Source of the DNA: Eledone cirrhosa
Lineage: Eukaryota
Assembly: GCA_964016885.1 (NCBI GenBank)
Contig: OZ024752.1
Coordinates: forward strand, 20,274,001 to 20,338,000
Reading direction: 5' to 3'
DNA: 64,000 nucleotides
The position numbers and the translations under genes are program-made. The notes under the pieces were generated by a model. That model was not told the DNA's origin. It searched no databases and saw only the letters and a program-made list of their open reading frames with translations. This document shows, piece after piece, positions 1 to 64,000 of this stretch; position 1 is the stretch's first letter; each line of letters opens with the position of its first letter.

Positions 1-49
1 ATGAGTATATGACATCCTTGGTTAGGCATTTTTTATCTATATTTCATAC

Positions 50-82
<33 letters not shown>

Positions 83-207
83 AAAGAGAAAATTGAGAGT
101 GTATAACACTCAACTTATCAGATAGGCAGTATATGGTTAGCTCAATGTCTGAAGACAGAGCCGTAATACAATTAACAACAAAGAGCGCTTAGAACATAGG
201 TATATCT

Positions 208-261
208 TTAATTGCTGACAATGTTTCGTCCACACTAAAAGTGGGACTCTTCAGAGCTTAA
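208..261 (-). ncRNA. Minimal type I hammerhead ribozyme (pLTR copy 1)
   Basis: Minus strand: ttaagct CTGAAGA gtcc-cact ttt agtg-t-ggac GAAA c att GTC agcaattaa. Core, stem II, short stem III, GUC cleavage triplet and stem I gct/agc are all present. Confidence 0.85.
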
Positions 262-428
262 AGAGTAGATACAGAGTATAGAAGCATTAACAAATCCAAA
301 ACAGAAGAATATAATGTGGGGATATCATAAGGTGGGAGGAATTTAAAGTATATTTCATGTACAAGATAAGGAATAAAGGATAAAAAATAAAAGATAAAAA
401 ATAAAAAATAAAAAATAAAATCAAGCAA

Positions 429-596
429 AGGTAGGGTTAGCCCAGAGACAGTATATATATATATATATATACACACATATATACACATACACACACACGC
501 ACATAACACCGGTCACCCAAAATCCGCACTATATCCGCGTAAATTTTGGGTGACCGGTGTTATGTGTGTGTGTGTGTGTGTGTATGTGTATATATT

Positions 597-655
<59 letters not shown>

Positions 656-677
656 TGTCTCTGGGCTAACCCTACCT
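429..677. repeat. Internal fold-back palindrome (arms 429-523 and 543-677, 19-nt spacer)
   Basis: aggtagggttagcccagagacag...acataacaccggtcacccaaaat is mirrored by attttgggtgaccggtgttatgt...ctgtctctgggctaaccctacct. Arms differ mainly in microsatellite length. Confidence 0.9.
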
Positions 678-2376
678 GTATTCTTGTGATACCAGATACC
701 AGCGACGTTACTCAGTGTTGTGATTTTGAGAGGTTATTGGCTCTGAAAGCTATTTGCTATGCACGTTGTTGAGTGTTAAATTTGCCACTTGTATTTTGTA
801 TTTAGTATTTTATATTAAGTGGTATGCATAATAATAACCTGCTTCACCTAACCGTATGGAACCATCTGCTTTTGCCTGCTTTTATTCACTGATATGCACC
901 TCAATTGTTTGCCCTTTGATGTTCGCATTGCTATATAAGAATTTGCCTGCAACCTTCCCAGCATATGTTCCTGCTTGAGATATGTTTATGGATACATCTT
1001 GTCAACCAATGATTTTTGCCTGAGTACTCAACTTTATGAATGCACATCCGCGGATTGAACTTTGAAGTATGAACTTTTGGGATTGTCTAACCTAGGATGT
1101 CTCCATTATATTGTAATAGTCCACTCATCTAGTGTGGACATCGCATCTGCTTATAAAGGTCTCATTCGAACACTCTATTGTTTGACTGCTGCTAATTGCA
1201 ACACCTAAAATTTTCTTGTATTCCTGATATATTCCTTATATCACCATGAATCAATATTAGTGTCACCTTATAATTTCTAAATTTTCTTAAAACATTATGA
1301 GTACTTTATATTAGTATTTAACAAAATTTTTATTTTTATTTTAATTTTATTTTATTAACTCAATTTACTGACATTATTTCCAATATTAGGAAACTAGCAC
1401 CTATACTACTATTATCATTACATGCCTTCATTATCATCCATATTATCCTTATTACCTTATTTACCCCCAGTTATTTTTATAAATATGTATTATTTTGACT
1501 GATATATATATATATCCTTATATATATGTTTCTTTTATATATTTTATATATTTTACGTATATCACTTGTTGCACATAGCTTGATAACTTATACCTTTGCC
1601 AGTCTCATCTTTATTCTCACCTTCCTTTATGGTGTATATTTTACTTTATTTTTTATCTAGTTTTTATCTATTTTTATCTCTTAACTTTTTTTAAAAAAAA
1701 TTTTTTTACCATGCATTTTATACTTTTTATATTCTTATTCCTTTATTGTTTATTTCTCATCCATTACGGTGTACTCCTTATGAGTTTCCTACCATGTATG
1801 TTCCTTCCGTTATTTGTCCTTATGTTCCCATATTTTTATATGTTTTTATAATTTATTATATCTCTTTATATTGTACTCCTCCATGTTATATGTCATCGTT
1901 TCTACTGTTATTGCTATATTTTGTCACAGTATGGAGTATGTGCCCATCCGTTTTTGATATGTTATTTGTATTAGTGTATACTTTCTGTATTGCTTATGGG
2001 TGCTTGGGTGTAGGTGCATGCGGGTGCTCATGCTTATACGTATACTTTTATGTGAGTGTATGCATACGTAGCTGTGTGTTAACCAATCACATCATTGCTT
2101 CCATGATTGCCGGTCATAATATAACCCTACCCAACTGTGAGTGATAACATTTTAGATCTGTATCCTTATTAGTATTAGTATATTCCTCATATTCACTATC
2201 TTTTGCTTGATTTTATTTTTTATTTTTTATTTTTTATTTTGTATTTTTTATCTTTTATCCTTTATTCCTTATCTTGTACATGAAAAATACTTTAAATTCC
2301 TCCCACCTTATGATATCCCCACATTATATTCTTCTGTTTTGGATTTGTTAATGCTTCTATACTCTGTATCTACTCT

Positions 2377-2430
2377 TTAAGCTCTGAAGAGTCCCACTTT
2401 TAGTGTGGACGAAACATTGTCAGCAATTAA
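2377..2430 (+). ncRNA. Minimal type I hammerhead ribozyme (pLTR copy 2)
   Basis: CTGAAGA at 2384-2390, stem II 2391-2410, GAAA 2411-2414, predicted cleavage after GTC at 2421. Confidence 0.85.
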
Positions 2431-2469
2431 AGATATACCTATGTTCTAAGCGCTCTTTGTTGTTAATTG

Positions 2470-4103
<1,634 letters not shown>

Positions 4104-4104
4104 C

Positions 4105-4181
<77 letters not shown>

Positions 4182-4456
4182 CATATATATACATATATAT
4201 ACATATACATATATATATATATATACATATATATACATATATATATATACATATATATATATATACATACATATACATACATACATATACATACATATAT
4301 ATATATACATACATATACATATATATACATATATATATATATATATACATACATATACATATATATATATATATATACATATACATACATATATATATAC
4401 ATACATATACATATATATACATATATACATACATATACATATATATACATATATAT

Positions 4457-4505
<49 letters not shown>

Positions 4506-4510
4506 TATAC

Positions 4511-4545
<35 letters not shown>

Positions 4546-4630
4546 CATATATATATACACACATATATATATATACACATATATATATATATACACATAT
4601 ATATATACACATATATATATATACACATAC

Positions 4631-4661
<31 letters not shown>

Positions 4662-4770
4662 CATATACATATATATATACACACATATATATACACATAC
4701 ATATATATATACACATATATATATACACATACATATATATATACACATATATATATACACATACATATAT

Positions 4771-4813
<43 letters not shown>

Positions 4814-4909
4814 CACATATATATATACATATATATATACACATATATATATGCATATATATACATATATATATATACATATATATACATATATATATAT
4901 GCATATATA

Positions 4910-5717
4910 TCATCATCATCAACGTTTAACGTCCGTGTTCCACGCTTGCATGGGTTTGGACGGGGGTAGTCCCACTTGAGGCAAGAGTGATTGTCTTGCT
5001 CGCATAGGACTGTCTGGCAGGTTTTCTACAGTTGGATGCCCTTCCTAACACCAACCACATTTACAGTGTGGGTCTGGGAGGTTTTTACCGTGTTGCCTAC
5101 ACGGCCACATTACAGCGTGGACTGTGTGTTTTTTTGTCGTGACACCTACACGATCTCATTTGTCTCGGCCTGGATGGCGCGGCACCAACATAACTTTACA
5201 TAGAACGGGGGTGGGCCGGCTGTATTTTGTTAGAGATGCCTACTGGCTGGAGTAGGTTTTACTATATATTTAGGTAAGGCGGGTCTTCTCTGTTACTGAG
5301 TACCACCAAAGGTCTCGGTCCAGTGACATTGTCTTGGAGAGGTGTAAGTGTGTGATGTCGGAGTTTATCAGCTCGTCCCAGGTTTTTCTAGGTCTGCCTA
5401 TTCCGTGACTACCGTCTATCTTTATTGCCCTGCACTTTGTTATACAGCTATCGACTTTCATGCGCATCACGTGTCCATACCAACGTAGCCTTCTCTCGAG
5501 TAAACAACATCTGATCCCTCTTATCTCTAATTTTTTCCTTAGTTCGTTTATGCTTTGCCGTTCACGTATATTACTGTTACACATCCAGCGGAGCATGCAA
5601 GCTTCGTTCCTCTCTAGTCTGCGTATATCCTCTGCACACAATGCCCAGGTCTCACTGCTATGCAGCATTGCTGTTCGTATGCAGGCATCGTACAACCTGC
5701 CTTTCATTTTTAGGGAG
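4910..5717 (-). mobile_element. 5'-truncated RTE-clade LINE (3' end with long 3'UTR)
   Basis: [19 protein letters not shown]...GRPRKTWDE, stop at 5270. 3'UTR contains gttggtgttaggaagggcatcc and ends in (GAT)n. Confidence 0.92.
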
Positions 5718-5728
5718 AATATATATAC

Positions 5729-5777
<49 letters not shown>

Positions 5778-6197
5778 CACATATATATACACATATATAT
5801 ATACACATATATATATACACATATATATATACATATATATATTTACATATATACATATATATATATTTACATATATTCATATATATATATTTACATATAT
5901 TCATATGTATTTACATATATACACATATATTTACATATATATTTACATATATACATATACATATATACATATGTATATACATATACATATATACATATGC
6001 ATATGTATATACATATGCATATGTATATACATATGCATATATATATACATATGCATATATATATATATATGCATATATATATACATATGCATATATATAT
6101 ACATATACATATACATATATACATATACATATATATATATACATATACACATATACATATATATATACATATATACATACATATACATACATATATA

Positions 6198-6350
6198 TCA
6201 TCATCATTTCATTTTACGTCCGCTTTTTCCCTGCTTGCAAGGGTGGGACGGGAACTGATTCTGGCTTGATTTCTACAGCTGGATGCCCTTCCTAACACCA
6301 ACCTCATTTACAGTGAGTGCTGGGTGCTTTTTTGCCGTGGCACCTCCACG
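6198..6350 (-). mobile_element. RTE 3'UTR fragment
   Basis: Matches the 46060-46320 3'UTR (gaggttggtgttaggaagggcatccagctgtagaaatcaagccaga) and has a (GAT)n tail. Confidence 0.85.
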
Positions 6351-6499
6351 CGTTTTAACATATTGTTTAGCTCTAGTTTTCTTAACTATTGGAGCGCTTA
6401 CCAGCATTTCTATGATTTTGCGTTTCGTTTCGCTTTTTCTACCAGCCGAAATACGATTCTTGCTGTATTTATATTTATATATATATATATATAAATATA

Positions 6500-6630
6500 T
6501 ATGATGATTTCTCACAAATGAAACAGTTCTAGTCCTGTAGAAGCTCTTCTATATTAAAACATTTATACTCTGCTATATATTGAGTACCTTACTTACTGTG
6601 GTTACCTCCGATTCAACCCGGAATAACTTA
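6500..6630 (+). mobile_element. Short PLE pLTR fragment with truncated hammerhead and two-hairpin tail
   Basis: (a)TGATGA ttt ctcac aaa t GAAA c agttcta GTC, then ACTC..TT-GAGT, N8, TACTG and a hairpin at 6601-6627. (AT)n on both sides. Confidence 0.55.
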
Positions 6631-6754
6631 TATATACATATATATACATACATACATATATATATACATACACATACATACATATACATATACATACATA
6701 CAAATACATATACATACACATATATATACATACATATACATATATACATATACA

Positions 6755-7366
6755 TATGGTGGCTGCCAACTCGTTTTCGAGTACGGCCACTACCTTATAT
6801 CCATGTAGGAGAACCCCTACCGATGCGCTGAACGAGTGTGACTTTTTAGTCCAGCCAGCGACTTGAAAACTCTGGTACAAACACTACACTTGTGACAACT
6901 ATTGACGCATAGTGCTGGGCCCATGGTACCATGTGATGACAAGTGCAGAGTGATCTCCAGAGATAAAGCAATGCCTGTGCCATGAAGCTTTTATAGTGAG
7001 CAAAGGCACCGCACAAAGCCAGTCCCACTCTCTTAACCAAGATGATATTTACCAAAAAGAAGAACAAGTCAACATCATTGGATACCATCAGGGTTGCAGG
7101 TGTTATATCAGAGTTTTCCTTCTCCTAGAATTCTGCCTTGACAAAGGCTAAGGGGTCATCTCTCCCGGTGATTTTGGATGGCCATTGACTCTTAAGAGCT
7201 CCTTTGCCCTTTTGACAGGTTTTGTTTTTAGTCCTGCAGGATGTCCAAAGTCACCCTCCTCACCAAGAAACCTTGGTGGAGTTGCCAGTTTAGTCACCAA
7301 CGACCCGACCATGGGACAGGTTGTACTGGAATACATGTTACCAGTAGCACCAACTGGTGACCTGAC
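6755..7366 (-). mobile_element. Internally deleted RTE (BovB-like) element: putative 5'UTR joined to C-terminal C2H2 finger and 3'UTR
   Basis: 6897-6817 translates CHKCSVCTRVFKSLAGLKSHTRSAHR*, the terminal C2H2 finger typical of BovB-like RTE ORFs. 7090-7366 resembles an RTE 5'UTR. Flanked by (AT)n. Confidence 0.6.
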
Positions 7367-7607
7367 ATAATATATACATATATACATACATACACATATA
7401 TATATACATACATACACATATACATACATATATATACATATACATATATATATACATATATATACATACATATACATACATACACATACATATACATACA
7501 TACACATACATATATATATACATACACATATATATATACATACACACATATATATATACATACACATATATATATACATACACATATATATATACATACA
7601 CATATAC

Positions 7608-7660
<53 letters not shown>

Positions 7661-7809
7661 CATATACATATACATATATACATATACATATATATATATA
7701 TATACATATACATATACATATATACATATACATATTATATATACATATATATATATACATATACATACACATACATATATATATATATATATATACATAC
7801 ACACCTTAA

Positions 7810-8115
7810 CACAATATGCACCCCACCACACACCCCCTACTCCATCATCCTATTTCTGTGCACTGTAAAGTGGTCGTGCAGGTGTGACAACAAAAAGCTC
7901 CTAGTCCACACTGTAAAGTGGCTGTGTAGGCGACACGGTAAAAGGGCTCTCAGTCCACACTGTAAATGTAGTTGGTGTTAGGAAGGGCATCTAGCCATAG
8001 AAAACGTGCCAGATACATTTCTATGCGAGCAAGACACAGTCACCTGACCAATCTTGCCTCAAGTGAGTCAACCCATGCTAGCGTGGATGATAGACGTTAA
8101 ACGATGATGATGATG
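7810..8115 (+). mobile_element. Diverged RTE 3'UTR fragment
   Basis: Three cacactgtaaa units, ttggtgttaggaagggcatc, cccatgctagcgtgga and a (GAT)n tail. Confidence 0.8.
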
Positions 8116-8699
8116 TAGGTGTGTTTGTGTGTAGTAGATATCCAAGGTGGGAAAAAGGAAAACAGTGCTCCATCAAATTTGAGAGCTGATAAATATATAT
8201 ATACATACACACACACACACACCCATATATATATATGTAGTAGTTTCTTCAGTCTACCAAATTTCACTGACAGAGCATTGGTGAACCTGAAGTTATAATA
8301 GAAGAAAATTGTCCCAAGGTAGCACACAATGAGATTGATTCCAAAAGCACATAGTTGCAATGTGAACTCCTTAACCACACAGCCATATTTGATAGTTAAG
8401 AAATATCAAGAGACCAATAAAACAAGAAAATAAGGCAAAACAATAAATAAAGAGAACTAAAATTCCAGTGGAGAAACAAAGACAAAACAGTTCAAGAAAT
8501 TTAGAACCTGTTTAAAAAAGTTCCAGAGTTTTTCAATGAAGGTTAAAGAAAGCAGAAATTAATAATACAAGTAGCTTGCATTCCCCTAGTTCTATTCCTT
8601 TGTGGCAAATACAATTTAATTAATAAAGTTTAATTAGCCATAAATGAATACATACCATATGAATATTTTATACCTTCAATTACAGAGTTAACCCTTTAG

Positions 8700-9725
8700 C
8701 ATTTACATTACTTTGTATTTACTATTGTATTTTCATGGTAAACACTTTATCTCATATAATATCTCACATAACATTTACATTACTCTGTATTTACCATTGT
8801 ATTTTCATGGTAAACACTTTATTTCATATAATATCTCACATAATATTTACATTACTCTGTTGTATTTACTATTGTATTTTCATGGTAAACACTTTATCTC
8901 ATATAATATCTCACATAACATTTACATTACTCTCATCATCATCATCGTTTAACGTCCATATTCCACGCTTGCATGGGTTTGGACGGGAGTTTTCCCACTT
9001 GAGGCAAGAGTGGTTGTCTTGCTCGCATAGGACTGTCTGGCGGGTTTTCTACGGCTGGATGCCCTTCCTAACACCAACCACATTTACTCTCTATTTACTA
9101 TTGTATTTTCATGGTAAACACTTTATTTCATATAATATCTCACATAACATTTACATTACTTTGTATTTACTATTGTATTTTCATGGTAAACACTTTATTT
9201 CATATAATATCTCACATAACATTTACATTACTTTGTATTTACTATTGTATTTTCATGGTAAACACTTTATTTCATATAATATCTCACATAACATTTACAT
9301 TACTCTGTATTTACTATTGTATTTTCATGGTAAACACTTTATTTCATATAATATCTCACATAACATTTACATTACTTTGTATTTACTATTGTATTTTCAT
9401 GGTAAACACTTTATTTCATATAATATCTCACATAACATTTACATTACTCTGTATTTACTATTGTATTTTCATGGTAAACACTTTATTTCATATAATATCT
9501 CACATAACATTTACATTACTCTGTATTTACTATTGTATTTTCATGGTAAACACTTTATTTCATATAATATCTCACATAACATTTACATTACTTTGTATTT
9601 ACTATTGTATTTTCATGGTAAACACTTTATTTCATATAATATCTCACATAACATTTACATTACTTTGTATTTACTATTGTATTTTCATGGTAAACACTTT
9701 ATTTCATATAATATCTCACATAATA
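8700..9725. repeat. 72-bp tandem repeat (~12 units, interrupted)
   Basis: Unit ctttgtatttactattgtattttcatggtaaacactttatttcatataatatctcacataacatttacatta; period 72 (atggtaaac at 9111 and 9183). Confidence 0.95.
8934..9086 (-). mobile_element. RTE 3'UTR fragment inserted in the 72-bp array
   Basis: Near-identical to 4910-5065 and to 39455-39633 (reverse complement); (GAT)n tail. Confidence 0.88.
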
Positions 9726-9861
9726 TCGAATCTACGAGATTTTTATATTATTTATTTTAAGAACAATACCTTAACGTAAGTATGAATGACCAGTTACAGA
9801 AAGAAGCGAGATAATTCTGGCCGAATATAGTTGGTTTAAAATGTTCAATCATTTGTATTAT

Positions 9862-10050
9862 AATAATTGTTTCTACTTTAGGCACAAGGCCAGCAATTAC
9901 CAGTGCATTACTGGTACTTTATTTTATCGACCCCGTAAGGATGAAAGGCAAAGTCAACCTCGGCGGGATTTGAACTCAGATGGTAAAGGGACGTAACTAT
10001 GCTGGAAAGCATGGCGTCCGACCCTCTACCGATACTGCCAATCCACCGCC
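9862..10050 (-). mobile_element. tRNA-derived SINE (Meta/MESC-like central domain)
   Basis: A box TGGCAGTATCGG, B box GAGTTCAAATCCC, body gcctttcatccttacggggtcgataaaataaagtaccag. Flanking direct repeat tttgtattataataat. Confidence 0.85.
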
Positions 10051-10065
10051 CTTTTGTATTATAAT

Positions 10066-10286
10066 AATGGTTTCTGATTTAGACACAAGGCCAACAATTT
10101 GGGAGAAAGAGGGGAAAGTTTATTAAATCGACCCCAGTGCGTTACTGGTACTTTATTTTATCAACCCCGTAAGGATGAAAGGCAAAGCTAACCTCGGTGG
10201 GATTTGAACTAGAACATAAAGAGCCATAACACTATGCTACAACGCATGTTGTCCAACGCTCTGCCGATTCTGCAAATCCAATGCCC
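10066..10286 (-). mobile_element. tRNA-derived SINE, same family (older copy)
   Basis: Same A/B boxes and central domain; adjacent to the previous copy. Partial copies at ~11395-11530 and ~12497-12625. Confidence 0.8.
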
Positions 10287-10849
10287 TTGTAATAATAATA
10301 AAGATAGTAAAGATATGACTATGGTTACAAAATTCAGATCGAGTGGACCCTATTGTCTGAAATATTGGGTGGACTTTATTGTCTGAAATATCAGAATTAC
10401 AGAATCAAATATAGACAGAATATTTAGTGAATGGTTTAGTGAATGGACGTGATATAAAATATACAATAAGTTAGTGAAGCAAGCAGTTAAATAGCAATAT
10501 AAAGAGCTGAAGACCAGTGTTACCAGGGTGGAAGGTGAGAGAATAATGAAAAATGGGGTGAACTGAGTGAGTTAAAGTTAGGGAACAATCAACAAGTTTA
10601 AAAGGAGCAGAGGATGCTGTTGTATCAGGGTTTGTTTTTTTTTAAACATAAAAAATAAAATAGTGATGGAGTAGGAAGAAGAAGGGCATTTCTTCCAAGA
10701 AAATATAGAATTTGAACCAAACACAAAATGATTCAACAGAAACACCAAATTCACTGACATATTGAGAGTTGCTGGCAACTGGAAAACACACAGAATAAAC
10801 ATGATTCCCCCAACTTCTAGCTGAATCACCTCACCAATACACATGGTTT

Positions 10850-11300
10850 CATGGCAACAGCTGACTGGATGTAGGACGGGGAAACTACTTTAATCCCCCT
10901 AAACAAAAACACCATATGCCGACCATATTCAATAGGTCGCACTGCTTGCACAGTTTCCCTTGATTCTCAGAGGCCATCCAATTATATTGTTCATCATATT
11001 CAGCAGATCAGAGGGAGTGCAGTTTATATTGTCAAATATCTGCTTGTGAGCATATAACATGTCCACCAACAATGTATAAAACTGCCACATCAATAATATA
11101 CAACCAGGAAAGCAACAATATGCTAGCAGAAAGGAAAGAGCAGCTGCTGGTGAATTTGGTCATTATAGAAGATTGGAAAAAGAGGAAAACAAACCTCAGC
11201 ATGGCCTCAATTGACCACCAAAAGGCATTTGACTGCATTCCACACTTTTGGTCAGATCGGACCAGAGACACTATGTTTCCTTTGTTCTTTTCCATTGCTA
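10850..11300 (+). pseudogene. Degraded non-LTR RT fragment (R4/Dong-like)
   Basis: KEQLLVN...KKRKTNLSMASIDHQKAFDCIPH resembles the RT motif (NL.MAWIDY.KAFDSVPH) of RLE-type LINEs. Confidence 0.6.
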
Positions 11301-11701
11301 TACTATAGGTTGCTCAGAATGCAGAGAGCCAGATCAGATACCACAAAACATCCCTTCTGACTCTTTAACAGTTTACACCAATTTACCATTCCTGAACTGG
11401 CACTTTATTGATACCAAAAAGATGAAGGGCAAATCTGACCTCGACAGGATTTGAACTCAGATTGCAGAGAGCTGAAACAAATACCAAGGTATTTAATCCA
11501 ATACTTTAATGCCTCTGTCAATTTGCCTCACTTGAAATAATTCAGTAAAAACTTAAAGCTACTTGCCAAGACCAACAGCTGCTCTTGACATTATCCATTC
11601 TCTGCTTCTTAAATAAAGAATAATGGAGAAGAAAGGAGATGTGAAGAGGAGTGTGAGAGGTGGTGGTATAGAGAAAGTAGAGTGAGGAGAATAAAACATA
11701 C

Positions 11702-11857
11702 CCACGGCACAGTTTTTCTCATCAGTCATGTCTAAGCAATCATAAACACCATTGCATATTTGAGATCGATGGAGACATATCACTTTGAAGGTTTTCCAAG
11801 ATCGACATTTTAACTCTGGCCTACACATCCGTATCCGTTGTTGGGTAGTGTTTATCT
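11702..11857 (-). CDS. Host gene exon: LDL-receptor class A repeat 2
   Basis: ttctag| ... |gtatgt, 156 nt, phase 1-1. EINTTQQRIRMCRPELKCRSWKTFKVICLHRSQICNGVYDCLDMTDEKNCAV has 6 Cys and the D-x-x-D-E motif. Confidence 0.9.
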
Positions 11858-13144
11858 CTAGAAGGCAGAATTAACAATCAATACGTCATCGTTCGTTTAG
11901 CGTTTAACGTCCATTTTTCCTGCTAGCAAATTTTGGAGCTAGCGATTGTCACTTATTGTTAATTGAAGCAACTTTGTGTCATCATTAGTTGCTTCTACAT
12001 TAATTGCTTCACATATTACAGCAACCAGTGGAAGAGCTTGTTAGTGATGCGAACTGTTAACTACAGAACCTATTAAAGGAACACTTATTAAGGGAGCTTC
12101 CACAATAAAGGAATGACAGTTGGTCCCATGACCAGCCACCAGAATTTCTGTTAAGCTTGAACCAATATGAGAATTTTGCTTACCAAATTCCCTACCTTCT
12201 TTAGAATGGTATTCACATGGGCCATTAAAGGAACTTGTCTCTTGATTTGCTCAATGTAATAGCTAAACCCCAAGCTCGTGGTATTATCAGTTAGTTTCAA
12301 CATGCAAACCAAAGATGCCAAAAATATCCTTTTTTTTTGACAAGGCATATAGTCAATGTTGATTATGGGATGGAATTTAGTACCTTAACCTTTTTGTGAC
12401 CCTATTTCTAACAAGAAAATATTACCTTTGTGTTTTAATTATCAATGAAAATAAGAATTATAAAAGGTTTGAATGAAATGAATAACTTTCAACTTAATCG
12501 TTTCTGATTTAGGCACAAGGCCAACAATTTTGGAGGAGGGGAAAGTTGATTACAACGACCCCAGTATGTGACTGGTACTTTATTTTATTAGCCCGCAAGG
12601 ATGAAAGGCAAAGCTAACCTCAGAAGAAAAGACATATTTAACTAGTGAAATCTAATTTCATCTGTTATGTAATAATGAGATTCCAGTCCAAGATTTGAAT
12701 GTAAATGTGAACAAATTAATAGTTTCAGGTGGGTTAGTATTTAAAGGGTTAAACTAGCCCCAATAGATAACTGATACTTATTTTCTCAACATTAATGATT
12801 CTAAATGTAAAGAGGAGTGGGGGAATCAAAGAGATATCACGATTTCTATAGTTTCAGGATTCAATAAGGTGTATTTCGGAACATATTAGGTGCTAGTTTC
12901 AGGGATAACTACAAAAGCTGTGGAGGAAACATTACAGAAGATTGAAGTAAAAAAAATAAAGATGAGGAGGAGAAAAAATAGAAACATATAAAAACTGAGG
13001 TAAAAAATGTAAAATAAAACAAAGACGGATGAAGAAGTAATACATTTTGTTGTTTGTTTCTTTGGTCTTAGTACAGATGTGTAGTGTTGGTGCAGGGGTT
13101 TGTAACAGATGACTGTAATACATGTGTGGTTTTTGTATAGGTGT

Positions 13145-13712
13145 CTGTAACAGAACTACCATGTCACAATAGTTCACTGTAACAGAATTGCCATGTCACA
13201 ACAGTTCACTGTAACAGAACTGCCATGTCACATCAGTTCAATGTAACAGAACTACCATGTCACATCAGTTCAATGTAACAGAACTACCATGTCACAACAG
13301 TTCACTGTAACAGAACTACCAGGTCACAACAGTTCACTGTAACAGAACTACCAGGTCACAACAGTTCACTGTAACAGAACTGCCATGTTACAACAGTTCA
13401 CTGTAACAGAACTGCCATGTCACATCAGTTCACTGTAACAGAACTACCATGTTACAACAGTTCACTGTAACAGAACTGCCATGTTACAACAGTTCACTGT
13501 AACAGAACTGCCATGTCACAACAGTTCACTGTAACAGAACTGCCATGTCACAACAGTTCACTGTAACAAAACTGCCATGTCACAACAGTTCACTGTAACA
13601 GAACTGCCATGTCACAACAGTTCACTGTAACAGGACTGCCATGTCACAACAGTTCACTGTAACAGGACTGCCATGTCACAACAGTTCACTCTAACAGGAC
13701 TGCCATGTTACA
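13145..13712. repeat. 32-bp minisatellite (~18 units)
   Basis: Unit ctgtaacagaactgccatgtcacaacagttca. Confidence 0.95.
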
Positions 13713-13939
13713 ATGGAAGGAATATAATGTTATAGATTGCCAAGACACTGTTATAGATTGATTTAGTAAGTAATCTAGATGTAACCTGCTACAGTGCTGT
13801 TGTATTACTCATTTCAGAACAAAAGCATGTGCAGGCAGGTTAGTTGATATGAGCCCATTGTTTTAATTGTAACATTGAAACTGTGTTACAAATACCTTTA
13901 AATCCTACTTCTTTATACTATTCTATTACTCTAGCAATT

Positions 13940-14215
13940 TGAAATGGAGCCTACATTTCACATCTGGTTGGGGTCTAGTACCCGCTTTGAGGGGCCTACA
14001 TCTCACATCTGGCTTGGGCCTGTTGCCTGTTTCAAAGAGGCCTTCATTTTACATTTGGCTTGAGCCTATTTCCAGTTTGAAGGGACTTCATTTCACATTT
14101 GACCAGAGCCTACAACCAACTTTGAGAGGCCTACATCTCACATCTGGTTTGGGCCTGTTACAGGTTATCTGTTTTCAGGAGCCTGTTACTGGTTTTGAGG
14201 GGCGTTCATTTCAAC
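13940..14215. repeat. Degenerate ~45-bp tandem repeat
   Basis: Recurring ggcctacatctcacatctggtttgggcctgtt-like units. Confidence 0.7.
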
Positions 14216-14263
14216 TCTGTCTATTACGAGCTTTACATGAGCCGGCTTGGTTGTACTACTTAC

Positions 14264-14395
14264 CTCTGCAACCTTTTTCATCACTGCCATCGTCACATTC
14301 ATCTCTGTTGTTACACCGCCATTTGCCTAAAATACACTTCCCATTCTGACAACGGAATTCATCTCTGGCACACTGTCGATGAGAAGGAACATGGC
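14264..14395 (-). CDS. Host gene exon: LDL-receptor class A repeat 1 (not in the ORF track)
   Basis: tttcag| ... |gtaagt, 132 nt, phase 1-1. [44 protein letters not shown] is a canonical LDLa repeat. Confidence 0.95.
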
Positions 14396-14859
14396 CTGAA
14401 AGAAGAAAGGTCAATGGTTAAGATAGTTACAACTGAGTCAATGAGGAGTCACTTTATCTGCTAGAAACAGCAGCCAAACCAAAAATTACACTTTACTATT
14501 TAAAACAAAGATATATATTGGTCACATCTGGAAAGCCTTGATCAGAGGTCTACTTGAATAGGGCTGGCCTAGGGCTAAACAAGAGTGCCTTTAAAAATAG
14601 AAATAGTAAAATTAACGAGCAAGAGGCTGGACATTCCAGACATGTGTCTTTTTAACATAGTTGTCAGGGATATTCAGTGTGACACAATGTGTGACATGAC
14701 TAGCCTTTTGAATTGCAGAAAAGTCATTGCCAACAGAAGCAATGTGGAATAAAGGGTCTTGCTCAAGGACATAATGTGTTGCCAGGAATCAACTTCACAA
14801 TCATGGACTAAATCCCCTAACCACTAAGCCATGTACCTTCAATATATATATATATGTCA

Positions 14860-15015
14860 TCAGCATCATCGTTTAACATCCACTTTCCACACTAGCATGG
14901 ATTAAACAGGTTGTCCCATTTGAGGCAAGTTGGGTCAGGTGACCATGTCTTGCTCACATAGAACTGTTTCTGGCTAGATTTCTACAGCTAGATGTCCTTC
15001 CTAATGCTAACCTCA
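14860..15015 (-). mobile_element. Diverged RTE 3'UTR fragment
   Basis: Homologous to 4910-5060; sits in an (AT)n tract. Confidence 0.7.
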
Positions 15016-15065
15016 TATATATATATATATATATAGTTCAGTAGAAAGATAAAGCTATAGTATAC

Positions 15066-15265
15066 CTGTGATATACTCCAATAGAAAGCCATGTCCAGGT
15101 CGCCAAGTACCATTGATAACATATCGTACAATCACGTGGTCTCTTTGAGATATGTAGGTATTTTCTCCATTTCCACAGAATCTCTTGTGTGGTAATGGGT
15201 CAAATTCTAGGTATGCATTATCACACGGACCACTTTTACTGGAACTGGTATTCAGATATAATAAA
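15066..15265 (-). CDS. Host gene exon: CUB domain, second half
   Basis: ttccag| ... |gtatac, 200 nt, phase 2-1. LLYLNTSSSKSGPCDNAYLEFDPLPHKRFCGNGENTYISQRDHVIVRYVINGTWRPGHGFLLEYIT carries the CUB motifs C..xYL, FCG and GF.L.Y. Confidence 0.9.
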
Positions 15266-15402
15266 CTGGAAGTGATAAAAATGAAGAAAAATGTCAAATG
15301 TTGAACCAGAGGTGATTTTGAATGTATTGGTATCAAAAGGGTTAAGTATTCAGAAAATAAAGATCAACTGGTCAAGAGAGAAAGATATGAATTGCTACTC
15401 AC

Positions 15403-15538
15403 TTTATTGTAACTATTCCATTTTGGGGTGCTCGTATAAACCAAATGTATTGACACAGTTTATTTTGAGGACCATTAGAGATTTTGACAAATGATATGTT
15501 TCCAGTTCTATTTTGAAGAACCTCCTTTGATCCACAAT
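15403..15538 (-). CDS. Host gene exon: CUB domain, first half (not in the ORF track)
   Basis: tttcag| ... |gtgagt, 136 nt, phase 1-2. DCGSKEVLQNRTGNISFVKISNGPQNKLCQYIWFIRAPQNGIVTIN joins in frame to the next exon. Confidence 0.88.
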
Positions 15539-15613
15539 CTGAAACAGAAACAAAGATTCACTGTTACCATTAATTTAAAATTTCAACATACCTTCAACCT
15601 ATCTGTCATCATT

Positions 15614-15803
15614 GCGGTGGATTGGCAGTATCGGTAGAGAGTCGGAAGCCATGCTTTGAAGCATAGAGTTACGTCCCTTTACAGTAGGAGTTCAAATCCC
15701 GCCGAGGTTAACTTTGCCTTTCATCCTTACGGGGTCGATAAAATAAAGTACCAGTAATGTACTGGATAATTGCTGGCCTTGTGCCAAAAAATAGAAACAA
15801 TTA
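15614..15803 (+). mobile_element. tRNA-derived SINE (same family as 9862-10050)
   Basis: gcggtggattggcagtatcggtag...gagttcaaatcccgccgagg...agaaacaatt. Confidence 0.88.
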
Positions 15804-15859
15804 TAAACTATAGTAATTTCCATTGTATTTATTGTTAGGTGAGATGAAGGTTGGGTGAA

Positions 15860-16200
15860 AGTGTGTGATGGTCCAGTGGTTAGGATGTTGGACTCACAAT
15901 CATAATGTAATAGATTCAGTTCCTGGACTGGGCAATGTGCTGTGTCCTTGAACAAGACACTTCATTTCACATTCGTCAGATTCACTCAGATGAAAAAATA
16001 TGAAAGTCAATAGCAGCTGAGGATTAACCCCAGCAACAGACTGGTGTCTGTTTAATGTAAATCTCCCTGAGATTACATTCAAGCTAAACGTGTTTCTGGA
16101 ATGCTTTGCCACTTACACGTTAATTTCACAAGTTGCCTGTTCCACTGATCAAACTGGAACATTCATCATTGAAACTGGTGGAGGTCCATTCAATTACAGA
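15860..16200 (+). mobile_element. Older tRNA-derived SINE, second family
   Basis: tRNA-like head tggtccagtggttagg, then gtgtccttgaacaagacacttcattt. Related reverse fragments at ~14690-14842 and ~49680-49780. Confidence 0.6.
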
Positions 16201-17159
16201 CTATTCCATTTTACTATACTCCACTACAAAGTAAAGTATATACTAGTGATACACACCTCTATAAGACACAACAGGAATATGTCCAAAAGAGAACCTTTAT
16301 ACAATTTTTCAACAATCGTACAACTTTTACAGACAAACCCTGTTACTTTAATTTTAATAAAACATTAAATCAAACAAATGTTGTTTAGAGAGAGAATTTA
16401 TTCATATATTTTTTTTAAATGTTTTAGAGAGAGAATTTATTTATATAAAAACAAATATTTTTTGATCAAATTTTATTAAAAGACACTTAATCTCACAGAA
16501 CACCAGAATTTTTGTGTAAAACCCTGGTGTTTCTTAGACACACTTTGGGAAAGACTGCCCTTCAGTAGTATGATGGAATGCAACATCAACATGTGTTATA
16601 TTTAGTAACATGAGGTTTTGGTTAATTAAAACATTTGCCTGAATTCTAAGCATAACTGCCACACCCAGCACTAACCACTCAACCATGAAGAGGCAGTGGC
16701 CTTTTCTTTTAAATCTATGTTGACAGAGGCAAATAGTAAAATAGTAAAGTGGTGTGCTATGGCTAAGGTTTACAGTTGAGGCTGACTGAGGTGTCTAGTA
16801 GAGTGGTGTGTCTTGTCTAGGGCTTACAGGTGAGGCTGACTGAGGTGTTTGTCCAAGTTTTACAGCTGAGGTTGACTGAAGAGAGTAGAGTGGTGTGTCT
16901 TTATCAGAGCTGTGATATCTCAATTCAGAGAAGTAGTGGCTCTACCTGAACTGACTCTCTGATCTCTGAGCTATGGATTGACTCTAATGAGTAACATTAC
17001 TCCAAAGACCCTTCAAAGGAACCCCATTTCGACCACTTTTATTCGCGATTGTATTCTTTCCGTCATTACCCAAGATTCATGACCAAAGGTAAGGGTTGGC
17101 ACCAATACCAAATTGAAGATAGCGAGTTTAGCTTTTACACCTGCCTCCCTTCTTTAGTT

Positions 17160-17500
17160 AGATAGTCCACACCCACTTTATCTGCTCATCTAGCCCTCAC
17201 CCAGATAAACCACACTCACTCAAGTTGTCTCCCCAGACAGTCCACATTCACTTTGTTTATCCAGATAGCCCACACTCATTTTATCTGCTCAGATAGCCCT
17301 CACTCAAGTTGTCTGCCCAGATAACCCACACCCACTTTGTCTACCCAGATAATCTATACTCACTTTGTCTGACTAAAGAACCCACATTGACCTTGCCCAG
17401 ATAGTCTACACTCACTCTATCTGCTCAAATAGCCCTCACCCTAGTTATCTGCCTAGATAAACTGCACTCTGTCTGCGCAGATAAACTTTGCTCACCAAGC
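17160..17500. repeat. Degenerate ~27-bp tandem repeat
   Basis: Recurring cccagatagcccacactcactttgtct-like units. Confidence 0.7.
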
Positions 17501-17970
17501 TAGAAACTTACTGAGGAAATGTATGAGGTTAGATGTTTAGATAAGTTAACTCCACTAAAACTGTTACTGAACTGATCTACAACATAGTTCGCCTATGTCC
17601 ACCAAATCATGACCATATGGCCAACTGACCAGTTTCCATACAGATACGCCCCTTCCTGACCACACACACACATACACTAATTTCCCAAAAATCAACAGCC
17701 ACCTACCCCGTCCAGTCCTTGATCCCCCACCCACAAACTGTCGCTATTAACGGTAGTAAGTCTACTGTTATGCTGGTAAATCAATATTATCAGATATTCT
17801 GCACACTATCATATCTGGTGACTGCTACCCGCCCCCTCCACACCAAAACTCCTCCTCCTCCTCCTCCTATCAACATTACGATGACATTTATCAAAAATTG
17901 AATGAAATACCACAGAAGCTTGTTAACATTGAGAAGGGAAAAATCAAGTCAACAAATTGCAGAAGGACAT

Positions 17971-20900
17971 TAATGTGTGTCTGTGTAATATAACATAATA
18001 TAATGTGTGTCTGTGTAATATAACATAATATAATGTGTGTCTGTGTAATATAACATAATATAATGTGTGTCTGTGTAATATAACATAATATAATGTGTGT
18101 CTGTGTAATATAACATAATATATAGTGTGTCTGTGTAATATAACATAATATAATGTGTGTCTGTGTAATATAACATAATATAATGTGTGTCTGTGTAATA
18201 TAACATAATATAATGTGTGTCTGTGTAATATAACATAATATAATGTGTGTCTGTGTAATATAACATAATATAATGTGTGTCTGTGTAATATAACATAATA
18301 TAATGTGTGTCTGTGTAATATAACATAATATAATGTGTGTCTGTGTAATATAACATAATATAATGTGTGTCTGTGTAATATAACATAATATATAGTGTGT
18401 CTGTGTAATATAACATAATATAATGTGTGTCTGTGTAATATAACATAATATAATGTGTGTCTGTGTAATATAACATAATATAATGTGTGTCTGTGTAATA
18501 TAACATAATATAATGTGTGTCTGTGTAATATAACATAATATAATGTGTGTCTGTGTAATATAACATAATATAATGTGTGTCTGTGTAATATAACATAATA
18601 TAATGTGTGTCTGTGTAATATAACATAATATAATGTGTGTCTGTGTAATATAACATAATATAATGTGTGTCTGTGTAATATAACATAATATATAGTGTGT
18701 CTGTGTAATATAACATAATATACTCTGTGTGTGTCTGTGTAATATAACATGATATACTGTGTGTGTCTGTGTAATATAACATGATATACTGTGTGTGTCT
18801 GTGTAATATAACATAATATACTGTGTGTATCTGTGTAATATAACATAATATACTGTGTGTATCTGTGTAATATAACATAATATACTGTGTGTGTCTGTGT
18901 AATATAACATAATATATAGTGTGTCTGTGTAATACAACATAATATATAGTGTGTCTGTGTAATATAACATGATATACTGTGTGTGTCTGTGTAATACAAC
19001 ATAATATACTGTGTGTATCTGTGTAATATAACATAATATACTGTGTGTGTCTGTGTAATACAACATGATATACTGTGTGTGTCTGTGTAATATAACATGA
19101 TATACTGTGTGTGTCTGTGTAATATAACATAATATACTGTGTGTGTCTGTGTAATATAACATAATATACTGTGTGTGTCTGTGTAATATAACATAATATA
19201 TAGTGTGTCTGTGTAATACAACATAATATATAGTGTGTCTGTGTAATATAACATAATATACTGTGTGTATCTGTGTAATACAACATAATATATAGTGTGT
19301 CTGTGTAATACAACATAATATATAGTGTGTCTGTGTAATATAACATAATATATAGTGTGTCTGTGTAATACAACATAATATATAGTGTGTCTGTGTAATA
19401 TAACATAATATATAGTGTGTCTGTGTAATATAACATAATATATAGTGTGTCTGTGTAATATAACATAATATATAGTGTGTCTGTGTAATATAACATGATA
19501 TACTGTGTGTGTCTGTGTAATACATAATATACTGTGTGTGTCTGTGTAATACAACATAATATACTGTGTGTGTCTGTGTAATATAACATGATATACTGTG
19601 TGTGTCTGTGTAATATAACATAATATACTGTGTGTGTCTGTGTAATATAACATAATATATAGTGTGTCTGTGTAATATAACATAATATATAGTGTGTCTG
19701 TGTAATATAACATAATATACTGTGTGTGTCTGTGTAATACAACATAATATACTGTGTGTGTCTGTGTAATATAACATGATATACTGTGTGTGTCTGTGTA
19801 ATATAACATAATATACTGTGTGTGTCTGTGTAATATAACATGATATACTGTGTGTCTGTGTAATATAACATAATATACTGTGTGTGTCTGTGTAATATAA
19901 CATGATATACTGTGTGTGTCTGTGTAATATAACATAATATACTGTGTGTGTCTGTGTAATACAACATAATATACTGTGTGTGTCTGTGTAATATAACATA
20001 ATATACTGTGTGTGTCTGTGTAATACAACATAATATACTGTGTGTGTCTGTGTATATAACATAATATACTGTGTGTGTCTGTGTAATATAACATGATATA
20101 CTGTGTGTATCTGTGTAATATAACATAATATGCTGTGTGTGTCTGTGTAATATAACATGATATACTGTGTGTGTCTGTGTAATATAACATAATATATAGT
20201 GTGTCTGTGTAATATAACATAATATACTGTGTGTGTCTGTGTAATATAACATGATATACTGTGTGGGTCTGTGTAATATAACATGATATACTGTGTGTGT
20301 CTGTGTAATATAACATAATATATAGTGTGTGTGTAATATAACATAATATACTGTGTGTGTCTGTGTAATATAACATGATATACTGTGTGTGTCTGTGTAA
20401 TATAACATAATATATAGTGTGTCTGTGTAATATAACATAATATACTGTGTGTGTCTGTGTAATATAACATAATATACTGTGTGTGTCTGTGTAATATAAC
20501 ATAATATATAGTGTGTCTGTGTAATACAACATAATATATAGTGTGTCTGTGTAATATAACATAATATACTGTGTGTGTCTGTGTAATATAACATAATATA
20601 TAGTGTGTCTGTGTAATATAACATAATATATAGTGTGTCTGTGTAATATAACATAATATATAGTGTGTCTGTGTAATATAACATGATATACTGTGTGTGT
20701 CTGTGTAATATAACATAATATACTGTGTGTGTCTGTGTAATATAACATAATATACTGTGTGTGTCTGTGTAATACAACATAATATACTGTGTGTGTCTGT
20801 GTAATACAACATAATATACTGTGTGTGTCTGTGTAATACAACATAATATACTGTGTGTGTCTGTGTAATACAACATAATATACTGTGTATCTGTGTAATA

Positions 20901-23900
20901 TAACATAATATATAGTGTGTCTGTGTAATATAACATAATATATAGTGTGTCTGTGTAATATAACATAATATATAGTGTGTCTGTGTAATATAACATAATA
21001 TATAGTGTGTCTGTGTAATATAACATGATATACTGTGTGTGTCTGTGTAATACAACATAATATACTGTGTGTGTCTGTGTAATACAACATAATATACTGT
21101 GTGTGTCTGTGTAATATAACATGATATACTGTGTGTGTCTGTGTAATATAACATAATATACTGTGTGTGTCTGTGTAATATAACATAATATATAGTGTGT
21201 CTGTGTAATATAACATAATATATAGTGTGTCTGTGTAATATAACATAATATACTGTGTGTGTCTGTGTAATACAACATAATATACTGTGTGTGTCTGTGT
21301 AATATAACATGATATACTGTGTGTGTCTGTGTAATATAACATAATATACTCTGTGTGTCTGTGTAATATAACATGATATACTGTGTGTTTGTGTAATATA
21401 ACATAATATACTGTGTGTGTCTGTGTAATATAACATGATATACTGTGTGTGTCTGTGTAATATAACATAATATACTGTGTGTGTCTGTGTAATACAACAT
21501 AATATACTGTGTGTGTGTGTAATATGACATAATATATAGTGTGTCTGTGTAATACAACATAATATACTGTGTGTGTCTGTGTAATACAACATAATATACT
21601 GTGTGTGTCTGTGTAATATAACATAATATACTGTGTGTGTCTGTGTAATACAACATAATATACTGTGTGTGTCTGTGTATATAACATAATATACTGTGTG
21701 TGTCTGTGTAATATAACATGTTATACTGTGTGTATCTGTGTAATATAACATAATATGCTGTGTGTGTCTGTGTAATATAACATAATATATAGTGTGTCTG
21801 TGTAATATAACATAATATACTGTGTGTGTCTGTGTAATATAACATAATATATAGTGTGTCTGTATAATATAACATGATATACTGTGTGTGTCTGTGTAAT
21901 ATAACATAATATATAGTGTGTCTGTGTAATATAACATGATAAACTGTGTGTATCTGTGTAATATAACATAATATACTGTGTGTGTCTGTGTAATATAACA
22001 TAATATACTGTGTGTATCTGTGTAATACAACATAATATACTGTGTGTATCTGTGTAATACAACATAATATATAGTGTGTCTGTGTAATATAACATAATAT
22101 ACTGTGTGTATCTGTGTAATATAACATAATATATAGTGTGTCTGTGTAATATAACATAATATACTGTGTGTGTCTGTGTAATATAACATAATATACTGTG
22201 TGTGTCTGTGTAATATAACATAATATACTGTGTGTATCTGTGTAATATAACATAATATATAGTGTGTCTGTGTAATACAACATAATATACTGTGTGTCTG
22301 TGTAATATAACATAATATACTGTGTGTGTCTGTGTAATACAACATAATATATAGTGTGTCTGTGTAATATAACATAATATACTGTGTGTATCTGTGTAAT
22401 ATAACATAATATATAGTGTGTCTGTGTAATATAACATAATATACTGTGTGTGTCTGTGTAATATAACATAATATACTGTGTGTGTCTGTGTAATATAACA
22501 TAATATACTGTGTGTATCTGTGTAATATAACATAATATATAGTGTGTCTGTGTAATACAACATAATATACTGTGTGTCTGTGTAATATAACATAATATAC
22601 TGTGTGTCTGTGTAATATAACATAATATACTGTATGTGTCTGTGTAATACAACATAATATACTGTGTGTATCTGTGTAATACAACATAATATACTGTGTG
22701 TCTGTGTAATATAACATGATATATAGTGTGTCTGTATAATATAACATAATATATTGTGTGTGTCTGTGTAAGATAACATAATATACTGTGTGTGTGTGTA
22801 ATATAACATAATATACTGTGTGTATCTGTGTAATATAACATAATATACTGTGTGTCTGTGTAATACAACATAATATATAATGTGTCTGTGTAATACAACA
22901 TAATATATAATGTGTGTCTGTGTAATACAACATAATATATAATGTGTGTCTGCGTAATATAACATAATATATAGTGTGTCTGTGTAATACAACATAATAT
23001 ACTGTGTGTGTCTGTGTAATATAACATAATATACTGTGTGTATCTGTGTAATATAACATAATATACTGTGTGTATCTGTGTAATACAACATAATATACTG
23101 TGTGTGTCTGTGTAATACAACATAATATACTATGTGTCTGTGTAATATAACATAATATACTGTGTGTGTCTGTGTAATACAACATAATATACTGTGTGTC
23201 TGTGTAATATAACATAATATACTGTGTGTGTCTGTGTAATATAACATAATATACTGTGTGTATCTGTGTAATATAACATAATATACTGTGTGTATCTGTG
23301 TAATATAACATAATATATAGTGTGTCTGTGTAATATAACATAATATACTGTGTGTCTGTGTAATATAACATAATATACTGTGTGTGTCTGTGTAATACAA
23401 CATAATATACTGTGTGTGTCTGTGTAATACAACATAATATACTGTGTCTGTGTAATACAACATAATATACTGTGTGTCTGTGTAATATAACATAATATAC
23501 TGTGTGTCTGTGTAATATAACATAATATACTGTGTGTCTGTGTAATACAACATAATATACTGTGTGTCTGTGTAATATAACATAATATACTGTGTGTGTC
23601 TGTGTAATATAACATAATATACTGTGTGTGTCTGTGTAATACAACATAATATACTGTGTGTCTGTGTAATATAACATAATATACTGTGTGTCTGTGTAAT
23701 ACAACATAATATACTGTGTGTGTCTGTGTAATACAACATAATATACTGTGTGTATCTGTGTAATATAACATAATATATAGTGTGTCTGTGTAATACAACA
23801 TAATATACTGTGTGTGTCTGTGTAATACAACATAATATACTGTGTGTATCTGTGTAATATAACATAATATACTGTGTGTGTCTGTGTAATATAACATAAT

Positions 23901-24404
23901 ATACTGTGGGTGTCTGTGTAATACAACATAATATAATGTGTGTGTCTGTGTAATACAACATATATACTGTGTGTGTCTGTGTAATATAACATAATATACT
24001 GTGTGTATCTGTGTAATATAACATAATATACTGTGTGTGTCTGTGTAATATAACATAATATACTGTGGGTGTCTGTGTAATACAACATAATATAATGTGT
24101 GTGTCTGTGTAATACAACATATATACTGTGTGTGTCTGTGTAATATAACATAATATACTGTGTGTATCTGTGTAATACAACATAATATATAGTGTGTCTG
24201 TGTAATACAACATAATATATAGTGGGTCTGTGTAATACAACATAATATACTGTGTGTGTCTGTGTAATATAACATAATATACTGTGTGTATCTGTGTAAT
24301 ATAACATAATATACTGTGTGTGTCTGTGTAATACAACATAATATACTGTGTGTGTCTGTGTAATACAACATAATATACTGTGTGTCTGTGTAATATAACA
24401 TAAT
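17971..24404. repeat. 30-32-bp satellite, left block
   Basis: Unit tgtgtg(tg)tctgtgtaata(t/c)aacataatatac. Exact 30-bp period over 17971-18720. Confidence 0.98.
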
Positions 24405-24574
24405 TTATTTATTTATTTATTTATTTATTTATTTGTTTACATGCACAGACTCTTCTACACACACACAACATTTAGGAAAACGGAAACAAAATACACAAAA
24501 AAAACAGACATTTTATTTCTATCGTAATCAAGTGCGCTAAACCTATATTGTTTACATTCTGTGTTTTTCTACGG

Positions 24575-25804
24575 ATGGGTAGAAATAACAAAATTGCCAT
24601 GGTGATATCCATCGATGAAATTTGCGACAAAACTGGTCGATGTCCAAAAATAGAACATTGCCCGGAAGATCACACCTGCCATATCTGTACGGAACCCGAA
24701 AACTCGTTCCGTAATCGCTGGGTCGAATGTGGAACCTGTCGCATCTCTGTCTGCCTTCAATGCGCCACAGGCTTCCGGAAGATCCCAGGCCAAAATAAGA
24801 AACATCACATTGCTACGATGGATAGACTCTGGGAGATGGTCCAGCTAACAAACTGGTCCTTTCAGTGCCTGGGCTGTATGCCTGCTTCTCCCATTACTGC
24901 GGAACAACAACAAAGACCGAAGATCGTGTCTTCTACCATTGTTCCTGAACAACAACAACAAAAACCGAGGATCGTGTCTTCCTCTACCATTGTCGCTGAA
25001 CAACAGCAAAAACCAACGACCGTAGCTTCTGCTACTACCCCCGTTGAAGGACTTCATCAACAACAGCAACCCATGTCTTCCTCACCCGTTACTTTTCAAC
25101 AACAACAACCGACGACTGTGTCTTCTACCATTCCTGTTGAAGGAGAAGAACAACAACAAAAACCGACCGTCAATACGGAGTTTGAGGAAATACGGCAAAT
25201 GATTTCCGCTTTAAGTCAAGAAATAGCGGAAATAAAATCAAGCGTTCGCGTAGAACCCCACAATGAGGGATCTTACCGGAGTGCCTTGTTAAAAAATCTC
25301 CGCGTACCTCATGTTGAACCTAGACGCATTGAGAATGCCACTGAAACTGCAAACCACGAAGTGATTGCCATCGGTGTGCCGGAAGACATAGTTGATCTTC
25401 AGGCATTTGCTACCAGTTCATCCAAAGACCTGGGCTGTGCTCCCGCAAAGGGTGCTCTACGCCTTGGCCGACCAGGCCCGAAACCCAGGTTAATTAGACT
25501 GTCGTTTTCAAACTCGGCTGAGGCACGTTCATACCTTGTAGCCTCTGATAAAGCTAGGCGTGAAAGTCGGATTGCTTTCCGAACACGTCCTGGTCTTCCA
25601 CCTGATGTCCGCCCAAAGTTGCGTGCTGCAGCTTCCCTAAACCGCAGCTCGGCAGAACATGAAAGCTTCAGCCTACGAGATGATGGGCAGATATGGAGGT
25701 TTGTTAAGGCTGGCGAATCATGGAAAAGAGACACCAGCTGGTCTGAAAACAGTGTACCCACAACAACTGACAATAAAGAAACTGAAAAAACTCTGGGAAA
25801 CTAA
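24575..25804 (+). CDS. CR1 ORF1 (PHD-like finger, Q/P/T-rich linker, coiled coil, RRM-like domain)
   Basis: First ATG at 24575. CHIC...WVECGTC...VCLQC...FQCLGC; EEIRQMISALSQEIAEIK; IGVPE...RLGR...KPRLIRLSF. Confidence 0.88.
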   Translation: MGRNNKIAMVISIDEICDKTGRCPKIEHCPEDHTCHICTEPENSFRNRWVECGTCRISVCLQCATGFRKIPGQNKKHHIATMDRLWEMVQLTNWSFQCLGCMPASPITAEQQQRPKIVSSTIVPEQQQQKPRIVSSSTIVAEQQQKPTTVASATTPVEGLHQQQQPMSSSPVTFQQQQPTTVSSTIPVEGEEQQQKPTVNTEFEEIRQMISALSQEIAEIKSSVRVEPHNEGSYRSALLKNLRVPHVEPRRIENATETANHEVIAIGVPEDIVDLQAFATSSSKDLGCAPAKGALRLGRPGPKPRLIRLSFSNSAEARSYLVASDKARRESRIAFRTRPGLPPDVRPKLRAAASLNRSSAEHESFSLRDDGQIWRFVKAGESWKRDTSWSENSVPTTTDNKETEKTLGN

Positions 25805-28623
25805 ATCAGAACAACCTGCCATCCCCTGCACATAATCATAGACTGGAATCAAAGTACAAACTGTTGTCCTTGAATGCACGTAGTCTATGCAATAAGATTC
25901 ATCTTTTTGACTCCTACGTCAAAAGTATCAACCCGGACTTCATTACAGTCACGGAAACTTGGGCACATCCCTTACTCTGTGATGGGGTTTTCAGCATGAC
26001 TGGCTACAACCTGTTTCGTAAAGACCGTATTAATCGTCGTGGTGGTGGTGTAATGGTCTACGTTCGGTCAAATCTGTCGGCAATTCCTTGTGCTGATTTG
26101 AACCAATCACAGCAGGAAGTTTTTTTCTGCGATATACGTATGACCATGTCAACACTGCTACTTGGAGTCGTTTACCGTCCCCCAAATTACCATCAGGACA
26201 CTCAACTTTGTGATATCCTCAGAGCTGCTGCCAGGAAGACAGCCACTTATGTTTTCATTGCAGGTGACTTCAATCACCCTGAGATTGACTGGGAGACCTT
26301 TCGTTGGCCGCCAAGTGCAAATGACTTCCTTGAGCTGGTGCTGGACTCGAGTTGGTCCCAGGTGGTCACCTCCCCAACGAGAGGTGACAACACTTTGGAC
26401 CTACTCTTCACCACTACTCCTGAAACGGTCATTAGTGTTACTGCTGGGGAACCTTTAGGTGACTCTGATCATGCTATGATCATTGCCAATCTATCCCTCA
26501 TGGGCAGTAACAAGAACCACAACCATCTCCAAACTGCTCACTTTGACTGGAATAGAGCAGACTGGAACTGTTACTGCACCGAGTTGCAACGGCCAAACTG
26601 GCTTGAGTTCTATGACTCTGGAGATGTCAACACTGTACTCCAGAACATCCTGAGCTCAATATGGACAGCATGTGCAGCATCGGTGCCACGTAAGCGGAAA
26701 AAACATCCTAAAAGCGCAATTTGGGAGACTGCAGCAGTCCGTCTTGCCAGAAAAGAACGGCGCAATGCTGAACGTGAGTACAAACTTCACAAATCAGACA
26801 TTAATAGGAAGAGGCGAAATAGATCGTCCAACCACCTCAAACAGGTGACAAAAAAGGCAGTGCTTCAATTTGAGCAGCGCATAGCAACCAGCCCTGACAG
26901 TAAGGTGTTCTGGAAGTATGTTCACTCAAAGCAGAGGCCTCACTCTCCAGTTGGTCCTCTTCGCAATCCCCACACAAGCCAGGTTACTGACGACTCCAAG
27001 GAATGCGCAGAGCTCATTGCTGAATGCTATGCAGGCATTTTCACCATTGAAGACCAGAGTGTACCATCTCCACCACCTATGACACCGGACTCTATTACAA
27101 CCATGGAATTTACACCTGCAATGCTGCGACGTCACCTAAAAAATAAACGCAACCATGCCTCTCCTGGTCTTGATGGTGTTACGTACCTGCTTCTTAAACG
27201 TGGTGGGTACTTCCTTCTACGCCAGTTATCACGCTTCTTCCAATTCTGTCTGAACAACAGTGCTACTCCAGAACAGTGGAAAACTGCCAGTGTAATTCCT
27301 CTGTTCAAAAAGGGTGACCGCACATCACCTGTGAACTATCGTCCAGTCAGTCTTACTAGTTGCATCGCCAAACTGATGGAATCCTGTGTCAGAGAAACAC
27401 TTTGGAACTTCTGGAGCTCTCACAGTCTTATCCGGCCCTCGCAATTTGGATTTATCCCCAACTCCAGCTGCTGTGATCAACTTATAGAGTTTCTTGAGGA
27501 CATCAACCGGATCACTGATGGCGGCTCATGGGTGGATGTTGTTTACCTTGACTTTGCGAAGGCCTTCAATTCTGTGCCACACAAAAGGCTTATGGCAAAA
27601 CTCTCTGCAATGGGTGTGAAGGATGATCTTTTTAACTGGTTGAAGTCCTTCATTCTCAGTCGAAGAGAGGTAGTCACGGTTTTGGGACAGCATTCCTCAC
27701 CATATGAGATGTCATCTGGTGTACCTCAGGGATCTGTTCTTGGCCCCCTTTTGTTTGTGGCATATATTAATGACATAGATGCCAACTTAAGGAATGCCAC
27801 AGTACTAAAGTACGCAGACGACATCAAGCTGTACCTTGAGATAAAAAGGACAGATCCTGAACACTATAGATCTTGCTTGCAGTCTGACCTGGACACAATG
27901 CAACAGTGGATCTCAGACTGGCAACTCAAGCTAGCTGTGGACAAGTGCACCACCATGCATTTTGGGAGTAAAAACCCAGCGTCCACATATTCCCTCCACA
28001 GCACTAATATCAAGAAGTCTTCCTGTGAACGTGACCTGGGCATTACGGTCAGCAGCGATTTGCGTTGGACGAGGCACGTCTCTAAAATTGTCAAGAGGGC
28101 CGAGGGTGTCTTAGCATCACTCAGCAAGACCTTTGTCAGCCGCTCTCCAGATATCTATTTAAGGCTGTATACAGCTATGGTGCGACCACACTTAGAATTT
28201 GCATCACCAGTCTGGAACCCCTATCTTGCTCAGGACATTGACCGCCTGGAAACTGTTCAGAGACGTGCAACCAAGCGAATACCCTCCATCAGGCATCTAC
28301 CATACTCTGATCGCCTTGCTTCCCTGGGCATGGATTCATTGAAGCTCCGACGCCTGGCAACTGACTTGGTAAACACCCACAAAATTGTTAACCATGTTGC
28401 CAACAACAACCCTGAGTGCCTTTTCGATTTCCATGTGTCTAACACACGTGGACATGCCCACAAAGTAAGAAAACAGCACAATTCCCATGACTTTCGGAAA
28501 CATTTTTTCACGCTCAGAGTTGCTGAAGCATGGAACAAACTACCTGCATCAGTTGTTAGCTGTCGAGACGCTGCATCCTTTAAGGCCTCCATGCTTCCCG
28601 AGATCCGCCAACACTACAGCTAA
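25801..28623 (+). CDS. CR1 ORF2 (APE endonuclease + reverse transcriptase); no initiating ATG
   Basis: LNARS, VTETW, GDFN, LDL, SDH; NYRPVSLTS, YLDFAKAF, GVPQGSVLGPLLF, YADD; C-terminal RGH..K and FF..RV...WN.LP as in CR1. The frame is open from 25786. Confidence 0.95.
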   Translation, partial: LNQNNLPSPAHNHRLESKYKLLSLNARSLCNKIHLFDSYVKSINPDFITVTETWAHPLLCDGVFSMTGYNLFRKDRINRRGGGVMVYVRSNLSAIPCADLNQSQQEVFFCDIRMTMSTLLLGVVYRPPNYHQDTQLCDILRAAARKTATYVFIAGDFNHPEIDWETFRWPPSANDFLELVLDSSWSQVVTSPTRGDNTLDLLFTTTPETVISVTAGEPLGDSDHAMIIANLSLMGSNKNHNHLQTAHFDWNRADWNCYCTELQRPNWLEFYDSGDVNTVLQNILSSIWTACAASVPRKRKKHPKSAIWETAAVRLARKERRNAEREYKLHKSDINRKRRNRSSNHLKQVTKKAVLQFEQRIATSPDSKVFWKYVHSKQRPHSPVGPLRNPHTSQVTDDSKECAELIAECYAGIFTIEDQSVPSPPPMTPDSITTMEFTPAMLRRHLKNKRNHASPGLDGVTYLLLKRGGYFLLRQLSRFFQFCLNNSATPEQWKTASVIPLFKKGDRTSPVNYRPVSLTSCIAKLMESCVRETLWNFWSSHSLIRPSQFGFIPNSSCCDQLIEFLEDINRITDGGSWVDVVYLDFAKAFNSVPHKRLMAKLSAMGVKDDLFNWLKSFILSRREVVTVLGQHSSPYEMSSGVPQGSVLGPLLFVAYINDIDANLRNATVLKYADDIKLYLEIKRTDPEHYRSCLQSDLDTMQQWISDWQLKLAVDKCTTMHFGSKNPASTYSLHSTNIKKSSCERDLGITVSSDLRWTRHVSKIVKRAEGVLASLSKTFVSRSPDIYLRLYTAMVRPHLEFASPVWNPYLAQDIDRLETVQRRATKRIPSIRHLPYSDRLASLGMDSLKLRRLATDLVNTHKIVNHVANNNPECLFDFHVSNTRGHAHKVRKQHNSHDFRKHFFTLRVAEAWNKLPASVVSCRDAASFKASMLPEIRQHYS

Positions 28624-28737
28624 CACATACAAACATGTACTTCCCTGGCATTTGTGTATTATTCTATGTACTATATTGACGAGTTGTAGTGCACCTGAGC
28701 ACTTTACACAATAATTTCATTATTATTATTATTATTA

Positions 28738-31700
28738 TAATATACTGTGTGTGTCTGTGTAATATAACATAATATACTGTGTGTATCTGTGTAATATAAC
28801 ATAATATACTGTGTGTATCTGTGTAATATAACATAATATATAGTGTGTCTGTGTAATATAACATAATATACAGTGTGTCTGTGTAATATAACATAATATA
28901 CTGTGTGTATCTGTGTAATACAACATAATATACTGTGTGTCTGTGTAATACAACATAATATACTGTGTGTGTCTGTGTAATACAACATAATATACTGTGT
29001 GTCTGTGTAATATAACATGATATATAGTGTGTCTGTATAATATAACATAATATATTGTGTGTGTCTGTGTAATATAACATAATATACTGTGTGTGTCTGT
29101 GTAATACAACATAATATACTGTGTGTATCTGTGTAATACAACATAATATATAGTGTGTCTGTGTAATACAACATAATATATAATGTGTGTGTAATATAAC
29201 ATAATATATAGTGTGTCTGTGTAATACAACATAATATACTGTGTGTCTGTGTAATATAACATAATATACTGTGTGTGTCTGTGTAATACAACATAATATA
29301 CAGTGTGTGTCTGTGTAATACAACATAATATACTGTGTGTGTCTGTGTAATACAACATAATATACTGTGTGTGTCTGTGTAATATAACATAATATACTGT
29401 GTGTGTGTGTGTAATACAACATAATATACTGTGTGTCTGTGTAATATAACATAATATACTGTGTGTGTCTGTGTAATATAACATAATATACTGTGTGTAT
29501 CTGTGTAATATAACATAATATATAGTGTGTATCTGTGTAATACAACATAATATACTGTGTGTGTGTAATATAACATAATATACTGTGTGTGTCTGTGTAA
29601 TATAACATAATATACTGTGTGTATCTGTGTAATATAACATAATATATAGTGTGTCTGTGTAATATAACACATATACTGTGTGTGTCTGTGTAATATAACA
29701 TAATATACTGTGTGTATCTGTGTAATACAACATAATATACTGTGTGTGTCTGTGTAATATAACATAATATACTGTGTGTCTGTGTAATACAACATAATAT
29801 ACTGTGTGTATCTGTGTAATATAACATAATATACTGTGTGTGTCTGTGTAATACAACATAATATACTGTGTGTCTGTGTAATACAACATAATATACTGTG
29901 TGTGTGTAATATAACATAATATACTGTGTGTATCTGTGTACTATAACATAATATACTGTGTGTATCTGTGTAATATAACATAATATACTGTGTGTATCTG
30001 CGTAATATAACATAATATACTGTGTATCTGTGTAATACAACATAATATACTGTGTGTATCTGTGTAATACAACATAATATACTGTGTGTGTCTGTGTAAT
30101 ACAACATAATATACTGTGTGTATCTGTGTAATACAACATGATATATAGTGTGTCTGTATAATATAACATAATATATTGTGTGTGTCTGTGTAATATAACA
30201 TAATATACTGTGTGTGTCTGTGTAATACAACATAATATACTGTGTGTATCTGTGTAATACAACATAATATATAGTGTGTCTGTGTAATACAACATAATAT
30301 ATAATGTGTCTGTGTAATACAACATAATATATAGTGTGTCTGTGTAATACAACATAATATATAATGTGTGTCTGTGTAATACAACATAATATACTGTGTG
30401 TCTGTGTAATATAACATAATATACTGTGTGTGTCAGTGTAATACAACATAATATACTGTCTGTGTCTGTGTAATATAACATAATATACTGTGTGTATCTG
30501 TGTAATACAACATAATATACTGTGTGTCTGTGTAATATAACATAATATACTGTGTGTGTCTGTGTAATATAACATAATATACTGTGTGTATCTGTGTAAT
30601 ATAACATAATATATAGTGTGTATCTGTGTAATACAACATAATATACTGTGTGTGTGTAATATAACATAATATACTGTGTGTGTCTGTGTAATATAACATA
30701 ATATACTGTGTCTATCTGTGTAATATAACATAATATATAGTGTGTCTGTGTAATATAACACATATACTGTGTGTGTCTGTGTAATATAACATAATATACT
30801 GTGTGTATCTGTGTAATACAACATAATATACTGTGTGTGTCTGTGTAATATAACATAATATACTGTGTGTCTGTGTAATACAACATAATATACTGTGTGT
30901 ATCTGTGTAATATAACATAATATACTGTGTGTGTCTGTGTAATACAACATAATATACTGTGTGTCTGTGTAATACAACATAATATACTGTGTGTGTGTAA
31001 TATAACATAATATACTGTGTGTATCTGTGTACTATAACATAATATACTGTGTGTATCTGTGTAATATAACATAATATACTGTGTGTATCTGCGTAATATA
31101 ACATAATATACTGTGTGTATCTGTGTAATACAACATAATATACTGTGTGTATCTGTGTAATACAACATAATATACTGTGTGTGTCTGTGTAATATAACAA
31201 TATACTGTGTGTGTCTGTGTAATATAACACAATATATAGTGTGTCTGTGGAATACAACATAATATACTGTGTGTCTGTGTAATATAACATAATATATAGT
31301 GTGTCTGTGTAATACAACATAATATACTGTGTGTGTCTGTCTAATATAACATAATATACTGTGTGTATCTGTGTAATATAACATAATATACTGTGTGTAT
31401 CTGTGTAATACAACATAATATACTGTGTGTGTCTGTGTAATACAACATAATATACTGTGTGTATCTGTGTAATACAACATAATATACTCTGTGTCTGTGT
31501 AATATAACATAATATACTGTGTGTATCTGTGTAATACAACATAATATACTCTGTGTCTGTGTAATATAACATAATATACTGTGTGTATCTGTGTAATACA
31601 ACATAATATACTGTGTGTGTCTGTGTAATATAACAATATACTGTGTGTGTCTGTGTAATATAACAAAAATATATAGTGTGTCTGTGGAATACAACATAAT

Positions 31701-34700
31701 ATACTCTGTGTGTCTGTGTAATATAACATAATATACTGTGTGTGTCTGTGTAATACAACATAATATACTGTGTGTGTCTGTGTAATACAACATAATATAC
31801 TGTGTGTGTCTGTGTAATATAACATAATATACTGTGTGTCTGTGTAATACAACATAATATACTGTGTGTATCTGTGTAATATAACATAATATACTGTGTG
31901 TGTCTGTGTAATACAACATAATATACTGTGTGTCTGTGTAATACAACATAATATACTGTGTGTGTGTAATATAACATAATATACTGTGTGTATCTGTGTA
32001 CTATAACATAATATACTGTGTGTATCTGTGTAATATAACATAATATACTGTGTGTATCTGCGTAATATAACATAATATACTGTGTATCTGTGTAATACAA
32101 CATAATATACTGTGTGTATCTGTGTAATACAACATAATATACTGTGTGTGTCTGTGTAATACAACATAATATACTGTGTGTATCTGTGTAATACAACATG
32201 ATATATAGTGTGTCTGTATAATATAACATAATATATTGTGTGTGTCTGTGTAATATAACATAATATACTGTGTGTGTCTGTGTAATACAACATAATATAC
32301 TGTGTGTATCTGTGTAATACAACATAATATATAGTGTGTCTGTGTAATACAACATAATATATAATGTGTCTGTGTAATACAACATAATATATAGTGTGTC
32401 TGTGTAATACAACATAATATATAATGTGTGTCTGTGTAATACAACATAATATACTGTGTGTCTGTGTAATATAACATAATATACTGTGTGTGTCTGTGTA
32501 ATACAACATAATATACTGTGTGTGTCAGTGTAATACAACATAATATACTGTCTGTGTCTGTGTAATATAACATAATATACTGTGTGTATCTGTGTAATAC
32601 AACATAATATACTGTGTGTCTGTGTAATATAACATAATATACTGTGTGTGTCTGTGTAATATAACATAATATACTGTGTGTATCTGTGTAATATAACATA
32701 ATATATAGTGTGTATCTGTGTAATACAACATAATATACTGTGTGTGTGTAATATAACATAATATACTGTGTGTGTCTGTGTAATATAACATAATATACTG
32801 TGTCTATCTGTGTAATATAACATAATATATAGTGTGTCTGTGTAATATAACACATATACTGTGTGTGTCTGTGTAATATAACATAATATACTGTGTGTAT
32901 CTGTGTAATACAACATAATATACTGTGTGTGTCTGTGTAATATAACATAATATACTGTGTGTCTGTGTAATACAACATAATATACTGTGTGTATCTGTGT
33001 AATATAACATAATATACTGTGTGTGTCTGTGTAATACAACATAATATACTGTGTGTCTGTGTAATACAACATAATATACTGTGTGTGTGTAATATAACAT
33101 AATATACTGTGTGTATCTGTGTACTATAACATAATATACTGTGTGTATCTGTGTAATATAACATAATATACTGTGTGTATCTGCGTAATATAACATAATA
33201 TACTGTGTGTATCTGTGTAATACAACATAATATACTGTGTGTATCTGTGTAATACAACATAATATACTGTGTGTGTCTGTGTAATATAACAATATACTGT
33301 GTGTGTCTGTGTAATATAACACAATATATAGTGTGTCTGTGGAATACAACATAATATACTGTGTGTCTGTGTAATATAACATAATATATAGTGTGTCTGT
33401 GTAATACAACATAATATACTGTGTGTGTCTGTCTAATATAACATAATATACTGTGTGTATCTGTGTAATATAACATAATATACTGTGTGTATCTGTGTAA
33501 TACAACATAATATACTGTGTGTGTCTGTGTAATACAACATAATATACTGTGTGTATCTGTGTAATACAACATAATATACTCTGTGTCTGTGTAATATAAC
33601 ATAATATACTGTGTGTATCTGTGTAATACAACATAATATACTCTGTGTCTGTGTAATATAACATAATATACTGTGTGTATCTGTGTAATACAACATAATA
33701 TACTGTGTGTGTCTGTGTAATATAACAATATACTGTGTGTGTCTGTGTAATATAACAAAAATATATAGTGTGTCTGTGGAATACAACATAATATACTCTG
33801 TGTGTCTGTGTAATATAACATAATATACTGTGTGTGTCTGTGTAATACAACATAATATACTGTGTGTGTCTGTGTAATACAACATAATATACTGTGTGTG
33901 TCTGTCTAATATAACATAATATACTGTGTGAATCTGTGTAATACAACAATATACTGTGTGTGTCTGTGTAATATAACATAATATACTGTGTGTGTCTGTG
34001 TAATATAACATAATATACTGTGTGTGTCTGTGCAATACAACATAATATACTGTGTGTGTCTGTGTAATACAACATAATATACTGTGTGTCTGTGTAATAC
34101 AACATAATATACTGTGTGTGTCTGTCTAATATAACATAATATACTCTGTGTGTCTGTGTAATACAACATAATATACTGTGTGTATCTGTGTAATACAACA
34201 TAATATACTCTGTGTATCTGTGTAATACAACATAATATACTGTGTGTGTCTGTGTAATATAACATAATATACTGTGTGTGTCTGTGTAATACAACATAAT
34301 ATACTGTGTGTCTGTGTAATACAACATAATATACTGTGTGTGTCTGTGTAATATAACATAATATACTGTGTGTATCTGTGTAATATAACATAATATATAG
34401 TGTGTCTGTGTAATACAACATAATATACTGTGTGTGTCTGTGTAATATAACATAATATACTGTGTGTGTCTGTGTAATACAACATAATATACTGTGTGTC
34501 TGTGTAATACAACATAATATACTGTGTGTGTCTGTGTAATATAACATAATATACTGTGTGTATCTGTGTAATATAACATAATATATAGTGTGTCTGTGTA
34601 ATATAACATAATATACTGTGTGTCTGTGTAATATAACATAATATACCGTGTGTGTCTGTGTAATACAACATAATATACTGTGTGTATCTGTGTAATACAA

Positions 34701-37700
34701 CATAATATACTGTGTGTCTGTGTAATATAACATGATATATAGTGTGTCTGTATAATATAACATAATATATTGTGTGTGTCTGTGTAATATAACATAATAT
34801 ACTGTGTGTGTGTGTAATATAACATAATATACCGTGTGTATCTGTGTAATATAACATAATATACTGTGTGTCTGTGTAATACAACATAATATATAATGTG
34901 TCTGTGTAATACAACAATATATAATGTGTGTCTGTGTAATACAACATAATATATAATGTGTGTCTGTGTAATATAACATAATATATAGTGTGTCTGTGTA
35001 ATACAACATAATATACTGTGTGTGTCTGTGTAATATAACATAATATACTGTGTGTATCTGTGTAATATAACATAATATACTGTGTATCTGTGTAATACAA
35101 CATAATATACTGTGTGTGTCTGTGTAATACAACATAATATACTATGTGTCTGTGTAATATAACATAATATACTGTGTGTGTCTGTGTAATACAACATAAT
35201 ATACTGTGTGTCTGTGTAATATAACATAATATACTGTGTGTGTCTGTGTAATATAACATAATATACTGTGTGTATCTGTGTAATATAACATAATATACTG
35301 TGTGTATCTGTGTAATATAACATAATATATAGTGTGTCTGTGTAATATAACATAATATACTGTGTGTCTGTGTAATATAACATAATATACTGTGTGTGTC
35401 TGTGTAATACAACATAATATACTGTGTGTCTGTGTAATACAAGCTAATATACTGTGTGTGTCTGTGTAATATAACATAATATATAGTGTGTCTGTGTAAT
35501 ACAACATAATATACTGTGTGTCTGTGTAATATAACATAATATACTGTGTGTGTCTGTGTAATACAACATAATATACTGTGTGTGTCTGTGTAATACAACA
35601 TAATATACTGTGTGTGTCTGTGTAATACAACATAATACACTGTGTGTGTCGGTGTAATATAACATAATATACTGTGTGTGTCTGTGTAATACAACATAAT
35701 ATACTGTGTGTCTGTGTAATATAACATAATATACTGTGTGTGTCTGTGTAATATAACATAATATACTGTGTGTATCTGTGTAATATAACATAATATATAG
35801 TGTGTATCTGTGTAATACAACATAATATACTGTGTGTGTGTAATATAACATAATATACTGTGTGTGTCTGTGTAATATAACATAATATACTGTGTGTATC
35901 TGTGTAATATAACATAATATATAGTGTGTCTGTGTAATATAACATATATACTGTGTGTGTCTGTGTAATATAACATAATATACTGTGTGTATCTGTGTAA
36001 TATAACATAATATACTGTGTGTGTCTGTGTAATACAACATAATATACTGTGTGTGTCTGTGTAATATAACATAATATACTGTGTGTATCTGTGTAATATA
36101 ACATAATATACTGTGTGTATCTGTGTAATATAACATAATATACTGTGTGTGTCTGTGTAATACAACATAATATACTGTGTGTGTCTGTGTAATATAACAT
36201 AATATATAGTGTGTATCTGTGTAATACAACATAATATACTGTGTGTGTGTAATATAACATAATATACTGTGTGTATCTGTGTACTATAACATAATATACT
36301 GTGTGTATCTGTGTAATATAACATAATATACTGTGTGTATCTGCGTAATATAACATAATATGCTGTGTATGTGTCTGTGTAATACAACATAATATACTGT
36401 GTGTATCTGTGTAATATAACATAATATATAGTGTGTCTGTGTAATACAACATAATATACTGTGTGTATCTGTGTAATACAACATAATATACTGTGTGTGT
36501 CTGTGTAATACAACATAATATACTGTGTGTGTCTGTGTAATATAACATAATAAACTGTGTGTATCTGTGTAATATAACATAATATACTGTGTGTGTCTGT
36601 GTAATATAACATAATATACTGTGTGTGTCTGTGTAATACAACATAATATAATGTGTGTGTCTGTGTAATACAACATATATACTGTGTGTGTCTGTGTAAT
36701 ATAACATAATATATAGTGTGTCTGTGTAATATAACATAATATATAGTGGGTCTGTGTAATACAACATAATATACTGTGTGTGTCTGTGTAATATAACATA
36801 ATATACTCTGTGTGTCTGTGTAATACAACATAATATACTGTGTGTGTCTGTGTAATACAACATAATATACTGTGTGTCTGTGTAATATAACATAATATAC
36901 TGTGTGTGTCTGTGTAATACAACATAATATACTGTGTGTGTCTGTGTAATATAACATAATATACTGTGTGTATCTGTGTAATATAACATAATATACTGTG
37001 TGTGTCTGTGTAATACAACATAATATACTGTGTGTGTCTGTGTAATACAACATAATATACTGTGTGTCTGTGTAATATAACATAATATACTGTGTGTGTC
37101 TGTGTAATACAACATAATATACTGTGTGTCTGTGTAATATAACATAATATACTGTGTGTGTCTGTGTAATATAACATAATATACTGTGTGTATCTGTGTA
37201 ATATAACATAATATACTGTGTGTATCTGTGTAATATAACATAATATATAGTGTGTCTGTGTAATATAACATAATATACAGTGTGTCTGTGTAATATAACA
37301 TAATATACTGTGTGTATCTGTGTAATACAACATAATATACTGTGTGTCTGTGTAATACAACATAATATACTGTGTGTCTGTGTAATATAACATGATATAT
37401 AGTGTGTCTGTATAATATAACATAATATACTGTGTGTGTCTGTGTAATATAACATAATATACTGTGTGTGTGTGTAATATAACATAATATACTGTGTGTG
37501 TCTGTGTAATACAACATAATATACTGTGTGTATCTGTGTAATACAACATAATATATAGTGTGTCTGTGTAATACAACATAATATATAATGTGTGTGTAAT
37601 ATAACATAATATATAGTGTGTCTGTGTAATATAACATAATATACTGTGTGTGTCTGTGTAATATAACATAATATACTGTGTGTGTCTGTTTAATACAACA

Positions 37701-39096
37701 TAATATACTGTGTGTATCTGTGTAATATAACATAATATACTGTGTGTATCTGTGTAATATAACATAATATACTGTGTGTATCTGTGTAATATAACATAAT
37801 ATACTGTGTGTGTCTGTGTAATACAACATAATATACTGTGTGTATCTGTGTAATACAACATAATATATAGTGTGTCTGTGTAATACAACATAATATATAA
37901 TGTGTGTGTAATATAACATAATATATAGTGTGTCTGTGTAATATAACATAATATACTGTGTGTGTCTGTGTAATATAACATAATATACTGTGTGTGTCTG
38001 TTTAATACAACATAATATACTGTGTGTATCTGTGTAATATAACATAATATACTGTGTGTATCTGTGTAATATAACATAATATACTGTGTGTATCTGTGTA
38101 ATATAACATAATATACTGTGTGTGTCTGTGTAATACAACATAATATACTGTGTGTGTCTGTGTAATATAACATAATATACTGTGTGTGTCTGTGTAACAT
38201 AACATAATATACTGTGTGTGTCTGTGTAATATAACATAATATACTGTGTGAATCTGTGTAACATAACATAATATACTGTGTGTATCTGTGTAATACAACA
38301 TAATATACTGTGTGTGTCTGTGTAATATAACATAATATACTGTGTGTATCTGTGTAATACAACATAATATACTGTGTGTGTCTGTGTAATACAACATAAT
38401 ATACTGTGTGTCTGTGTAATATAACATAATATATAATGTGTGTCTGTGTAATATAACATAATATATTATGTTATATTACACAGACACACACAGTATATTA
38501 TGTTATATTACACAGACACACACAGTATATTATGTTATATTACACAGACACACACAGTATATTATGTTATATTACACAGATACACACAGTATACTGTGTG
38601 TGTCTGTGTAATATAACATAATATACTGTGTGTGTCTGTGTACTATAACATAATATACTGTGTGTGTCTGTGTAATACAACATAATATACTGTGTGTCTG
38701 TGTAATACATCATAATATATAGTGTGTGTGTAATACAACATAATATATAATGTGTGTCTGTGTAATATAACATAATATATAGTGTGTCTGTGTAATACAA
38801 CATAATATACTGTGTGTCTGTGTAATACAACATAATATACTGTGTGTCTGTGTAATACAACATAATATACTGTGTGTGTCTGTGTAATATAACATAATAT
38901 ACTGTGTGTGTCTGTGTAATGTAACATAATATACTCTGTGTGTCTGTGTAATGTAACATAATATACTGTGTGTGTCTGTGTAATATAACATAATATACTG
39001 TGTGTGTCTGTGTAATACAACATAATATAGTGTGTGTGCCTGTGTAATATAACATAATATATAGTGTGTGTGTCTGTGTAATATAACATAATATAT
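28738..39096. repeat. 30-32-bp satellite, main block
   Basis: Same unit as the left block. Contains a ~2.1-kb higher-order duplication and a 128-bp inversion (38464-38591). Confidence 0.98.
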
Positions 39097-39599
39097 AGTG
39101 CAATAAAGATAGACGGTAGCCACAGAATAGGCAGACCCAGAAAAACCTGGGACGAGCTGATAAATTCCGACTTCACACACACCTCTCCAAGACAATGTCA
39201 CTGGACCGAGACCTTTGGCGGTACTCAGTAATAGAGAAGACCCGCCTTACCTAAATACAAAGTAAAACCTACTACAGTCAGTAGGCATCTCTAACAAAAT
39301 ACACCCCCGTCCCACCACCCCCACCCCATCCACACCGCCCCTTTCAATGTAAAGTTATGTTGGTCCCACAACATCCAGGCCGAAACAAATGAGATCGTGT
39401 AGGTGTCACGACAAAAAAACACACAGTCCGAGGTAAAAACCTCTCAGCCCCACACTGTAAATGTGGTTGGTGTTAGGAAGGGCATCCAGCTGTAGAAAAC
39501 CCGCCAGACAGTCCTATGCGAGCAAGACAACCACTCTTGCCTCAAGTGGGAAAACTCCCGCCCAAACCCATGCAAGCGTGGAACACGGACGTTAAACGT

Positions 39600-39633
<34 letters not shown>
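39097..39633 (+). mobile_element. RTE LINE 3' fragment
   Basis: GRPRKTWDELINSD coding remnant, 3'UTR and a (GAT)n tail. Same family as 4910-5717. Confidence 0.9.
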
Positions 39634-39850
39634 AGTGTGTATCTGTGTAATATAACATAATATACTGTGTGTGTGTGTAATACAACATAATATACTGTGT
39701 GTATGTGTAATACAACATAATATACTGTGTGTGTCTGTGTAATATAACATAATATACTGTGTGTGTCTGTGTAATATAACATAATATTGCGTAATGTGTG
39801 TGTCTGTAATACAACATAATATACTGTGTGTGTCTGTGTAATATAACATA

Positions 39851-40033
39851 ATTGTTTCTACTTTAGGCACAAGGCCAGCAATTACCCAGTGTATTACTGG
39901 TACTTTATTTTATCGACCCCGTAAGGATGAAAGGCAAAGTCAACGTCGGCGGGATTTGAACTCAGATCGTAAAGGGACGTAACTATGCTGGAAAGCATGG
40001 CGTCCGACCCTCTACTGATACTGCCAATCCACC
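39851..40033 (-). mobile_element. tRNA-derived SINE
   Basis: Near-identical to 9862-10050. Confidence 0.88.
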
Positions 40034-40794
40034 ATCTGCATGTAATATAACATAATATTGTGTATTGTGTGTGTCTAATATAACAATATTGTGTAATATA
40101 ACATAATATTGTGTAATGTGTGTGTCTAATATAACAATATTGTGTAATATTTGTCTAATACAACATAATATTGTGTAATGTGGTGCAATATAACATAATA
40201 TTGTATAATGTGGTGTAATATAACATAATATTGTGTGATGTGTGTAATATAACATATTGTGTAATGTGTGTCTGTCCAATATAACATAATATTGTATAAT
40301 GTGGTGTAATATAACATAATATTGTGTAATGTGGTGTAATATAACAATATTGTGTAATGTGGTGTAATATAACATAATATTGTGTAATGTGGTGTAATAT
40401 AACATAATATTGTATAATGTGGTGTAATATAACAATATTGTGTAATGTGGTGTAATATAACAATATTGTGTAATGTGGTGTAATATAACATAATATTGTG
40501 TAATGTGGTGTAATATAACATAATAGTGTGTAATGTAGTGTAATATAACATAATAGTGTGTTATGTGGTGTAATATAACATAATAGTGTGTTATGTGGTG
40601 TAATATAACATAATATTGTGTAATGTGGTGTAATATAACAATATTGTGTAATGTGGTGTAATATAACATAATAGTGTGTAATGTGGTGTAATATAACATA
40701 ATATTGTGTAATGTGTGTGTGTCTAATATAACATAATAGTGTAATGTGGTGTAATATAACAATATTGTGTAATGTGGTGTAATATAACAATATT

Positions 40795-41160
40795 GTGTAG
40801 GCATCTCTAACAAATACACCCCGTCCCACCACCCCCACCCGATCCACACCACCCCGTTCTATGTAAAGTTATGTTGGTGCCGCGCCATCGAGGCCGAAAC
40901 AAATGAGATCGTGTAGGTGTCACGACAAAAAAACACACAGTCCACGCTGTAATGTGGCCGTGTAGGCAACACGGTAAAAACCTCCCAGACCCACACTGTA
41001 AATGTGGTTGGTGTTAGGAAGGGCATCCAACTGTAGAAAACCTGCCAGACAGTCCTATGCGAGCAAGACAATCACTCTTGCCTCAAGTGGGACTACCCCC
41101 GTCCAAACCCATGCAAGCGTGGAACACGGACGTTAAACGCTGATGATGATGATGATGATG
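40795..41160 (+). mobile_element. RTE 3'UTR fragment
   Basis: Near-identical reverse complement of 4910-5245; (GAT)n tail. Confidence 0.9.
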
Positions 41161-41183
41161 TGTAATGTGGTGTAATATAACAT

Positions 41184-41357
41184 AATTGTTTCTACTTTTG
41201 GCACAAGGCCAGCAATTAGCCAGTGAATTACTGGTACTTTATTTTATCGACCCTGTAAGGGTTAGTTAACCTCGGCGGGATTTGAACTCAGAATGGCAAG
41301 GGCCGCAACTCTATGTGTCAAAGCATGGCGTCAGACCCTCTACCGATACTGCCAATA
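41184..41357 (-). mobile_element. tRNA-derived SINE
   Basis: Same family as 9862-10050, with a small internal deletion. Confidence 0.85.
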
Positions 41358-42119
41358 CCCCGTGCGTAATATAACATAATATTGTGTAATGCATCTGTGT
41401 AATATAACATAATATTGTGTAATGTATGTGTGCAATATAACATAATATTATGTAATGTGTGTGTAATATAACAATAGTGTGTACTGTGTGTAATATAACA
41501 TAATATTGTGTAATATGTGTGTAATATGTGTGTGTAATATAACAATATTGTGTAATGTGTGCAATATAACAATATTGTGTAATGTGTGTGTAATATAACA
41601 TAATATTGTGTAATGTGTGTGTGTCTAATATAACATAATATTGTGTAATGTGTGTGTCTAATATAACATAATATTGTGTAATGTGGTGTAATATAACAGT
41701 ATTGTGTAATGTGGTGTAATATAACATAATATTGTATAATGTTGTGTAATATAACATACTATTGTGTAATATAACATAATATTGTGTAATATAACATAAC
41801 ATTGTCTAATGTGGTGTAATATACCATAATAGTGTGTAATGTATGTGTCTAATATAACATACTATTGTGTAATATAACATAATATTGTGTAATGTGAATG
41901 TCTGTGTCTGTGTGTGTATTAAAATTGTAGGTGAATTTTTTTTTATTATTAAAACTATATTCTACCCTATTTTATTATTAATATCAAGAACTAGCAGAAA
42001 AACCGCCCTCGAGTGGTTTTCTGCTAGCATATGTAGTGTGCATATTGGTATTATACGCAAATATATATGCATATAGATATATGTAAATTGAAAAGTAAAT
42101 TGACAATATCTTCTTCACC

Positions 42120-42790
42120 ACTTATTTCTGAGAGGGTCGTGGGGGCAGAGTCCTTCTCAAACACCCCTTCCAGCGAGTTTATCAGTAGCAAACATCTCTA
42201 ACTGATCTAACTGGATCCCAAAGCGTAACCAGCCAAGCTCATGGATGTTATCCAACTATCTTGCTCAGGGTCTACCTCTGGGTCTCTTACCTGTTGGTTT
42301 TGCCTGTAAAATGTGTCCAGCGATTCTTTACTGAGACATTCTAACCACATGCTCATAACATCGGAGTTGTGATCTCTCAATTTGGAGAAGTAGCGGCTCT
42401 ATCAGGAGTGACTCTTTGGCGTCTGAGCTATGCATTTTATCGAGTAACATTACTCCAAAGACTCTTCGGAGGAATTCCATTTCTGCCACTTTTATTTGCA
42501 ATTATATTCTTTTGGTCATTACCCAAGATTCATGATCATCGGTAAGAGTTGGCAGGAATACCAGGAAGACAGCAAGTTTGGCTTTTACACCTACCACCCC
42601 CCTTCTTCTGATTGCTGAGACTGGCGCATTACTGCATCAGCTTTTGCAATTCTTGCACTTAATTCCCCCTCCTGCATTCCATCACACATGAACACGGCTC
42701 CAAGATACTTGAACTTCTCTAACTGCTTCAGTAGAACTCCATTCATATGTATATAAATTTGAGGGACTTCTGTCCACCCGTCCACCACGC
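42120..42790 (-). pseudogene. Degraded RTE-like LINE 3' fragment
   Basis: LKQLEKFKYLGAVF..DG...ELSARIAKA. A homologous fragment lies at ~16905-17155. Confidence 0.7.
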
Positions 42791-42849
42791 AATGTGTTTG
42801 TGTGAATTTATTTGTGTGTAAAAGGAAGGAAAGGGATACACACATATGT

Positions 42850-45800
42850 CTAACTTAAAAACAGTGACACACTGAATCAATAGATGAAATATGAATCTGC
42901 GAGCTACCAAGCACCCACGTGAAGCGCCAACCCAGAGACCCTCCCCTACGAGTGTCGACAAATGCCCAAAACTCCGAGTTGGTACCATCAATGTAGGCTC
43001 AATGAAAGGAAGAGCAGGAGAAATCGTAGAAATGCTAGAGCGAAAGGAAGTTGATGTATGCTGTGTGCAAGAGACTAGATGGAGAGGAGGGTCTGCTAGA
43101 GTCCTTGTAGGAAAAAGCCAGTGCTACAAATTTTTCTGGGTGGGAAATGACGATGGGATAGGTGGTGTAGGTATACTATTAGCTGACAAGTGGGTAGATA
43201 AAGTAATCTCAGTGTACAGGGTAAATGCAAGAATCATTAAACTCAGACTAGTCCTGAATAAGACAATTACCACAATAATATCAGCTTACGCACCCCAATC
43301 GGGGCTGCCAGACGAACTTAAGGATAGGTTTTACGAGTCCCTAATACACACTACTGCTCTAACAGACGACAAGGACTTCCTAATCATTGCAGGAGATTTT
43401 AACGGACACGTAGGTAAACACTGCGACGGCTTCAATAGAGTACATGGAGGCCATGGAGTTGGCACAAGGAATGAGGAAGGATTCAGACTTCTAGAATTCT
43501 GCGACGCCAATGACATGTCGATATGTAACACAAACTTTAAAAAACCCGACAACCACCTGATCACCTATAGATCAGGGGAGCACTCTAGTCAGTTAGATTT
43601 TATCCTCACCAGAGGACGTGACAGATGGACGGTCGTAAACACAAAAGCCTTCCCTAGTGAGGAATGTACATCCCAACATAGCTTAGTTGTCAGCGACCTC
43701 ACGGTCAGAACTAGACGAGCCCTGAAACAGAGGCCAACCTGGAGAAGAAAGATCTGGAAGCTGAAAGTCCCCTCAACCAGTAACAGATTTAAAGATATTT
43801 TACTCAACGTCTACGACAGTAAAGAAGAACAGATAGAGACATTTAACGTAGAAGAGAACTGGGAGTTCCTAAAAAATAACTTACTAGAGGCGACGGATGA
43901 GGTTTGTGGCTGGAGTAAGACCTCAAGCAGGAGGAGAGTGACTTGGTGGTGGAACAATAAGGTAGATGAAGCAGTCAAGGCCAAGAGACAGGCATGGAAA
44001 GAATGGAAGAACGGGGGGAGCAGGGTACATTACATAGAGACCAAGAGGGAAGCTAGGTGACAAGTATACTTAGCTAGGAGGGAAGCAGAGGATAGAAAAT
44101 TCAAGCATGTTTTACAACGTGAGGACCAGAAACAGGAGGTATTCAAGATTGCGAGGCAGTGTGTCAGAGATAGTTGTGATGTCATTGGAGAGAAGTGTAT
44201 CCGGAATGATAAAGGTGAGCTTGCCCTCACAAGTGCTGAGAAGAAAGATGCATGGAAGAGTCATTATGATAGATTACTAAATGAGGAGAATGCATGGGAA
44301 GAAGAGACCCTACCCCACGTAGACCCTATAGAGGGACCGGCAGTACAAGTCAGCGGCAGCGTAGTAAGTAAGGCAATCAGAGATATGAAGATAGGGAAGG
44401 CAACCGGTCCATCGGGTATAGCTGCCGAGATGCTGAAGGCATCTGGGTCTGTAGGTCACACTATAACCACACGTATCGTTAACCAGGTAATACTAGAGGG
44501 GGCCATACCAAAAGATTGGTGCAGTAGCATCATTGTCAACTGCTACAAAGGTAAAGGCGATGCACTAGATAGAGGAAACTATAGAGGTATAAAGTTGATG
44601 GACCAGGTCATGAAAGTAACAGAAAGAGTTATAGCACAGCTGATTAGGGACCGGGTGAATATAGACGAGATGCAATTTGGGTTTGTACCAGGGAAAGGCA
44701 CCACTGATGCCCTCTTCCTTGTGAGGCAATTACAGGAAAAGTACCTAGCTAAAAGTAAGCCACTCTACTTGGCATTTGTCGACCTTGAGAAAGCCTTTGA
44801 CAGAGTTCCACGTGCAGTAATCTGGTGGGCTCTTAGAAAACTAGGAGTAGATGAATGGCTTGTGAAAGCGGTACAAGCCATGTATAGGGGAGCAGTCAGC
44901 AAAGTTAGGATTGGCAATGAGTATAGCGAGGAATTTAGCGTACAGGTTGGGGTCCACCAGGGCTCTGTTCTTAGCCCTCTCCTGTTCATCATAGTCCTGC
45001 AGGCAATAACGGAGGAGTTTAAGACCGGATGCCCATGGGAACTCCTGTATGCTGATGACCTCGCACTCATAGCTGAATCTATGGTAGAACTAGAGAATAA
45101 ATTCCAAACCTGGAAGCAGGGACTAGAGAGAAAGGGCCTCAAAGTCAACATGACAAAGACTAAGGTCTTTATAAGTAGACGAGAAAACAGAACCCAGATC
45201 CCCTCAGGGAAATGGCCTTGCTCAGTATGTAGGAAAGGTGTAGGTAGGAACTCCATTCTCTGCCCCAAATGCAAACAATGGGTACACAAGAGATGTAGCG
45301 GGATCTCAGGAAGCTTAATTAAGAATGTAGGATTCACATGCAGCAGCTGTGCTGAAACAGCAAGCAAACAGCCACAGGAAACAAGTACCACCAATCTCTG
45401 GGAGGGCCCTGTAGAAACAGTAGACAGCTTCTGCTACCTAGGTGACCGAATTAGCAACGGAGGTGGGTGCTCAGAAAGTACAATAACTAGGGTAAGAACG
45501 GGATGGAAGAAGTTTAGGGAACTACTACCACTGCTAGCTGCAAAAGGCTTCTCCCTCAGAATGAAAGGCAGACTGTATGATGCGTGTATCCGAACAGCGA
45601 TGTTGCATGGTAGTGAGACCTGGGCGCTGAAGGTGGAAGACTTACGTAGATTAGAGAGAAACGAAGCCTGCATGCTCCGATGGATGTGTAACAGTAATAT
45701 ACGTGAACGACAAAGCATAAAGTAATTGAGAGAGAGACTGAGCATAAGAGGAATCAAATGCTGCGTGCAGGAGAGGCGGTTACGCTGGTATGGACATGTG

Positions 45801-46320
45801 ATGCGTATGAAGGATGACAGCTGCATAAAAAGGTGCAGAGCACTAGAAGTTGATGGAAACCGCGGAGTGGGGAGACCCAAGATGACTTGGGATGAGGTGA
45901 TAAAAGCCGACCTTACCCAACTACACCTCTCAAAGTCAATGACACACGACCGTGACTTCTGGCGTCACGCAGTAATACAGGGTACCCGACCTCCCATGGG
46001 TACATGCTGAAGCATATAAACAATATGCCCCCCCCCCCCCCCCCACCGCAAGGTGGTCGTGGAGGTGCCACGGCAAAAAAGCACCCAGCCCACACTGTAA
46101 AGTGGACGTGTAGGCGCCACGAAAAAGCACCCAGCACTCACTGTAAATGAGGTTGGTGTTAGGAAGGGCATCCAGCTGTAGAAATCAAGCCAGATCAGTT
46201 CCTGTATGAGCAAGGCATGGTCAGCCGACCAGACACTGCCCACAACAGGACAACCCGTCTAACCCATGCTAGCGTGGAAGAACGGACGTAAAACGGTGAT
46301 GATGATGATGATGATGATGA
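42850..46320 (+). mobile_element. Near full-length RTE-clade LINE
   Basis: Single long frame plus a 3'UTR with gttggtgttaggaagggcatccagctgtag and a (GAT)n tail. The 5' boundary is approximate. Confidence 0.93.
42891..46010 (+). pseudogene. RTE ORF (APE + RT + Cys-rich insert) with two in-frame stops
   Basis: The three track ORFs are in one frame, with stops at 44058 (TGA) and 45723 (TAA). Motifs VGTINVG, VQETRW, GDFNGHVG, FVDLEKAFD, GVHQGSVLSPLLF, YADD, CSVC...C..C..WVHKRC. Confidence 0.92.
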
Positions 46321-46394
46321 CACACACACACGTGTCTCTAATTTAAGAATGCCGACAAACTCACGCGCGCACACATACACACGCTGTCCTATTA

Positions 46395-46960
46395 CCACTT
46401 AAGAGCTTTGGCCCGGGCAAACAACCCCTCAATTTTGGAACCATCTGGGTTGTCCTGAACTGATGGGAAACGACTTGACGGTCTTACTCTGTCAAGAGGC
46501 AGATGCCTTACCTGGGCTGTCACAGTTAGTGACTCTTTTGCTTCTTCCCACATCCTGGATGCAGAGGTAAGGGTGAGAGCTACAGCATCCGCAGCCGAAC
46601 GGAACAAAATCCTAAAATACCGTGTTCTCTGTCAGCTAACTACACTATTCAGCCTGTGGCGTTCGAACGTTTGGGGGAGTCGGGCTACTGACAGCCAGGT
46701 TCTTATCTTCACTGGTGGCTCGCCAAACAGAGGTAACTGGTGATGTTCATGAGGGCACTTGGTTGTTCCAGTACCTCAGCGTCGCCATCACCCCAAGTAA
46801 CGCTGCGAGCATGCTGGCCTGCCTCAAACATTATTAGAGAGGTTTCCCAGTGCTCCTCGTTATATTGCTATCTTTTGTCTGGTAGCGGCTCGTTTTTCCA
46901 CTCTTTCGCTCGCATTTTGTTCTATGTGGTCTAAGATCTGTGTATTACGTGCTGTATTTT
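46395..46960 (+). pseudogene. Degraded CRE-like LINE 3' end (restriction-like endonuclease)
   Basis: Across frameshifts: LEPSGLS*TDGKRLDGLTL...GRCLTWAVTVSDSFASSH...AAERNKILKY...IQPVAFE, matching the DGKRPDG...WDVT...AE..K..KY...P.A.E pattern. Confidence 0.75.
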
Positions 46961-47008
46961 TTCTCTTTCTTTTTTTCCTTTCCATTTCCTATGTGTATAT
47001 TATATTGA

Positions 47009-47189
47009 ATTGACAGTATTGGTAGAGGGTCGGACGCCATGCTTTCCAGCATAGTTACGTCCCTTTTCGGTCTGAGTTCAAATCCCACCGAGGTTAACTT
47101 TGCCTTTCATCTTTACGGGGTCGATAAAATAAGGTACCAGTAATAAACTGCGATAATTGCTGGCCTTGTGTCAAAAGTAGAAACAATTA
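47009..47189 (+). mobile_element. tRNA-derived SINE
   Basis: Same family as 15614-15803. Confidence 0.85.
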
Positions 47190-48019
47190 CATTTGTTAGT
47201 GTTTTCGTTCTGTAACCATTATATTAAATGAGTTTTTAAAAAAAAGAATTAATAAATAAATAAAGAGTTAATGAATATATAAAACATACTTGTATTACCC
47301 TCCCATCTCCAATTAAACCGAACGCTATCATGACTATGTGTGTGTTTGTGTAAATGTATGTGTGAATGTGTGAATGTTTTTGTGTGAAAGTATGTGTATT
47401 TATCTGAATGTATGTCTGTGAGGGTGTATTTTTATAAGTTTGTGTTTGCGCGATTATAGTTATATACTCATACATACAGATGTATGTATGTGCATACTCA
47501 TATGCGCCAGCGTGTAGAAAATCATAATCACTCTATCTCTCTCATCACACACTCTCTCTTTCTATATATATGGTAGTTGAAGAGGTGAAATGTGAATGAA
47601 ACTTTGAAAAGAAGTCAATTTTAAATTATTAATGTTTATGAAATTTAGTTACGAAATTTAGTACATAAATTATGTAATATTCATTCATTATTTATCCAAA
47701 GTAATCCAACTTATTTTACTAACTGGATTAAAAGAAATAAACCATATGCAGTCCCGCAGTCCTTACTTTATTATAGTTTAGATGATCATAACATGACACC
47801 ATAATATTACCAATATATATATTCAAGTATGCAAAAAAAAAAGAAAAAGAAGAGAAAATATGACTCAATGGCAAGCCATAATGGCACAAACAGCAAGTTG
47901 GTCATAATGCCCCCACACTTGACCTACTTGACCAGCTAGAAATCGCAGCAATATATTTCTCTCAAATCATACCCCAACATCTTAAGGAAAAGTAACAACA
48001 GATATATATACAAAAATAT

Positions 48020-49420
48020 GAGCTGGCTGTAGTTGAAATGATTTCAGTCATAGATCTGCTCAGCTAGAGTTAATCTGGGGCTAGACAACAACAACAACCA
48101 AGACCCAACATTCATTACTCTGGTAGGATAAGCTACCTTAACTAGACAGAATCTAAGACAACTGGAGAAGCAAGGTATGGAACCTAAAAGATCCTTCCAC
48201 CATACATAACTTCCAAGAAATAGTGTGATACCTATGATCAGTGGAAGGAGAAAATGGCCCACAATGGCTTAGAGAACAACTGAATCTTCCTGCGAAACAA
48301 TCTACTGCAAGACACAGACTAGATTTGTGAGTGGAGCAAGATTCCAGTACTAGAGAGGCAAGGGGTTACGTGAAGATAGAACAGAAAGTTAGGTAGAGCT
48401 TAAAAAACTGAAAGACAAGCCTAGAAACAATAGAGAGAAAAGGGAAAGCAAGGAACACAATTAGATAATTAAACCAGTAGTCTTTGTTGGGCAGACCAAA
48501 GTCAGATAAGTTGATCAAAAATAAAGTTGAAAATAAGAAGTTTACAGATGTTCTATAGTGTCAGGATTGGAAGTATGAGAGGTTCCAGACCTCAAGGTAA
48601 TGTATGAAGGTCAATTAGAATGTCGGTGACACTGTACAGAATGACAGCAAAACACTCACCTTCACTGGTGCTGAGAAAAAAGGGCACTGAAATGGTTCTA
48701 CAAGTGGTTGTTGAATGAGGAGAATGTATGGAAAAAAGAGGAGTCATGGCAAGTGGATCCAATAAATATACCAACTATTCTCGTAGAATACTAGGTTGTA
48801 TTAACCCTTTAGCATTTAAACCGGTCGTATCCAACCAGAATTCTCTCACTTCTTTCTGTTCAAACTGGTCGTAACCAGCCACTCTTACCGACTTTAAGGC
48901 ATTGTTCTCAAAATAAATAATATCAAAACCTAGATTTGTTATTACGTGAAATAATTATGTGAGATAAAGCATTTACCATGAAAATATAATAGTAAATATA
49001 TAGAGTAATGTAAATGCTAACAGGTTAAGGGCCATTAATGATATGAAGGCAGGGAAAGCAGCTAAACTATATAGAGCAGTCAATAATACTATGGAAATAT
49101 CTGTGAAAGTATAACATAGGTTAGTTAGCGGCATAGTCTATGAGGAAGCTATCACCATGGGGCAGCAGAGGCATCATGAACTACTAAAGTGGTGCAGCCA
49201 GTCATGAAAGTAGCAGAGATAATTATAACAAAGATAATCTGAAAGAGCATTAACTTAGATGAGATGTAGTTTGAGTTAGTGCCTGGATGGGGAACCAAAT
49301 TATATCCTCATCTTAGTGAGCAAACTACAAAAGAAGTTCTCAGTCCAAACAAACCATTATGATTAGCATGTTTTGATATGGAATAGGTCTTTGACAAGAT
49401 TACACACACTACAGTGCATT
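48020..49420 (+). pseudogene. Highly degraded RTE LINE remnant (split by the MITE)
   Basis: Patchy similarity to 43250-44820, e.g. ggtgctgagaaaaaag, gttgaatgaggagaatgtatgg, gatatgaaggcagggaaagca, gatgagatgtagttt. Confidence 0.55.
48801..49028. mobile_element. piggyBac-like MITE (~220 bp)
   Basis: TTAA at both ends; TIRs ccctttagcattta / taaatgctaacagg. Confidence 0.8.
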
Positions 49421-50600
49421 TTATTGTGACACAAGCATGAAGATTAGAACTTCCTAATTTCCGCCACTTACCCACCCTAAATACATACTCTGGAGAGAGG
49501 AGGTAACTATATTAATTCATTAGTCATACTATTCTGATTAGAGTGATGTATACAACAAAGCAACCAAGAAGATCCCAGACCTCATTTGCTTAGCAAGTAG
49601 GGGGAAACTCATCAAATTGGACCAAGGAAACAATGTTTTCATTGGTCTTTCTATTGCTGAAACTATCTATTGGTCATAACTTCTAGCAGAAAGAGTAACG
49701 TGAAATAAAGTGTCTTGCTCAAGGATATAATGCATCGCCCAGTCGGGACGAATTCAATCCTCTAACTACTAAGCTACAAGGAGTCTCAATATAGTGGAGG
49801 GGAAGAGGCAGGCAAGTTTTGTTATTGATAAGAGATGAAGGACAAAGGAAATATAGGTATATATCAATAAACAATCAGATTGCTGAGACAAGGTTATGAA
49901 ATAAATAGCTTATCATGCTGAGCTGAGACATAAAGGTGAACAAATTCCAGAACCAGTGGTAAAGATATTATATCATATATCCGCAGGTGCGAGCCCTGCA
50001 AGGTGGAGTAAATGTTTCAGCACATCTCCCTTACTGCCTCGGGGAAATGCATTCTCCATCCTGTCGGCCGGGACCCGGAGAGAAAGTTAGTTGGTGGAGG
50101 AGGATACTTGTTCAGACGTCACTTCTACAACTAAAGTACATATATACAACAGTACAGACAGATTATTAAAGTAATTAACTCTAAACACTATAAGAAAGAC
50201 ACATATAGCTGACAAGTGTGCACCATGTCTTATTTATGTATCTATCTATTCCCCACCTATAATATGTTGCTAAATAAGTCACCAGAACCTTTTCTAATTT
50301 CTATTTAACTCTTTCATTACCATATTTATAATGAAAGCCACTGTCTATGATTTGAAAATAGTTTTGAAAATGATCAGGAATTTCTCATCCTTAAGCTGGT
50401 GTTTGGAACATAACTTAACAAAGGTTCATAAAATCATAATGGAAGTTTTTTTAGAGCTTAGCACACCCTGTAAGGTGGTGATACAATAAAAGCCCCTAGT
50501 CTACCATGTAAGGTGTTCATATTGGTGCCATGACAAAAGAGTACCTAGTCACCCCCCACTGTTGTAAAGTAACATGGCAAAAGAGTACCTAGCCTTCACA

Positions 50601-53600
50601 ACAAAAGCACCCAGTCCACACTGAAAAGTGGTCATTTTGGACCCATGACAAAAGCACCCAGTCCACACTGTAAAGTGGTCATTTTGGACCCATGACAAAA
50701 GCACCCAGTCCACACTGTAAAGTGGTCATTTTGGACCCATGACAAAAGCACCCAGTCCACACTGTAAAGTGGTCATTTTGGACCCATGACAAAAGCACCC
50801 AGTCCACACTGTAAAGTGGTCATTTTGGACCCATGACAAAAGCACCCAGTCCACACTGTAAAGTGGTCATTTTGGACCCATGACAAAAGCACCCAGTCCA
50901 CACTGTAAAATGGTCATTTTGGACCCATGACAAAAGTGCCCAGTCCACACTGTAAAGTGGTCATTTTGGACCCATGACAAAAGTGCCCAGTCCACACTGT
51001 AAAGTGGTCATTTTGGACCCATGACAAAAGTGCCCAGTCCACACTGTAAAGTGGTCATTTTGGACCCATGACAAAAGCACCCAGTCCACACTGTAAAGTG
51101 GTCATTTTGGACCCATGACAAAAGTGCCCAGTCCACACTGTAAAGTGGTCATTTTGGACCCATGACAAAAGTGCCCAGTCCACACTGTAAAGTGGTCATT
51201 TTGGACCCATGACAAAAGTGCCCAGTCCACAGTGTAAAATGGTCATTTTGGACCCATGACAAAAGTGCCCAGTCCACAGTGTAAAGTGGTCATTTTGGAC
51301 CCATGACAAAAGTGCCCAGTCCACAATGTAAAGTGGTCATTTTGGACCCATGACAAAAGTGCCCAGTCCACAGTGTAAAGTGGTCATTTTGGACCCATGA
51401 CAAAAGTGCCCAGTCCACACTGTAAAGTGGTCATTTTGGACCCATGACAAAAGTGCCCAGTCCACAGTGTAAAGTGGTCATTTTGGACCCATGACAAAAG
51501 TGCCCAGTCCACAGTGTAAAGTGGTCATTTTGGACCCATGACAAAAGTGCCCAGTCCACACTGTAAAGTGGTCATTTTGGACCCATGACAAAAGTGCCCA
51601 GTCCACAGTGTAAAGTGGTCATTTTGGACCCATGACAAAAGTGCCCAGTCCACAGTGTAAAGTGGTCATTTTGGACCCATGACAAAAGTGCCCAGTCCAC
51701 AGTGTAAAGTGGTCATTTTGGACCCATGACAAAAGTGCCCAGTCCACACTATAAAGTGGTCATTTTGGACCCATGACAAAAGTGCCCAGTCCACACTGTA
51801 AAGTGGTCATTTTGGACCCATGACAAAAGTGCCCAGTCCAGTGTAAAGTGGTCATTTTGGACCCATGACAAAAGTGCCCAGTCCACAGTGTAAAGTGGTC
51901 ATTTTGGACCCATGACAAAAGTGCCCAGTCCACAGTGTAAAGTGGTCATTTTGGACCCATGACAAAAGTGCCCAGTCCACACTGTAAAGTGGTCATTTTG
52001 GACCCATGACAAAAGCACCCAGTCCACACTGTAAAGTGGTCATTTTGGACCCATGACAAAAGTGCCCAGTCCACAGTGTAAAGTGGTCATTTTGGACCCA
52101 TGACAAAAGTGCCCAGTCCACAGTGTAAAGTGGTCATTTTGGACCCATGACAAAAGTGCCCAGTCCACAGTGTAAAGTGGTCATTTTGGACCCATGACAA
52201 AAGTGCCCAGTCCACACTGTAAAGTGGTCATTTTGGACCCATGACAAAAGTGCCCAGTCCACACTGTAAAGTCATTTTGGACCCATGACAAAAGCACCCA
52301 GTCCACACTGTAAAGTGGTCATTTTGGACCCATGACAAAAGTGCCCAGTCCACAGTGTAAAGTGGTCATTTTGGACCCATGACAAAAGTGCCCAGTCCAC
52401 ACTGTAAAGTGGTCATTTTGGACCCATGACAAAAGTGCCCAGTCCACACTGTAAAGTGGTCATTTTGGACCCATGACAAAAGCACCCAGTCCACACTGTA
52501 AAGTGGTCATTTTGGACCCATGACAAAAGTGCCCAGTCCACAGTGTAAAGTGGTCATTTTGGACCCATGACAAAAGTGCCCAGTCCACAGTGTAAAGTGG
52601 TCATTTTGGACCCATGACAAAAGTGCCCAGTCCACAGTGTAAAGTGGTCATTTTGGACCCATGACAAAAGTGCCCAGTCCACAGTGTAAAGTGGTCATTT
52701 TGGACCCATGACAAAAGCACCCAGTCCACACTGTAAAGTGGTCATTTTGGACCCATGACAAAAGTGCCCAGTCCACACTGTAAAGTGGTCATTTTGGACC
52801 CATGACAAAAGTGCCCAGTCCACACTGTAAAGTGGTCATTTTGGACCCATGACAAAAGTGCCCAGTCCACACTGTAAAGTGGTCATTTTGGACCCATGAC
52901 AAAAGTGCCCAGTCCACAGTGTAAAGTGGTCATTTTGGACCCATGACAAAAGCACCCAGTCCACAGTGTAAAGTGGTCATTTTGGACCCATGACAAAAGT
53001 GCCCAGTCCACACTGTAAAGTGGTCATTTTGGACCCATGACAAAAGCACCCAGTCCACACTGTAAAGTGGTCATTTTGGACCCATGACAAAAGTGCCCAG
53101 TCCACAGTGTAAAGTGGTCATTTTGGACCCATGACAAAAGTGCCCAGTCCACAGTGTAAAGTGGTCATTTTGGACCCATGACAAAAGTGCCCAGTCCACA
53201 GTGTAAAGTGGTCATTTTGGACCCATGACAAAAGTGCCCAGTCCACACTGTAAAGTGGTCATTTTGGACCCATGACAAAAGTGCCCAGTCCACACTGTAA
53301 AGTCATTTTGGACCCATGACAAAAGCACCCAGTCCACACTGTAAAGTGGTCATTTTGGACCCATGACAAAAGTGCCCAGTCCACAGTGTAAAGTGGTCAT
53401 TTTGGACCCATGACAAAAGTGCCCAGTCCACACTGTAAAGTGGTCATTTTGGACCCATGACAAAAGTGCCCAGTCCACACTGTAAAGTGGTCATTTTGGA
53501 CCCATGACAAAAGCACCCAGTCCACACTGTAAAGTGGTCATTTTGGACCCATGACAAAAGTGCCCAGTCCACAGTGTAAAGTGGTCATTTTGGACCCATG

Positions 53601-55373
53601 ACAAAAGTGCCCAGTCCACAGTGTAAAGTGGTCATTTTGGACCCATGACAAAAGTGCCCAGTCCACAGTGTAAAGTGGTCATTTTGGACCCATGACAAAA
53701 GTGCCCAGTCCACAGTGTAAAGTGGTCATTTTGGACCCATGACAAAAGCACCCAGTCCACACTGTAAAGTGGTCATTTTGGACCCATGACAAAAGTGCCC
53801 AGTCCACACTGTAAAGTGGTCATTTTGGACCCATGACAAAAGTGCCCAGTCCACACTGTAAAGTGGTCATTTTGGACCCATGACAAAAGTGCCCAGTCCA
53901 CACTGTAAAGTGGTCATTTTGGACCCATGACAAAAGTGCCCAGTCCACAGTGTAAAGTGGTCATTTTGGACCCATGACAAAAGCACCCAGTCCACAGTGT
54001 AAAGTGGTCATTTTGGACCCATGACAAAAGTGCCCAGTCCACACTGTAAAGTGGTCATTTTGGACCCATGACAAAAGCACCCAGTCCACACTGTAAAGTG
54101 GTCATTTTGGACCCATGACAAAAGTGCCCAGTCCACACTGTAAAGTGGTCATTTTGGACCCATGACAAAAGTGCCCAGTCCACACTGTAAAGTGGTCATT
54201 TTGGACCCATGACAAAAGTGCCCAGTCCACAGTGTAAAGTGGTCATTTTGGACCCATGACAAAAGCACCCAGTCCACAGTGTAAAGTGGTCATTTTGGAC
54301 CCATGACAAAAGCACCCAGTCCACACTGTAAAGTGGTCATTTTGGACCCATGACAAAAGTGCCCAGTCCACACTGTAAAGTGGTCATTTTGGACCCATGA
54401 CAAAAGTGCCCAGTCCACACTGTAAAGTGGTCATTTTGGACCCATGACAAAAGTGCCCAGTCACACACTGTAAAGTGGTCATTTTGGACCCATGACAAAA
54501 GTGCCCAGTCCACAGTGTAAAGTGGTCATTTTGGACCCATGACAAAAGCACCCAGTCCACAGTGTAAAGTGGTCATTTTGGACCCATGACAAAAGCACCC
54601 AGTCCACACTGTAAAGTGGTCATTTTGGACCCATGACAAAAGTGCCCAGTCCACACTGTAAAGTGGTCATTTTGGACCCATGACAAAAGTGCCCAGTCCA
54701 CACTGTAAAGTGGTCATTTTGGACCCATGACAAAAGTGCCCAGTCCACAGTGTAAAGTGGTCATTTTGGACCCATGACAAAAGCACCCAGTCCACACTGT
54801 AAAGTGGTCATTTTGGACCCATGACAAAAGTGCTCAGTCCACACTGTAAAGTGGTCATTTTGGACCCATGACAAAAGTGCCCAGTCCACACTGTAAAGTG
54901 GTCATTTTGGACCCATGACAAAAGTGCCCAGTCCACACTGTAAAGTGGTCATTTTGGACCCATGACAAAAGTGCCCAGTCCACACTGTAAAGTGGTCATT
55001 TTGGACCCATGACAAAAGTGCCCAGTCCACAGTGTAAAGTGGTCATTTTGGACCCATGACAAAAGTGCCCAGTCCACAGTGTAAAGTGGTCATTTTGGAC
55101 CCATGACAAAAGTGCCCAGTCCACAGTGTAAAGTGGTCATTTTGGACCCATGACAAAAGTGCCCAGTCCACACTGTAAAGTGGTCATTTTGGACCCATGA
55201 CAAAAGTGCCCAGTCCACAGTGTAAAGTGGTCATTTTGGACCCATGACAAAAGTGCCCAGTCCACAGTGTAAAGTGGTCATTTTGGACCCATGACAAAAG
55301 TGCCCAGTCCACAGTGTAAAGTGGTAATTTTGGACCCATGACAAAAGTGCCCAGTCCACACTGTAAAGTGGTC
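50601..55373. repeat. 47-bp satellite (~101 units)
   Basis: Unit acaaaag(tg/ca)cccagtccaca(c/g)tgtaaagtggtcattttggacccatg. Degenerate precursor units at 50460-50600. Confidence 0.98.
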
Positions 55374-55761
55374 GTGTTAGTGTCACAAAAAAAGTCATAA
55401 CCCTACATCCATAGCTCATTTTTTCTTCTTATATATATATACTCTGCTTGTGCATCAAGTGCTGATATTAGTACCACCACCAGTAATTCCCTGAATTACC
55501 TATACCATACATATATATAGTAATAATAAATAAGGATTCAGAAGATCCCATGTAGGGTGAAAGCAGAAATTATTTGCTTAATAACACACTAATAACACAC
55601 ACACACAATATATCAAAGAAGTAGAGAGTCTTGTATAAAAAAAAAACAAAAAAAAAAACAGTGATAGTAAATCCAGAAATGACAACAAAGGACTGAAGAT
55701 AAAACTGTTTATAAAGAAACAGCAACAATTTACTTTTAAGACAGTGCGAATGAGTGCTTAC

Positions 55762-55809
55762 CTATTTTGGCTTCAGCAAATGGTTGGCTTAACCCAAACA
55801 GTAAGACAA
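55762..55809 (-). CDS. Probable host gene exon: second half of a signal peptide
   Basis: tttatttctatttcag| 48 nt |gtaagc. Only phase 1 is open: xVLLFGLSQPFAEAKI (hydrophobic core, A-x-A site). Joins in frame to the CUB exon at 15538. No start codon, so exon 1 lies further right. Confidence 0.7.
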
Positions 55810-55928
55810 CTGAAATAGAAATAAATTACATTTAATTATTCACAATATTTCAATAGTTTCTTAATTACTTTCTGCACCAACATTACTGTATATACATTTA
55901 TATATCTACTGTGTTTATATAAATATAA

Positions 55929-55986
<58 letters not shown>

Positions 55987-56129
55987 ATTAAAATACTGGA
56001 GCGTGTTGGAGTTAAACACCCTCTTCGTATTATAGAAATGACAGTAAAAGGTATAGCTCAATGTAATTAAACAGAGCCGAAGAATTATGAAAATAAAACA
56101 AAGAAGCCTTCAATACATCAAAAGTCTTT

Positions 56130-56174
56130 ATTAGCCAACAATGTTTCGTCCTATTAAGGACTCATCAGGGCAAT
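56130..56174 (-). ncRNA. Minimal type I hammerhead ribozyme (3' pLTR)
   Basis: attgcc CTGATGA gtcc ttaata ggac GAAA c att GTT ggctaat. Confidence 0.88.
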
Positions 56175-56420
56175 CAAAACCACAAGAAGCACTATCGGCC
56201 AATACAAGCCAAAAACTCCGAAGAATATGGAGTGTACATACACTAAAGTATTGGAAGATTATGGGTAAAAATATATAATAAAAATCACTAAGGAGGTGGA
56301 TAACATTTTGAACCATATTACAAATATAGTCCAAAGCAAAAAAAACTAGAGCTAAACAAAGGTGGTTATATAGAGCGGGAATTATAGTACTAGATGTAAT
56401 ATAATATAATATAATATACT

Positions 56421-58940
56421 TGTAGTGACCTACATTCCGCGGGCTCACATACATTCTCTGTGCGTGATTTGGCTCAGTTCAGCCAATCAGCGCCAGTAGA
56501 AGAGGATGTATCCCTACGCGCCCTGAGGAAGAAATTCCCCGCGAAGATTTGAAGAATCTCTCTCTTGTACCGGAAACTTCAAGCCAGCAACACGCATAAT
56601 GTAACGGTGAGATTTGCACCCTAGCCTCGCCGGCTTAACGGCACATTCCCTTTTGTAACCTCTTTGTATCTGTAACTTCAACCATATAAATAAACAAACA
56701 TTTCATCTCTAATTACTGCTGTTGAAATCGTTGTTATGTTACTCGTGTCTCAATGAAATCTATAATCCATGCTGCTGGAATTGGCGACCTGACGAAAGGA
56801 ATATTGTAAATAGATGGTAAATAGATCGAGGGACCTTCCCTCACGTCTATGTCAACAAGATAACCCAACGAGGATGCTATCACTTACCACACTGGCAACT
56901 AACGACCTTCAATCATCTACCCTGTTAAAGTGGCGACTACTCTATAACCAATAACTGCTAAAGTGGTGACCGACGTAAGAATTTTACGCACCCCTTCTTT
57001 TTCATTCAGTTGAACTTTTATTGCCACGTTTCCAACCTTTTCGCAACTTGCGAAAATAAAAAATATTCCTTTTAAGATTTTTGAAAAATTAGCAGTATTT
57101 CAAAAACTTTTCGCCACGAAGAAATTTCAAAATGGCTACCGACAAGTCCTGTCTTCGATCAACAAAGACAGCAGCAGCAGCGACAACATTGTTTAGCCAC
57201 TGACCAAAACAGGGAACAGTGAGTGGCAGCTTCATAGCCTTACCGATGCAAACCACCACACATCGGAAATTTCAAAACGGCTTGTAACTTTATCGACGCA
57301 ACCACCATACCTTCTGTCTCGTTACCACAGGGACTCGAGAATACATCTAATCCCTAACGGCATTAACAAACTTCTTTTTCAGTTTTCAGATAGAACTAGT
57401 GTCTGTACACTGGTGATGTGTGAACTATTTGACTTTGAAAAACTTTGAACTTATTGAGCAATTTCTCTGCTCCCTTAGATTGACTTTGAATTATCAGTTT
57501 GTTACATTCACATATTTCTTTGTAGAATGCATTTGCTTGTTTTGTGCTCTTTTGCTATTTGTTTGCTCATGGTTTTTGTTCATTCACATTCTTTGCTGTT
57601 TTACATGCCTGCATATGCACACATTTTTTTTATCACACACCAACATGTTGTTCTTGGTATATGTTCTTCAAACGTAATATTCTGCGAGTCCCTTTTCACC
57701 TGGTTGAGATGCTGTCACATGCTAGCAGCTCACAGAGCTTAATCCACTGGGTTCAAACAGGCACCGCAACACGAGAATTCTAATTGCAGCTGAACTCAAA
57801 CAGCTTCGCATCTCGTTGCACACTGATCGTCCATGATGGCCATCCGTCTTGTTGTTTTTGCCCGACTCGCTGGGAAGGCAACAAATTGAACTGGACTTGT
57901 CAATATTTCAGCCACTTCTGTAGATTCGCCCGAATTATGGAATTTACACTGCAACCCACCTACAGATTAAACTTGCCTTTTTTTCTTTACAAAGCAACCA
58001 GCCATTTTTTCCTGGCTCCACAGCACATTCGACAATACATCTGGGGGCCATTCTCGCCAGCACTGGTAAACTACCATAATAGCTTCGTTCACAGCTACTG
58101 GTACAACGCTTACCATTAACATTTAATGCAAGAACAGCAACTTCGCCCATGTCAGACTTTATCTGTTTTCTGGTAGGCCCTTGAGGGTCTCGTTTAAACT
58201 ACAAAACAGCTAGTCATTTGACAGCGGCTCAACACGGCCCGTCGCGCCTAATTTATTTTTTGTTCTTGCATGAATCTTTCTGCTCAATTATTTTTTCACT
58301 GATGTGCTCTTTCAGCATTTGTTCTTGCTGATTCAATAATATGTGAGTCCTTGGTTTCTTCGTTATCGATTTTCGGCTGAAAATCTGGTTGGAGGTGATG
58401 TAGTGACCTACATTCCGCGGGCTCACATACATTCTCTGTGCGTGATTTGGCTCAGTTCAGCCAATCAGCACCAGTAGAAGAGGATGTATCCCTACGCGCC
58501 CTGAGGAAGAAATTCCCCGCGAAGATTTGAAGAATCTCTCTCTTGTACCGGAAACTTCAAGCCAGCAACACGCATAATGTAACGGTGAGATTTGCACCCT
58601 AGCCTCGCCGGCTTAACGGCACATTCCCTTTTGTAACCTCTTTGTATCTGTAACTTCAACCATATAAATAAACAAACATTTCATCTCTAATTACTGCTGT
58701 TGAAATCGTTGTTATGTTACTCGTGTCTCAATGAAATCTATAATCCATGCTGCTGGAATTGGCGACCTGACGAAAGGAATATTGTAAATAGATGGTAAAT
58801 AGATCGAGGGACCTTCCCTCACGTCTATGTTAACAAGATAACCCAACGAGGATACTATCACTTACCACACTGGCAACTAACGACCTTCAATCATCTACCC
58901 TGTTAAAGTGGCGACTACTCTATAACCAATAACTGCTAAA
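56421..58940 (+). mobile_element. Non-autonomous LTR retrotransposon (Ty3/gypsy, CsRn1-like) nested in the PLE 3'UTR
   Basis: 542-bp LTRs (56421-56962 and 58399-58940; 3 mismatches seen), 4-bp TSD TACT, PBS TGGTGACCGACGT resembling tRNA-Trp, purine-rich tract ggttggaggtga before the 3' LTR, 1436-bp interior without gag/pol. Confidence 0.92.
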
Positions 58941-60399
58941 TACTTGTAACAATATTAAAATTAAAATTAAAATTAAAAGCACAATATACATAAGTATATA
59001 TATACGCACACGTACGCACATATACATATACATCAATACACATTTCCACCATTAACAGCACAAATTAAACCTTATTAAGAGTTTAAATACAAATAAGCAT
59101 AATAGGAATAAAAATAAAAATAATACGTATATCTAATATATAGTATAACATGAAGTAATGAAATGATTAAAAGTAACACATAATATATAATAAACTATAT
59201 AATTATATAATATATAATATAATATAATAGATAGTCTCCGGTTAATTTACACAAACAATATAGATGTCACAATAACACTATAATAATAATATATAATATA
59301 TAATGGCATGTAAGTTAACAAATCAATTCATATAGAGTTACAGAGTAGGTGAGAAAAAAAATATAAATTGTACAATACCCAAAATTATGATGGTACAAAA
59401 ATATAAACATCTTACATGATATATCAAATTTAACATATCATAATGGTACATAAAAATCATCGGTAAGTAATAAGGATCAATAGTACATTTACAAAGAGTT
59501 GAATAACAACTTCAATATAAAATAATGAACATAATATAATATATAATTACTTATAATTACAAGGTTGGTAAACAGACACATATGTGAATGAGTGAATAAG
59601 GGCCAGACAGAAAATATTATGCACAGTAGTATTAATAAATAAATAAATAAAATCAACCGGAAATCAAAAAACAAAAACAAAAGTATTTACTTAGGTCTCA
59701 CATGCAGTTAAGTAAAAACTTAGGAAACAACCCGGATAAATGAGTAGAAAACCCTATTTGATAAATTAATATTGAAAATATTTAAAATACCTAATAAGGC
59801 AATACAATATTAACTATGGTTTAAGTAATCAAAATCACTAAACATTAATATTTCACTATAAAAACATATAGAAAGGGATGAAATATTCTACTATCATTTA
59901 CATAACGATATCTAAAAAACTGACTTAAGCAGAATTATGGTAGGCTAATAGGGACAGAAAAAAAGAAATGTATGGAGGATACAAAGGAGCATAAAATCAT
60001 AATCAATATACTGTATTATATAATAGAAAGGAGCATAAAAAAGGGGGGGATTAAATATAATCATAATATATTTGAAGGGGTTAGCAATAAGTTTATGTGT
60101 GCATGGGGGGGGGGGGGGGGGGTATCCAAAGAAGAATCCAAATAAAATAAAATAAAATGAAATAAAATAATATAAAATATATAATCAGATATATACTCAT
60201 AAGGTGTTAATAGTGAAAATTTAATGTGTAAGAAGATAGATATGGTATAGTAGCCAAAAGATTATGAGAGCTAGAATAAATGGTTGTCAAAAACCAATGA
60301 TAATAATGATGATAATAATGGTGGTAAACAAAAAGAACCTAAACTAAAAAAATAAGTAATGGAATATATCAGCTAATGGATTCAATTTACACTACTAGA

Positions 60400-62718
60400 A
60401 CCTTTAGGTTTATAATAAAAGTAAGAATTAGAAATAGTGTGGGGGCAAGAAGAGAATATCTCAGACTTTCTATTAAGTAAGGATTCACTAGAGAAAATTA
60501 TAGAGTGTGTCTCGAGGATACAAAGCATAAACGATGTTCTTAGAGTGGCAGTTACCGTTTAAAGGGCAGTTAGCACTCACTCTAGAGTTACACTTCCGGG
60601 TGCTATTGATTGGCTGAAGTAGTGATGCATTACACGTAGGATTACTATTAGATAAGGTCTGCTCTGGTGGTAAGGCATTTGCAGATCTGTTCAGACTAGT
60701 AGTATGTAGAGAGGAGTATCCATCCCTAATTTTCCTATTGTTAGTGCTAGCTAAATGAGAACTAATATTAGGGGTGGTAGAGAATGAAAGTTTAATAACA
60801 TTTTTATTAAAAATACTATGGTATTTATAAGAAGGGGGAAATTTTTCTCTAAGATAGAAAAGAAAGACCTAGGGATATAAGTTAATACTTCCTGATTAAA
60901 TGGCGGGTTAAAATAAGTATTTAGTCTCCTTCTATTTTTATCCTTTCCGACTCTACCATTATCCAATATCCCATTATTAAGACTAGGGTTACTACAAGGA
61001 TTAGTTAAAACCGCATTATTAGAATCAGCCGAAATTCCATTAAGTCTCTTTCTGTTTCTACCTCTAGTAGATCTGCTGCTGTCTGGAATCCTATCAAAAG
61101 GATTAGGGCCAATAATAGGATCAGTAGAAACAACATTATTAGAATTAGATCTAGCAAAAGCATCACCAATGAGTGAGCGCTCAGAGGGTTCGACTTGATT
61201 CCTAGAGGTATTATATTCCCTATTACGAATCCGGTGGGTTAACTTATGGATGGGTTCAGATACACCTATGTAATTTCTACGATTATTATGCTTCCTACTC
61301 CCATTCATGGCCATGTTATGGGATATTATGTTATTATTATTATAAGTAAGCGGAGACTTTCTAAGGTTACTATTATTATAATGTATTTTACTAGAGTAAC
61401 CGGAATTAGCTAGGGTATTATTATAGTACTCCGCATGTTCATTAAATGTTCCTACGTCCTTAGAGAGTGGAAATCCTATTAGATACACCCTTAATTATAG
61501 AGCTTATCATAGATTTGGGGTGGCTAGAATTGGGACTAACATAAGAAAGTATTTCATTAGGCTTATGGAAGGGTTTAAAACTATTAGTGACCAAGTCCAA
61601 AGTCACATCTAAAAAGTTGACCGCTCTATCGTTTCTATCTATCGTGATCGAAAGGTTATAGCTTTTAAAAAACTTATAAAGCTTCTTCTTATTATGCTCG
61701 ACATTGTTGGTGTTAGAGTTAATCACAAACAATGCATCATCACGATATAGTCCGCCTTTAAGGTGCGGAAAGGTAACATATAGTTCATTTAGGAGGAACA
61801 ACCCAACAAGATCAGTTACCTGGGCCGAATCACTCGAACCCATTGTAACGTCGAAATTGTTGGGCGTGTTTTTACGGGTCCAAAATGTGTCCTCAAAATT
61901 AATGATAGTTCTACGCGCTGCTAGTATAATATCTACCTGTGATCGTGTAAGGCTGGACACTCTCATGGTCAACATTAAGGCTTTATTGAGGAGGATGGGT
62001 GAAATCGATGTGTAGTAGGCATCAATATCGAACTGGATAAACTTATTAGATTCAAGTTTATTAATCCCAGAGAACCAATCTATAACTTCCTTAGTGTTCC
62101 CCCATAGGTTAAAATTAACTTTATCCCTAACATCTGGTATAATAAGGTCAAGGATTTTTTTACTGATTACGGCTATATCGGACTTAGAAGGACAGATGAG
62201 TCTAACAGAGGGGTTACTAATGAAGTCTACCTTATGATCCTTAAGAGTGAATCTCGGTTCTCTAGGGTAATATGGCTGGGTATACTTATCAAGGCCGAGG
62301 TCCGAGACTATTTTAAGACCCTCACTATTGATATGGTTCAAATTATCTAGCGTAGTCTTTTTATAATTTCTATGCAGCTCCTTATAAATAAAGTCACGGT
62401 AAGCACTGTAATCCATAGAGTATAGATTCTTAGTCTTATCCGCCGGGACAAGAATAGACTTATTCGCACTAAAACCCTTAACAATATTTTTAAGTCTAGA
62501 CTGGAACTTATCAAATTTATTATAATTTCTATGTCTATTATTTGGCCTATACTTAATATTTTTGACAAGAGAGAGTAAGTCACTTTCAAAATTATCTAAT
62601 AGAACATTATGTGGTGGGCTCTTATAAGTTTTGAAGCCATAGTTATTAAAATGAGTTCTATTCCTGGGGTCCTTCCTATTCCTATTAATATCATAGTGGA
62701 AAGCACGCCATCTAATCC
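60400..62718 (-). pseudogene. PLE reverse transcriptase / GIY-YIG ORF, frameshifted
   Basis: ADKT, TLKDHK..F..NP.VRLI.P.KS, FIQFDI..YY.SI, FDVTMGS.D, GLYRDD, VNFLDV, FNPPF, CNS...NCPLNGNC...NIVY, LLNRKSE..S.CPH. Frameshifts near 61465, 60835 and 60710. Confidence 0.9.
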
Positions 62719-62888
62719 TTTTTTTGCTTTGGACTATATTTGTAATATGGTTCAAAATGTTATCCACCTCCTTAGTGATTTTTATTATATATTTTTACCC
62801 ATAATCTTCCAATACTTTAGTGTATGTACACTCCATATTCTTCGGAGTTTTTGGCTTGTATTGGCCGATAGTGCTTCTTGTGGTTTTG

Positions 62889-62933
62889 ATTGCCCTGATG
62901 AGTCCTTAATAGGACGAAACATTGTTGGCTAAT
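62889..62933 (+). ncRNA. Minimal type I hammerhead ribozyme (inverted pLTR)
   Basis: CTGATGA 62895-62901, stem II gtcc/ggac, GAAA, c att GTT. Identical to 56130-56174. Confidence 0.88.
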
Positions 62934-62974
62934 AAAGACTTTTGATGTATTGAAGGCTTCTTTGTTTTATTTTC

Positions 62975-63023
<49 letters not shown>

Positions 63024-63029
63024 GTAAAA

Positions 63030-63222
63030 GGTAAACAGAAATAACAACACAATCGGTACAGTATATGGAAGGGATATATTAGGTTAACGCTTGAAATAGC
63101 ATTTCGGACACTAGTCCTTCATCAGAAGAAAGAATGAGAAAGAAGATAGATTGAGGGGACCGGTGGGTTGGAATTGGAAAAGATGTCTTGAGATAAAAAT
63201 AACAGGTCCATTCATGTTGACA
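63030..63222 (-). mobile_element. Short PLE pLTR fragment with hammerhead-like motif (63090-63128)
   Basis: ctt CTGATGA a ggac tagt gtcc GAAA tgctat TTC aag. Flanked by (AT)/(ATGT) tracts. Confidence 0.6.
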
Positions 63223-63239
63223 TATATATATATATATAA

Positions 63240-63606
63240 TATTAAGGATACTATTTATAGTTATGTATATACTATACTATATACAACTATAAACAGGTAA
63301 GGTCAGTAATTAATTACTACCTTATTACCAGTAAGATAAATAGCTCAATGTAAGAACATCATTTGTTATACAGAGCAGTAATATAGAATACACAAGAATC
63401 AAAGCTATGTTAGAACATTTAATTGCTGCCAATTGTTTCTTCCAAGCCTAGGCTTGGAGTCTTTGGAGCATTATTAATAATGTTTGTACATATAATCAGC
63501 TTCCTATTCCTCTGAAGAATCATACAGATACATATTGTGGACAACAGTGTGGGATGGATGCGGCATATATTATGTTATACTATAATTGTACAATAAGATT
63601 CAAAAT
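63240..63606 (-). mobile_element. PLE pLTR fragment with mutated hammerhead (~63418-63470) and two-hairpin tail
   Basis: gct CCAAAGA c-tccaagcct aggcttgga-a GAAA caattggc agcaattaaa is colinear with the hammerhead of element 82-2472. (AT)n on both sides. Confidence 0.7.
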
Positions 63607-63620
63607 TATATATATATATT

Positions 63621-63653
<33 letters not shown>

Positions 63654-64000
63654 TATATAAGCTGACACAGAGCTCTCTCCCAGGAACATTGGAAAACTCT
63701 ACAAAATTCTCAAACAAAATATAAAAAAGTAGACCAGTTCAGAGTAGGTTGTACATGGGTACTTGAGATGAAAATGCAGACCATAGAGGGCATCCAGCTA
63801 TAGAAAGCTTACTAAATAAAGGGTTAGGGGAACCCTTCAATTGTGAATAGAGTCACACACCTTAAAATAGCAACTTCTATTATAACTTTTGTCCAATTCT
63901 GCTTCCTCACCATTCTTTAGTTTTCGATTAAAGTCCTCCTCATGGTAAAGCTGGCTAGGTGATAGGGTAGAGGGTATGGGGGATGTGGACATGGTGACAT

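Follow-up and report, generated by a model that had tools for sequence, protein, structure and literature searches.

A bulged hairpin, present twice in the leaders of Penelope-like elements assigned to the Hydra clade, lies next to the ends of their insertions

Introduction

For about two decades Penelope-like elements (PLEs) have been known to have an optional one-sided tail and an inverted pLTR, neither of which has a known cause in the sequence. Two described groups come closest to the elements considered here. One is the Hydra clade of PLEs, for which the features stated in the consulted portions of Craig et al. (2021; PMC8557442) are an RWK motif, a DKT motif, a CxCX5C linker and, C-terminally, a GIY-YIG domain with CxxC and CxH. 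The other is the Poseidon-clade element PAc (Frangieh et al., 2024; PMC11167929); according to the sections of that paper drawn on here, its reverse transcriptase (RT) has two internal start sites, one at each boundary of the tail, RNA 3′ of these sites is needed, both target strands are cut and a dimer is modelled.

The elements described below, found in a 64,000-nt stretch of the genome of Eledone cirrhosa (contig OZ024752.1, positions 20,274,001 to 20,338,000; here called the window), are like the Hydra clade as presented in those portions of PMC8557442 in RWK/RWR, DKT, the CxCX5C linker, CxxC/CxH, the pLTR hammerhead and the (TA)n targets, and differ in that one of them (family 2) is about 4.5–4.8 kb long, against less than 3 kb for typical Hydra elements. 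They resemble PAc in that an optional one-sided tail lies between two putative starts, both downstream of the hammerhead, in their AT-rich targets and in a probable need for RNA 3′ of the starts (PMC11167929, sections as above). In PAc, however, the starts lie inside the ORF, in an AC-rich stem-loop, and the tail measures 30–40 bp, whereas those predicted here lie in the 5′ UTR, with a tail of 55–125 nt (same sections of PMC11167929). Moreover, each of the predicted Hydra-clade starts is marked by a copy of one conserved hairpin, while for PAc no anchor motif or one-A-one-B rule is named in those sections of PMC11167929.

Results

Four copies of the hairpin in the window

A preliminary description of the window had reported a conserved, covarying motif (hairpin 1, then TACTG, then hairpin 2) in the 3′ tails of four PLEs. 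All four sites were borne out in position and in letters, with spacers of 8, 9, 9 and 8 nt between hairpin 1 and TACTG, and each tail reached (TA)n as claimed. The pattern describing the motif matched 26,493 times in the 3.0-Gb source genome, against 51 matches for the reversed pattern, and gave no hit in 30 order-3 Markov simulations of the repeat-masked window. At the first 30 genome loci, truncated copies aside, a hammerhead core or a variant of it preceded the pattern by about 45–75 nt. The further claim that a hammerhead precedes each site was correct for copies 1 and 2, in which the core is intact; in copy 3 it is degenerate and in copy 4 its 5′ end is cut by (TA)n, and hammerhead cores of these last two families were found in other genomic copies. 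The fold drawn for hairpin 1 was likewise recovered for the isolated copies 1–3 (z −2.7 to −3.3), whereas copy 4 formed the outer stem only (z −2.1) and, in its 68-nt context, an alternative fold won over hairpin 1. Whole two-hairpin regions, as originally drawn, folded modestly better than shuffles (z −1.0 to −2.2).

As had been supposed, the hairpin is absent from Rfam: no covariance model matched the window at its gathering score, and a search of four loci with E up to 1 gave only hits to miRNA families; these fell on simple repeats outside the leader and scored far below threshold. For a likeness to a SECIS element or a tRNA D-arm, too, Rfam gave no match. A covariance model built on hairpin 1 recovered the four sites in the window and one possible fifth, orphan copy at 8161–8192 (− strand; 22.6 bits, rough E 0.0036). 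It reads GCTC..GAGCACT and directly follows a (TA)-rich run; no hammerhead was seen there, and we regard it as uncertain.

Hairpin 1, hereafter hairpin A, occupies 140–161 (−) in family 1, with GCTC, a 4-bp upper stem, a TT bulge and GAGC. The hammerhead core lies at 223–254 (−), and the rest of the tail, 82–139 (−), contains TACTG (131–127) and a family-specific hairpin (about 113–92) and ends in (TA)n, at a point that is 3–4 nt before a second hairpin (B, see below) in a related full-length subfamily (L094 vs L104). The inverted arm of this element, 2202–2472 (+), has its hammerhead core at 2384–2415 and ends about 4–6 nt before hairpin A. In family 2, hairpin A is at 56056–56077 (−), the hammerhead core at 56143–56168 (−) and the rest of the tail at 55983–56055 (−), its end corresponding to a position 6 nt before hairpin B of the full-length leader. 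This copy is the 3′ end of a 5′-truncated, frameshifted element with an RT of predicted Hydra-clade type and the start of the GIY-YIG linker, 60488–62723 (−), that is 97.6% identical to the intact L091 ORF. Its inverted arm, 62719–62979 (+), has a hammerhead core at 62895–62920 and ends about 6–8 nt before hairpin A. Thus both inverted arms halt just before hairpin 1, as the preliminary description had it. Family 3 has a hairpin A with an extended upper stem at 63343–63376 (−), a degenerate hammerhead core at 63435–63468 (−) and the rest of its tail at 63236–63342 (−), the end of which corresponds to a position about 5 nt before hairpin B in full-length leaders (L194, L195, L201 and L202 vs L200 and L204). 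Family 4 is represented by a stub at 6502–6633 (+) that consists of a 5′-clipped hammerhead (6502–6524), hairpin A (6567–6585, +; ACTC/GAGT, a compensatory outer pair) and a tail into (TA)n.

Other features of the window lie around these copies. A 2.5-kb insertion at 56425–58939, not present in the intact family-2 copy L091, is flanked by direct repeats of about 550 nt (about 56410–56960 and 58390–58960) and looks like a non-autonomous LTR-type element within the PLE 3′ region. A stub of another hammerhead-like family (as in L043 and L257) at 63000–63160 (−) lacks the bulged hairpin and ends in (TA)/(CA) repeats. Two LINE-type elements with long endonuclease/RT frames occur at 24476–28623 (+) and 42888–45725 (+), the former inserted in a 30–32-nt minisatellite that covers about 17.9–39 kb, and a homogeneous 47-nt tandem array of about 100 units runs from 50443 onward.

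Assignment of the elements to the Hydra clade

No Pfam family was found for the ORF pieces of the window or for four full-length proteins, so the clade assignment rests on motifs. These place the elements, as far as protein motifs can, in the Hydra clade of C-terminal-endonuclease PLEs, and the earlier statement that all four sites lie in PLEs was upheld. RW[KR] near the N-terminus is present in L091 and in 24 of 28 aligned proteins, with RWR in families 3 and 4. The DKG motif is modified to DKT in L091, L208 and L015 and, among the 28 proteins, reads DKT in 23 and DKS in 4 and was not found in 1. The CxCX5C linker, the C-terminal GIY-YIG domain, CxxC and CxH are all present in the L091 protein; the linker pattern occurs in 25/28 proteins (2 truncated, 1 variant), and CxxC and CxH close the protein in 25/28 (3 truncated). 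By eye, no conserved cysteine pair (CCHH motif) was apparent between the GIY-YIG halves. The hammerhead in the pLTR and the insertion into (TA)n are both as in the Hydra clade, and the hammerhead and flank of L121 match the Penelope-1_NV row in File S2, within the consulted part of PMC8557442. A Nematis/Neptune PLE was rejected, as it needs a CX2-5CxxC linker and DKG where CxCX5C and DKT are present, and so was a Naiad/Chlamys PLE, which needs an N-terminal endonuclease and no canonical hammerhead, whereas the elements here have a C-terminal GIY-YIG domain and a hammerhead.

Intact ORFs of the family-2 type occur in many near-identical copies in the source genome, in units of about 4.5–4.8 kb with an 894-aa ORF, and an ORF of this kind also follows in families 1, 3 and 4; the RT regions of the local families are about 66–72% identical. 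In family 2, an asparagine-rich insert separates RT and linker (60754–61494 in the window, and the L091 ORF), and N-rich inserts are reported in rotifer PLEs in the part of PMC3846280 consulted. About 1.6 kb of 3′ region precedes the family-2 hammerhead, and with the insert this makes family 2 longer than typical Hydra elements.

A second hairpin in full-length leaders

At full-length tandem junctions the ‘tail’ proved to be the first part of the next unit’s 5′ leader, so that the term 3′ tail used in the preliminary description is apt in part only. In families 1, 2 and 3 a second GCTC..TTGAGC hairpin (hairpin B) follows a few bases past the point at which tailed copies end, and then comes the ATG. 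Because B lies just beyond the tail end, it is missing from all four window copies. Hairpins A and B are spaced about 70–125 nt apart in the families of the source genome. A coding role was rejected, as the motif is upstream of the ATG in all full leaders. In family 4, for which full leaders with an ORF were found at 3 loci (L015 = L347, L215 and L361), there is an atypical B candidate, GCAC/GTGC without the bulge, seen in 2 full leaders. This family has at least 22,333 hammerhead sites, many of them tiny fold-back stubs with arms 2–370 nt apart. Some of its copies (L192 1456–1700, −; L190/L191 1456–1600, +) carry two or three tandem repeats of a 69–83-nt segment that begins at hairpin A and either stops at the tail end or extends into candidate B, which hints at re-priming, or at jumps from template to template, between the sites of the two hairpins.

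A fifth local family (L064, L092) has a hairpin A with a mismatched 5′ arm (GGTC), keeps GAGCACT and lacks TACTG; its inverted arm nonetheless halts about 5 nt before hairpin A. Several hammerhead families of the source genome have no such hairpin, among them a 468-nt tandem repeat (L031–L046; C1 30.83–30.84 Mb), retrozyme-like with one hammerhead per unit, and an 81-nt tandem array (L052–L060; C1 19.34–19.37 Mb) with hammerhead-like cores in some units.

To look beyond this genome, metagenome contigs were scanned with an RT alignment, and the best 78 of 330 relatives formed the outside set. Among the hammerhead-to-ATG leaders in these 78, two hairpins were present in 33/35, one in 1/35 and none in 1/35, the 35 including a few duplicates, and the hairpin pattern occurred 113 times in sense and 4 times in antisense. 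After clustering of the best 78 of 330, hairpin A was found in 32 and B in 25 of 46 hammerhead-like clusters, some of which are chance hammerhead-like matches; of the 14 clusters without A, 8 offered less than 90 nt downstream, and the other 6 lacked it over 200 nt. The outside families among the best 78 of 330 share 34–88% RT identity (median 49%), and in them A starts 41–70 nt after the hammerhead core, B follows 55–83 nt after A and ends 13–47 nt before the ATG.

The heptamer that ends the motif also occurs at at least 22 places in the part of the supplement of PMC8557442 that was available, a count from which line breaks may hide more cases. At 4 of these 22 it sits in the bulged hairpin, in three Hydra consensus sequences (coral and sea cucumber), one of which has both hairpin copies before its ATG. 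By eye, 0/17 heptamer places in Naiad or Chlamys records of that same material lie in a bulged hairpin, and neither does one further Hydra place.

Conservation and covariation of the hairpin

In the consensus from 32 families among the best 78 of 330 relatives, GCUC is followed by an upper stem with a variable loop, then by a 2-nt bulge whose first base is U and by GAGC, to which ACU is added in 29/32; the bulge itself read UU in 22, UC in 6, UA in 3 and CU in 1. Since the families had been chosen on GCTC and GAGC, covariation was tested on the upper stem, which is outside the selection. Its first three pairs were paired in 31, 28 and 25 of the 32 families (best 78 of 330), where shuffling led to an expectation of 23.9, 14.9 and 13.3 and 0/2000 shuffles reached each value. 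This signal requires the 2-nt bulge, as no other bulge length from 0 to 4 gives it. In a MAFFT alignment of 36 sequences 94.9% of cells were paired and 47 cells had changed on both sides; 0/500 shuffles reached either figure, and slid partners paired in 22–59%. On an RT tree made up solely of sequences gathered in this analysis, without reference Hydra RTs, co-changes in pair 1 stood out (3, vs 1–2 for slid partners), and those in pairs 2 and 3 (8 and 9) were weakly above the slid values (up to 7 for each); in 9 sister pairs of families pairing was kept in 3/9 changes. The GCUC/GAGC stem is nearly invariant and so shows almost no covariation (1/36 changed). In hairpin B mainly one C-G pair above the bulge is kept (25/25 paired, shuffle p about 0.05). 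As a strand test, G-U and A-C were counted, giving 6:4 in A and 1:5 in B, and the isolated hairpins folded slightly better in antisense, the sense strand being lower in 8/32 (A) and 5/25 (B).

Judged from these alignments, the upper stem of A covaries, and the idea of a conserved, covarying cis-element in PLE tails is supported. The larger module drawn in the preliminary description is not general: TACTG follows the hairpin in 1/32 outside families (best 78 of 330 relatives), and no fold recurs consistently in the spacer in which its hairpin 2 had been drawn (25 spacers, z −2.6 to +1.6). The conserved module is hairpin 1 only, that is GCUC, the upper stem, the 2-nt bulge and GAGC, and TACTG and the former hairpin 2 are local features of these families. 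Thus the feature is real and its first interpretation partly supported.

Insertions end just before one hairpin or the other

Ends of family-2 insertions were mapped, with gaps allowed, at the first 91 of 2,564 hammerhead matches, taken regardless of the motif. Near A there were 41/91, at 5–12 nt before the hairpin, and near B 37/91, at 6–9 nt before it, 33 of them at exactly −6. The remainder comprised 4 copies that run on into the ORF and 9 that end elsewhere, mostly through small deletions or alignment limits; none of the 91 stopped at the longer TA runs that follow B before the ATG. Most ends show 1–3 nt of TA microhomology, which blurs end positions, among them those of family-4 A ends. 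In the first 30 of the at least 22,333 sites of that family, ends lay near A in 13 (between −14 and +1) and near B in 11 (between −4 and −10); 2 copies ran on and 4 belonged to neither class.

Of the divergent, two-armed insertions among the 91 family-2 copies, 16/16 had one A end and one B end, for which the probability, if the arms chose independently, is about 1.5e-5 by our own arithmetic. Family 4 gave 6/7 A+B pairs, the exception having a deletion through hairpin A and continuing into the tail, and 5/5 classifiable pairs at protein-selected loci were A+B. The long (tailed) arm may be either one (L091 vs L099, L102). In the outside hosts, 25 rows from the best 78 of 330 relatives contained 12 mappable ends that fit, 8 of them at 0–12 nt before A and 4 at 2–4 nt before B, and 2 that did not (L145, at −16 vs a distant reference, and L157, which has one hairpin); 6 were unmappable (no close reference, or contig end) and 5 were full leaders compared with another family. 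These results show that the one-sided ‘tail’ is the A-to-B spacing. The 5′ junctions of 26 ATG-containing family-2 copies were scattered, with no clustering at the hairpins, so no unit-length circle model is claimed.

Discussion

Two hairpins, A and B, lie between the hammerhead and the ATG, and copies end a few bases 5′ of either. We infer from this arrangement that each hairpin is probably an anchor for RT, with cDNA starting just 5′ of it. The role in RT loading that had been suggested for the motif is plausible. In the sequence of events that we envisage, a tandem read-through RNA would bind the RT-endonuclease at both hairpins, the GIY-YIG domain would cut (TA)n, one target 3′-OH would prime next to A and the other next to B, and the two cDNAs would join head to head. 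The arm primed at B would copy hairpin A and so have a tail, the arm primed at A would have none, and B itself would never be copied into an end. On this scheme tail length should equal the A–B spacing, 55–83 nt in the outside families and about 70–125 nt here, because the B-primed arm copies A and the A-primed arm does not. The strict A+B pairing speaks for the use of both sites in a single event; if the ends were chosen independently, half of the pairs would be AA or BB. The published Poseidon-clade case (PMC11167929) is a precedent for two internal starts; the hairpin motif was not found by eye in the stretch of the Poseidon element in Fig. S1 of that paper.

The main rival to RT anchoring, which we consider unlikely, is that the GIY-YIG endonuclease recognises the hairpins in single-stranded cDNA or DNA and trims or resolves the intermediate at a fixed distance from them, so that the mapped ends would be cut sites. 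The wobble counts are compatible with action in the antisense strand, the tail is ascribed to endonuclease-mediated resolution in the portions of PMC8557442 used here, and the Drosophila Penelope tail is required for endonuclease recognition (as cited in the consulted sections of PMC11167929). Trimming would, however, require a cDNA start downstream and a cut-back in nearly every copy, and 0/91 end between B and the ORF; furthermore, in the work of PMC11167929, as far as its sections drawn on here describe, genomic ends coincide with RT start sites mapped in vitro.

Two sharp classes of ends would likewise be produced if the hairpins set the 3′ ends of the RNA, through termination or cleavage by a host nuclease just 5′ of each, and RT started there. 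Two independent RNA species would be expected to give AA, AB and BB pairs, yet 16/16 were AB, and internal initiation has been shown for another PLE (PMC11167929, sections as above); we think this improbable. We attach similarly little weight to the proposal that the twin motif serves the leader in translation or as a promoter, its coincidence with the ends having another cause, such as TA microhomology. The position of the motif is fixed in the 5′ leader, PLE promoters reside in the pLTR (again the consulted part of PMC11167929) and most ends have the 1–3 nt of TA microhomology noted above. Against this, a short fixed offset to both hairpins is kept across families with unrelated spacers, the longer TA runs of the leader are unused, and a covarying stem of variable length is unlike a double-stranded DNA site. 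The hairpins may have an additional role in translation. That nothing functional is involved and the likeness reflects shared ancestry of related families is largely refuted and very hard to credit, as the core is kept twice per leader among proteins about 49% identical, with unalignable spacers and compensatory pairs; it may apply to TACTG, which is common to the local families and almost absent elsewhere.

Returning to the anchor reading, a stronger form of it is possible, and we advance it tentatively. Twin priming could be programmed, one RNA with two anchor hairpins engaging two RT-endonuclease subunits, each of which would prime one end of the double-strand cut just 5′ of its hairpin. 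This alone would create the inverted pLTR and the one-sided tail, and other PLE clades might do the same with paired anchors of their own. Similar components exist in other retrotransposons. In LINE-1 twin priming, both target strands prime on the element RNA and head-to-head inverted arms result. There, use of the second site is opportunistic and the two arms have no overlap, whereas here hairpins would fix both sites, and each arm is a copy of the same pLTR. The 3′-terminal stem-loops of LINE/SINE pairs and the R2 3′ UTR are cis RNA structures recognised by RT for target-primed reverse transcription. They lie upstream of the start and are copied, whereas the hairpin described here would lie downstream of the start, is omitted from that arm and is duplicated.

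No description of the hairpin was found in the open-access literature that our search covered; the consulted portions of PMC8557442 make no remark on it, and in that paper the word ‘hairpin’ occurs 0 times in the supplement text examined and ‘stem-loop’ 0 times in the main text available. It is thus a duplicated cis-element, apparently unreported, within a known retrotransposon clade, and it predicts both insertion ends. As a diagnostic feature, the twin hairpins can serve in annotating Hydra elements and their short stubs, of which the source genome has tens of thousands. For the RT family that is closest to telomerase they provide an RNA ligand candidate, and they offer a rule for setting a template start at an internal position of an RNA. 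The pair predicts both ends of an insertion and their pairing; it likely marks the start of reverse transcription, which would explain the one-sided tail.
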